64,000 nt of DNA. It comes from Octopus vulgaris. Its lineage: Eukaryota. How positions within the stretch are numbered: the stretch's first letter is position 1; each line of letters begins with the position of its first letter. The notes beneath the pieces were generated by a model, which saw only the letters and a program-made list of their open reading frames with translations, did no database searches and was not told the origin of the DNA. A program made the translations under genes and the position numbers. The DNA lies in contig OX597838.1 in the NCBI GenBank assembly GCA_951406725.2, positions 43,958,001 to 44,022,000 of the forward strand. Reading direction: 5' to 3'. Positions 1-64,000 of the stretch are shown here, piece by piece.

Positions 1-31
<31 letters not shown>

Positions 32-36
<5 letters not shown>

Positions 37-100
37 TCAGTTCCTGGAATCGAACTCGGAATCTTGGGGTTAGTAGCCCGCGCTCTTAACCACTACTCCA
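32..100 (-). mobile_element. tRNA-derived head of the PLE-associated tRNA-(TAA)n-hammerhead module (5'-truncated; continues off the window edge as (TAA)n)
   Basis: Reverse complement reads TGGAGTAGTGGTTAAGAGCGCGGGCTACTAACCCCAAGATTCCGAGTTCGATTCCAGGAACTGACCTGAA, then (TAA)n. It is near-identical to 24672-24741 and 50063-50131, with A-box and B-box-like motifs. Confidence 0.8.
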
Positions 101-416
101 CAACAACAATAACAACAACAACAACAATAATAATAATAACAATAATAACAACAACAACAAAGGCGTTGCTCCACCATGGCCGCAGTCAAAGGACTGAAAC
201 AAGTAAAAGATTAGAAGAGATATGCTTTGTCAGCGCTTTTCCGTGTGCGTAGCCTCGTCAAGTTTTGTTGTTCAAATTCCAGTCTGGAGAGCGGATAAGA
301 ATTTAGGCACTCATCAACTTGCGTAAACTCGCTTGTGGTTCGTTCATTAAATTTCATTTGTTATTCGAATTTAAAACTCTTTAGAACTGTTCGTTATTCA
401 ATTTGTGTGTTTAGAC

Positions 417-673
417 CAGTGGCTCCCAAACTCTTTCGGGCTGCTTCCCCTTTGACACCCGGGTCACATTCCAAACGCCCTCACCCCGACTAACCATTAA
501 AAACATAGAGGTCTTTCTGAAGCAAATTCAGAGCAACTCTATTTTACAAATAAAGCATTATTTTCTTGTTTTTACATAAATCGCTACCCCATCATTGCCC
601 CACTTTTCTTCAACGCCCCTTGGAACGTTCTACCACTCCCAGGGAGCAATACTGCCCCATTTGGAAACCACTG
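417..673. mobile_element. hAT (Charlie/Buster-type) MITE
   Basis: TIRs CAGTGGCTCCCAAA / TTTGGAAACCACTG. 8-bp TSD GTTTAGAC (409-416) / GTTTAGGC (674-681) with a central TA. Confidence 0.8.
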
Positions 674-1273
674 GTTTAGGCTCTAAACTTTTGAGAACCG
701 TTTGTACATTGGTAGCGTACTGTGTAATTAATCGATTAATTAGCAACACCATTTGAATCACGGTCTCTTCAGTAGACCTCATAATGCCTAGAATACAGAA
801 AAGTTCAGAAATCTGAAAAAGAATCCATATATAAATGCGTCGACCGATATTGCCGTAGCGCACACCTTTAGTATTTTTCCTCAGGGACTGCATTGTTCCT
901 TTTTCCTGACAAAATGGACGAAAAAAGTAAAGGAGAAACAAGCCCTCATGCATCTTCTAAATGTGAATCCGGTTTCGTTTCACTGGCATGGAACTAATAT
1001 GATTCCAATTCCTTAAACGAAACTCAAGCTGTCAGAAAAACAAAACAAAAAAAACATTTGATTGTCTTTAAATTAATGACAAGAAAAGAATGTCTGGGGG
1101 AGACAATTAAGCAACAATATGCGTTAATAAAGAAATATTTCTGAAGCAAGTTCTAGATTGCATTGTAATTTCACGATAAACTTTTATATATTTCGCTCGG
1201 GGAATACCTTGACACACATACACTCACCCATTTATTCCTCTTGTATTTGCATGTGTGTGTATGTGTCTTTATT

Positions 1274-1309
<36 letters not shown>

Positions 1310-1442
1310 TGTATATATGTTTATGCATGGGTATATACATTATACGTGTATTTTAATATGCATATCTTGATGCATATATTTGTGTATGTGTATATCTTAT
1401 AGATACAAACGTATAAATATACATGTATATGTATGTATATAT

Positions 1443-1508
<66 letters not shown>

Positions 1509-2002
1509 GTATGTATATACATATGGAGAGAGAGAGAGAGAGAGAGAGATAAAGGGAGAAAGTGTGACAGAGTGAGTACTTATAGAGTAAGAAAGTAAGC
1601 GTAAAAAGAATAAAGATAGAAAGAAGAATATAACATAGTAGAAAGAAAATGCTTACCCCCCCCCCCCCAACATTATTCCGAAAATACTAAAACTGGGGAT
1701 GACGAAAAACACTTCTATTAAGGAATTGTTCTGTTTGAACAGAAGGTAAAAAAAAATCATGGGAAGGGAAGACAATGAACGATTGATTGTTGAATATTAT
1801 TGATATAGGATCAGGCTGTGAAGTAAAGAAATTCGTTGCGAACGTACGCGGTTTCGGATTCCTTCTTAATGTGCGGTATGCCTTTCGGGGTTTTTGCTGT
1901 AGCCCTGCAACAACAAATTTCTCGTGGGGAAAGTTTGTTGGTTGATGGAAACTTTGAGGAGATCAATCGAAGACAAATACACCCCACATACGCATGCACA
2001 CA

Positions 2003-2225
2003 TATAGGAGTGTCTGCTGAAAGGTTCCTAGATTTGGGTAAAAGGAAGCGCTAGAGAATCAGTTAATTCCTCTCTCTTCAGTATATTCCTCTCTCAGATT
2101 CACGCACTTGTTGCAGCAATTCTTCAGTTTTTCTAAGGTCTGTAAGAGAAATTGGAAGTTTGGGCCTCCAGCCAAGACTTTTGCGACACCCTTCAAGTCA
2201 GTAACTGTTCAGCATACCCTCATAC
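2003..2225. mobile_element. Degenerate mariner-derived MITE
   Basis: Ends GCTGAAAGGTTCCT / AGTAACTGTTCAGC...CCTCATA. Same family as 40711-40921. Confidence 0.5.
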
Positions 2226-2414
2226 ACCTGCGTATGCGTGTATGTATTTTTGTGTGTGTCACTGATTTTTGAAATTTGGCATCAGCGTTTGAGAACGAGT
2301 GGCAGTTTGCAAAGCGAACCGCCGAAAACTTCACTGATATATTTCCACTGTAAGTATTAGTGTCGATGAGATCAATTAAACCCTTCAAGGAGATGCCACA
2401 GCATATACATAATG

Positions 2415-2570
2415 GTTTTAAATTTTTGTCGCAAGGGCAGCTTGGGGGAGGGGATTAAATCGATTACATCAACCCCAGTGCGTAACTGGTTCTTACTTAA
2501 TCGACTCCGACAAGATGAAAGCAAAGTCGACCTCGGTGAAATTTGAACTCAGTTAAGTGTTTCGTCTGGC
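2415..2570 (-). mobile_element. SINE fragment (family B)
   Basis: Shares AAAGTCGACCTCGG..ATTTGAACTCAG and CCCCAGTGCGTAACTGGT with many copies, e.g. 18880-19430 and 55070-55280. Confidence 0.7.
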
Positions 2571-2667
2571 GATGTACTTGCATAGCAAGTAACTTCACCC
2601 GAGATGTTTAATAGCCAATTATGAACACACAAAAAACCATTAGATTCACTTCAACATTTAAATTTAA

Positions 2668-2720
2668 TTTGTTTCAAAATATTTTCGTCGCTTTGAAACC
2701 GCGACCTGTTCACTAACAAA
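2668..2720 (-). ncRNA. Type-I minimal hammerhead ribozyme motif, G3-C8 variant
   Basis: Minus strand: TTTGTTA GTGAACA G GTCGC-GGTTTCAAA-GCGAC GAAA ATAT TT TGAAACAAA. Helix III is the palindrome AAAATATTTT. A second copy is at 24012-24062. Confidence 0.6.
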
Positions 2721-2989
2721 ACTTCGTGCTGCAGCACAAATTTGTTGTTGCAGGGCTACAGCAAAAACCCCGAAAGGCATACCGCACATTAAGAAGGAAT
2801 CCGAAACCGCGTCCGTTCGCAACGAATTTCTTTACTTCACAACCTGATCCTATATCAATAATATTCAACTATCAATTGTTCGTTGTCTTCCCTTTATATG
2901 GTTTTATTTACCTTCTATTTATTCGTTTTAATCTTTTTACGCTTACTTTCCTACTATACGTACTCACTCTGTCACACTTTCTCCCTTTA

Positions 2990-3079
<90 letters not shown>

Positions 3080-3246
3080 CGCTTGTATGTATAAGATACA
3101 CACATACATACGTATATATGTGTGTGTGTATGTATGTATATACACATATATATATACATACATACACAAACATATGCATCAAGATATACATATTAAAATA
3201 GACGTATAATCTATATACCCACACTAAAAAAACACATACATATACG

Positions 3247-3318
<72 letters not shown>

Positions 3319-4638
3319 AATTAAAATCTAAATGTTGAATTGAACCTGTGTGGATTCTTAAATGGCTTATAAACATCTTCCACGCTGCTATTGAATATCT
3401 ATCTATCTATCTATAATGATATGCAAATGTAAGATCCAAGGATAGTTAATAAGCTTCGAGCAGTCCGTAGTAGGTATAAAAACAACTTTCAGGAGTAATA
3501 ATAATTTATTGCCATAGAAGGTTGTGGGTTTTCCCATATCGAAATTCGATAAGGTGAAAAAAGTTTTTTTTTTTAAATGTTTATAGTTCACCGTTAGCAA
3601 CTAGGGTTGTTATGGATGCGAATAAAAATCCAAATTGAGGGAATGGAGCAGGTAAAATGCAGGTTGCATATGTGTCCTTGCGATCAAAACCTCGGATGTA
3701 ATAATTATTCAACGAGGAGTTCTCCACTCGCTGGTTATCCAGCTGAAGATAGCTTAGTTAAATGGAGGCTACATTGTCAAGTGATCCCAAGTCAACTCGC
3801 AGGAGATTTTATATATATTCTGCACATGTGTGTATGTACATATGTATGTATACATGTATGTATGTATGTCCCTGAATTAGTAGTTCGACAAAAGGGGCCG
3901 ATGAAGTAAGAATCATATTTAGAAAAGAAATACTAGGGTCAATTTGTTAGACTAAACCCTTGAAGAGTGTGCGCCAGACAATGTCTGAAACAAAGAAAAG
4001 ATAAAAGAACTAAGTTAGAGATTGAGAACAAACAGCGAGTACAGGTCTGTGACTTGGTGCTGGTTACAAAAGAAATATCTATGGCAGTCGTGACCCCAGT
4101 GTAACGCTGGAGGCTTTTCGGCATTTATGTCTGGTCGAGTGAGTGTTAAATAGATAAAAACGCATTAGTTTATGAAGAAACAAAACAATATTAATAAAGT
4201 TCAATTAGGATAAATATTAGATTTTAGTTTCAGAAGTGAATCAATAGAAGTAACAAACAATTACATCTAACAAGTTTTAATGTTCCCATTAGACTTATTG
4301 TACAGTGTTTTCTTATTCAATTGGGAGTCTGAAACTCTGAATTTGACAAACGACATCATTAGCCATATTTGAATCAAATATCAACATTAAAAGCTAAGTA
4401 CAGTGCTATGTACGTATAAATGATAATTTTATTGAATTTAAAAACATTCATATTGGAGGGTACTGCTCTAAAAAGTCTATTTGATTGATTGGACTAATTT
4501 GATTGACACAAATTTCATTGTAATTTAAAGAAGCTATTGTCGTATCGCGCTAGCGTAAAGAAATGAACGGTGCATATTTTGAAATAAAATAATATTTGAG
4601 TCCCTTAGCTTTCGATTTCATTGTGTGGAAGTAAATGG

Positions 4639-5075
4639 GGATCTTTTCGGTTTGAACGGCAGTTTTCTAAAAATAATTTCCACGTAACTAAACACTTTTA
4701 AACTTCGTATACTGGTAGAATGTGTTTATAAAACATCTTTTTCTCTTGGCTTTATTGAGAAAATTCTATGGTTTGTAAGATATTTGTTGTTTTTTTCCTT
4801 CAATTTCTGCAATTTCAACCAATCAATGACGTCCATTGAGGTGAAAACATTCTGTGCCGTATGAATATTCCCTCGTTTAAGAAACAGATTGAGTTTATTT
4901 ACATTTCTGAAGAAACAAATACCCTTCCCCCAACCCCCAACCCTAACCCTAACCCTAATTAACCCTAACCCTAAAACAGATTGAAATGCAATAGATCGAT
5001 ACTAGGGTCATAATCATGGGTGACAATTTCATATGACACCGCTAGAAAAAACTGCCGTTCAAACGGAAAAGATCG
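4639..5075. mobile_element. Merlin-like MITE with internal telomere-type (CCCTAA)n repeats
   Basis: TIRs GGATCTTTTCGGTTTGAACGGCAGTTTT / AAAACTGCCGTTCAAACGGAAAAGATCG. Perfect 8-bp TSD GTAAATGG (4631-4638, 5076-5083). About five CCCTAA units at 4939-4974. Confidence 0.8.
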
Positions 5076-5623
5076 GTAAATGGCAATATGTAACTTCCTT
5101 GTTCACGCTTAAATACGTTTATACTCGAACGGAAGTTTTCTCCGCTTTGCATGACTTTGGTCAAGACAAATGAGGGAAAGTCCGTCTTGCCAATGTGTGG
5201 CAGCTTCTACTCATTCGCCTAGCCTACTAGAAATAGCAACCACATCACTCATATATAACATTACACACTACAAGAACGCCACCAGATAGCGTAGTATGTA
5301 TGTATGTATACATGCATGTAATTGTGTGCGTGTGTGTGTAACTATATATGTATGAATACATGTGTGTATGCTTGTATGTATGTATGTATGTATGTATGTA
5401 TGTATGTATGTATGTATGTATGTATATATGAATGTATGCAACTATGTATGTATGCGTGTATGTGTGTATGTATGTACGCATGTATGTTTATATACTCACA
5501 TATATATATATGTATGTATGTACATATATTTATAAACATACATAGATGCGGTAAGGCTTCATTTCCACACACGCCAGCTGAATTCAATTCGTCCCCAGTC
5601 GAAAGACACCTTTTGTTATGTCC

Positions 5624-5660
<37 letters not shown>

Positions 5661-5689
5661 TTAATTGTATTTTTGTATTTATATTCGTG

Positions 5690-5970
5690 TAACATCGACT
5701 GTTTTTCTGTACTTGTTCTCGTATACATTCGATGCTTTTTTCGAAGGAATTTAATGCTCTTAGCTTAGTTTTTCCTTGGGGCTGGCCAGATTGGAGCAAC
5801 CTCAAGATTAATCAGCCGAAATTGCGACGAAGATCCGGTTCTTGACTGAAGATAAAAGGCTTCGAATGACCCGTCCTTGTTTTCTTTGTATCGTCTATCT
5901 GGATGTTTTGTTGTCCCTTTTTGTATCACCTAGTTGTCCGGATGTTTTGCGTTCTTGTCCCATTTTGTAT
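5690..5970 (+). repeat. Dispersed non-coding repeat, probably a PLE terminal-repeat fragment
   Basis: 5808-5970 matches 20020-20145 (TTAATCAGCCGAAATTGCGA..GATCCGGTT..CTGAAGAT..GGCTTCGAATGACCCGTCC). Both copies are bounded by microsatellites. Confidence 0.55.
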
Positions 5971-6653
5971 TTATATATATATATATATATATATATACAT
6001 ACACTTTAGCGTATATATATATCATTGTGTCTGGGGAGTGTCATTCTGTTTCAATGCCTTATTGATTAACACATGCACCGGTTCGATTTCCACTCATTTA
6101 CTTATTTATATTTTCGAATTTTTTTTTGCTTCTTGCAGCCTCTTCAATAGTCGTAGGTCAACCAACACATTGAAATTTAATTATCTTTTGGAAAATTATT
6201 CCTTGATGAAATACCTAATTAACCAGTTTCAACATGGAAATTCTAATTAAATTAAATTAATTTAATTTAATTTAGTTTCTGTAATTGAACTAAATTGATA
6301 TGGAACGGCTGTGTGACGGAAATTTCAATATATGGAGTTGAATATTTAAAAATAAACTGATGTATGCATGTCAATTTCTCCATTTTTTGTTTTTTCTCAT
6401 TCATATATATATATATATATAAAATAAATGAATGAAAAAGATGCACTTTTATAAAAAGTATATGTCTAAATTACCAAGTGCAGATATCTCCACTTAGCTT
6501 GGTTGCGTTGTCTATACAGACAGTGGTAATATCAGGTACAAACACTCCTACACGGAGTCTTGATAGTCAATATTTCAGTTAATATTATTTGAGAGTGTGG
6601 ATTACACCGACCTAACAAGGTGTCTCGATTTAAGTACCAAATTCAACGGAATC

Positions 6654-6715
<62 letters not shown>

Positions 6716-6717
<2 letters not shown>

Positions 6718-6848
6718 CAACAAGAATAACGCCGGTACGATCGTTTCGCACTACATCATTTTATCAAATATTGAAAGTAATACTTACAACATTTAATAAA
6801 ATAATGTAGTGCGAAACGTACCAAATTCCCGGAGTTATTCTTGTTGCT
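6716..6848. repeat. Fold-back hairpin containing the 3' half of a hammerhead motif
   Basis: Outer arms AGCAACAAGAATAAC / GTTATTCTTGTTGCT; inner arms 6741-6773 / 6787-6818. The minus strand of the left arm reads GC-GAAA-CGATCG-TA. Confidence 0.7.
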
Positions 6849-7061
6849 TATTTTGATTATAATCACCCCATGGATTTCTATGGATAACACCGTACGGAAT
6901 TCTGGTGCATCTAACTTAAGTACCATATTCATTTGAATCTAAATTTTACTGAACTTATATATATATATATTCACCATGTGCTACTCCTAACACCAGTCGT
7001 TTTTTTCTCTATCTCCGTTGCCCGCTCCGGGATCTTTCTTTCCTCTCTCTTCCTTCTTTAT

Positions 7062-7096
7062 GTTTCCGACGAAGAGCTCCGCTCGAAACGTCATAC
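7062..7096 (+). ncRNA. Minimal type-I hammerhead motif, U4C variant
   Basis: GTTT CCGACGA A GAGC-TCC-GCTC GAAA CG TC ATAC. Helix I pairs at 3 of 4 positions. Confidence 0.6.
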
Positions 7097-7211
7097 CTCC
7101 CTGCTTCCATTTCCTGAGCGCCTATTAATAATAATACTGTAATTGTTCCATTGTTGTTGTTTTTTTGTTTCCCGTTTGGATTAAAATTATATATATATAT
7201 ATGTATATACA

Positions 7212-7265
<54 letters not shown>

Positions 7266-7366
7266 TATATACATATATATATATATACATATATATATAC
7301 ATATATATATACATATACATATATATATACACACATATATATATATATACATATACATATGTATAT

Positions 7367-7419
<53 letters not shown>

Positions 7420-7446
7420 CACACACACATATATATATACACACAC

Positions 7447-7477
<31 letters not shown>

Positions 7478-7534
7478 CATACATATATATATATATACAT
7501 ACATATGTATATATATATGTATACATATATATAT

Positions 7535-7868
7535 GTCTCAGTGGTTAGAGCGTCGAGCTTACGATCGTGAGGTTGTGAGATCGAATCCCGGACCGGGCTG
7601 CGTGTTGTGTTCTTGAGCAAGGCACTTTATTTCACGTTGCTCTAGTTCACTCAGCTGTAGAAATGAGTTGCGACGTCACTGGTACCAAGCTGTATCGACC
7701 TTTGCCTTTCCCTTGGATAACACTGGTGGCGTGGAGAGGGGAGGCTGGTATGCATGGGCGACTGCTGGTCTTCCATAAACAACCTTGCCCGGACTTGTGT
7801 CTTGGAGGGTAACTTTCTAGGTGCAATCCCATGGTCATTCATGACCGAAGGGGGTCTTTACCCTTTAC
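7535..7868 (+). mobile_element. tRNA-derived SINE (family C)
   Basis: A-box-like TCTCAGTGGTTAG, B-box-like GAGATCGAATCCC, core TTGAGCAAGGCACTT and a CTTTAC-type tail. Confidence 0.75.
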
Positions 7869-7896
7869 ATACATATATACATATATATATATACAC

Positions 7897-7927
<31 letters not shown>

Positions 7928-7928
7928 C

Positions 7929-7959
<31 letters not shown>

Positions 7960-8018
7960 CATATATATATACATATATATATACACACATATATATATAT
8001 ACATATACATATATATAT

Positions 8019-8073
<55 letters not shown>

Positions 8074-8176
8074 TATATATATACACACACACATATATAT
8101 ATATATATATACATACATATATATATATATATATACATATATATATACATACATATATATACATATATATATATAC

Positions 8177-8223
<47 letters not shown>

Positions 8224-8230
8224 CCTATAT

Positions 8231-8840
8231 ATTATATAATTAGGGCTTAGTAAAATAAATTACTTTGCCACATACTGAACTTAGTAGAAATAGCAGCCAA
8301 AAAAAATTTTATTAGCATTTCTACTAAAATATAATGTTTGCTAGATAGACCACGTGGGTGGAATGGGGAGTGCAGAATTTTACGCCTGCGCATTTTGAAT
8401 TTGTTGACACTGTTAGTTGGAGTGGTTCATCTGAAGCGACAAGTCGCTGATAGGTAAAGTTCCTTCTTTTAGTGTTTCCAAATCCAAATTAAGAAATTTT
8501 GAGCTGACGAAAGAAATGCTGATTTTATTTGGCTAATCTTGAAACGTTGACGTACTCAAACGACCTATGTACTTGTGATATTTTTCTGTATTTACCCCCA
8601 AACCATCGTGAGCTGTCTAGAGTAAACATTATCTGAGAGAAATTTTCTTTAAGTAGTAGAAATGCTAAGAAAATTTTTTTTGGCTGCTATTTCTACTAAG
8701 TTCAGTATGTGGCAAAGTAATTTATTTTACTAAGCCCTAATTATATAATGTAATATTTTGAATTCGCCTTAAATGGTCCTTTTACATACTGAACACTTGG
8801 TGAAATTGATTAATTAATTAATTTTACCCTCAATTGTTGA
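8231..8840 (+). mobile_element. Non-coding PLE-type terminal-repeat insertion with a 96-bp inverted duplication and an internal hammerhead
   Basis: Arms 8231-8326 and 8654-8749 are reverse complements with one mismatch by eye. HHR at 8498-8560. (TA)n on both flanks. Confidence 0.8.
8498..8560 (+). ncRNA. Canonical type-I hammerhead ribozyme
   Basis: Helix I TTTGAG/CTCAAA; core CTGACGA (8504-8510); helix II AAGA...TCTT; GAAA (8541-8544); helix III ACG-TTGA-CGT; GUA cleavage triplet with the cut after 8554. Confidence 0.9.
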
Positions 8841-8987
8841 TATATACCTATATATATATATATACACATATATATATACGTACATATATATACATACATA
8901 TATATATACATACATATATATATATATACATATATATATACATATATATATATATACATACATATATATATATATATATACGTACAT

Positions 8988-9074
<87 letters not shown>

Positions 9075-9180
9075 GAAATGATGTAATCAGAAGATCGGAT
9101 GGTTCATATTTATAGATATTTATTTATATATTACATTTTTTACATATATATCATATCATTCAGATCATATCATTCAGATT

Positions 9181-9218
9181 ATTAGCGCTTTCTCCCATTC
9201 TAGTGGGGTTTTCAAATC
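9181..9218 (-). ncRNA. Hammerhead-like motif, U3-A8 variant (partly decayed)
   Basis: Minus strand: GAT TTGAAAA C-CCCA-CTAGAA-TGGG-A GAAA GCGC TA AT. Palindromic AGCGCT; helix I is weak. Confidence 0.45.
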
Positions 9219-9868
9219 AAATTAATTCCTTTGTGGGGAATTTAATCATTTTATAGAGTTTCGTAGTTGTGGGGAGGAATAAGCCAGTACAAGAGGGTGA
9301 AGTTGATGAGGAGGAAGTGAGAGAGAGAACATGTGTGTATGTGTATGTGTGTGTGTATGTGTATGTGTGTGTGTGTGTGTGTTTGTATCTGAGGCTAAAG
9401 AGAAAGAGGGGAAGAGAGAGGGAAGAAGATGAAGGATTTCCTTTGGTCTGCTGGACCCCCAAGGGAGTTCTAAGAATTTTAGCTTTTTGTCTATTTTGGT
9501 ATCACTGAGTGTGTGTTGGTGGGTAGGCAGGCCATAAATTACACCTTTTATGATTTTGAGGATGGTCAAATACCATTTGGGGTCTAAGACCTCTTCTACT
9601 TTGTATGATCGTTTTGTGGAGGTGTGTGTGTGTGTCTCTGTGTGTTTGTGTGCGTGTGTGTGTGTGTCTCTGTGTGTTTGGAGAAGGGGAGAGAGACAAA
9701 AAGAGAAAAGGGAAAATAAAAATAAAAATAAAAATAAAAATAAAAATAAAAATAAGGGAGGAAATGGAGAAGAAAAAAAGTTTTTTGTGTGTTGATATTT
9801 ATACCACTGCATATATATACACAGACTTATACATAAAATATTTGAAAAAAAACTGTTATCGGTTCAAA

Positions 9869-10375
9869 ATGAACAATCAAATTACACCATCTTGGAAATT
9901 GTATATCATAGGAAAGTTAAAATTAAAGTGACAATTAAAAAGTAAAGATGGAAGTAAATTATAAAGATAATAATATAATGTATATAACAGGCAATATATA
10001 TATATATATACATACACAGATATATATAAATACACACATACAGACATATACTAAATTTTCTACTATATTAGATTGAAAATCGAACGATGCGTCTTTCAAT
10101 GTCACTATATATATTTATATACATGCTTACACATGAAATATTTAGAAAAAAACCCACCTTCTATCGAATCAAGATGAACAATCAAATTACACCATCTTGA
10201 AAATTGCATATCATAGGAAGGTTAAAATTAGAATGACAATTGGCAAGTAAAGATCAAGTAAATTACAAAAATAATATAATGTATATAACAGGTAACATAT
10301 ATATACACACACACCTATATATATATATACACACATATATTAAATGTTCTACTATATTATATTGTAAATCGAAAG
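9869..10375. repeat. Diverged direct repeat (period about 305 bp) of a dispersed non-coding repeat
   Basis: ATGAACAATCAAATT(C)ACCATCTTG...AATATAATGTATATAACAGG...TTCTACTATATTA occurs at about 9869 and 10175. Related to 17280-17340. Confidence 0.7.
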
Positions 10376-10576
10376 ATTTGTCCTTCAATGTATGTTGAGT
10401 AAAGTTTCAGCCATTTAATTTGGGGGAGAACTTAGCTATGAAATGTTTTCCATATACCTCCTGAAGGAGGTGTCGTTCTTCGGACACTTGTAGAAGGGAA
10501 AGATCTTAAATTTTTCTTCTCCACATGTAGCTAGGTGTGTGCTTAGTGGTATTTTGCGTAGTTCTTCCTACCGAAT

Positions 10577-10645
<69 letters not shown>

Positions 10646-11309
10646 CATATATATATATATATACGTACATATATATATACATACACATATATATATACAT
10701 ATATATATATATATACATACAATGCAGTAGTGTGATTGCAGCATATTTTATCTTATGTATATTTAGTCAGAAATGAGCAGAGACTAAACAACAGCAGCAA
10801 CATCAGAAGCAGAGGAAGAGAACGAAGTGGCACAGTCGTTAGAGAGACGGATACAATGGCTGGCAGTATTTCTTGGGATTCCCTTTGTTCTGGTTTCAAT
10901 TCCCACCAAGGTAATGTCTGCATTTTAACCTTAGCGGTTCAATAAAATTAAGAACTCTATAGTAGAAGTTTGACGGAATTGTTAGAATGGTGAATAAAAT
11001 CCCTTGTTGTAATCGCCTGCGTTCTCACTGCTTGGCTGCGTGCTTGGTTTTAAATTTTCAGCTGCAAACTTTGCTGCAAACCTCCTTGCCTGACCTCAGT
11101 TTTAGGAGAATTTTTTCCCTCCTGCCACTCGGTCTGAAACTCCGCCCTCTAAAAAATGAGAACAAAAATAAAAAAAGCAGATAAAGGGCTTTGTCTCATT
11201 GGTCTTCGTCTTTAAACATTCTTTTGTCCCGAGCCCAGGGGCTCATTAAGATTATTTGGATTTTCAAGACGTGCAGTTTGAGAGTACAAATTTCTTCCCA
11301 TATAACGGA

Positions 11310-11465
11310 AGGACAGACCGACCACATTGCTACTAATGTTGTTAAGCAGTAGCGGGGACACAAACACAAATACAAAGACACACACACGACTTTTGTCTAC
11401 TAAATCCACTCATAAGGCTTTGGTTGTGAAGCAAGCTTCTTACCGCACAGCCACGCCTGCGCCTT
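11310..11465 (-). mobile_element. Degenerate SINE (family A)
   Basis: Matches the reverse complement of 33051-33445 (ACCGCACAGCCACGCCTGCGCC; AAATCCACTCATAAGGCTTTGG). Confidence 0.65.
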
Positions 11466-11852
11466 TATATCTATTTTCATTTTTCTCCTCGCACAGGGTT
11501 TGAATTATTTTTTCACAGGATTTTCATTTGAGACTTGCAGGAAAATGTTAAAATCTTTAGATTTTGTTTTTTGTTGTATTACTGGGTCACTCAGATAACC
11601 GTTTGCGGACCAACGAGATCCATGAACAGGTGCTTATATTTCGAATCCCAATGCAGTTGAAGGTTTGACTTTGACTGACTAGTATTCGACCTCGAGTCCA
11701 CTTTGAGAGCGTCACCTCTCCAGCCAGGTTTCATCATTCCTTTTCAGTTATATACAATGGAAAATATACTGCTAGCAATTTTGTTCGACGCACTAACGAT
11801 CCTGCAAGTGTGCTAGCTCACCGCTTTTTATAATGAAAAAGAAAATAGTGAA

Positions 11853-12175
11853 GGCGCGTAGTTTAGTGGTTGTGGTATTCGGCTCACGACCTTACGATCG
11901 TGAGTTCAATACCCGGCAGCGCGTTGTTTCCCTCAGCAAGACACTTCTTTTCCTGTTGCTCCAGTCAGCTCAGGTGGCCAAAATGAATTGTACCTGTAAT
12001 TCAAAGGGACCAGGCCTTGCCACATTCTGTGTTACGCTGAATCACTCTGTGTACTCTGTGTTAAGTGTACGCATGCCTGTGGAGTGGTCAGCCACTTGTA
12101 TATTAGGTTCCCGAGCAGGCTGTTCTGTGGACTGGATCAAGTGGAATCGTTGTGGTCGTAACCGATGGAGTGACA
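11853..12175 (+). mobile_element. tRNA-derived SINE related to family C
   Basis: GGCGCGTAGTTTAGTGGTT A-box, GAGTTCAATACCC B-box and CAGCAAGACACTT core. A related minus-strand copy lies at about 54270-54392. Confidence 0.7.
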
Positions 12176-13405
12176 GTTATAAAGAAAAAATTATCCATGA
12201 AATACATTTCCCATTTACACCAGACAAGCGTAATTCTGTAACAGGCTGGAGCAACTTGTATAATTAAACAGGTTCATTAAACAAAATTGCTGTTGATGAA
12301 TCGTTGATACGAAATGGAAAACTCTCGGTTTGTTGACGAGTCTACTACCAACTGGTGTGGTTATTCGATCATTATATTATATCGCTAACGAACAAAAAAT
12401 ACCTTCAGACATCGAGGTGACCTTTGGGAACCGGCGTTTATCTTCGGTTACATGGTTTACATGGTTTGAATTGAATGAGGGATAAAGTTCCTTCGGCTAA
12501 GAGGACGTTAATCAGAAGTCTGATTTTATCTGGTTAATCTGTTTCTTAAACCTGTTCTTGACACATTAGCGAACTTTAAGCTAAAACTTTGTCGAGAAAT
12601 ACAATGAAACGCCTTCAGCGAATTTGAACTCGTGATCAACGAACAGATAATGAAATACATTATCCGTTTGGTCATTTTTCTTCCATTATTGTATGAAGTA
12701 GGTTATGGAAAAAAATCTTTTCATGGTATAACCTCTCTTAGCAAGACACATTGAATACGCCTTCCCTTTGGTATAATTTTTATAATGAACTGTAACATCT
12801 CATGTTTTTATTAAATTAGCCACCATTTATAACACTCATAAATGTTCAATATATGAGACAGTGTATTTGATAACGATGTGCCAAGAGCATCGAACAAACA
12901 TCACTCGAAATCGTTTCAAGTCAGAACGTAAGAGATTATTAAAATTTATAAAAGATTTCAGAAGTTATTAACTTTATCAAAAGATGTTTTCAAATTTCAT
13001 ATCAACGTTTCCTTCACATCTATTTCCAGCTTCTCCTTCCAGAGATGTGTACAGCTCTGTCATCGTCTTTTGTGATTGGTGGATGATGCTTGTACGGTGC
13101 ATCTGTTTTCTCTCGCTGCGGGAATGGTTGTTTTTTTTTAGTTTAGCGTGTATTATATTTGATGTGTTGAAAATACGTAATGTGAGCTGTTGCATAATTA
13201 TATTATTATTCTATTTTTTGTATATTTAAGGAGGCAAGGCGTCAGAATGGTTAGCACGGTGGACAAAGTGCTTAGCGCTGTTTCCTCCGGATTTAGGTTC
13301 TGAGTTAAATGACGCTAAGATCGACTTTGCTTTTCAAGGTCGATAACATAAGAACCAGATGAGCCATGCGGTCGATATAATCGACTACCATAACTCCGAA
13401 AATTT

Positions 13406-13464
<59 letters not shown>

Positions 13465-13467
<3 letters not shown>

Positions 13468-15230
13468 TAGTTTTATTTTCATAGCGTGCTTTCACTTCAC
13501 TACCGAGCGCAGCTCTGTGTGCCTTAGGTATGTGCTGTGGTTTGTTGTGATGCTCTGATGGTTATTGTATGGAAAGTGTTCTGCGTAGGATGTGTGCAGT
13601 GCCTAGTAGTGCAATTTTCTGTTTGTTATATGTGTTTGTAAGTCCTGGTGTTTTTGTTATGTATTTGTCTGAATATTTTTTTATCATGCCTAATGCACCT
13701 ACTATGATAGGAATTGTTTCTGTTTTCAGATTCCACATTCTAGTTACCTCTATTTCCAGGTCTTTGTATTTTGAGAGTTTCTCCATTTCTTTTAGAGACA
13801 CGTTGTCATCTGCCGGTATTGATACATCAATTAGAAAGCATTTTTTTTCTTCATGATCTCTGACAACTATATCTGGTCTGTTGGCCTTAATTTCTCTATC
13901 TGTGTGTATCGGCATATCCCAGAGTATGGTTGCTTTCTCGTTTTCTGTGACCTTTTCTGGTGTGTGTCTATACCATCTTTTTTCTGTTGTTATTCCATAA
14001 TGTTGGCATAGCTTCCAATGTATGTAGGTTCCAACTCTGTCATGTCTGTGAATATATTCCTTCTTAGCCAGGACTGGGCAGCTAGAGATAATATGATTTA
14101 TTGTTTCTTGTCCATCTCCACATATTCTGCAGTTACTTGTAATATTTCTTTTCATTACATGTTTTTGGTAATTTCTGGTGGGGAGGCTTTGGTCTTGTGC
14201 TGCAATTAAAAATCCCTCTGTTTCTGCTTTGAGTCCTGAGCTTCTCAACCATTGCTGGGATTTTTCTTTGTCTATTTCTTTTGCATTTAGTTTAGTCCAG
14301 TATTTACCATGAAGGGGCTTTTCTTGCCATCGTTTTATCATGGCTCGTTGCTGTTCTATTTTTAGTTTGGATTTCATTTGTTTTATAGCTTTTGTTGTTT
14401 CTTTATCATCTTCTTCTTCTTCTTTGTGTTTATTAGGTGGTATGATTTTCCTGTTTGTATTTGTCAGCTTCCTTAAATACTGAGAACAGTTTTTTGTTTT
14501 GCTCGTGTTTTGCTGCTATCTGGATCAGTTTTCCTTCCTTCTGAAGTAGGTATTTTTGCAGTCCTATGGTGGTTATTTTATAGTAGTTTTCCAGCTGTAT
14601 AAGGCCTTACCACCTTCTATACGTTGTATATATAGTCTTTCTATGTCAGATTTTGGGTGATGCATCCTAGATCCTGTCAGTATTTTTCTTGTTTTCCTAT
14701 CTATTTTGGACAGTTCATTTCGTGTCCAGTTAAGGATATTGTAGCTGTAACTTATAACTGGGACAGCTAAAGTGTTGATACCTATTATCTTGTTTTTAGC
14801 ATTGAGCTCTGTTTTTAGTATTGATCTAACTCGTCTATAATATTCTTTTTTTATTTTCTCTTTCATTTGTGTGTGTTGTGTCTTATCTAGTTCATGGATT
14901 CCTAAGTATTTGTAAGTTTGGCTTTGGTCTAATTCTTTTATTTCATTGGTTTTATCTAGTGTGATGTTGTTACTCTTTACTAGTTTTCCTCTTTTCATGG
15001 TTACTTTGGCGCATTTTTCTAATCCAAATTTCATATCTATTTCTTTGGTAAATCCATGAACTGTCGTTAATAGTGTTTCCAGCTGTTTGTCATTTGCAGC
15101 GTATAGTTTTAGGTCATCCATATATAAAAGGTGGCTGATCGTTTTGCCGTAACATTTATATCCGCATCCAGTTCTATTTAGCATATCAGATAGAGGTGAC
15201 AGTGCCAAGCAGAAAAGGAGTGGAGAGAGC

Positions 15231-15231
<1 letters not shown>
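13465..15231 (-). mobile_element. 5'-truncated R4/Dong-clade non-LTR retrotransposon (RT C-terminal half, CCHC finger, restriction-like endonuclease), frameshifted
   Basis: ORF 14573-15367: LSPLLFCLAL..SHLLYMDDLKLYA..YKYLG. ORF 13562-14377: CRIC..ETINHIISSC, RHD, RPDIV..LIDV..EKLSKY. Both flanks are (TTA)n, the known Dong target. Confidence 0.93.
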
Positions 15232-15299
<68 letters not shown>

Positions 15300-15946
15300 T
15301 TTAGTAATCGGAGAAATGAGTGAAATATTAATATCCCCGAGTTAATATTGTGTTTCATCCCTGTCAATTATGAATTAAAATCACGTTGGATTCGATATTA
15401 ACTTTCATCCTTTTCAAGGTCGATAAAATAAATATATAGATAAAGTCACCTACTGATGCAAATTCACACGATCGCTCGTCGCCACATTGTGGCCTCTGTA
15501 AATCCATAGCTTTGAGCCAACGTAAGGTATCCATATCGATATCGATTAAAGATCATAAGCTAGTTAATGACATAAAGAATGTAAACACCTGTAAGTGATT
15601 ATCTCTGTATATAAAGTTAATATTGTACGTAAGTACTTCTAAATAAACCTGATCTAGAGATACTCTCTTCTGTGTAAAGGACACGTTCAGAGTCAGTAAT
15701 GCTAGAAAATGTCATAATAAATCTATATATGTAACGTAGGTGCATTGCAGTTTATTGTAGAAAATATCGATTTCGTTGTTAGAAGCCCATAAATGTGAAG
15801 GGGCAAATATTAACTGCATCGATCACTGTTTCAGCTGTTCAACAAAACCACCAACTTCGCAAGATATACCTAGGTACAGAAGTACATAAACCTACCTTAT
15901 GGCTAAACATCAATCACATTTAATCTCGTATGGATCCGAGCCTCAC

Positions 15947-16012
15947 TGTCGCTACTGCACACAAATCCTGAGAAAATCTGCAGAGACGATGAGCCATGAA
16001 ACCCTTGAATGT
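15947..16012 (+). pseudogene. Decayed CCHC zinc-knuckle, typical of the C-terminus of a non-LTR retrotransposon ORF2
   Basis: Translates as CRYCTQILRKSAETMSHETLEC (C-x2-C...ET-x2-H-x4-C), with in-frame stops nearby. Confidence 0.45.
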
Positions 16013-17002
16013 TGATAACTAAAATTTATACATTTAAATTAAAATTGTTCCTTTTCACCAGGAATAAATTATTACGAGTTTAAACACTTTACTTGCTCTA
16101 TGTATCGCTATATACAGGATATATTTCCCTGGTGTCCATGGATAATATATGAAAAACATTTCTAGGTTTATTCAAATACCAGAATAACTTTGGTCTAATG
16201 AAAGGAAATCTTCATATTACTCAGAAAGTATGAAACAAGAGTTAACTAAAAGTCGGATAATAAGCAAGAAAATCATGAAAATGTTTTAAACAGAGAAAAG
16301 GATAAAGGAGATAAAACTGGGAGTAAGTGGTATTAACAAGTTTACTGAAGGACATTTTGAATGTAAACTGAAAAGTCTTGGCTGTTCTGTTTGATAATTG
16401 AAACAGCATTAACGTCTGCTTCTTACTTTCTAGTCAACGGGGACGCCTGTAAGCAACTGAGTAACCAGCAAGAAGTAGAAGCGGAATTTCCTTTAAGCAA
16501 CACCCTAGGTCCTTGAATAAAATGGAGGACACATTAAATAATGTAGCTATATATATCTCTAAATAGACGTGTTGATCACGGTTGGAATACCTTTGATCAT
16601 AAGTCTGCTCAATTAAAGTCGACGCGGGGTTGATCAATTACGACAACCACCAAAATAAAGCGAAAAAAAGTAACAAAAACGAAACAACTACTTGCACTTT
16701 GATGTACCCAGCATATACATTCTGTGAATAAGATGTAAGCATATGGGATGAGAATGAACGTGCGGAAGTTGAGAGTAAAATATTGTTTCTATTTTCATGT
16801 GATTTTACTTTACTTCCGGTGTTAAAGCTATTAATAAATTTGAGAACATTATATATTTCTTTACTACCCACAAGGGGCTAAACACAGAGGGGAATTTGAG
16901 AACATTATATAAAGGGATTTATTTTTTTATCTGTCACTTGTTTCAAGTCATTGGACTACAAGGGTTTTAGTGGAGAAAATAGACTTCAGTACTTATATGT
17001 AT

Positions 17003-17049
<47 letters not shown>

Positions 17050-17186
17050 GTGTGTGTGTATCTCATATATATATATATATATAGCTTATATATATATATG
17101 TATATATATACATATGTATATATATATGTTTGTGTATATATATATATGTATATATATATATATGTATATATATATAATTATTATTT

Positions 17187-17606
17187 GAGGGAATAAAATC
17201 CAAACTTACAAGGAAAAAGAATTCAATTTAGAAATACTAAATCAAGTTCCACACAATAAAATATATATAAAATATTAGAAAAAACCCACCTTTTATCAAT
17301 TCAAAATGAATAATTAAATTACACCATCTAGAAAATTACATATGAATTCTTTTTCCTTGTAAGTTTGGATTTTATTCCCTCAAATAATAATAATTATTAT
17401 ATTTATAACTAACGTTTCTGAGATATTTGGCCTCAATATTGTCGGTTATGGAACTTACAGGTAAAATTGGACCACTCTTTTGGAATTCATCATTGAGGGA
17501 TATTCCTATACCATCTAGAAAATAATATCTTTTATTATATGTACTTTTCTAGATGGTGTAATTTAATAATTCATTTTGAATTGATAAAAAGTGTTTTTTT
17601 CTAATA
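17187..17606. repeat. Interleaved inverted repeats of a non-coding repeat tail
   Basis: 17177-17225 vs 17345-17390, and 17275-17336 vs 17545-17606, are reverse complements. Confidence 0.75.
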
Positions 17607-18596
17607 TCTCTCTCTATATAAACGGCAGTTTGTCTGTCTGTGTGTCTGTCAGGTTGTATCCTCACCCTGACCACGGCTTTCAACCGATTCTGATGAAACT
17701 TGACACACACATAGCCCAATGTCATAATTCAAAACTAACGCAGCGAAAATTTTGAAAAGTTTCTCCAGTTCTGAAATCTTTCTCTATATAAACGGCAGTT
17801 TGTCTGTCTGTGTGTCTGTCAGGTTGTACCCTCACCCTAACTACCGCTTTCAACCGATTCTGATGAAACTTGACACACACATAGCCCAATGTCATAATTC
17901 AAAACTAACGCAGCGAAAATTTTGAAAAGTTCCCTCAGTTCTGAAAAAAATCGATAAATTTGACATGGGGTCGAGAATCTAAACTTTTTATATGCAACAC
18001 ATTTTCTGTTGTAGTTTTCGCAACTTGCAATCGATTTTCACCAAACTCATGGTGAAGCTTAATGTTACCCTAAGGAACTTAATTCTGACGTTAGTTTTCC
18101 ATGCATCAGAAAAAATCGATAATATCATGCCATTTTGGGAAATCGCGTTCAAATTCAAGATGATATATTTTCGACGATATCTTTCACAAATTTGCAGGAA
18201 TTCTTTTTGAAATTCACAGCGAGCATCATGTCTGCCCCAAGGAGCTATATGGCCCTTTTGATTCCAATAGGATACGTTATTACAGGAAAAACTCGGTTAA
18301 TTACATCATATGTGGCACACATAGCAAACCGATTTGTGTATTAAACACAAACCACAGACTGTCTAGGGGACGCAACTCGACCTTTTTAACTCTCTTTGGA
18401 GGCGCAATGATGTTTTCATGTTTTCGCCCAAAGGGACACCTAGGAACATCGTATACACAGAAGTATTCGAGTGAAGAGAAGACATTGCAGCCTACACATG
18501 CGCCTTCGTTCCCTAGGGGGAAAGGACTAGATTGGGATAAGTCGTTGCCTACTAGGGGCTCTTACATACCCGGGCAACGCCGGGCTATGCTACTAG
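17607..18596 (+). mobile_element. Non-autonomous Helitron with a tandemly duplicated 5' end
   Basis: Starts A|TC. 3' hairpin CCCGGGCAACGCCGGG (18569-18584), then CTAG (18593-18596). 17607-17776 is repeated at 17777-17945. Confidence 0.85.
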
Positions 18597-18609
18597 CGTT
18601 ATATATATA

Positions 18610-18645
<36 letters not shown>

Positions 18646-18693
18646 TATATATACATATATATATACATACATACATACACACACACACATACA

Positions 18694-18737
<44 letters not shown>

Positions 18738-18879
18738 AATGTTAAAGCCTGGTATGTTATTTCCTCTTTTAGGCTAAACCGCTAAGTTTCGGACAGAAAC
18801 AAAATATCATTTGCAATATTTGTTTAAATATTCTGTGTCGTCATTTGATGTTTGTTGTCATTTTGGTTTTCCTTTTTGG

Positions 18880-19430
18880 AACAAGGCCAGCAATTTCGGG
18901 GCTGGAACTAAGTCGATTACATAGATCCCAGTGTTCAACTAACACTTGTTTTATCGACTCCAAAACGATGAAATGCAAAGTTGACCTCGGCGGAATTTGA
19001 ACTCAGAACGTAGCGGCAGGCGAAATACCAATATCTTTACTACCCACAAGGGACTAAATACAGAGAGGACAAACAAGGACAGAAAACGGAATAAGTCGTT
19101 TATATCGACCCCAGTGCGTAACTGGTACTTATTTAATCGACCCCAAAAGGATGAAAAGCAAAGTTGACCTCGGCGGAATTTGAACTCAGAACGTAGCGGC
19201 AGGCGAAATACCAATATCTTTACTACCCACAAGGGACTAAATACAGAGAGGACAAACAAGGACAGACAAACGGAATAAGTCGATTATATCGACCCCAGTG
19301 CGTAACTGGTACTTATTTAATTGATCCCGAAAGGCTGAAATGCAAAGTCGACTTCGGCGGAATTTGAACTCAGAAATACCGCTAAGCATTTCGCCCGGAC
19401 TGCTAAAGATTCTTACAGCTTGTCGCCTTG
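18880..19430 (-). repeat. Tandem triplication of a family-B SINE segment (period 183-184 bp)
   Basis: G(A/C)TGAAA..GCAAAGT(T/C)GAC..CGGCGGAATTTGAACTCAGAA at 18967, 19150 and 19334. Confidence 0.85.
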
Positions 19431-19983
19431 GTGTTTGTTGTAATATCATAATTACGTTCTTCTCTTGTTGATCCTAATTCTACCCAATTAAAAAATTCTG
19501 ATGGAGAACAATCATCCAATCTAAATCTTTGGAAAAGTGCAATCAAATATTTCCTGGAAATTAATGATTTTTCACTAACAACAATATACCTTTTTTCCAC
19601 ATGTTTCGACTATGTTACAAAAAAATTCAATTCCTTGTCGAATCAGTAATATGCATAATAATGATAGTTGCCAAAAAATCGTTAATGCAATAGAATCCAT
19701 CATTTATTTGGAATCCAACTTCTTTTCCAGTCTTCCATGTCTCACAAATGATCGGATATTTCTACTCATCTATTTTAAATTATATTTTACTGATTCTATC
19801 AAAATCTATAACACGAATTTCTGTTGTCGATCCATTTCGCATGTTTACAACAATTGTACGAGAATTCGATTAAAAGTCTTGTTTCCTTTGTTTTCATAGC
19901 AAATAAAGCTTAAGTAAACCTATTTTGCGACCCTACATTCGATAACAGATTACATTTACCATTGAGAAGAAGAAAATATAATC

Positions 19984-20020
<37 letters not shown>

Positions 20021-21280
20021 TAATCAGCCGAAATTGCGAGGATGATCCGGTTCCTTACTGAAGATTAGAGGCTTCGAATGACCCGTCCGTTTTTTGTGTC
20101 GTCTCTTTGTGTGTTTTGCGTTCTTGTCCCATTTTGCATTTTTATATATAATTTTTATACATATATATATATATATACATTTCATTGTGTGTGATTTATT
20201 TACTCAATGTGAAAAGTAAATTTGCGAATAAGAAAAATGTTTTTTTTCCATATATTTAGGCGCAAGCGAGACTATGTGGTAAGAAAGTAGCTTCCAAACC
20301 ACACGGTTCTGGTTTCAGTTCCACTGCGTGGTACTTTGGTCTGATGTCTTTTACAATGGCGCGAGGCCGACCAAAACCTTATAAGTAGATTTGGTTGAGG
20401 GAAACTGAAAGAAGCTTGCCGTACATATATATAAAATATAAAATTTCATGCAGCAAAACATTGATTAACTTTCATTTAAATTCATAAAAAAGCAAATAGA
20501 ATTACCTTCACTAAATCAAACGACAGAATTATTTGTAATAATTTTTCCCAGCAGATTTCTCTTCAGTTGACAGCAAAACGATAGAAACCATTTATTTTTA
20601 AATGTATTTTCACAAACAGTATGTTCGAGCCTGTGCGAATCGAATCCAGTTCCTTATTGATTGCAACTCATTTTTTCTCTTATTATAACAAATTTTTTTG
20701 AAAGTGAAACAGCAACAACGGCAACAGAACAACAATTATAATGTAGAGAAGTATAACGGAGTACTAAATAATTTATTATTAAGTAATGGACACATTTCAC
20801 ATCCCTGGTTGCAGGTTATCCTCAGGTCAGTTCTGTTCAAAAGTGATCTATGATAAAAATGTATTCTAGCTGACACCATCCTACCTGTTTCTTTTGCTGG
20901 CAAAATGCTTCACAGATCACATTATTCTATGCGCCTCTCATTTAAAACAATGAGTTGAGATTTAGTTGTCTTTTCTAACAGGTAGAGACTTATCGTTTGG
21001 ATATATTTCATTCAACTACAACATTTTAGTTTGTATAATAATGATCAGCATATGCCCAAAGTCCACTAAATATCTTGGTTGGCCACGTCGCTAGATTTTG
21101 AACTCTGGTTTAGTAGAACAGCTAGTTTATTCACTAGATATTAGACACTGTATAATAGACAGTACGTAATGATTCAAATCTAAAAATCTTTGTACTTGAA
21201 ATAATCACTACATGTATTTCTCGGCAAAGGGATACAACGTAACACTGATTAAAGTGATTGTAATAGTAATAAGCAAAATA

Positions 21281-22576
21281 CAAGGGATATTCCGGAGGTT
21301 TTCAGACGTTTTCAGAAGGGACTTTTATTGCTTTCAAAGAAATACAAAACTCTAATCTTCAAAGCAGGATCCTCTTACTTCAATGCCCTTGTAGCACTCC
21401 AGCCACTTCATGAAGGCTCCAGAGAAGTCTTTCAAAGTGAAGGTGTCTCGTACTCTTGTACATCATCCTTCATCTTAATGTCCTCAAAAACGACTGGGGA
21501 AAGTCGAATGTCAAAGGGAGCAAAGTGTGGACTGTCGGGAGGCTGAGGGACTATTTTGAAGCTCACCTCTGTCAAGTAGTCGGTTATGAGTACGGAATAG
21601 TGAACTGGTGCTTTGTCCTGATGCAGGCGTCACCGATACTTGTAGACGAGCTCTGATCTCTTGCGACGAAATTTCTTCCTGAATTCCCTCAAAATCTCCT
21701 CAAAGTATGCTTTGTTAACTGTTTAGCTAGAGGAAACCCAGCAGGTGTAAATGATGCCCTAGCTGTTGAAAAAGGGAATCATCATGAACTTCCTGGATGA
21801 CTTGCTCTAGTTGGCCTTCTTGGCTCTGGGGGTTCCAGGGTTCATCTATTTGTCACTCTGCTTCTTGGTCTCTGGATCATGACAGTCGATCCATCTTTCC
21901 ACAGTTCACCAGCGACTCGAGTACTCTTGCAGTGGAGGTAACTGACTCCATCAACTCCCGACTGTCACCAACGCCTATTTCCTTCCATTCGTCACTGAGC
22001 ACCCAGGGAACAAACTTTGCACAAATGCTTCGCTTGATCAGATCTTCATGAATGATTCCCTCTACATTTGTTACACCAAATGAAAACTGCTCATTATCTT
22101 TGAAACACACGACGGCTTTCATCCAGAAAATAGCGAATTTTGTCGATAAGCTTTGATATTCTCAGATCCCTTTCCCGCCCACATTTCTCATTGTCTCTCT
22201 CCCCTTCTTTACCGCCATTGAACCTCTTTCACTGGCGAAAAACAGATGCTCAGCTCATATGGATTAATCCGGAGTCCTTCATGTGTTTCTGATTCGTTTC
22301 TGCCTAGTTTAACACAAAACATTATTGCTTAGGAAGCTTTCAAATCGTCTTCGCTTCCCGACTGTATTTGGCAAACTAATAAGCAGACAAGAAGGATTTA
22401 GTTGCGTTTGTTCAAAGTGCTATTAAAGCCATCTCCTTCAATCTGGAGTAATAACAGTTGATAGGTCAGTTTATTAGATGTATAGTAATGATGTACTGAA
22501 ATTACAATAATCTAGGTCTAGGACAATTATAACTGTCTTTCCTAAAAATCTTTCAAACCTTCTGAAATGCGTCTCA
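21281..22576 (-). mobile_element. Decayed near-full-length mariner transposon
   Basis: Minus-strand remnants ICAKFVPWVLSDE, DPETKKQS and a SPDSPH (YSPDL-like) region. Degenerate TIRs TA|CAAGGGATATTCCGGAGGTTT and AAACCTTCTGAAATGCGTCTCA|TA. Confidence 0.75.
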
Positions 22577-23764
22577 TAATTGAACATTCTAGAACAAAGA
22601 GATGATCATCCTGTTGCTATTTCTGTAGCATCGGTTGCTGCTAATGTGATTTTTGTTGTTGTTGTTGTAGAGTCTCATACTATCTCCGATCCAGAAGAGC
22701 AATGATTCAAAACCAGAAATGGTCATCTCATATTTTAACCATTTCGCATTTCAACTGGCATTATCTAATCCAAGTATTGTACCTGGTTTATAATACAACC
22801 GACGAGATCCAACCTTTCACAGTAACCTTAAAATGTTATTTTAAAAATAAACAATAAAATTATTGAAGTCTCAAATCTAAGTGAAAATATAAGATTAATT
22901 CAAATGAATGTGAATAAATAAGCCTGTGATGTCTTTGATACAATAATCTGAATGCTAAATGGGTTAAAGATTATTTTTAGTACTACTTTATCTAATGCGT
23001 CTGCACTTTTCCCTTTATACTGATGAGCTATGATTTTGAATATCATTCATCTGCTATTCCCAGACGCTCAAGAGAATCGTTCGTTTGAGTAGGCTGATGT
23101 TATGCAGAGCTGTAAGCCGACACTCAGTCGATTAGGTCAGCTAAAACACAGCGAATGACATTATAACAATCTCGAAATAAATCAAGATGTGTTTTCAGCC
23201 AATACGTATTTGATATTGTATCATGTGATATAACATATCATATGAACTCTCTATGCAGGCATCTTTGTGTGTTCATCCACCCGGACTTGCTAAAACAGCT
23301 ACTGAAGTAGTAGAATTTAATGATGTCGACGGGATTGCTCCTTCCTTTCAAGCGTATGCCCGCTGGACCTTGCTACAAAATAGTATACTGTATATGCGCC
23401 TGATTCAGGCGAAAAAGAAATGCAGTCAAATTAAAGCAACAATAGTTAGTAAAGTGACAGACGACAAGAGAAATCAATTTGGTTAATCAATAATATTCCT
23501 ACGGTGAGGAGCCGAGAATATTAGCTCAGTGGCTTACAAATATTAATGAAATCTGATCTCTGCAAATGTGTGTAGCTATGTATATATTTACTTATATCAA
23601 TCTGTGGGCTGTCGTTGTTTCGGTAATTGACCCTCTTGATATAGTCATTATATGATATATTTGCATATCGCCGAGGAGATGAAGAAGAAAACTAGACATA
23701 TTTCATTTCTATGCTAACGAATGTCGAGTGCATGTGTATGTATGTGTAATATGTATTCATCCAA

Positions 23765-23806
<42 letters not shown>

Positions 23807-23847
23807 ACACACACATACACACACACACATATATATATATATACAGA

Positions 23848-23889
<42 letters not shown>

Positions 23890-24011
23890 GATATACTTGT
23901 ATAGCAAGTGACCTGATCTGAGATCGTGCGCTGGAAAGAAAACAATTGCAGCGTGGAAGGTGTTTATAAGCCATTTAAGAAACACACAAAAACCGTTAAA
24001 TTTAAATTTAA

Positions 24012-24062
24012 TTTGCCAAAATATTTTCGTCACTTTGGGATCGCGACCTGTTCACTGACAAA
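24012..24062 (-). ncRNA. Type-I minimal hammerhead motif, G3-C8 variant
   Basis: Minus strand: helix I TTTGTCA/TGGCAAA (7 bp, one G-U); core GTGAACA; G; helix II GTCGC/GTGAC; GAAA; ATAT; TT. It lies within a repeat at 23905-24075 that is homologous to 2580-2735. Confidence 0.7.
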
Positions 24063-24076
24063 GTCCTGTGCTGTTG

Positions 24077-24132
<56 letters not shown>

Positions 24133-24664
24133 ATGTGTGTATGTGTGTGTGTGTGTGTGTATGTGTGTATGTGTATGTGTGTGTGTACTGTATATATATT
24201 TGTATGTGTATATATATATATATGTACACTGATCCCTCTCTCCCTCTCTGTCTGTCTCTGTCTCTGTCTCTTTCTCTCTATATATATATACACATACACG
24301 TGTGTGTGTGTGTGTGTGTGTGCGTGTGTGTGTGTGTGTGTGTGCGTGCGTGTGTGTGTGTGTGTGTGTTTGTGTAGCCGTATCCTTCAACCGGGAAGAT
24401 CAAATGTTGGCAGGTCAGCTTCTTAGATGTATTAGAATTACAACAACCATCTTGGTGTAGGACTGTTATAACTGTCTCTCCTAAAATGTCTCCAACCTTC
24501 CGGTTTATAAAACAAAACGATGATCCGACTAATCGTATTGCTGTAGCAGCGGCGGCTGCTAATGAGTTTCTTGTTGTCGTTGTTGTAGAGGCACATATCA
24601 TCACCGATTCAGAACAACATCTAGGAACAGGATATGGTCATTTCATATTTTTCCCCTTTCACAT

Positions 24665-24735
24665 GGGCATATGGCGTAGTGGTTAAGAGCACGGGCTACT
24701 AACCCCAAGATTCCGTGTTCGATTCCAGGCAATGA

Positions 24736-24794
<59 letters not shown>

Positions 24795-24945
24795 TCGAAA
24801 AATACCTTAGGAATGAGAACCCAGGTTCGAAATTTCCCCAAGACACCTGATGAAGGCTGGAGGGTATATCATCTGAAATGTTGTGTTAACAACAAATAGG
24901 GTGAGGACAAATATCTGTCAAATGTAAATAATTTAAATAATTTCA
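24665..24945 (+). mobile_element. Solo tRNA-head + (TAA)n + hammerhead module (PLE terminal repeat without ORF)
   Basis: tRNA-like 24665-24739 (TGGCGTAGTGG, GTTCGATTCC, loop CT-ACT-AA), (TAA)n 24741-24792, ATCGAAAAATACC, HHR at 24843-24886 and a TAAATAAT repeat tail. Confidence 0.8.
24843..24886 (+). ncRNA. Minimal type-I hammerhead motif
   Basis: ACAC CTGATGA A GGCTGG-AGGGTATA-TCATCT GAAA TG TT GTGT. Helix I is ACAC/GTGT; helix II has one mismatch. Confidence 0.7.
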
Positions 24946-25049
24946 TATGCAAATTAGCAAGATGGCAGAAAGTGCAGACAATTGGCAGGATGGATACTAA
25001 GGGACTTCAAGACAAAAGACCAATAAGCTATGTTAACCCCATTAACACG

Positions 25050-25620
25050 AAACCCTTTGTTCTCAGCCGCCTGGACTACTGCTCCCAGTTATGGTCACCA
25101 CATGATGCCAAACGAACAGGGGAATTTGAAGCAGTCCAACGCCACTACACAAAGAAGATTGAAACAGGGCAGCGGATGAACTACAGGGTGAGGAGGAAAA
25201 GCAACTGTTTCACTCTTTGTAGCGAAGGCGCAAACAGATATGTAACAGATGTGGAAAATTCTAGAAGGGCTAGTACTTAATTTGAGTGTTATTTCAAATA
25301 CCAGAATGGTTACCATTGCATTATACCAAAGGTAAAATCCACGCCATCTAAATTCAGGACCAAGTACTGCAATAGCCCAGGGTTCAAAGGCCAACAGTTC
25401 TTCAAAGAAATCTGTATAAGGTGGAAGTAGATGACTTCCAAAAGGAACTAAAGATCCTCCTCTCCACAACACCAGATGAACCAACAGCCTGACACGAGGC
25501 ACAGAGGCACAGAGGTACAGACGAGGACTGCGGAAATCACTTATACCCTTATACGCCATATGGGCCAACAGCTGGGCCAAACGCAGCGGTAATGTGAAAC
25601 ACTCCAGACTTTGGAAATCA
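25050..25620 (+). mobile_element. Decayed CR1/L2-group LINE 3' fragment
   Basis: PFVLSRLDYCSQLWSPH..FEAVQRHYTKKI is typical of the post-RT region. The 3' part is homologous to 37560-37750. Confidence 0.75.
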
Positions 25621-25643
25621 GCAAGACCACGATGATGGCCATG

Positions 25644-25689
<46 letters not shown>

Positions 25690-25899
25690 AGAGAGATATA
25701 TAGATGTTTGCATATACATATATACCGACAGACATGCTATTATCGAACACTGAGAGTGCATACCGAACACCGTATTGGTGGATAAATAATCTTCATTTGT
25801 TAATTAACAAGGAAATCGATGGTTTCATGTGGAGGAAATATCTGCAAAATTTAGAATCTTAATTCTAGTCTCGGCTTCGGAATCTCCTGCTGTTCTCCT

Positions 25900-26402
25900 G
25901 GACGGTCTCCTTGTTTAATTTAGTGAACGCTGCCATAATCTTTACCTTCATTTCATTAAGGAGATTCGTTGGTCTCTCTCACTCACCTGCGTCCCACACA
26001 TAACAACCTAGGGCATTGCCGTCTGGGAAGTTAGGTGGCCAGATGTTAGGGGTCAGATGTGGTCGCAGAAATTGTTTGACAGCCGTGACTGAGTTCCCCT
26101 GCTTGTGTGGTATGGTGCTGAGTCCTGTTGCCAGACATAAGGTCTTCCAGCAGCCACCCTCTTGACCCAGGGCAGGACTACCTCCTCCAGGCTCTTGATG
26201 TAGGCTTACGTGTTGAGTGTGAGGCCGTGTGAGAAGATGAATGTAGGGACAAGGTCACCAACACTAGTGATCACTCCAGACACCATGATGTTGACTGGAT
26301 GTTTGATTTTTATCTCTCTTGGTACATGTCCTCAGATTGCACTGTCCTCACATTGACACCCAAACGCTCTAAAATGGCGACAATTTACCCATTGCACCTT
26401 GT
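25900..26402 (-). mobile_element. Internally deleted Tc1/mariner-superfamily element (probably DD37D/maT-like)
   Basis: Minus strand PYVWQQDSAPYH and PNIWPPNFPDGNALGCYVW (cf. WPPNSPDLNPLDY). Terminal TA|CAAGGTGCAATGGGTAAATTGTCGCC. Confidence 0.7.
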
Positions 26403-26455
26403 ATGTATATATGTATATATACATATATGCATGTATATATATATATATATATCTG

Positions 26456-26531
<76 letters not shown>

Positions 26532-27677
26532 ATTATAATATGTGTGTAACCGTAATTATTTCTTCTTATTTATTTTATCACATTTCAACTTAAGTATTTA
26601 CAATATATTAATTAATTTTTTAAAATTTCTGTGATGTTCTTATATACGATTGCATTAGTACTTCCCCATGTTGATATTATTTAATGCCTAATCTTGTATA
26701 TTTTGGCATTGAATTTATTAAGTAAAAAAAAGATATATATATATATATTTATAATATATAAATTAATATATATTTTATAACTTAGCGTACTTGGAATCAT
26801 AACAAACTTACGGTAAATCTAATAACCGGTATGTTTACTATGCAATAAACCGGTGTTATAAATTGAAGTTACCCAGTGAAATAGCATCCGATATCGTAAC
26901 ATATTGATATTTAAAAATATATATATCTTTAAAATAAATATTTTATGGAAATATATGAGTGGAACTTTTTTGTTATTTGAGGCATAGTTATAATTTGAAA
27001 GACTAGATGGCAGCATAGTTGCTCCCCTATTTGTTTATCTATGTGCTAGTTGTTGCTTGTGGTTATGTATGTGTATAAGTGTATGTGTGTGTGTATACAT
27101 ATAATTATGTATGTATGTGCGATTGATCTGTGGATGCGCGTGTGAATATTTGCGTTCCTTGACTAACTAACCGTAAAATTTCTTTTGTGATTCAAATTTC
27201 TAACTACTAGCCAATCGAATTAATCTAAAATAATCATTACCTAGTGGTCAAAATTTCTAAACTCATAGTTATTTCGATCTTGATAGGATGGACTTGGTGC
27301 AAACATAACTGTATCTATTATTATTATTATTATTATTATTAATATTAATAGTAATTTTTATTGACTTTTATAGCTTTATAATTTTATGAACTGAACCATG
27401 GTTTTAATTATTATTTTTCATCTCCCTATGTGTTAGTTTTTTAAACTATTAGCCAAATATGTATAATAACTGTGCTTATTAATATTAATATATACACTGA
27501 TATATATTTTGTTTTATTTTGTTTTGTTTACCTTGCATTATTGTACCAATGAGTATTATATTATATATGTGTAGCATTATGAAGTTTATGCATAAGTTTT
27601 TATATTTTACATTTTTATATTTTTATATTTATATGTATATGGAAAAATAATTTTTTCACAATTATAACAAATTTAAT

Positions 27678-27787
27678 TCTCTGAAGAGGCCGTGGGGCAT
27701 CCTTGTTAATGCCTCATTTATACCTGCCTTTATGGCTTATAGGTTAAATGAGGTATGACTGCCCTTGCTGCCGAAACAGCTGTCAGA
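27678..27787 (+). ncRNA. Type-I hammerhead ribozyme with a long extended helix II
   Basis: TCT CTGAAGA GGC...GCC GAAA C-AGCT-G TC AGA, with palindromic ACAGCTGT. Helix II extension GGGCA/TGCCC, ATGCCTCATTTA/TAAATGAGGTAT, ACCT/AGGT. Confidence 0.85.
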
Positions 27788-27972
27788 TATGATTTAATTA
27801 CATATTATATTTGAAATTTTATACTTATATTTCCTTGTCTATTTACATTTACTGTATATTTTGTATAATGCCTTTACTGATATGTAATGGTGTAATAAAG
27901 TATTGATTGGGTATCATCTGATAGTTGATGTTTTATTGATTTAAGTATGTTTCTCCATTTTCTAATTTTGTA

Positions 27973-28022
<50 letters not shown>

Positions 28023-28036
28023 AATATATATATATG

Positions 28037-28176
<140 letters not shown>

Positions 28177-28421
28177 GTCTATCTATCTATCTATATATAT
28201 ATCTATCTATCATTCAAACTATATACAAGCACGTATATACATGCAAACACACACGCTACTATTGAACACTGACAATGCGTGCCGAACGCCGCATTGATGG
28301 ATAAATAACATTAATTTGTGGATTAACAAGGTAATCAATGGTTTCATGTGGAGGGAAATGACTGCAATAATGGAAGCTTGCACAGGTTAGAATCTTGCTA
28401 CTCGTCTCGATGGAGATGTAT

Positions 28422-28515
<94 letters not shown>

Positions 28516-28923
28516 ATATACATATATACATATATAGATATGTATATATGTATATTTATATCTATCAATCTATCTATGTTTGCTTTTATATGAAGTTATA
28601 AGAGAAATTCATAAGTTGCATAGCTTTAAAAAATCGCATATTAGATCCAAGGATTCCACCGCACAGCTGAATTCCCGATCGGAAACTTTCAGCAAATGCA
28701 AACATATAGACAAATTTCATTTGGCGAATTGGAGGACAACATCCTCTGCCGATTGAGAAGCTCTATCACAGAAACTAGACCCTACTCTGCTCACTAATTA
28801 TGCAAAATCTAGCTTTACGGTTAAAAGGGACATAAATCCAATTTCCTTCTTTCTTTTTCTTTCCTTTTCCTATTGGCAGCGGAGAAAAATTATCCATCAC
28901 TGGCGGAACAGTAATAGGAAGTT

Positions 28924-29151
28924 AAAATGACAACGGAATAAGAAATTATTCTCTGAACTTCATTAGCTTACTGTTATACTGTAATGGAATAATTTGCAAT
29001 GCACGCATAGATAGATGCCTGCACTCCATTTTCGAAGCTCCATGAAGTTACAGGATGATACATAAGGTTTCAAATCTTGGTGCCAATAGCTCAGAAGAGG
29101 CTCTAAGCTAATGAAATTCATGACATAATTTCTTATCACTTTCTCATTTTG
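28924..29151. repeat. Imperfect inverted repeat of about 47 bp (MITE-like)
   Basis: AAAATGACAA..ATAAGAAATTAT..TTCATTAGCTTA vs TAAGCTAATGAA..ATAATTTCTTAT..TCATTTT. Confidence 0.5.
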
Positions 29152-29499
29152 ATTTCATTTGAACATAGTCTAAAAGTCAATGCTCTGAATGTTTTTCGTC
29201 ACGTGTTCCTAGAGAATGAACACATGATTAAGTTTACAACTGTTTGTATGTTTTCTCTTACGTCCATGCGTTAGTGTCACGTGACAGTATATTTTGCACC
29301 TAAAAAGAAGGCCGACACGGTTGAGTGATCATGTTTAGTTATAACCAAGGCACTCCAAATATAATCTGTCTGGTGGTAAGGGGGGGACAGGAGTCGTTTG
29401 TATGTATGCAGTGTATAGGTTGTTAGCTATGTCGGTTCTTCATGATAAGTGACAGGATGAGTTTTGTGCGTGAATAGTCATACGTGTAGATACTCTGTT

Positions 29500-30385
29500 A
29501 AAGTTTGTTAAGTCTAGGTTTGTATTTTTGTGGTATTCGCTGAATACAGGTAGAGCGAGAAGACATGGAATTTGGGGGAATTAATTTTGCACATATGTAT
29601 ATGTGTCCACTCAGTGAAATCTGTCTCCAGGGACCTCGTATTTGTTGTCGGTGGATGGTCAGTCAATTTCTTTGAGTAAGCTTTGTTTGACCTATTAATA
29701 TTCAATACATCCTTGACATTTGATAGCGTATATTGAATTCATTGAAGAATATGTAAAGTGATTTTAACGTAAAATCTGTCCTGATTTGAATTTCTAACTT
29801 GTGTCCTCAATAAGGTTAATGCAGATCCCGCAATCGGGGCAGCCACACTTTTTGGATTGTTGCTGTAGGAATTGTAGAAGGTAATTTAGAACTTTTTGAG
29901 GGACTTTGATTGTCTTTTACTTTTGCTTGTTTCATTCTTGGGTCTCGTTTTAGTAGTTTTAGATGTTCTGATGGATAATATTGTAAACCTCTGTATTTCT
30001 TGGGTTGTGTGTTGTAATAAATGGTAGAGTACTGAATGTACTTGGAGCATTTTTCATTTTTAGTAGTTCTTCGATATTTATTGCATTGGCACGTTCTATT
30101 CCATTGTCTATTAACTTTAATGGATATTGTCTTTTAAGTAATACTTGTTTTAGTTCCAGGAGTCTTTTATTGTGAGTTTCAGGGTTTGAGACAATTATGC
30201 AGATTCTTCTTGCTAGATTAAAGGGGATATTATTCGTCGTGTGTTTGGGATGCCATGAGGAGAACAGTAAGTATTGTTTAGAATCTGTTTGTTTGTAGTG
30301 AATATCTGTTTCAATGATTTTACCTCTTTTGATGATTAATATATCAAAAAATGGTTGTTGAGTTTTACTGAATTCCATGGTAAGG
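29500..30385 (-). mobile_element. Decayed Penelope-like element (Neptune-type): RT thumb, Zn-finger linker, GIY-YIG remnant
   Basis: TMEFSKTQQPFFDILI..DIHYKQTDSKQYLLFSSWHPKHTTNNIPFNLARRI; downstream KCGCPDCGIC and IYAIKCQGC. Paralogous to 37985-39015. Confidence 0.85.
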
Positions 30386-30400
30386 TTAATATTATTGTTG

Positions 30401-30444
<44 letters not shown>

Positions 30445-30966
30445 GGGTGAGCCAAAATTCACGTATCTTAACATTTTTATTTACATTATGTTATTATTGT
30501 TATTGAGTGAGAGACCAGTGCATGCCGCATCAAAGAGAACTACACGAAGCCCTGTATAGCCACCATGAATACATATCTGGAAGGTTACACCAGGCACATG
30601 CATCACAACCATATGCGCCCGACATGTTGATCTCACATCAAGATTAACAGCGCAGGGCCTTGCAGATGGGGCTAAGTAAAATTTTTTTCAGGTCGAGTAG
30701 CTCATGCCGCAAAAATCTCCCTGAACAAGGATGTTAAAACGAAACATCAGAGGTTAGTTATCCAAACTCAAAAGAATTCCTCTCAACCCGTGACTTCGAT
30801 GCTCCCCGACTACTTCTGCTCATGATCAGAGATGCACATATCAGCTCAACTGGTTAAGGTCAAGCAATTGACAAACAAATTTGTGGTATTGAGCAGAATA
30901 TTTGCTGTATTCCTTCTTTTATACCAAGACAAAACGATCTACATGATAAAACTTATTATTATTATT

Positions 30967-31197
30967 AGTCAAGGCGAAGAGCGCGATTCGATTGTAAGAT
31001 ATTTTATTAGTCGAACGATATTTCAACAGTAAGTCTCTCTTGGTCAAGTTCAAAATAAGAAGTGATAAAAATTCAAAATTACAGAAATTGAATTTTTATC
31101 ACTTCTCATTTTGAACTTGACAAAGACAGACTTACTGTTGAAATATCGTTCGACTAATAAAATATCTTACAATCGAATCGCGCTCTTTGTTTTGACT
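30967..31197. repeat. Long near-perfect palindrome (110-bp arms, 11-nt spacer)
   Basis: 30967-31076 vs 31088-31197. A diverged second pair lies at about 31387-31498 / 31668-31780. Confidence 0.9.
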
Positions 31198-31327
31198 GTT
31201 TACCTTTGTGAAGAGTTACGTCAATCCTTTTTAGAACCTTCTTCTTCTTCTTCTTCTTCTTCTTCTTCTTCTTCTTCTTCTTCTTCTTCTTCTTCTCCTC
31301 CTCCTCCTCCTCCTCCTTCTCCTCCTC

Positions 31328-31383
<56 letters not shown>

Positions 31384-31872
31384 GTTAGACAAGACAAAGA
31401 GCGCAATGCGGTTGCAATAGATATTTTATTGGTTGATGGATATTTCGACAGCAAACCTATCTTTGTCGAGTTCAAAATAAAAAGTGATTGAATATTCCTC
31501 TTTTTCGTTTGTTTTTTTCTTTCCTTTTTTCTTGTTTTTCTCACTCATTTTTGTGTCTTTCTTTTCGCCTGTTATAAAATTTGAACGTAAAAACTGATGA
31601 TGTCATTCCATCCACGTGTGGACGCTGGCTGCTCTCCTTAATTCTTTAGACTTGAATTTTTATAATCTTGAATTTTTATCAATATTTGCTTTGAATTCAA
31701 CAAAGACAGGCTTGCTGACGAAATATCGCTCAACCAATATAGTATGTATTGCAATCGCATCGAGATCTTCGTCTGGTCTCTTTACTTTTGTGAAGAACCC
31801 TTTTAAATTATTATTATTATCATCATCATCATCAATAATATTTATACGCTAATCTGTTTTTTGTACTTACTC

Positions 31873-31959
<87 letters not shown>

Positions 31960-32267
31960 TTTAAGTCTTCTACCCATTTCAATTCGGCTATACACCAGAT
32001 AGCATGTTAGACTGTTCCGAAATATAAATTTTGAATTTGTTTTAATTATAAAATTACACCTCAGCTAAAAAACATCTTTTGGTTTTGGAATTCAACCTTT
32101 TCTTTCTCTTTCTATATCTTTTGTTGAGTTACAATTTTTCTGTTTTGGTCAGGAATTTTCCAATTTCTTTTTTTGTATCAAGTAATGGACGAAAGCATTT
32201 AAAAAATTAAAGTCATATAGCCGAACAAAATCAAAAATATTAACTCTCTTTTAGGTGGTACACACAT

Positions 32268-32392
<125 letters not shown>

Positions 32393-32462
32393 TATATATA
32401 AAGCATGTTTCAAATGGCGGTGCCCCAGCATGGCCACAGCTCATAAGCTGAAACTAGAATCA

Positions 32463-32522
<60 letters not shown>

Positions 32523-32532
32523 TATATTTATA

Positions 32533-32570
<38 letters not shown>

Positions 32571-32876
32571 TGTGTGGTGGAAATAAGCAACTTTCTCCTT
32601 CTATATTTTTTTTTGCTAGATTTTCTCTGTTTTGGTCAGGATTTTTCCAATTTCTTTTTCTTATATCAAACAACTGACGAAAACATTTAAAAAATAGAAT
32701 TAAATTCGTAGAGCCGAAGAAAATGAAAAATGTTAATTCTATTTTTTCCCTTTACGTTTTACTTTGGCATTATATAATTAATTAGCGTATCCTATAAACA
32801 GTGTCCTTGCATCTTATGTGAGTATTTCAGAAATATTTCCCCCTTCTAAACAAAATGCACACACACACACACACAT

Positions 32877-32960
<84 letters not shown>

Positions 32961-32971
32961 TACATATACAT

Positions 32972-33018
<47 letters not shown>

Positions 33019-33050
33019 AAACATATATATATATATATAAAACATATATA

Positions 33051-33445
33051 AGCGCAGAAGTGGTTGTGTGGTAAGTAGTTTGCTTACCAACCACATGGTA
33101 CCTGGTTCAGTCCCACTGCATGGCATCTTCGGCAAGTGTCTTCTACTATAGCCTCGGGCTGACCGAAGCCTTGTGAATGGATTTGGTAGACGGAAACTGA
33201 AAGGAGCTCGTCGTCTATATGTATATATGTGTGTGTATATGTTTGTGTGTCTGTGTTTGTCCCTTCAACATTACTTGATAACCGATGCTGGTGTGTTTAC
33301 GTCCCCGTCACATAGCGGTTTGGCAAGAGTGACCGATAGAATAAGTACTAGGCTTCCAAAGAATAAGTCCTGGGGTTGATTTGCTCGACTAAAGGCGGTG
33401 CCCCAGCATGGCCGCAGTCAAATAACTGAAACAATAAAAGAAAAA
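33051..33445 (+). mobile_element. Full-length SINE (family A)
   Basis: GCGCAGAAGTGGTTGTGTGGTAAG head, GGTTCAGTCCC B-box-like motif, internal (TA/TG)n and a GGCGGTGCCCCAGCATGGCCGCAGTC tail. Further copies at 20259, 59575-60928 and 63355-63743. Confidence 0.85.
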
Positions 33446-33838
33446 GAATAAGAATATATGATAGTGACCATTCCTTACTGTTAGGAATATTGTCAGAGCT
33501 CAGTCTGAACAACTGTAGGTTGAGGCCCACGTGACTATCTTCTTTAGTACGGGTCCGCGGCTTTTTTCTCTCCTTTTCACAAATCCATTTTCTTCACTCA
33601 TTCTCACCCAAACAAACAATGAAAGCTTGGAAAATTAAAGCAGCTTTGATCTGCATTTTATTTAATACATTTCTTTATTTCATTTTGATGCAGTTGATAT
33701 CTCGTCTGCCTGTCATTTGGAACGTATCCTAATTAATTCGGAATTAATCAATTATGAATTTCTATAAACTTAGAAGAAAGAAAACATTTGAAAGGGATTC
33801 ATTATATTTCTAACAGCTTTCGAACATGTTTGTACTTG

Positions 33839-33927
<89 letters not shown>

Positions 33928-33963
33928 AGATATGTTTATATCTATATGTGTATATATATATAA

Positions 33964-34033
<70 letters not shown>

Positions 34034-34119
34034 GTATATATACATATTATCTATATGTATGTATATGTATATATAATATAAATATTTGTGTATATATAAA
34101 TATAAAATTATATATATAA

Positions 34120-34159
<40 letters not shown>

Positions 34160-34185
34160 ACATATACATATATATATATGTATAC

Positions 34186-34228
<43 letters not shown>

Positions 34229-34363
34229 TATGCATATATGTATCTAACTATGCATACATACATATATGTATAGATATGTATGTATGTGTGTAAACCTATA
34301 TGTATATGTAATATAATTTTTTGTATTTTTGCATATATTTATATATATATATTAGTGTGTATA

Positions 34364-34406
<43 letters not shown>

Positions 34407-34764
34407 ACACACACATGTATATGTATAAATGTATATGTATGTATATTATATATATGTATGTAATCTGGTATGTATGTATATTAGCTATGTGAAAGCGGTT
34501 GCTGGTTACCATGGCAATGAACTGTGTACACTTTGCCATCGTTATCTGCCCGTTGACATTGCAAACCTGTCATTCAGCTTCTTTACTGATATTGTTGCTT
34601 ATTGTACACATATTGATATCAGTGAGCGTATATGCATAGGCATACACACATATATACAGAACAGTCGTATACACACGCACACAAGAAATTGTGAACATTA
34701 TTATAGACACAAGATAACATGAAAATATAAGTCTTCAATGACGCAGTTGATTGTGTGTGCATGT

Positions 34765-34803
<39 letters not shown>

Positions 34804-34953
34804 CACAGACACACACACACATATATGTACTTATATATATATTTATATATATGTATATATACACACACATACACTCACATAAATATCTACACACGCACAT
34901 ACACTCACACACACATATAATAACAATTAAGGGTGCTACAAAGTATATATATA

Positions 34954-34990
<37 letters not shown>

Positions 34991-35062
34991 GTATAAGTCT
35001 ATATATACACGTACCTATATACACATAGATACATACATAGACACACATACACACACAGAGAC

Positions 35063-35114
<52 letters not shown>

Positions 35115-35757
35115 GTACGTATAAATTTGTAGCTATATATATGTCCGTGTATATATGTATATGTATCCAATTTCTGGGAGATATTTGCATGCGGGATGGT
35201 GGATGGTGCCGGGATGAACGCAGGACGGTTTAGAGATGAGAGAAGTACGAGGTAGTAATGGTAGACGAAAGGTTAATTTTAAAATAATATGTCGTTTTTT
35301 TTCCATATATATATACGGATATATTTGTGTGTGGAGTTTCGTTATCTTATACGAATCATATTTTCGTTACGATGTATTTGTTTTAATGATTTTTAAATAT
35401 TTAAGGGACTTGGGTGGAAATATTAGTTTTAATTCTTTATGGCTGTATGTATTCAATAGAATGATGTTTAACTTTTTTGTTCCCAAGTAACAGGCATTTT
35501 GCGCCGTTTGATTAATAAATTATTCAGTTTGTTTGCAGTGAGGTCGTTTTATTTGTGTTAAAAATTTGTTATAATTCGGAAGTTTTTATCTTATCTATAT
35601 TATACTATATATTAGCTATTTATTTTATTATAATTCTTTAATTTCATTTTATTTTTAATGTGCAATTTATTCGGTTAATTTATTTTCTATTATAAGAAAT
35701 ATATTTAATAGATATTGCTTTTTCGCTTGCACATGGTTCGGTGACGTTTTTGGTATA

Positions 35758-36994
35758 TTAGGTTGTCAAGAAAGTTCTTGCGGTTTTTAACCTTTAAATT
35801 CAGAAGCAGATATGTCGACCCAAACAAAACTTTATAAATCGAAAGAAACACCATCGAAACCAACACACTTTTGCCAACGCTAAACAAGTCTATTTATGCC
35901 AGTAGCATAAAAATCCTGCGTTCTGCCGGTGATGAAGTCGTTGAATACATATTTGGCATCGTCTTGGTTTTTGAAGCATTTCTCACAAAGGAAGTTGTCA
36001 AGATGCTTGAAAAAGGGGTAGTCGGAAGGTCAAAGGTGTAGTGAGTATGGCAGATGAGGCAGAATTTCGTAGCCCAATTCGTTCAACTTCTGCAGGGTCA
36101 GTTGTGCGACGTGCGGCCGAGCGTTGTCGTGGAGAAGAATTGGTCCTTTTCTATTGGCCAATGCTGTCTGTTGTGGGAGTTTCTCATGCAATTCATCCAT
36201 TTGCTGACAATACTTCTCCGCCGTAATGGTTTCGCCTGGATCCAAAAAGCTGTGATGGATGAGACCTGCCGCAGACCACCGAAGAGTCACCACAACCTTC
36301 TTTTGGTGCAATTTTGGTTTCGGGAAGTGCCAATTTTGGCTTCGTTGGCGTCCATTCACTGAGCTGTCGTAAAGAATCCACTTTTCATCGCAAGTCACAA
36401 TCCGGTCGAGAAAAGGGTCATTCTTGTTGCGTAAAAAAGGTTGTCGTTCAATTCGTGCGGCACCTATTTCTCGAGTATTTTTGTTTTTCCAATCTCTTTC
36501 AAGTGGTTGGAAATTGTGGTATAAATTATTTCTAATTCAGAAGCAAGCTCTCGAACAGTTGTGTGTGGATTGGCTTTGACTAAGGCTCTTAGTTGATTGT
36601 TGTCAACATCCGCTGGCTGACCACCACGCTTATCATCTTCAAGACTCTCGTCACCGCTACGAAATTTCTTGAACCACCTTTGTGCTGTTCGTTCATTAGT
36701 GATTCCTGAGTCAAACGCATCGTTAATATCGCGAGCTGTTTCAGCTGCTTTTCGGCCTAGCTTAAACTGGAATAAGAAAATTGTGCAAATTTGCTTTTTG
36801 TCCATGTTGTATTCAACGTTCCGGAAAAAATGGCCTAATTATTCAAAAAGAAAAAGCGTAACACAATTAGACAGAGTGAAAAACGGGCTTTACAATGATA
36901 TATAAATTGAAAGTAATTTAACGAAAATTAATTTGAAAATACATAATTGAAAACCAAAATAAAAAATTCCGTAAGAACTTTCTTGACAACCTAA
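35758..36994 (-). mobile_element. Full-length mariner transposon (Hsmar1-like, cecropia-type), frameshifted transposase
   Basis: TIRs TTAGGTTGTCAAGAAAGTTCTT / AAGAACTTTCTTGACAACCTAA with TA TSDs. ORF from 36805: MDKKQICTIFLFQFKLGRKAAETARDIN..; TCDEKW, LLHDNARPH, HLPYS motifs. Confidence 0.95.
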
Positions 36995-37237
36995 TAGTTT
37001 CCTGATTGGAATATGTTATAGAATGTAAAACTGTATATCTATCAGTCTCTGTTCATTTATTAATCTCTATGGCCACAGTTCTAAAATTGTTGTTGCTTCT
37101 ATTGTTATTATCATGTTATCTCTGTCTGATTCCGTAGATTTTGCTCAATACCCATATTTCAATAGTTCTAGTTCTTCGTTCTCTATTTTTTTTTAAAATC
37201 ACGATGTTCTTTTTGGGTAAACATTTTGTTTATATTA

Positions 37238-37510
37238 TAGAGTCCAGAACTTTCTCCCTGTGAATTTTGGTTGATTCCCAAGCTGAAAACGAACCTCAGG
37301 AACTGTCGTTTGAAGATGAAGTAGGTGTGAGAAGGGCCCTTCACACCTTCACTTTCGAAGACTTCAATGGGGCGTTCATGAAGTGTCAAGAGGCAATACG
37401 AAGTCCAGTGAAGTCTCAGAATCCTACGTTAAAGAAGATCAGAGTTTTTAACTTTACTGAAGTTAATAAATGTCTCTTCTGAAAATGTCTACAAATATCT
37501 GAAATGCACC
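37238..37510 (+). mobile_element. Mariner transposase 3' fragment
   Basis: SPELSPCEFWLIPKLK (cf. YSPDLAPCDFWLFPKLK). Related to the 21.3-21.6 kb end of the decayed mariner. Confidence 0.65.
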
Positions 37511-37559
37511 ATGGACATGCATAATCACTTTAACTCTTTAACTTTTTTTCAGATTTAAA

Positions 37560-37750
37560 GCCACAATCATGCCGCGGCACCACCGTTGGCTGTGGTAAAC
37601 CTTCATCATTTGAAACCTCATCTGATATGTGACATTTGGCAAATGAGGGAATTTGAGGCTGCTGCTCTCATCTGTGTTTCCTGCCGTAAGGTAGGCCCAT
37701 CTGGAGCTCTTGACAGGAGGAGATCCAGTTTTGCTTTGAAGACATATACA
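37560..37750 (-). mobile_element. CR1/L2-group LINE 3' end fragment
   Basis: VDVYVFKAKLDLLLSRAPDGPT..AASNSL; homologous to about 25420-25620. Confidence 0.6.
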
Positions 37751-37757
37751 TCTACAC

Positions 37758-37798
<41 letters not shown>

Positions 37799-37984
37799 GC
37801 GTGTGTGTATGTGTCTATCAATGTACAAACGCACACACACAATACATGTTTCGTTTTCTTAGTCTGTATTAAGCAGGCTCTCTACTCGACATGACAAAAG
37901 GTTCGTCTTGCAATGCTCCTTCTTCAGTGAACTCGGCATATCAACTTCATGATCACAGAGCTCAGTGCATATATATATATATAT

Positions 37985-39290
37985 AAACCCAAATATACAG
38001 TTCACAATGGAATACAACCAAAAGGAGCTCCCGTTCTTGGATATACTAATTAAAAAAATTAACCTTAAAATAGAAACAGACATTTTTTACAAAGCCACAG
38101 ACGCCAAACAATACCTTCTTTTTAATTCATGCCACCCAAGACACACTAAAACAAACATCCCCTTCAACCTTGCAAGAAGGATATGCACAATAGTGTCAGA
38201 ACAAAATACCATGGAACTTTAGACTGCAAGAACTCAAAAACACCCTAATTGACAGACATTACCCAGCTCAACTCATAGAGGGTGGGATCAGACGTGCAAC
38301 AGAAATCAACATAGAAACTTTAAGAAAAGTTCAACACAACAACACACCTTCCTCGAAAATACTACCTTACATATCTACATACAACCCCAGAAACAAAGAA
38401 GCCTTCACCATCATCACCCAGAATTTACCAATACTTCATAAGGACCCCAAATTAAAGGAAATTCTAAACATACACCAAATCATTAAAAGCTACAAACAAC
38501 CTAAATCACTTAAAAAGATTCTCACAAAGGCAAAATTGTTTTCTGAAATTACGGATGCAAAAGTAAAAAAATGTGGTAGATCGAACTGTGCAACATGTCC
38601 AAACCTGCTAGAAGGATCAGAATTCCTCTTTAAAGAGGGACAGAAATTCAAGATCAAATCTAACGTTACTTGTGCCTCTGAAAACATAATTTATGTCATA
38701 AAATGCTCGGGCTGCCACCAAGACTACGTGGGATCCACGGGACTATCACTCAGACGTAGATGCACACTGCATCGACAACAGATTGCATTCCCAGAATACA
38801 GAATGATACCTTTTAGTGAGCACATTGAGAAATGCGCAAAGCAACTACTACCACAATTTTTAATCTTTCCATTTTACCAATGTGCTATCGGATCATCAAC
38901 ACAAATTAGACTAAACAAGGAAACATTCTTCATTGAAAAGTACAAGCCCAGACTTAACCATTCTAACATACTGATACAGAGAAATTCACACCAAGGGAAA
39001 GGAAAAATATTTTAAGCGATTATCTCCCTTACACCGGAAGAAATCCCTCATTACCTCCCCTTATTTAGGACTCTTTTAAACATAAACATAACGAAAACTC
39101 TGTTCAACATAAACATAACGTCGTAAGAAATTTGAAAAGCTAAACGCGAAACCGGTCTTTCTTCTAAACTATGTCATTGTAAGAAAAAAATTTCTAATAT
39201 TCTTCAGACATATTGACTCAAATATATATTTTTTAACCTTTAAGCCTTCTGTAGTTTTTTCACTTTTTACTATTTTCTATATATTCAACC
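37985..39290 (+). mobile_element. 5'-truncated Penelope-like element (Neptune-type) with GIY-YIG endonuclease and a 3' hammerhead
   Basis: INPNIQFTMEY..LPFLDILI..QYLLFNSCHPRHTKTNIP; then KCGRSNCATC, IYVIKCSGCHQDYVGST..LRRRCTLH..RLNKETFFI..PRLN. HHR-like motif about 110 bp after the stop; inserted in (TA)n. Confidence 0.92.
39125..39163 (+). ncRNA. Minimal PLE hammerhead, U3-A8 variant
   Basis: AAGAAA-T TTGAAAA GC-TAAAC-GC GAAA CCGG TC TTTCTT. Palindromic ACCGGT; helix I AAGAAA/TTTCTT with one bulged T. Confidence 0.7.
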
Positions 39291-39424
39291 ACGTGCTTTC
39301 ACAAACCAACTTTCTTATCTATATATATATATATATATACATATGTATATATGTATGTATATATAATATATGTATGTATATACATACATACATACATACA
39401 TACATACATGTTATATATATATCA

Positions 39425-39855
39425 TCAGCAGTACAGTTCTACCTGCAATGTTATATGGTAGTGAAACATGGGCTACCACAAAGAGAGAAGAGCAGAGACT
39501 GGTAAAGACTCAAAGAGCCATGGAACGGTCACTGCTTGGTATCTCGTTGAGAGAGCACATAAGTAGCAAGATCATCAGAAAGAAGTCCGGCATGAGAGAT
39601 GTCATCGCAGAGTATACTCGCAGCAAGTTTAGATGGGCTGGACACGTCGCCCGACTCTCCGATAATCGGTGGACCCGTGCGAGCGGAAACGACCACCTGG
39701 AAGGCCTCCACGACGGTGGAGTTACGATTTCAGGAGGACGATTGGGATCATGTGGATGAGAAAGGCGCGATCCAGGGAAGAGTGGACAGCGTGCTGTGAC
39801 CAGCGGTGTTAAATGGACGCCCGACGGAGTGGTCGGTCAAGGTGATCAAGGTGAT
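39425..39855 (+). mobile_element. RTE-clade LINE 3' fragment
   Basis: VLPAMLYGSETWATTK..QRAMERSLLGISLREH..KFRWAGHVAR, with a short tandem tail (CAAGGTGAT)2. Confidence 0.88.
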
Positions 39856-39924
39856 ATATATATGCACCACCTAAACGGCAGTGCACCAGCATGGCCGCAG
39901 CTCTGAGCTGGAACTAGAGAAAAA

Positions 39925-39983
<59 letters not shown>

Positions 39984-39990
39984 TGTGTGC

Positions 39991-40027
<37 letters not shown>

Positions 40028-40171
40028 TGTGTGTAAGAGAGTAGGCTCGAAACATTAAAAACTTTTTCATTTGTTGAGCGTTATACATCTGTTTGTTGTG
40101 TAGACCACCTGTCTTCGTCTTCTGTTTTTTTGTGAATTCACTCGAAATACACACACACACGCACACACACA

Positions 40172-40203
<32 letters not shown>

Positions 40204-40261
40204 TATCTATATATATATAAAGAGAAAAACAACTAGTACAAAATCTCTGAGCGATAAATAT

Positions 40262-40651
40262 GTAGTAACAGTACTGTACTACAGTACTGTTTGCCAACAC
40301 GATGTGGCAGTCCCACGCAGGACGATGTTACTACTTCGACCCAGGAAAACATCTTTTCCAACTGGCTACCGACATACTGTGTCCGCATACTGTGAGCAAG
40401 GGAGTCTATTGTTCCCTTTCTAGCCTTAGCGGTATATATAGGGTAATTATTTATGGATTATTTATGGATCATTTTCCTTCCTTGGTACAGAACAATCACC
40501 GCTTTTTATCCTGTACCGAGGAAGGCAAATAACCGAGAAACCATTGGTCGATGGGTATCGCTGGAAAAGATGTTTTTCTTGAGTTAAAAAGAAGTAACAT
40601 CGTCCTGCGTAGGACTGCCACATTGTGATGGATAGCCAATACACTTTACTA
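40262..40651. mobile_element. MITE-like element with long imperfect inverted ends
   Basis: ATGTGGCAGTCCCACGCAGGACGATGTTACT..GAAAACATCTTTTCCA (40302-40360) vs its reverse complement at 40562-40623. Confidence 0.7.
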
Positions 40652-40710
40652 TGTATATATATGTTTACACACACACACACACATGTGTATATATATATAT
40701 ATATATAATG

Positions 40711-40921
40711 CACGAGCGGGTGCTGAAAAGTTCCTGGTTTCGAGTAAAAGAAAATACAGGACAATCACTAAATTATGATTTTATTCAACATAATCCCCTA
40801 TCAGAGTCGCACACTTATTGCAGACGTCTTTCAGTTCTGTAAAAGAACCGCGAAGGCTGCACCTCCAAACAAGCAATTCGCGATACCATTAAAGCCAAGA
40901 CTTCTTCAGCAATCCCTTTTA
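40711..40921. mobile_element. Mariner-derived MITE
   Basis: CACGAGCGGGTGCTGAAAAGTTCCTGG at the left end and CCAAGACTTCTTCAGCAATCCCT at the right. Same family as 2003-2225. Confidence 0.55.
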
Positions 40922-41281
40922 TATATATACACACACATATATATATAAATGTATTCTATATACAAATATACATATATAAAGTGATAGATATGTATTTAGA
41001 TATCGGCATGCACAAGACAGGTATGCATGTGCGTGTGCGTGTATATAGCCCGGATATAGTGCGTGTCTGTGTGTATATAGTCCGGATACTTATTGATCAG
41101 ACCACGAAAACACACACACACACACACATGTATATATATATATATCTCGCTTATTGTTTCACGTACAAATGCTTAGATCAAACGAACATAAAACATAGCC
41201 ACCAAAAATATAAAATCACAAAAGAACCAAAGAAAAACTAGACTAACAAGGTATATGCGTATATTCTATACATACATACGT

Positions 41282-41344
<63 letters not shown>

Positions 41345-42259
41345 CATATATATATATATGCGTATATATATATATGTGTGTATATATATATATATACACA
41401 TACACATATATATATATACATATATATACACATACGCACATATATATATGTGTGTGTATGTGTGTATGTATATATATATATATATATATAATATACACCT
41501 ATACATATGTATATGCATCCCTATATATACGTATATATATGTATATATTTGTATATGATGCATGTACAAACACACACACACATATGAAACATGCTTCTAT
41601 GAACTTTTTTATGATGCCATTGAACTGAATCTAACGAATGACGATCCTCGGCGAAAGAGTTTTATCCACCAGTGGTGGCTTCCCGTTTCTTTTGAAATGT
41701 TTATGCATTCGTTACGATATACATACACTGCGCAGGCATATACTTGTTCCGGATTGTACTTGGCTATGGATATATGTTTGTGTGTGTATATAAACATATA
41801 TATACATATATAGATATATATATATAGATATATATATATATATATATAGATATAGATATATAAATACACACATTCATACATATGTATACATATATACATG
41901 GATGCATAGACATATATACATACATATATATGTACATATATACACATAGATATATATGTATATATACATACACACACGCACATATAGGTACACACATTTA
42001 TATATATATACATATACATACACATAAACGTATATATATATACATGGGTATGAATATATGTTTGTGTGTGTATATAAACATAAACATATATATATATACA
42101 CACAAACATATATATATATGTGTATATATATATATATATATGTGTATATATATAGACACACATATATACATGCATGCGTATATGTTTTATATATATATAT
42201 ATTTACATACATACATGCATATGTATACATATATACATGGATACATATACATTATATAT

Positions 42260-42303
<44 letters not shown>

Positions 42304-42385
42304 CACATACATACATATAGATACATATGTATGTATACATACACAGACACACATATAGGTACATACCCACCCATACACAAACGCA

Positions 42386-42433
<48 letters not shown>

Positions 42434-43214
42434 CATACACACAAACGTGTATTTATATATATATAGTGAGAGATACATGTCTATGTATATTTATATGCGT
42501 ACATATGTATGTACTCCTGTGTACATATGCGTACAGATGAATATATTTATATTCATATATATATATATACTTATATGCACATTCGACTATACATTCTCAT
42601 ATACACCTGTTCATATGTAATAGCCTATGTGTATACACGCGCAAGTATTCCTAGCTACTGCGTTTTTTTATTATTCCGTATTACTAAGTTCGTTTTTATG
42701 ACTAAGTCACATGTGAATATCTGTTTGTATGCATTTCTACATGCATACACATGTACGTATCTCAGCGATATTAGATACCTGATGACCATGCGACCATGTG
42801 ATACGCTGATACGCTCCATCATCAGCAGTCAGCGTGAGTTTTGAGGTATTATTGGATTTGAGGGAAAGGTTTCTGAGAAGCAGCTTATCCGTTTGATTCT
42901 CGCTAATCGAATCTCACAAAAGGCTTTTAGAACCCACCTCAAAGAAAACACCAGCTACGTTTATCTCTGCAGTGTTCTTTAATCATTGTCGACAAATTTG
43001 AAGTCAAAGTAACATCTTTCATCAGTTCGCTGATTCAAGGATTTCAACTATGATGAACGGATACACTTTTTTTGCTGCCTTTGCGATTACTACCTACCTA
43101 CCTACCTACCTACCTACCTACCTACCTACCTACCTACCTAACTAACTAACTACCTAACTACATACATACATACATACATACATACATACATACATACATA
43201 CATACATACATACA

Positions 43215-43248
<34 letters not shown>

Positions 43249-43302
43249 CATACATACATACATACATACATACATACATACATAGATACATATATACATA
43301 CA

Positions 43303-43336
<34 letters not shown>

Positions 43337-43769
43337 CACAACTACATACGTATATAGAATTATACACACACACATACACATACACACAAGCCTAGATCAA
43401 TAAAATCTTATATTAAATCTACATACCATCTTTCGAATCCAAAGTATTAAATATTAGCTTATTCCTTCCAACAAAGAATCTTAAAACTCTTCACATGTCC
43501 CCTAAAAATAACAAAATAAATAAATGGAATGACCAGCAATCTCTTCGAACTGCTTCGAATTACACTCTTTGTACGCCTACGTCATTTGGTTGAAGGAGTT
43601 GCGCGCCAGACACACATTGATCAGTTGATATGATACGTTAACACTCGACAGGATGACGTGATCGTCACTGCTTCAACGCTCCTTTGATCTTATAAGCCTC
43701 TGCTTATTCGGGGCTGACTTGCGGACTAAACTGCAACAGCAATAACAACAACACCAACAACCGTTAATC

Positions 43770-43805
<36 letters not shown>

Positions 43806-43842
43806 TTACTACTACTACTACTATTACCACTGCTGCTGCTGT

Positions 43843-43954
<112 letters not shown>

Positions 43955-44362
43955 ACTATTAATACTACTACTACTACTACTGTAATCCAGAAATCAGTAA
44001 CCCGGAAAGTCTTTGAAACAAAAGGTTCAGGGAAATCGATGTATTTTGTAATATCAGACTATTATTCTACTTAATAAACATTCATCTGGAAACTATGATG
44101 GAGCCAAATAAATCAATTAATATTTGATCGCTGTACAATAATAATGAATGCGTTGGTATTTGCAGCCAATTTCCAATCCTTTTCTCATTTCATGCATCAA
44201 ACTTGTGTCGCAAAATTAATCTTAGATTTCAAGTGATTCCTAGATTGTTGGTGACGTAACGCTTATTTGTTTAATTGTCTCATTAAATCGTTTTCGTATC
44301 GGGTCTTTTGTTGCACTGTTACGCAAATGTATATATTAAACGTATCTCGTTAGAAAAAGACG

Positions 44363-44394
<32 letters not shown>

Positions 44395-46919
44395 CACGTG
44401 GTATGTGTTGTTAAGAGGCTTAGTTAAGTCTTAGTGAGTTAAGGCAGAAATAACCATGTTAAGTTGTAATATGTAGTTAAATGATTAAAAAAACTACATA
44501 TCTCGATGGACTTTGAACTTACAACACTAAGAACTGGAAGAAATGTCGTTAAATATTTTATCCGACGTGCTAAGGAATATGCCAGTTGATCCAAAGCAAT
44601 AATTCTTTCTACTATAGACACATGTTCCGAATTTGGGGAGGGGTGCTGGTCAATTACATCGAACTCAATAATAGCTTATTTTATTGACCCCGAAAAGAGG
44701 GAAGGAAAAATGTCGGTTACGTGGTTATCTGAACTCAGAATGTAAATAGGGGGCAGAGATGTCGGCAAGCAATTTGTGCTGCATTTTAACGATTCAAGCA
44801 GCTCACCGAAACATTGACCCCAAATAATAATAGCATTAACTCTATGGATATCGTCGACATCGGCATTGACTTGTGTCTGAGAATTAAATCTACAGCGAGT
44901 GATTGAGCCCATTCACCTTGATGGGTGTTTAGGGTACCGGTGCCTGGGGTAGCTGTTCAGGCCAATGGTGGTATAGAAGAGCAGGGGACATTTATTGCAA
45001 GGGAGAGTTGGCGGGGAACAAGGAAGTGTGAGTCACTTTTGGCGTCGTCTTCGACATCTGATCTCTACCTTTTGACGTCTGTTTCTTCCCATCTATACTG
45101 ATATTACGAGCCATTAAAGCAACACATTTCAGTACAGGATCAGGAATGAGACGATTTGGCTTCTTAATCCTTGTGTTGCTATGCTAATCCAATTTATAAA
45201 GTCATAAGTCCTGATAAATAGCAACAAATGCTTAATTTTTAAAGTTTAATAATAATACGGATTAGCTATATGTTGGATCTCTTATTTTAAAGATAATCTC
45301 TGACTTAGAAATTTCACTTTACTACCGTGAATGTTTAATTATTCTTTCTCTTCCTTTACTCGGGCCCTAGAACTTATAAGGGGGTTTCACCGGTTTTCAT
45401 GGCGTATCAATGACCGAGATGACAAAATTCATTCTTGTCTGTTGTAGGATTCAAGGATAGCAGGCAATTATGAAAGGAAGGGTCTGTCGATTACATTTAC
45501 TCCAGTACTTGACTGATACTTTATTTTATCGAACCCAAAATGATGAAAGGCAAAGATGACCGACCATGACGGGATGTGAACTCAAATGTAAAGAGCTGGA
45601 AAGAATGCCAGCAAGCAGTATAACCCATGGGCTAAAAATCCTGCTACTTCGCTTGTCTCCTATTTTTAACAGCAATTCATATTATTTAATGATATATACT
45701 ATAACAGAATTCAGATACACGTTCAAAGCGATACAGATCTAAACAGAGGTTAAAAGCAGTGTCAGGTATATCTGTTAGTTTAATCAAAAATTTTAATCTC
45801 TTCATGAAATTATTAGATTAGGTTTGAAAGCATATTTCTCGAAGCTTCGTTGCATTATTTCATGCTTTGCCTGTATGCACTGTGTTATTATGTGAGAGCA
45901 TAAAAAACTAGATTACATTTTTGAACGATACTTTGAATATCTACCTAACACTGTAAAGCAATTGATCTGTGGAAAAGAAGAATATGCAATCTTGTCACTG
46001 GAGTCAAATATTGCAAATCGCTTTATCATCCTGTCCTTGCATCTCTCTATCACAACATCTATCATTTAACCCTGAAACGTTTTCAACTTTCTTTCTATCT
46101 GCTCATACATTATCATGTATATAGTGAAAACTATATCGTCAGTACTCAGGATGGTTAACAATGATTTTCTCCTATATTGCTTCGGGTTTAACATTTTGTT
46201 TAACCAATACCGAATTCTGGAAGTTTCCAAAGTTATTCGAATCAATTGTATTTCTTTTGCAACACAGATCAATTATCAAGAGCCTAAAATACTGATAAGA
46301 GCTTCTTGATCTCACATTATTTTTTTTCCTTCTCAATTTAAGATCGTATTGCCTCTTTACCTATTTTCTTTGTTTCTATGTTACGTATATAACCATTATA
46401 TATTTTGTTGTGGCAATCATTGTATAACATGGTCGTTCTATAAATCTTATATAATCGCTGTAAATTATCGCCGAAAACAGCACGGCATGACCGAAATTAC
46501 TGGCCTTGTGCCAAAACATGAAACCAATATTTGGTGCGTACAGACAATTGACAGGCAAAGTATTTACAACATTCATTAGAGCTCTTTACGTTCTCAGTTC
46601 GCATTCTCCCTGTATCATCTTGAATATTTACCGTTCTAGGGACAATAAAATAAGGTCTAGGGGGTTCCCTTTCTTCCTCTATTATAATTTCAATCTTGTC
46701 TTGGGATGTTTCCACAGAAGAAGTTACTGCAATGGGAAGTTAGCACTAAGATGGAGGCGGGAGACACCATTTCAGACAAAGTGCGACAAAGTGGGAAGTT
46801 ACACTTTTATTAAAATTACTTTGAAGAATAAACTTATAAATGTATTTTTAAAAATGACTTCCCTATAAGGCACACCAAAAGTAGTGTTACTCATTTCTAC
46901 ACTATGTGGTTCTATGAAA

Positions 46920-48190
46920 TACTGGTTTCAAATATTGGCACAAGGTCCGCAATTTCAAGAGAGGGGTTAAGTCAATTTCCTCGACTCTAGTACTGGTACG
47001 CATTTTATCGGCCCCACAGGATAAAAAGGTAAAGCTGACCTGAACAGAATTTGAACTTAGAACGTAAAGACGGGCGAAATGCCGCTAAGGATTTTGCCCG
47101 GTGGGCTAACGATTCTGCCAGCTTCCCGTGTTGGTTCCATGAAAATAATAATTCTTTCTGTTACTGGTACAAGACCTGAAGTTTGGTGTGTGTGTTTAAG
47201 TGGGAGTGGGTCCATTACATCTACACCAGTGTTCAACTGGTACTTACTTTCTCGACCCCGAAAAGATGAACACCAAAGTTGAATTATACGGAATTTGAAC
47301 TCGGAATGTAAAAACGGACGACTGACACTAAATGTGGTAACGATTCTGCCAGCTTTGATGGTTTTAAATCTTGGTACAGGATCAGCAGTTTTGAGTTAAG
47401 TCGATTATATTAATCCTAGGATTTTTACCGCCACTTTATTAATCCTGAAACGATAAAATGCGAATTTGATCTCGATCGTAAAGAACTGCAAGAAATTCTC
47501 CTAACAGTTTTTGTTCGACGCGCTAAAATTTCAACCAGCTTGCCGCTTCGAAAGTATATTAATTAATTACTATTAAATTAATACCTGTTCCAATGTGATA
47601 TCACTTTTGTAGATTGACGAAGATCGAACTGAGATCCACTGATTTATAGGAAAACTAATGTATTTGTGAGGTACATTAGTTTATCGAGATAAAAGAATGG
47701 AGGACAAAGAAGAGCTCACGGCTTCTTAAGATGATATTCGTTTCAAATTTTGGCCCAAGGCCAGCAAGTTCTAAGGAAGTTCTAAGTTGATTAAATGGAC
47801 CCTAGTAATCAGCTGGTACTTATTTTATCGACCTCGAAAGGATGAAAGGTAATGTCGATTGCGATGGAATTTGAACTTAGAATGTAAAGACGGACGAAAT
47901 ACCGCTAAGCATTTTGTCCGGCGTGCTAACGATTCTCCCAGCTCACCGCCATAGAATTAATACTCTTTTACTTGTTTCAGTCATTTGACTGTGGCCATAT
48001 ATCGACGCCAACGTTTATTCTTTGTAAGCCTAGTACTTATTCTATCCGTCTCTTTTGCCGAACCGCTAAGCTACGGGGACGTAAATACACCAGGGGTGGA
48101 TAAAATAACTTCCAGTTGAGCACAGGGGTCGATGTAATCGATTTGCTCACTCACCCGAAATTGCTGGCCTTGTGCCAAAATTTGATACCA
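46920..48190 (-). mobile_element. Cluster of diverged family-B SINE copies plus a family-A fragment
   Basis: TTTCAAATTTTGGCACAAGG..CTGGTACTTATTTTATCGAC..GAATTTGAACT(T/C)AGAA units recur at about 46925, 47160, 47360 and 47740. Confidence 0.7.
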
Positions 48191-49126
48191 ATCTGATAAT
48201 TTATTATAATTCGATTCTCATCTTAGATGCCGTAAATGAATATGAAATCAACACCAACGCTTAATTAGTATTTTCATTTTATCGACGGAGAATGATCACG
48301 TGAAATGTTGACATTAGCGTCATTTGAACACAGAACGTGGAAGATACATAGCTTCATTCCATATGGCATTTTGTTCGACGCGCTTAAGGTTTTGCTAATT
48401 CACCACCAATTTCATCGACTATACATTTCCACCAAAATTCTTGATCCTGTGTCTAAGACAGAAATCAATATCTTCTCTTTGAAATTCCTTTATTTGTATC
48501 ATATCGTAACCCCAACTTTATTATCTGCAGCTACAGTAATATTTATGCAACCTTAATTAAAAACAAAAGGAAGCGAACGTAGCGATGTAGAGGCGAATAT
48601 ATATCCAATTAGGTGAACAACACTTCTCGTATACAAACAGTACTTAATTAGGTATCAGATAGAATGGGAACTATTTCAGTTGCTAAGGATACTGTATGGG
48701 GGCGGGAGGTGAGGGGGGGGGGAGACGGAAGTTATTTGATTATTTTGTTCTTCAACTAGGATCGCCACTCACACAAGTCTATTGATTGCTAACCGGGCAA
48801 CAATACCGAAGATTGTGGCTGTTTATCTGAATTGCTTCATTAATGTGTCCTATGTTTAAAGCGTTCCAGCTGTGACCATCCCAATTATTTTTTCCATCTA
48901 AGACTATATCATCCGATATGTTACGTATACACACACACACACACACACACACTCACACACACACATACACACACACTCTCTCTCACACACACACACTCAC
49001 ACACACATACACACACACGCATACACACACACACTCACACACACACATACACACACTCACACACACACATACACACACACTCACACACACATACACACAC
49101 ACTCCCTCTCACACACACACACTCAC

Positions 49127-49193
<67 letters not shown>

Positions 49194-49244
49194 GGAAACA
49201 TAGAAGTTGAACCAGTGTGGAATAAAATAACGTTAATAATTTAT

Positions 49245-50026
49245 CGAAGATAATGGTGAACCCACAGTTAAACCCTCGTCTTGTCGATATATATCAGTGT
49301 CCATACTGAAGTTGGTAGTTTCTACACAGAAGATCAACATTTCCATCAAGTTTTTTATTGGTATACGAGTCCGTTCTTTTAGATGGGTGCCTGTCACTAG
49401 TTTTTCATGAATCACCGATAGGGATTCACCGATAATAGCCAATATATACATGGAATACTTTGAGAATCTGGCTTTAGGATCAATACCACAAAAACCAACC
49501 ATATGGCTGCGATATGTTGATGACACCTTCATACTCTGGCCCCACCAGGAATATGTCCAAGTGTTGTTAGATCATGTGAAGTCAATAAGCCATCCATACA
49601 ACGGAAAAAGAGAAAAGACAAACAGCTAGCATTCCTGGACGTATTAATAGCACACACCAAGTGATACAATACTTCACAAATATCTCCTTCGAGTAAAACC
49701 ACCAATAGAAGAGAATGTGACCAAGAACTGCATGTACTCCATCCCATGCAGTTGTGGTATATTATACAAAGCGAAACATACCACCCAACAAAATAAGGGT
49801 AGAGGAACATCGCAAAGCTGTGACACGGGAAAATATTGATAAACCGGGTATAGCTGATCATGTATGGAAAAATGGAGACCAAAATAATAGAGAACATCAC
49901 TGGAAAATACGAAAACTAAAAGAAGCAGCACATATGCACAACAACCTCCAAAGCAGACCGAGTGCAGATATGAACAGCATATGGAAACCGGAATTAATGA
50001 CGGACAGGAGTATATTAGATTTATAA
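49245..50026 (+). mobile_element. Decayed Penelope-like element (Penelope/Poseidon-type) with an inverted 5' segment
   Basis: Plus strand SPIIANIYMEYFE..WLRYVDDTFILWP, then YSIPCSCG and KIRVEEHRK..GIADHVW..RKLKEAAH (GIY-YIG). The minus strand of 49245-49432 encodes the preceding RT part, ending YRQDEGLTVGSPLSS. Confidence 0.88.
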
Positions 50027-50055
50027 GCCCCAAAATTCACTCCATAATTTCCCTC

Positions 50056-50173
50056 GGACATATGACGTAGTGGTTTAGAGCGCGGGCTACTAACCCCAAG
50101 ATTTCGAGTTCGATTCCAGGAAGTGATCTGAATGATAATAATAATAATAATAATAATAAAATCGAAAAATACC
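50056..50173 (+). mobile_element. tRNA-derived head + (TAA)n immediately 3' of the PLE ORF
   Basis: GGACATATGACGTAGTGGTTTAGAGCGCGGGCTACTAACCCCAAGATTTCGAGTTCGATTCCAGGAAGTGATCTGAA, then (TAA)n and ATCGAAAAATACC. It starts 30 bp after the stop at 50026 and is truncated before the HHR. Confidence 0.85.
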
Positions 50174-50308
50174 ATAGAACTCATTCCATTTTTAAAATTC
50201 GTTATCTCTATATTGAATCAATTTCGGGATTCACCCTATGGATTTTTCCCTCTTAAGTAGAGAATACGATAAGAAATAAATGAAATACTTACAAGCACCC
50301 ATGGAAAA

Positions 50309-50414
50309 AAGCAGAAGCAAGAGTCATGTGTACACATAAGAGTCATGTGTACACATAAGCAGAAGCAAGAGTCATGTGTACACATAAGCAGAAGCAAGAG
50401 TCATGTGTACACAT
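50309..50414. repeat. 29-bp minisatellite (three full units and one partial)
   Basis: Unit AAGCAGAAGCAAGAGTCATGTGTACACAT, containing the palindrome ATGTGTACACAT. Confidence 0.9.
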
Positions 50415-51379
50415 GGTAATAAATTTATTTCTAATATAGGATAAATTTTTTGGAAAACAATTTCAGCAAAGTGGCCTTAAAGGTGAAAATTATAAACAAT
50501 TATAAACAAGAGCAAAAGAAAAAATATTTCTATGCCAATATGCTAAGAATAGATTTTAAATCGTCAATCACCACATTACAATATACATTCACTATGAATA
50601 CACGTCGTGCTGAAATCGAAGAAGGCAAGCTAACAGAATTATTTTCAAAACTTTTTCAAAAGTTTTTTCAAAATTTTTTTCAAAATTTTTTCACAATTTT
50701 TTCAAAATTCGTCATATATACATATATATTATATGTATGAAGGGCTTCTTTTTGAGTGTTTGTGTGTGTGTGTGTGTGTGTGTGTGCGTCCTGCACCGCT
50801 TGATAGTTGTGTCTGTGTTTACGTTCCTTTACAAAAATCAATGAAATATATAACAGGCTTACAAAACAAAACTAATGTCTATTCATTCAACTGAAGCATT
50901 ATAAATAAATAAATATAAATATGTATAAAAATATACGTAAATATGTATAAGCATAAATATATAATGCATATGACAGTTTAAAATTTTGAAGTAATTATTT
51001 AAAGCATCTTACGTTCGTTTCACGGAAGAGTTGTCCCTACAATGAAATCCTATATTGATAAACATTTATAGACAACTCTTCTGCTCTTCAGAGATATAAA
51101 CTTCAGAGATATAAAATTTGAATTCTGTATAACATATCGAATGGTAGTTTTTTTTTTAAATTTGAAGTAAAACTATAAACTGGTGTTTGTTTGAAAGATC
51201 CATTAAAAATTAAAAATTACTGCTTTTGATGAGAGTCTTTAAATCCATATATACTTCCTTGGTTATTCTGCAATAATCCATAATATTCATATGTAAAATC
51301 CATTATATTATCTTGTATTCCAAATATAGTTCTTATAGTTAGTTTAGAAATGTAAAATGTGTATATACTTTACTATGAG

Positions 51380-52295
51380 AATCTTGAAATTCGTATATGT
51401 ATTCCTGGTAATTCCTCTGTAGATTCTCATACTAAAGTATATACAAATTATACTAGCTCTGTCTAGTATGCTCCAAAGATTTTCAATTGGCTTCATGTCA
51501 GGAGATTGGCTCAGCCAAGGAAGCTTTTTGATCCCATTTTCAGTCAGCTATTGTTGACTCCTTTTCACTGTGTGGCATGAAACTCCATCTTCCATGAATA
51601 AAAACTTATCTTTCGTTATGTTATCCGTATGAATACATCGGAAGTAGACCATACTTAAGTATTTCGATGTATGTTTGCAGAGTTTATGGTTCCAACACAT
51701 TCGATCAGCTCAGAACGACCATTGCTGGTGGCAGCTCTCCCCATACCATTACACAGATACCAACATGTTTCACAGTTGGTTGGAGTCGTTTCAAATCAAA
51801 TTCTTGATTGAGAAGCCTTCAGGCCAGAACACGTCCACTGTCTGAAAATAATGCAAATCTGGATTCGTCTGAAGAAACCACTCTATCACAAAATGAACTG
51901 GATTTTTCTGACATCTCCTTAGCCCATTTCTTTCTTTTCATGATGTTAATTGGTTGAAGGAGAGGCTTTCTTCTAGCTGCTCGTCCATAATACCCAAGCT
52001 TCTAGCTGTTTTGCAATGTCAGAAACCTTCGAACGGGGTTCATTTTCCATAATTCTCTCCAAACAGCGAAGCTTCCTTTCCGAGGGCCCAGGTAGGCCGG
52101 GACGAGAATCTGTTGATTCTTTTCCTTGGCTTTTCAATTGCACTATAATTCTATTATCAGTAACAAGAGGAATTTGAAGATTTTCGGCATTTTTTCGCTG
52201 GCTAAGACCAGCCACAGATACAACCAGCCAACAGATACAACAATACAACCTTTTTGAAAATCTGATAGTCCTGCTGAATTTTTTGTGCGTGGCAT
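51380..52295 (-). mobile_element. Tc1-family transposase pseudogene
   Basis: Starts MPRTKNSAGLSDFQKGCI at 52295; VVSSDESRF, FMEDGVSCHT and PWLSQSPDMKPIENLW (DD34E-type motifs). Confidence 0.85.
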
Positions 52296-52631
52296 GGTTA
52301 CTATTCGCAAATATTTAATACAATGGCATCTGGAATGAAAAAGAATAATTACATTGTAAATTCTATACCGCTGAAAACATATTAAGACGCTTAGATAAGA
52401 AATTTTGAAAACTAAATGTGTCTACTTCCTGCATGTCTGAGTATATATATATATATATAGTTCGAAAGGGGTTAAGAGTCCATACAGAGAAAAATTAAGG
52501 TTAAAAAGTAAATAAAGTTCGAAAAGGCACAAAAGTATATTTCAGAGATTGTTAAATATTTTTGTTACAGTGAGTGATATAAAATATAAATATATACATC
52601 GAAACCGGTCATAATTTAAATTACTCACTGT

Positions 52632-52701
<70 letters not shown>

Positions 52702-52772
52702 CAAAAGACAAAGACAGGTCTATAAACAACAAGCAGGTGTAATAGTTTAACGTTCGGGAAAATGAGAAAGTA

Positions 52773-52806
52773 TTTAACGTTTCGAGCCTACGCTCTTCAA
52801 CTGAAA
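52773..52806 (-). ncRNA. Decayed minimal hammerhead motif
   Basis: Minus strand: TTT CAGTTGA A GAGC-GTAG-GCTC GAAA CG TT AAA. Same architecture as 7062-7096; a truncated copy is at 40035-40059. Confidence 0.5.
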
Positions 52807-52855
52807 GGAACACGAAGAAATAAACAGAAGAAAAAAAAACAGGACGTTCAAAAAA

Positions 52856-52922
<67 letters not shown>

Positions 52923-53514
52923 ATATACATGTCTATGTATATATATATGCAAACACATACACACACGTCTGTGTTTTTATTACCCGTGCTACATTCAAAT
53001 TCCTCCGCGGTCAACTTTGCTTTTCATCTTTTCCGAGTCGAAAAAAACAAGTACCAACTGAGCACTGGGGTCGACATTATCAACTGACTCTCTGCCAAAC
53101 CGAAATTGCTGGACTTGAGCCAACATTTGAAATCTATATCAAGGAATGAGTGATCATCGCACGAATGAGCTGAAAATGCGTCTATGTATGGTCGCGACCT
53201 GCGTATATACCTAAAACAATTTGCAAAACCGTCATACGTACTACCTGTTCATACGTCCCTATCATTGATGTCTACGACTTTATGGTACGCCCTTAATTAC
53301 ATTATCCCATGTGCCATTCCCAAGACTGGAATTCTAATGTGTTGAATTTCACGCAAAGTGGATTCCTTATGTGTATAAATATGCACTATATCGTATGACT
53401 TAATATATAGTTTTCTTGACTAATTTTTTTTGCACGTTAGACCACTGGAAATGTAAATTTTGATTGAATATTTTAATTTTAATTAAATTCCATTTCCCTT
53501 TGATATGATTAAAC

Positions 53515-53577
<63 letters not shown>

Positions 53578-53578
53578 G

Positions 53579-53637
<59 letters not shown>

Positions 53638-53747
53638 GTATATATTTGTATGTATATATATATATATAAACATCTATATATGTATATGTACATATATATA
53701 TGCACAAACAAGTTACTATTACTTTATATTTTATATCATGTATATAC

Positions 53748-53778
<31 letters not shown>

Positions 53779-53971
53779 CGTGTGCGCGTGCGCGTGATGG
53801 TATGTATATGTATACACACATACATATATATATACGTACAAAATGGATACAGACAGTATAAATCTATCCATGCGTGTATATATATATATATATATATATA
53901 CATATATATGTTTATATATATATATATATACATATATATGTTTATATATATATATATATATACATATATAT

Positions 53972-54017
<46 letters not shown>

Positions 54018-55069
54018 CTGTGTGCATGCGTATGTGTGTGTGTAGGTGTGTGTGAATCCATAAAAATTAGTAAGAGTCTTTAAAATAACCCGTTTTATTC
54101 ATAGCATTGTTATTTACAAGTATAATTAATTAAAAATTGTGAAGGAAAATAATTTTTATCCAATTTTTTTCCGTCACTTTAAAATATAAATTTCTTTTCC
54201 TTCTCCTTTACAAAATGCGTCATTTCATTTCATTTTATTTGATCTCATTTTAAAGTAGAGCGTAAAGCTGAGTGGACTGGAGCAACATAAAAAGAAATGT
54301 TTTATTCAAGAACACAATGTGTCACCCAGTCCAGGAATCGAAACCACAATCTTACGATCAAGAGTCTAACACCCTAACCATTAAGCCATGGGGCTTTTAC
54401 TTCTCACCCAGGTGACCCAGTCGGGGTTGATCACTTCCTGGCTACTGCTCGCTTAACTTTAACCATAGCGGCACTGACCCTTTCAGGGCTGGCACCTTCT
54501 GATCCACAGCCACCTTGGGAAATATATGCTACCTCCACCACCAACCTGATAGCCTTCTTCCTATTGAGTACTATGAGGCCAAGCATATTGTAAGCTCTCT
54601 AGAGGGGCAGGCCTGCAAACCCTCAGCATCCCACCTCAATGGGATCATGCTTTGCTCACCCCCTATTTCTTGGCTAGAAATCATGTTGTATCGATATTAT
54701 CTTCTCATTTCTAAAATAGTTCTTAGGCTGATAGATTCGATGGAAGTCATGAGTAAATCATTAACGTTATTTCTTCTTTATGTCCTCTTGGTCATTCGAA
54801 GTCCCACTTCAAAATTTGGCTAAGAAGCCGTCAACATGCGGTTTTGCTCTAATATACTCTAGTTGATCACCCATATATATATATTTTTCACATCTCGCCA
54901 CCTTCGCAGCTATGTTACTTTTTTTTTGTTTTCAACACTGTACTTTCCAAGATGCTCGTTAATCAGAGTGAGTAAAGCGCGAACAGATCTGCACTCACTT
55001 CATTTCATGCATTATCTGATGTCGTTCCAGCATTCATTCGGAGTGAATGATTAACGATATTTCTTTTGG

Positions 55070-55280
55070 CAAAGTGGTGATCTGGCAGAATCGCTAGCAC
55101 GCCGGACAAAATGCTTAGCGGTATTTCGTCCGTCTTTTCATTCTGAGTCCAAATTACGCCGAGGTCGACTTTGCCTTTCATCCTTTTGGGATCGACAAAA
55201 TAAATACCAGCTAAGCACTGGAGTCAATGCAATACTTACTCACTTTCCCGAAATTGCTGGCCTTGTGCCAAAATTTGAAA
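55070..55280 (+). mobile_element. Full-length family-B SINE
   Basis: GTGGTGATCTGGCAGAATCGCTAGCACGCCGGAC..CTGAGTCCAAATTACGCCGAGGTCGACTTTGCC..GCTGGCCTTGTGCCAAAATTTGAAA. More copies at 13230, 44620, 52990, 56905 and 57170. Confidence 0.75.
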
Positions 55281-58221
55281 TCGTAATTTCGTGTGGCACT
55301 TTATGTTCTCAGGCCATATCATGCCGAGATTAATTTTGCCTTTCAACCTTTCGTTGGCCAATAAAATAAAGTACCATTTCAGTAGCGGGGTCGATGCTAT
55401 CCACGAAGTCCTTTGCCTAGGAGTTGCTAGCTTTGTATTTATATTAATCGCCATTAACAAAAAAAGGGAAAGGCCCCAAGTATTTTTCATAGTAGGACGG
55501 CGGAATACTTAATTAAGTGAAATTATTTTTTTTACTTATATACGTAAATCCGAGAAATCCTATAGTTTTTAGAAAGAAGAATTATTTGAACACCAATTTT
55601 CTTTTATATAGCATCATTGTTTGCATCGTGTACAGTTGGGATCAGGAAAGAATTCTTACATATTTATTCTTAAAACGTGTGGGTTAGGGTCAGACGCGAA
55701 ATATGCTAATCGCTGTTAGTGTACGTGAAAGGACAAGAACTCTCTTTCATGACTGTAATGTGCTTCAAGAATTCTGCTCATTGGCGCAGAATACTTTGGG
55801 ACACCAGTTTCGACATATTGTATCTCAGCTGTCAGAATTACCCCGATTCTTTGTGTCTAACCAAACTGCCGGCCTTCGTTTATACTTTCAGCAAACAAAA
55901 TCTTTGCTGATTGGTGCTTATTTTATTTATCATATCATTAATAGGAAAAAAAAAAGGTGGGCGCTGTGCCGATTAAAAACCGAGTGGACAGCTTGCCATG
56001 TTTAATAAAATTAAGATTTCTTTTAATTGCTACAATTCTGAGAAACCAGAAGAATTCTACAGAAACACTTAATTGTTTGTGTTGCTGTTTATGTAGAGAG
56101 GACAGAATATTTTAGTAATAATTGTGATAAACATTTCTTGTTTGAATTCGGGAACCACCGAAGAGAGTCAACTCAGAAGAATTCTGAGCAGAATCAGCAT
56201 CAAATACTGGTTTTAAACCATGACCTATAAGTACACTCGACTACTTTGCTACTAAATCAGTCATTTTGGTATTAAAGATATGATTTTAATGATGTGTAAA
56301 CCAGATTAAACACTTATCACTAATCAAGTGTTCACCTGTCGCAGGTAGAGATCAAAGCCACATGATAAGGAGTAAATTAATTTGATCAGCAAATTAATTA
56401 GTATCTAATCGGATAGATTGAATGAAATAGTTAATTTGTCATGATTACCCATGAAACTTGTCTATATAATTGCTAAAATTTCTAATTAACAATGACGTCA
56501 TTAATATTCTTAATTACATATTAGCGAGTTTGGTAAAGCGTTTGATTCGCAGGATCATCATTTGAGTATTGGTAAAACGCCTTGCGGTAACTGTTTCCGG
56601 CCCTGGCGTCATGAGTTCATACCTTGCTGAAGTTGACTTTTTCCTACATCTTTCTTCTTCTTCTTCTTCTTCTTCTTCTTCTTCTTCTTCTGCTAATTAT
56701 GTTTTCCATCATTATCATCATCATCATAGTCGTCATCATCATGTTGCTCAACTATTCTCAGGTATTGAAAGGGAAGCAATAGGCTTCCTGTTTTTTACAT
56801 TCACCTCACCGGGGATGAGGTCATATTTTGCTTTGGCGCTATAACGATTCTGCCAGCTTGCCGCATTCTGAAGTCCTTGAAATAAATACCAGTAACATAT
56901 ATTGATTTCAAATTTTTGGCACAAAGTCAGAAAATTCGGGGATGAGGTATCGATTACATCGACGCCCGTTCTGATCTGGTACTTCTTTTATCGACTTCAA
57001 AACGATGAAAGGCAGTCAGCGTGGGCGGAAGTCGAACTCGGAACGTGAAGACGGATGAAATGCTGCTAAGCATTTTGTCCAGATCCACGCCTCACATATA
57101 TTGCCAATAACATATATTGTTGCCGGAATCGTTTTTAGGCCGGCCAAATTCTCAGTAGCATTTCCACTTGGAATTCCACCGAGGTCGACTTTGCCTTTCG
57201 TTCTTTTGAGATCGATAAAATAAGTAGCAGTTGACCATTGGGGTCGATTTAATGGACTTACCCTCTTCTGTGAGATTGCTAGCCTTGTGCTAAAATTTAA
57301 AATCAATATTGATAGCGATGAAAATATTGACGTTGCACCAAAGAAGCCAAAATGTGTGTCCATGCAACAAACAAGCTAATTGTATTTTGTTCTTATCCTA
57401 TCAACACTACAGCCTTACATTTAGGACAAGTTCTCTCAGCTATCAACAACGTAGATCATCTTGTTTTACGTAATAATATGTAATATGTAGTGTCTGAGAA
57501 ATATTTTAAGAAATCTCTTCATTTTGGCCGAATGCTGCTGACAGTGGCACATTTGCTCCAAAGTCTTGTAGTCTTCGCTTTAGTTAAAGAATCAGCAAAT
57601 ATGGTAGATTCCACGCAACCATCTCTGGTTCTTGATTGCATTTAGCGGGCATCATTCTATAACAAATATGACATTCCGGCCTGGACTCCTGTCTGAAGAA
57701 AATTTCCTCCTTCTCGCATCAATAATGGAGGTTAACTTCTTAAGATTATATCCTCGTTTGTTCTGTTCGACCCCAGAATCAACAACAGATGAAAGTTTAA
57801 AGCCAACGCTGGGATCCCTAAGTGCCTGTTTGACCTACTTCAAATAAAAGCAAAATTTCCTTAACCACCTCTGCTATTATCGTAATAAGTAAAGCAAAAG
57901 TAAAAAACACATTATGCAATGTAATCCTAGATACACTGTGCATAATAACATGAATTAGATTACTACTTTCGGAACATCCTTAATCACAGACCTACTGGAT
58001 CAATATTTAACAGGGGCTAAGAGACCCAAAAATTTTTAAAATAACACAACATTTACGGGAACAAGTCACCCTGACGTACAACAAAGTTAAAAGCACCATT
58101 CTGAAAGTGCCATCAATACTGAACAAAATTGTCGTATGCAAGATTCATCAACAGTTCCCTAACTTGAGAAAAAAAACAAACATTATCGATAATGTAATAT
58201 AATCGCTTGTCTTTCTCTCTC

Positions 58222-58266
<45 letters not shown>

Positions 58267-58773
58267 GGAAGATTATTTTTTGGGCATAATTTTTCTTTTA
58301 TGGCTGTCTTTGACAAATTAGAGTCCACAAGGAACAACGTTTACAAATATATGGTCTATGATGCAAGACGAATAAGATTTCGAAGAGGAGCCTTAAGTGT
58401 TTCTAAGATATCAGAATATTTATTTAATAAGAAAAACGAAAAAAATGAAACACAAACGTAGTTTAATGATAAAAGCTCAGTGATACTTGCCCCGGCAATA
58501 AACGTTGTCAAATAAGTTCTGCTACATTACACTCTTGTTTGAAATAAATGAAGAGATGAAAAACTATTAACTTCAAAATGGTGGATGTTATATTTTTGTG
58601 GTCACTAATTTGGTGGTACAAAAGAATTGGAACAATTAATTTGCGACATTACTCTGTAATGGCGAATAAATACATAGTATGTGTTTGTGTCTGTGGTTTG
58701 TGTTTCTGTATGTACGTATATATATGTGTCGTTGCGTAAATATATATCTTCATATATATATATATGTATGTAT

Positions 58774-58821
<48 letters not shown>

Positions 58822-59046
58822 CTGTGTGTGTGTGTGCATAATATATATCTTCATATATATATAAATATATGTATATATATATTGACGTATACATAGATGT
58901 TTATATGTTGGAATGTATATGCATATATTATGTCTGTATTCTCTCCCCACTCTCTCTCTGTATATATATATATATATATATATACATATCACATATATAC
59001 ATACATATATGTATACAAGCGCTTATATTTATGTACACACGCATGT

Positions 59047-59091
<45 letters not shown>

Positions 59092-59497
59092 GTGCAACTG
59101 CATACGTATATATGTTTGAAATGACGTATAACGGTTAATTAATTCTATGTTTTGTTTTCGCTTTCTCTGGCATCAGCCAAGGGGTTGTGTCCATGTCGAA
59201 ATAACTTATAGATTCAAATAGAAGCATAATAAAATATTCAGAGTTGTAAATTTAATTAAATAGTTATTTCTTTTGAAATTTAATATGTAATTTTCTTAAG
59301 AAGTTAATGTAGTTTGATGTAGAAATTACTAATGTTTCATGGTATTCACATACGTTTTCTTCCCAACAAAAGTACACACACACATTCGCACAGACTCACG
59401 CACACCAACACTCACAGAATCAAACACAGACATATATCTGATTACGTACGTTTGTATGCATATAGACATTATAGATAACTTTATGTGTGTATATGTA

Positions 59498-59545
<48 letters not shown>

Positions 59546-59574
59546 ATTGTACATATACACACATAAAGTTATAT

Positions 59575-60736
59575 ACTCTTTCTTTTACTTGTTTCAGTCA
59601 TTTGACTGCGGCCATGCTGGAGCACCGCCGGGACTTATTCTTTGTAAGCCCATCATCATCATCATTGTTCGACAGTGGTCGAGACAATGGAATTTACCAT
59701 GCTACGCCAGACTTCACGGTCCATCATGGCATTACGGAGGTCCTGTTGCTGGATGTCTGTATCCCTGGAGATTACATCAGGGTAGGAGAGTGTGCGCCCT
59801 CTGGTATTGCGAGTAGATGGCTTCCAGAGGAGAAGAGTAGAAATTACTTCTTTTTCAGCTCTACAACAATGTCCAGCAAACTGGACTCTCCTACCTTTCA
59901 CAAGAGATGACACAGGTGGTAGTTTCCCATATATTTGCATTTTGGTTGGATGGCGCTTCCACGAGAGATTTTGAGCTCTCATAAGGAGGCGAGTGTAGGT
60001 TCCATCCAACCGCCTCTCAAGCTTCTTTGATAACGTCCAGGTTCCTGAGCCATATAGTAGAATTGGTTCGACCGTGGCTTTGAAAATTTCAAGTTTGAAG
60101 TCTCTACTTAGATTTGATGACCAGATCTTATGCATGTCATTACAGGCTGACCAGGCCATACCCTTTCTAGTTAGAAAGTCTTTTCCAGATGATGATATGT
60201 ATGACCCAAGATATTTATAATCAGAAACCATATTTAAGGGCGCGTTGTTGAGAGTGTGGATGATGCAATCACTGTTGGACAGGCACTTGTTTATGTATTC
60301 AGTCTTGGCCTCATTGAGGTAAAGACCTACACAATTTGAGGCTTGTTCAAGAGATTGTAAAAGAGACTGGGCATTGGAGAGAGAATCACTGATAAGAGCG
60401 ATGTCGTCAGCAAAGTCGGTGTCTGTCAAGTAATCAGCTGGGTGTCTGGAACTTCTTCTTGGTTTTATTTCAAAGCCCTTGCCAGAGATGGTATCAACTG
60501 ACATACGTAGCACATAATCAACAACAATGATGAAAAGAAATGGGGCGAGTGTGTCTCCCTGCAGTATTCCGGCTCTGATTGAGAAAGATGATGTTGTACT
60601 GTTGTAAGCCCAGTACTTATTCTATCGGTCTCTTTTGCCGAATCGCTAAGTGACGGGGACGTAAACACACCAGCATCGGTTGTCAAGCAATGCTAGGGGG
60701 ATAAACGCAGACACACAAACACACACACACACACAC

Positions 60737-60780
<44 letters not shown>

Positions 60781-60928
60781 GACAGGCTTCTTTCAGTTTC
60801 CGTCTACCAAATCCACTTACAAGGCATTGGTCGGCCCGGGGCTATAGCAGAAGACACTTGCCCAAGATGCCACGCGGAAACATGTGGATGGTAAGCAAGC
60901 TACTTACCACACAGCCACTCCTGCGCCT
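59575..60928 (-). mobile_element. Family-A SINE split by the RTE insertion
   Basis: 59575-59651 plus 60602-60928 rejoin into a copy collinear with 63355-63743. Confidence 0.88.
59652..60601 (-). mobile_element. 5'-truncated RTE-group LINE with an uninterrupted RT C-terminal ORF, inserted in a family-A SINE
   Basis: GILQGDTLAPFLFIIVVDYVLR..DTDFADDIAL..YKYLGS..LLYGSGTW..FAGHC; (GAT)n tail; TSD TTGTAAGCCC at 59642-59651 and 60602-60611. Confidence 0.92.
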
Positions 60929-61120
60929 ATATATATAAATTCTATAATTATAAACATAATTATAATTAGGATTCAACAAAAATTTGCTTCACCACATTTA
61001 GAAATTTAGAAATAGCAGTTAAATACTATTCCGCTACCATAAGATATCTCCCAGTCAGTAATAGTCTCAACTCACGCAGGTAAAGAGAGAAAATAACGAA
61101 TCCACTCGGCTTTTATTAAC

Positions 61121-61182
61121 TATATACGCGTTTCTGGGTTAAAGAGATGTAAAATCATATTTTTACTCACTTATTCCCATCG

Positions 61183-61183
<1 letters not shown>
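61121..61183 (-). ncRNA. Hammerhead motif truncated within its core
   Basis: Minus strand: (TA)n-ACGA TGGG...CCCA GAAA CGCG TA TATAG. The CTG and 5' helix I are replaced by microsatellite. The downstream tail resembles the 8231-8326 arm. Confidence 0.6.
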
Positions 61184-61220
<37 letters not shown>

Positions 61221-61222
<2 letters not shown>

Positions 61223-61364
61223 CAAGCGGACCCTCAGAAGTGGTAAGTATCCAAGCGAGGTGTATACAGCAGGAAAAACCGGAGGCCACGGATATATTGA
61301 TTAACGATGTCCTTGGCCTGATATTTCCGCTTGGATATTTGCCACTTCTGATGTTCTGCTCGCT
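61221..61364. repeat. Long imperfect hairpin
   Basis: AGCAAGCGGAC..TCAGAAGTGGTAAGTATCCAAGCG / CGCTTGGATATTTGCCACTTCTGA..GTTCTGCTCGCT; inner stem AGGCCACGGATAT / ATGTCCTTGGCCT. Confidence 0.75.
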
Positions 61365-61620
61365 AAGAAACATATCTAGATCGGATCTCATATATTCTTA
61401 TATACTTCATTCCGTAACCCTTGTATTCTTTTTCGCATTCGCACACCCGGCAACCCTGGTCGCCCATCGTAAAATAAAAAAGAACTTTTTTCAGTTTACA
61501 TATTTCGATACGAAACAATTTCAAAACCTTCATCTCAATAAACCAATATTGACCCTGAAAGCTGTTTTAGTGCTTGAAGCTAACTTTCTCCCTATACCTT
61601 GATCCCTGGATCTTACATTG

Positions 61621-61651
<31 letters not shown>

Positions 61652-61775
61652 TGTATGTATGTATATAGATATATTTACACATACACACACGCGTATATAT
61701 ACACACATATATGTATATATACATGTGAAAATGGATACATATGTAAATAGGCATACACACCTGTAAGTACATATA

Positions 61776-61848
<73 letters not shown>

Positions 61849-61849
61849 G

Positions 61850-61886
<37 letters not shown>

Positions 61887-62035
61887 GTAAATATAAGAGA
61901 GCGACCACTATGTGGTCTACTCTAGCACTAAAAATAGATCCGTTGGGCTTCAGCCACATAAAAAATGTTTCCGATGAATATTAGCACAACTACTGGCGCA
62001 GACAGGGCAAATAAACATAACAAAAATTTTAATTA

Positions 62036-62126
62036 GTTCGGGACAATTGTTTCGCTATTAATAAATTAATAAATTATGTAATTTTACTCACATAATATAC
62101 CTTTATTTGTAGCTCCTCGGCCGAAC
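62036..62126 (-). ncRNA. Type-I hammerhead motif, U4C variant, long helix II
   Basis: Minus strand: helix I GTTCGG/CCGAAC; core CCGAGGA; helix II GCTA...TAGC with inner ATTATGT/ACATAAT; GAAA C-AATT-G TC, with palindromic ACAATTGT. Confidence 0.8.
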
Positions 62127-62911
62127 CCATTCAGAATACAATTAACTCGACCGCACGCTATACTTCACCACCACGACAAACGCACGTGCAGTCCAGCCAA
62201 TTGCATTCGTTGCTATAGTTTAAGTACCCCTGTCTTAGCCCGCCAACACTCACGGAAACAGATACTACATCCAAAATTAAATGTAGCATAGTTACAATAC
62301 GTATAAAATGTATGAAAATCCGGGTTTTATATGCACGAAGCCGCTTGGTGTTGAATGGATGTACTATTAAATTAGTATACAAATTTCTCACCCTCATTAG
62401 TTGATTATATATATATATGTATGTATATATATATATATACGTGCACACTCATAAACACACACGCACGCCCCTCCCCCCACATACAACATATATATTACCT
62501 AACGGAATCAGCGTTCTACGGGGAGCATGCGATCAGCGGATGTTATTACTGTCGCTTGATTTCCGTTGTCCATTGAAGTTAAACTGTAGTTTGAGGTAAC
62601 ATAATCAATTATATTGGAGGCCACGCAGTAGTGCGAGCCTAACATGATCGATAATTATATAAGAGGTCTCAGTGGAGATCCTACCAATAGAAACTTTTGA
62701 CAGGATCGATCAATGTCTTGTTTCGTTTCAGGTTTAATGACTTTGGAATAGAATAGAATATTGGACGCAAATTACACACAGAGTAACACGTATTTACATA
62801 CATATGCATACGGACACAAATCTACAACCAGTGGCGAACTCATATAAATATATGTACATATGTATGTGTATAAATATGTCCATATGTGTATGTGTGTATG
62901 TGTATATATAA

Positions 62912-62950
<39 letters not shown>

Positions 62951-63189
62951 TATATGAGAGACACCTACAGACGCTAACGCAGATAGGAATAATATTATTT
63001 ACACAGACTTACTGCCGCACAAATACGAGCCTCAAGGGACGTATTTGTGTCCATTACATAAACATGCTCGCACACACGTTCATACTGAGAGGCAAATATA
63101 TATGTGTATGTATGTATGTAACCCTATGTGTGTATGTGTGTGTGTATGTTTGAGTATGCGTGTGTATACTTATACATATATGTATGTAC

Positions 63190-63220
<31 letters not shown>

Positions 63221-63354
63221 ATAAAAAATTAATAAAAATCTGTAAATGTAAAACCATCCAGATTACTGAGTACCTTATTTCTACTAATATATAATACCTG
63301 TACATCACCTCCAAACCTTCTAATATAAATATACATATATATATATACTCTTTT

Positions 63355-63740
63355 ACTCTTTACTCTTTTACTTGTTTCAGTCATTTGACTGCGGCCATGC
63401 TGGAGCACCACCTTTAATCGAGCCCGGGACTTAATCTTTGTAAGCCCAGTACATATTCTATCGGTCTCTTTTGCCGAACCGCTATGTGACGGGGACATAA
63501 ACACACCAGCATCAGTTGTCAAGCAATGCTACGGGGACAAACACAGATACACAAACACACATATATATACATATATACATATATACGACGGGCTTCTTTC
63601 AGTTTCCGTCTACCAAATCCACTCACAAGGCTTTGGTCGGCTCGAGGCTATAGTAGAAGACACGGGGTGCCGCGCAGTGGGACTGAACCCGGAACCATGT
63701 GGTTGGTAAACAAGCTACTTACCACACAGCTACTCCTGCG

Positions 63741-63743
<3 letters not shown>
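63355..63743 (-). mobile_element. Full-length family-A SINE
   Basis: Reverse complement of the 33051-33445 organisation, with a (CTCTTTTA)n tail. Confidence 0.88.
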
Positions 63744-63802
<59 letters not shown>

Positions 63803-64000
63803 CCTTTCAGCGCAGACGTAAACGTAGGTGGACATAGCTAGTCATAAAAACAAATACGCACACCTACACGCAATTAAATACATCCATACTTATATTGTAC
63901 GAACACATACAGATCCCTACATGGCCGCACACATGTAATCCCACATGTGCTTCGACGTAGGCAGACGTTCATTCTATAGTATCAACCTCAGGTATATTAA

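Follow-up and report, generated by a model that had tools for sequence, protein, structure and literature searches.

A lone octopus repeat with a tRNA-Arg-derived head is a decayed pseudo-LTR of an abundant Penelope-like element that may be transcribed by Pol III

The closest described system is the green anole's Poseidon PAc (Frangieh et al. 2024, PMC11167929), a Penelope-like element (PLE) of the Penelope/Poseidon clade that inserts at AT-rich targets and has a single ORF encoding a reverse transcriptase (RT) with a C-terminal GIY-YIG-type endonuclease (EN). Its hammerhead ribozyme (HHR) cuts 26 nt after the ATG, requires protein and is dispensable for insertion in vitro; reverse transcription starts inside the RNA at two sites bracketing the tail, and the RNA must extend to +172 of the ORF (PMC11167929). 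The octopus PLE described here shares with Poseidon PAc the single RT and EN ORF, an HHR cut site (here a predicted one) downstream of the start codon, AT-rich targets and two 3' end sites within the ORF start, with a tail of about 30 nt between them. It differs in having its ATG 34 nt ahead of the HHR core, not at stem II as in Poseidon PAc, and in its tRNA-derived head; the main text of PMC11167929 mentions neither such a head nor a Pol III promoter.

The available sections of the papers on Drosophila virilis Penelope (PMC2377424) and Adineta Pen2a (PMC3846280) describe a promoter and the first ORF codons within the pseudo-LTR (pLTR), an inverted 5' copy, target-site duplications of 8-10 bp and solo pLTRs, all as in the octopus PLE. 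Unlike the putative octopus promoter, those of Penelope and Pen2a are of the Pol II type (TATA-less and LINE-like, or TATA/Inr), and Penelope has an intron, of which the octopus PLE shows no sign. The octopus HHR follows the minimal type I HHRs of metazoan PLEs, which according to the accessible part of PMC4209133 have no stable helix III, a palindromic 15.2-16.2, a short helix I, an extra base before helix II and a G10.1-C11.1 pair; only the decay of the individual copy studied here sets it apart. A small-RNA-derived Pol III promoter in a terminal repeat is also found in TRIMp3 elements (Cassandra, Helenus and Ajax; PMC10886601, in part). These are non-coding and LTR-type, with a pair of LTRs enclosing a short non-coding PBS/PPT region, whereas the octopus head sits on a coding element of the PLE class whose repeats flank a 2.5-kb RT/EN ORF; the part of PMC10886601 at hand argues that Pol II must transcribe the autonomous partners of Pol III-driven elements. 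Schistosome Sm-alpha/Sj-alpha repeats likewise contain a tRNA-like sequence, with a hammerhead in Sm-alpha, which is tied to tRNA-Gln-TTG and has no ORF partner described in the sections available (PMC2770079); the octopus head is tRNA-Arg(ACG)-like. Animal non-LTR retrozymes, as far as described in the available portions of PMC7229834 and bioRxiv 10.64898/2026.07.22.740005, resemble the octopus units in being pLTR-derived, non-coding and equipped with a type I HHR. Retrozymes form tandem arrays (PMC7229834), whereas the octopus units, solo or inverted, are identical to the repeat of the coding element.

The window, i.e. the whole stretch of 64,000 nt of Octopus vulgaris DNA that was analysed, carries such a unit at 24665. 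The original prediction had read it as a tRNA-derived head, a (TAA)n tract and a minimal HHR joined in one unit, with no TTTT from head to HHR. All motifs were confirmed at the positions listed here, and the first TTTT past 24665 was at 26307.

24657..24665, + strand: candidate target-site duplication, 5' copy (TTTCACATG), matching 24941-24949 at 8 of 9 positions
24665..24740, + strand: tRNA-Arg(ACG)-derived head, 24665 being tRNA position 1, from a gapless alignment to a host gene
24672..24682, + strand: A box TGGCGTAGTGG, tRNA positions 8-18, read from the sequence
24717..24726, + strand: B box GTTCGATTCC, tRNA positions 53-62, read from the sequence
24742..24792, + strand: (TAA)17 tract, the length of which differs between family copies
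24813..24815, + strand: predicted start codon of the PLE ORF, 5' of the hammerhead and in frame with an 830-codon frame
24842..24887, + strand: minimal type I hammerhead, predicted to cut after GUU at 24882, with the architecture given in the available part of PMC4209133
24847-24853 (CTGATGA), 24875-24878 (GAAA) and 24880-24882 (GTT), + strand: HHR parts
24842-24846 (GACAC) and 24883-24887 (GTGTT), + strand: HHR helix I
24888..24940, + strand: first ORF codons, reaching as far as the first of the predicted RT start sites, placed from the 3' end histogram and PMC11167929
24941..24949, + strand: candidate target-site duplication, 3' copy (TTTCATATG)

The insertion spans 24665 to about 24940 and lacks both the optional tail of about 30 nt and the inverted arm. 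Its candidate target-site duplication is 9 bp long with one mismatch. The 5' flank (24561-24664) is an older repeat whose second window copy (22643-22749), the sole homologue of the flank, is only 74% identical. Compared with the family majority, the HHR of this copy carries a G>T change at 24872 that creates a mismatch in helix II, a C>T change at 24874 that turns the G10.1-C11.1 pair into G-U, and a C>T change at 24879 that abolishes the AACGTT palindrome. Judged by what PMC4209133 sets out in its accessible part, these three damaging changes would make it a poor ribozyme.

The genome measures 2.8 Gb in 30 or so chromosome-sized contigs, and the unit belongs to a large repeat family there. 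Exact genome-wide matches numbered 1585 for a 23-mer of the head, 2961 for a 34-mer of the HHR and 2663 for a 36-mer of the tail, against 0 for each reversed control, indicating that the unit is not a chance assembly of motifs. Insertions amount to some tens of thousands, a rough figure from the overlap of head and tail matches on contig C1, read by hand. Rfam at its gathering and E-value thresholds matched neither a tRNA nor a hammerhead at the unit, and ARAGORN found no tRNA in the window. Single-strand folds of the head and HHR were no better than those of shuffled sequences (z = -0.4 and -0.3), as expected since the head is decayed and the HHR is of the dimer type. Across the family, the (TAA)n tract is often split by other repeats that part the head from the hammerhead (L070, L073-L075, L079, L142 and L158).

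Alignment of the head to a host tRNA-Arg(ACG) gene (in L224) was gapless with a score of 71, whereas 2000 shuffles scored 26 ± 4 with a maximum of 42; the comparison set comprised host Arg genes only, so a closer isoacceptor is possible. The head retains its A and B boxes, while pairing in the T-stem and acceptor stem, as read from the tRNA alignment, is gone. Host tRNA-Arg genes have T-rich runs within a few bases downstream, which reached four T or more in 5 of the 6 genes shown. A low-stringency search of the sampled loci for other tRNA-Arg-like heads revealed no independent SINE sharing this head, its five weak matches being the heads of other SINEs. The octopus repeats OR1 and OR2, which we take to be tRNA-Arg SINEs, are presumably candidates for a link to the head. 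The sampled loci also included tRNA-Arg genes (ACG and TCG) densely clustered in tandem, with a spacing of about 206 bp (G000:C2:211.887-211.907 Mb, L233-L240).

The unit at 24665 is a lone decayed pLTR of an abundant PLE of about 2.8 kb and is probably not a separate SINE. Walking upstream from the junction between ORF end and head showed that full-length copies are about 2.8 kb long and carry the same repeat at both ends, each opened by the head; one of them (L218) begins 2 nt before its 5' head. The majority sequence of 19 copies (2,771 nt) contains one 830-codon frame, open through the hammerhead and tail, and the frame is also open across both in the natural copies L205 and L216. The only upstream in-frame ATG of the majority ORF corresponds to window position 24813. 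Since this frame crosses the hammerhead, the start codon would be lost on cleavage. The N-terminus encoded by the hammerhead (PDDG..PKR) is kept in distant homologues (P0003, P0006, P0017, P0029 and P0078), and the variable repeat near the 3' end of the family is 9 nt long and preserves the frame. An RVT_1 domain was detected above the Pfam cut-off in one copy (L206, 34.8 bits). The ORF's C-terminus (VY-CSC-YKGET) aligned to P0054 with an E value of 4e-24, and Pfam GIY-YIG gave no match in the family ORF; the GIY-YIG-type label therefore rests on motif and alignment. Together with this single RT/GIY-YIG-type EN ORF, the family displays further traits of EN+ PLEs: pLTRs in partial tandem, an inverted 5' copy, an optional tail of 30-40 nt and, by sequence motif, a minimal type I HHR within the pLTR. 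From the domain order and the HHR-in-ORF layout we infer that it belongs to the Penelope/Poseidon clade. Family copies lie 4-8% from the majority; all are decayed and no intact ORF was present among those examined. The HHR core is kept in the family, and its commonest non-CpG core variant falls at the free N7 position.

The ORF-head junction on which the original prediction depended is recurrent: a 32-mer across it has 77 exact matches genome-wide (0 for the reversed control), and 10 of 50 head-anchored copies enter the end of the ORF. A locus set selected by the junction (30 of 30 with it) is not a frequency count. The window itself holds three heads, as had been noted, at 24665, at 50056 and at 100-1 on the minus strand, with identities of 95% and 88%. 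At 50056 the ORF end indeed adjoins the head, which begins 29 nt after a stop codon at 50024-50026.

1..100, - strand: third head, which begins with the A box (tRNA position 8), has an inverted tract copy before it and runs off the window
49241..50026, + strand: broken 3' part of the PLE ORF with RT motifs and a GIY-YIG-type C-terminus; frameshifted, with an inverted 5' piece at 49241-49430 and about 340 nt missing near 49660
50056..50173, + strand: 3' pLTR of that copy, consisting of head, tract and 13 nt, without the hammerhead

The 5' ends of the insertions cluster at the head. In a head-anchored sample (the first 50 head matches on C1, blind to starts inside the head), 40 copies started 0-7 nt before head position +1, 15 of them at -6/-7 and 15 at -1/0, and none started at -8 to -23. 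Solo copies therefore do not have the random 5' ends expected of simple truncation. An HHR lay within 700 nt of the head in 38 of these 50 copies and an inverted arm was present in 33; inverted arms on PLE copies are likewise reported in the available sections of PMC8557442 and PMC3846280. A tail-anchored sample of 50 loci, classed by eye, represented 48 insertions (L155 and L261 being the same insertions as L154 and L170). Thirteen of the 48 stopped or were interrupted in the tract or later and 35 reached the head, where 3 stopped within it, 23 stopped at -14..+8 and 9 continued into the ORF. The stop rate was about 0.058 per nt at the head start, in a -14..+8 window chosen post hoc, compared with 0.001-0.002 on either side. 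Among 12 ORF-bearing copies with a detectable head in the 5' repeat, the start fell at -7..+8 in 6, within the head in 1 and further upstream in 5; the 12 are a biased set drawn from 34 distinct copies joining 5' repeat and ORF start, de-duplicated by eye, with two headless ORF-end copies left out. The head start is therefore also the 5' end of ORF-bearing templates. In contigs from sequencing runs, the summed depth of the head was about 4-5x higher than that of the upstream sequence, and head -2..0 was a recurrent place for loose ends; as depth is not copy number, this is not counted as evidence. Presumed RNA runs shared their 3'-heavy profile with the other runs and showed no starts or ends. 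RNase P trimming was considered as a source of the 5' ends and rejected, since the stems are disrupted and 15 of the 40 copies start at -6/-7.

A run of four T (T4) is a terminator for Pol III. The sense strand of the 19-copy majority contains no T4 in 2,771 nt, as against 31 runs of at least four A. This absence was unusual in mononucleotide shuffles (P = 0.005), dinucleotide shuffles (P = 0.046) and synonymous-codon randomisation (P = 0.027, 2.8 expected); runs of four G are also absent (1.1 expected, P = 0.28). Real family copies had 69 T4 in 150.6 kb (0.46 per kb), at 46 sites each found in at most 11% of the covering copies. Control fragments of similar T content had 47 in 16.8 kb (2.8 per kb), made up of 14 in 4.1 kb of other PLE, 30 in 11.7 kb of R4-like and 3 in 1.0 kb of RTE sequence. 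The difference gave P values of 0.0004-0.002, with a Poisson P of about 0.002 when decay was allowed for; the control fragments are few and partly related, the test concerns one family and its strictest null gives P = 0.03-0.05. All loci examined in a genome search with homologue P0003 belonged to this same PLE family, with no sister family for a T4 comparison. The T4-free strand suggests Pol III use of the element. The recurrent junction and the solo 5' ends at the head likewise support a tRNA-derived, Pol III-type promoter built into the PLE terminal repeat, and to that extent the original prediction stands. We consider it rather probable, though short of a confident conclusion, that the solo pLTR derives from a 2.8-kb PLE with a tRNA-Arg-derived A/B-box promoter and that Pol III transcribes the whole coding element from the head.

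The other end of the insertions did not behave as predicted. The original prediction had the ribozyme make the 3' end, at a cut after post-tract position 90. Among 134 distinct arms, 72 had their ends at post-tract positions 140-149 and a further 43 at 170-184, and positions 90-94 held none; the two clusters lie about 55 and 85 nt past the predicted cut site. Tail anchoring biased half of these loci towards long ends, but the head-anchored set had the same two ends. These two ends beyond the cut, together with the internal RT starts of anole Poseidon, indicate that the ribozyme is not the maker of the template 3' end.

We propose the following sequence of events, in which the steps at the DNA target are modelled on anole Poseidon. 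Pol III would start at the head and read through the entire coding element. The RT/GIY-YIG protein would nick AT-rich DNA, and reverse transcription would begin internally on uncut RNA, about 130 or 155 nt past the ATG. Priming at the first repeat would copy hammerhead, tract and head to the RNA 5' end and yield a solo unit, often with a fold-back arm, whereas priming at the second repeat of a tandem would copy the ORF too. The hammerhead, assisted by dimerisation or protein, would cut off the start codon and the promoter leader and would not make the template 3' end. Against the Pol III reading, an uncapped Pol III RNA must somehow get translated, and a 2-codon upstream ORF (ATG GCG TAG, window 24670-24678) at head +6 overlaps the A box and precedes the main ATG; the PLE protein could come from Pol II read-through instead. 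A bolder version, which we advance only tentatively, is that an autonomous coding element replaced its Pol II promoter with a tRNA gene and purged Pol III terminators over a 2.8-kb strand, so that Pol III makes both template and mRNA, the first-codon hammerhead switches translation off and internal priming sheds tens of thousands of SINE-like solo copies. An autonomous element would in this way lead directly to a SINE.

Solo units could instead be Pol III-transcribed masters in their own right, with the PLE enzyme acting in trans to copy them again from uncut RNA. Solo copies outnumber ORF-linked ones by about 4 to 1, each retains the promoter boxes and RT start sites, the copy at 24665 is T4-free for 1.6 kb downstream, and pLTRs can act in trans in Adineta, as stated in the available part of PMC3846280. 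The family also has the tRNA-derived head, A/B boxes and 5' end at the head that mark a SINE. When 86 solo and 64 ORF-linked repeats were projected on the majority, no diagnostic substitution separated them and no non-coding master lineage was apparent. Columns with P < 0.01 were limited to two small deletions, commoner in ORF-linked repeats, and the copy number of the 9-nt repeat, and the common variants (G/A at head 64, T/A at HHR N7) were present in both classes. The sample is small and its loci were partly chosen for their resemblance to the window copy, a choice that inflates two CpG sites among the solo repeats. As solo and ORF-linked copies share both sequence pool and start site, the self-propagating SINE or retrozyme of the original prediction is not supported so far. 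ORF-carrying masters with the same start suffice, and the RNA requirement of anole Poseidon, to +172 of the ORF, exceeds the solo ends (PMC11167929), so that part of the cis signal is probably missing from a solo copy. With this need for sequence 3' of the RT start taken over from Poseidon, solo copies, which have no ORF sequence past the RT start sites, are probably dead ends. We regard a PLE-dependent SINE as unlikely; the simplest model appears to be one master set, in which first-repeat priming on head-started RNA yields the solo unit. Two pairs of insertions (L076/L080 and L246/L247), 0.1-0.9 Mb apart on C1, share a rearranged 5' junction, for which local duplication is likely and a re-copied solo unit is possible.

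A different account makes the head a passenger: a tRNA fragment captured once into the 3' UTR, with transcription by Pol II as in Drosophila Penelope and 5' clustering due to a hairpin or a coincident Pol II start. A 4-bp hairpin with a CACG loop (-5.4 kcal/mol as RNA) does straddle the head start at -6..+4, for example in L088. Perhaps it is left over from the joining of the head, and its structure may contribute to the clustering, since in about 5-7 of 40 solo copies the fold-back falls on it. A capped RNA would remove the translation problem, and the Penelope pLTR carries an internal LINE-like TATA-less promoter (PMC2377424, available part). Many ends fall at -4..+8, away from the hairpin snap-back point, and an inverted arm is missing from about 11 of the 40 solo copies; the account also leaves unexplained the T4-free strand and the keeping of the A/B boxes despite the lost stems. 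We find it rather improbable. As for a retrozyme, in which a Pol III start and a ribozyme-made 3' end would give a template RNA or circle of about 220 nt, the conserved HHR core and the pLTR origin of animal retrozymes (bioRxiv 10.64898/2026.07.22.740005, in part) speak for it, but its role as template is largely refuted and the reading very improbable: insertions run beyond the cut, a cut RNA would lack the RT start sites, the sampled loci are solo copies, inverted pairs and short partial tandems with no long head-to-tail arrays of HHR monomers, and Poseidon can insert in vitro without cleavage (PMC11167929).

In the full-text literature searched, which takes in a minority of subscription papers and neither Repbase nor Dfam, no PLE was seen to be described as having a tRNA-derived head, and no autonomous retrotransposon as being transcribed by Pol III; the supplementary repeat library of PMC13282606 may hold the family. 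If the Pol III reading of the octopus PLE is true, a coding element driven by a tRNA promoter breaks the Pol II rule and raises the question of how a Pol III RNA is translated. To our knowledge, autonomous retrotransposons are taken to be transcribed by Pol II, or co-transcribed with rDNA as is thought for R2. The family also provides a natural read-out of transcription start and RT start sites across very many insertions. A repeat that looks like a SINE can be the by-product of an autonomous element, which matters for the annotation of SINE-rich genomes such as that of octopus.

Remnants of other elements were seen in the window. Fragments of another PLE-like family with a weak GIY-YIG match and T4 runs, used among the T4 controls, lie at 38194-39015 (+) and 29707-30480 (-). 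Read from their translations, 13562-15367 (-) resembles an R4/Dong-type element, 59662-60621 (-) an RTE-type element and 36030-36536 (-) a mariner transposase. Elsewhere in the genome, G000:C31 holds five near-identical matches to region 203-325 of P0003, perhaps a satellite or a duplication with a PLE fragment.
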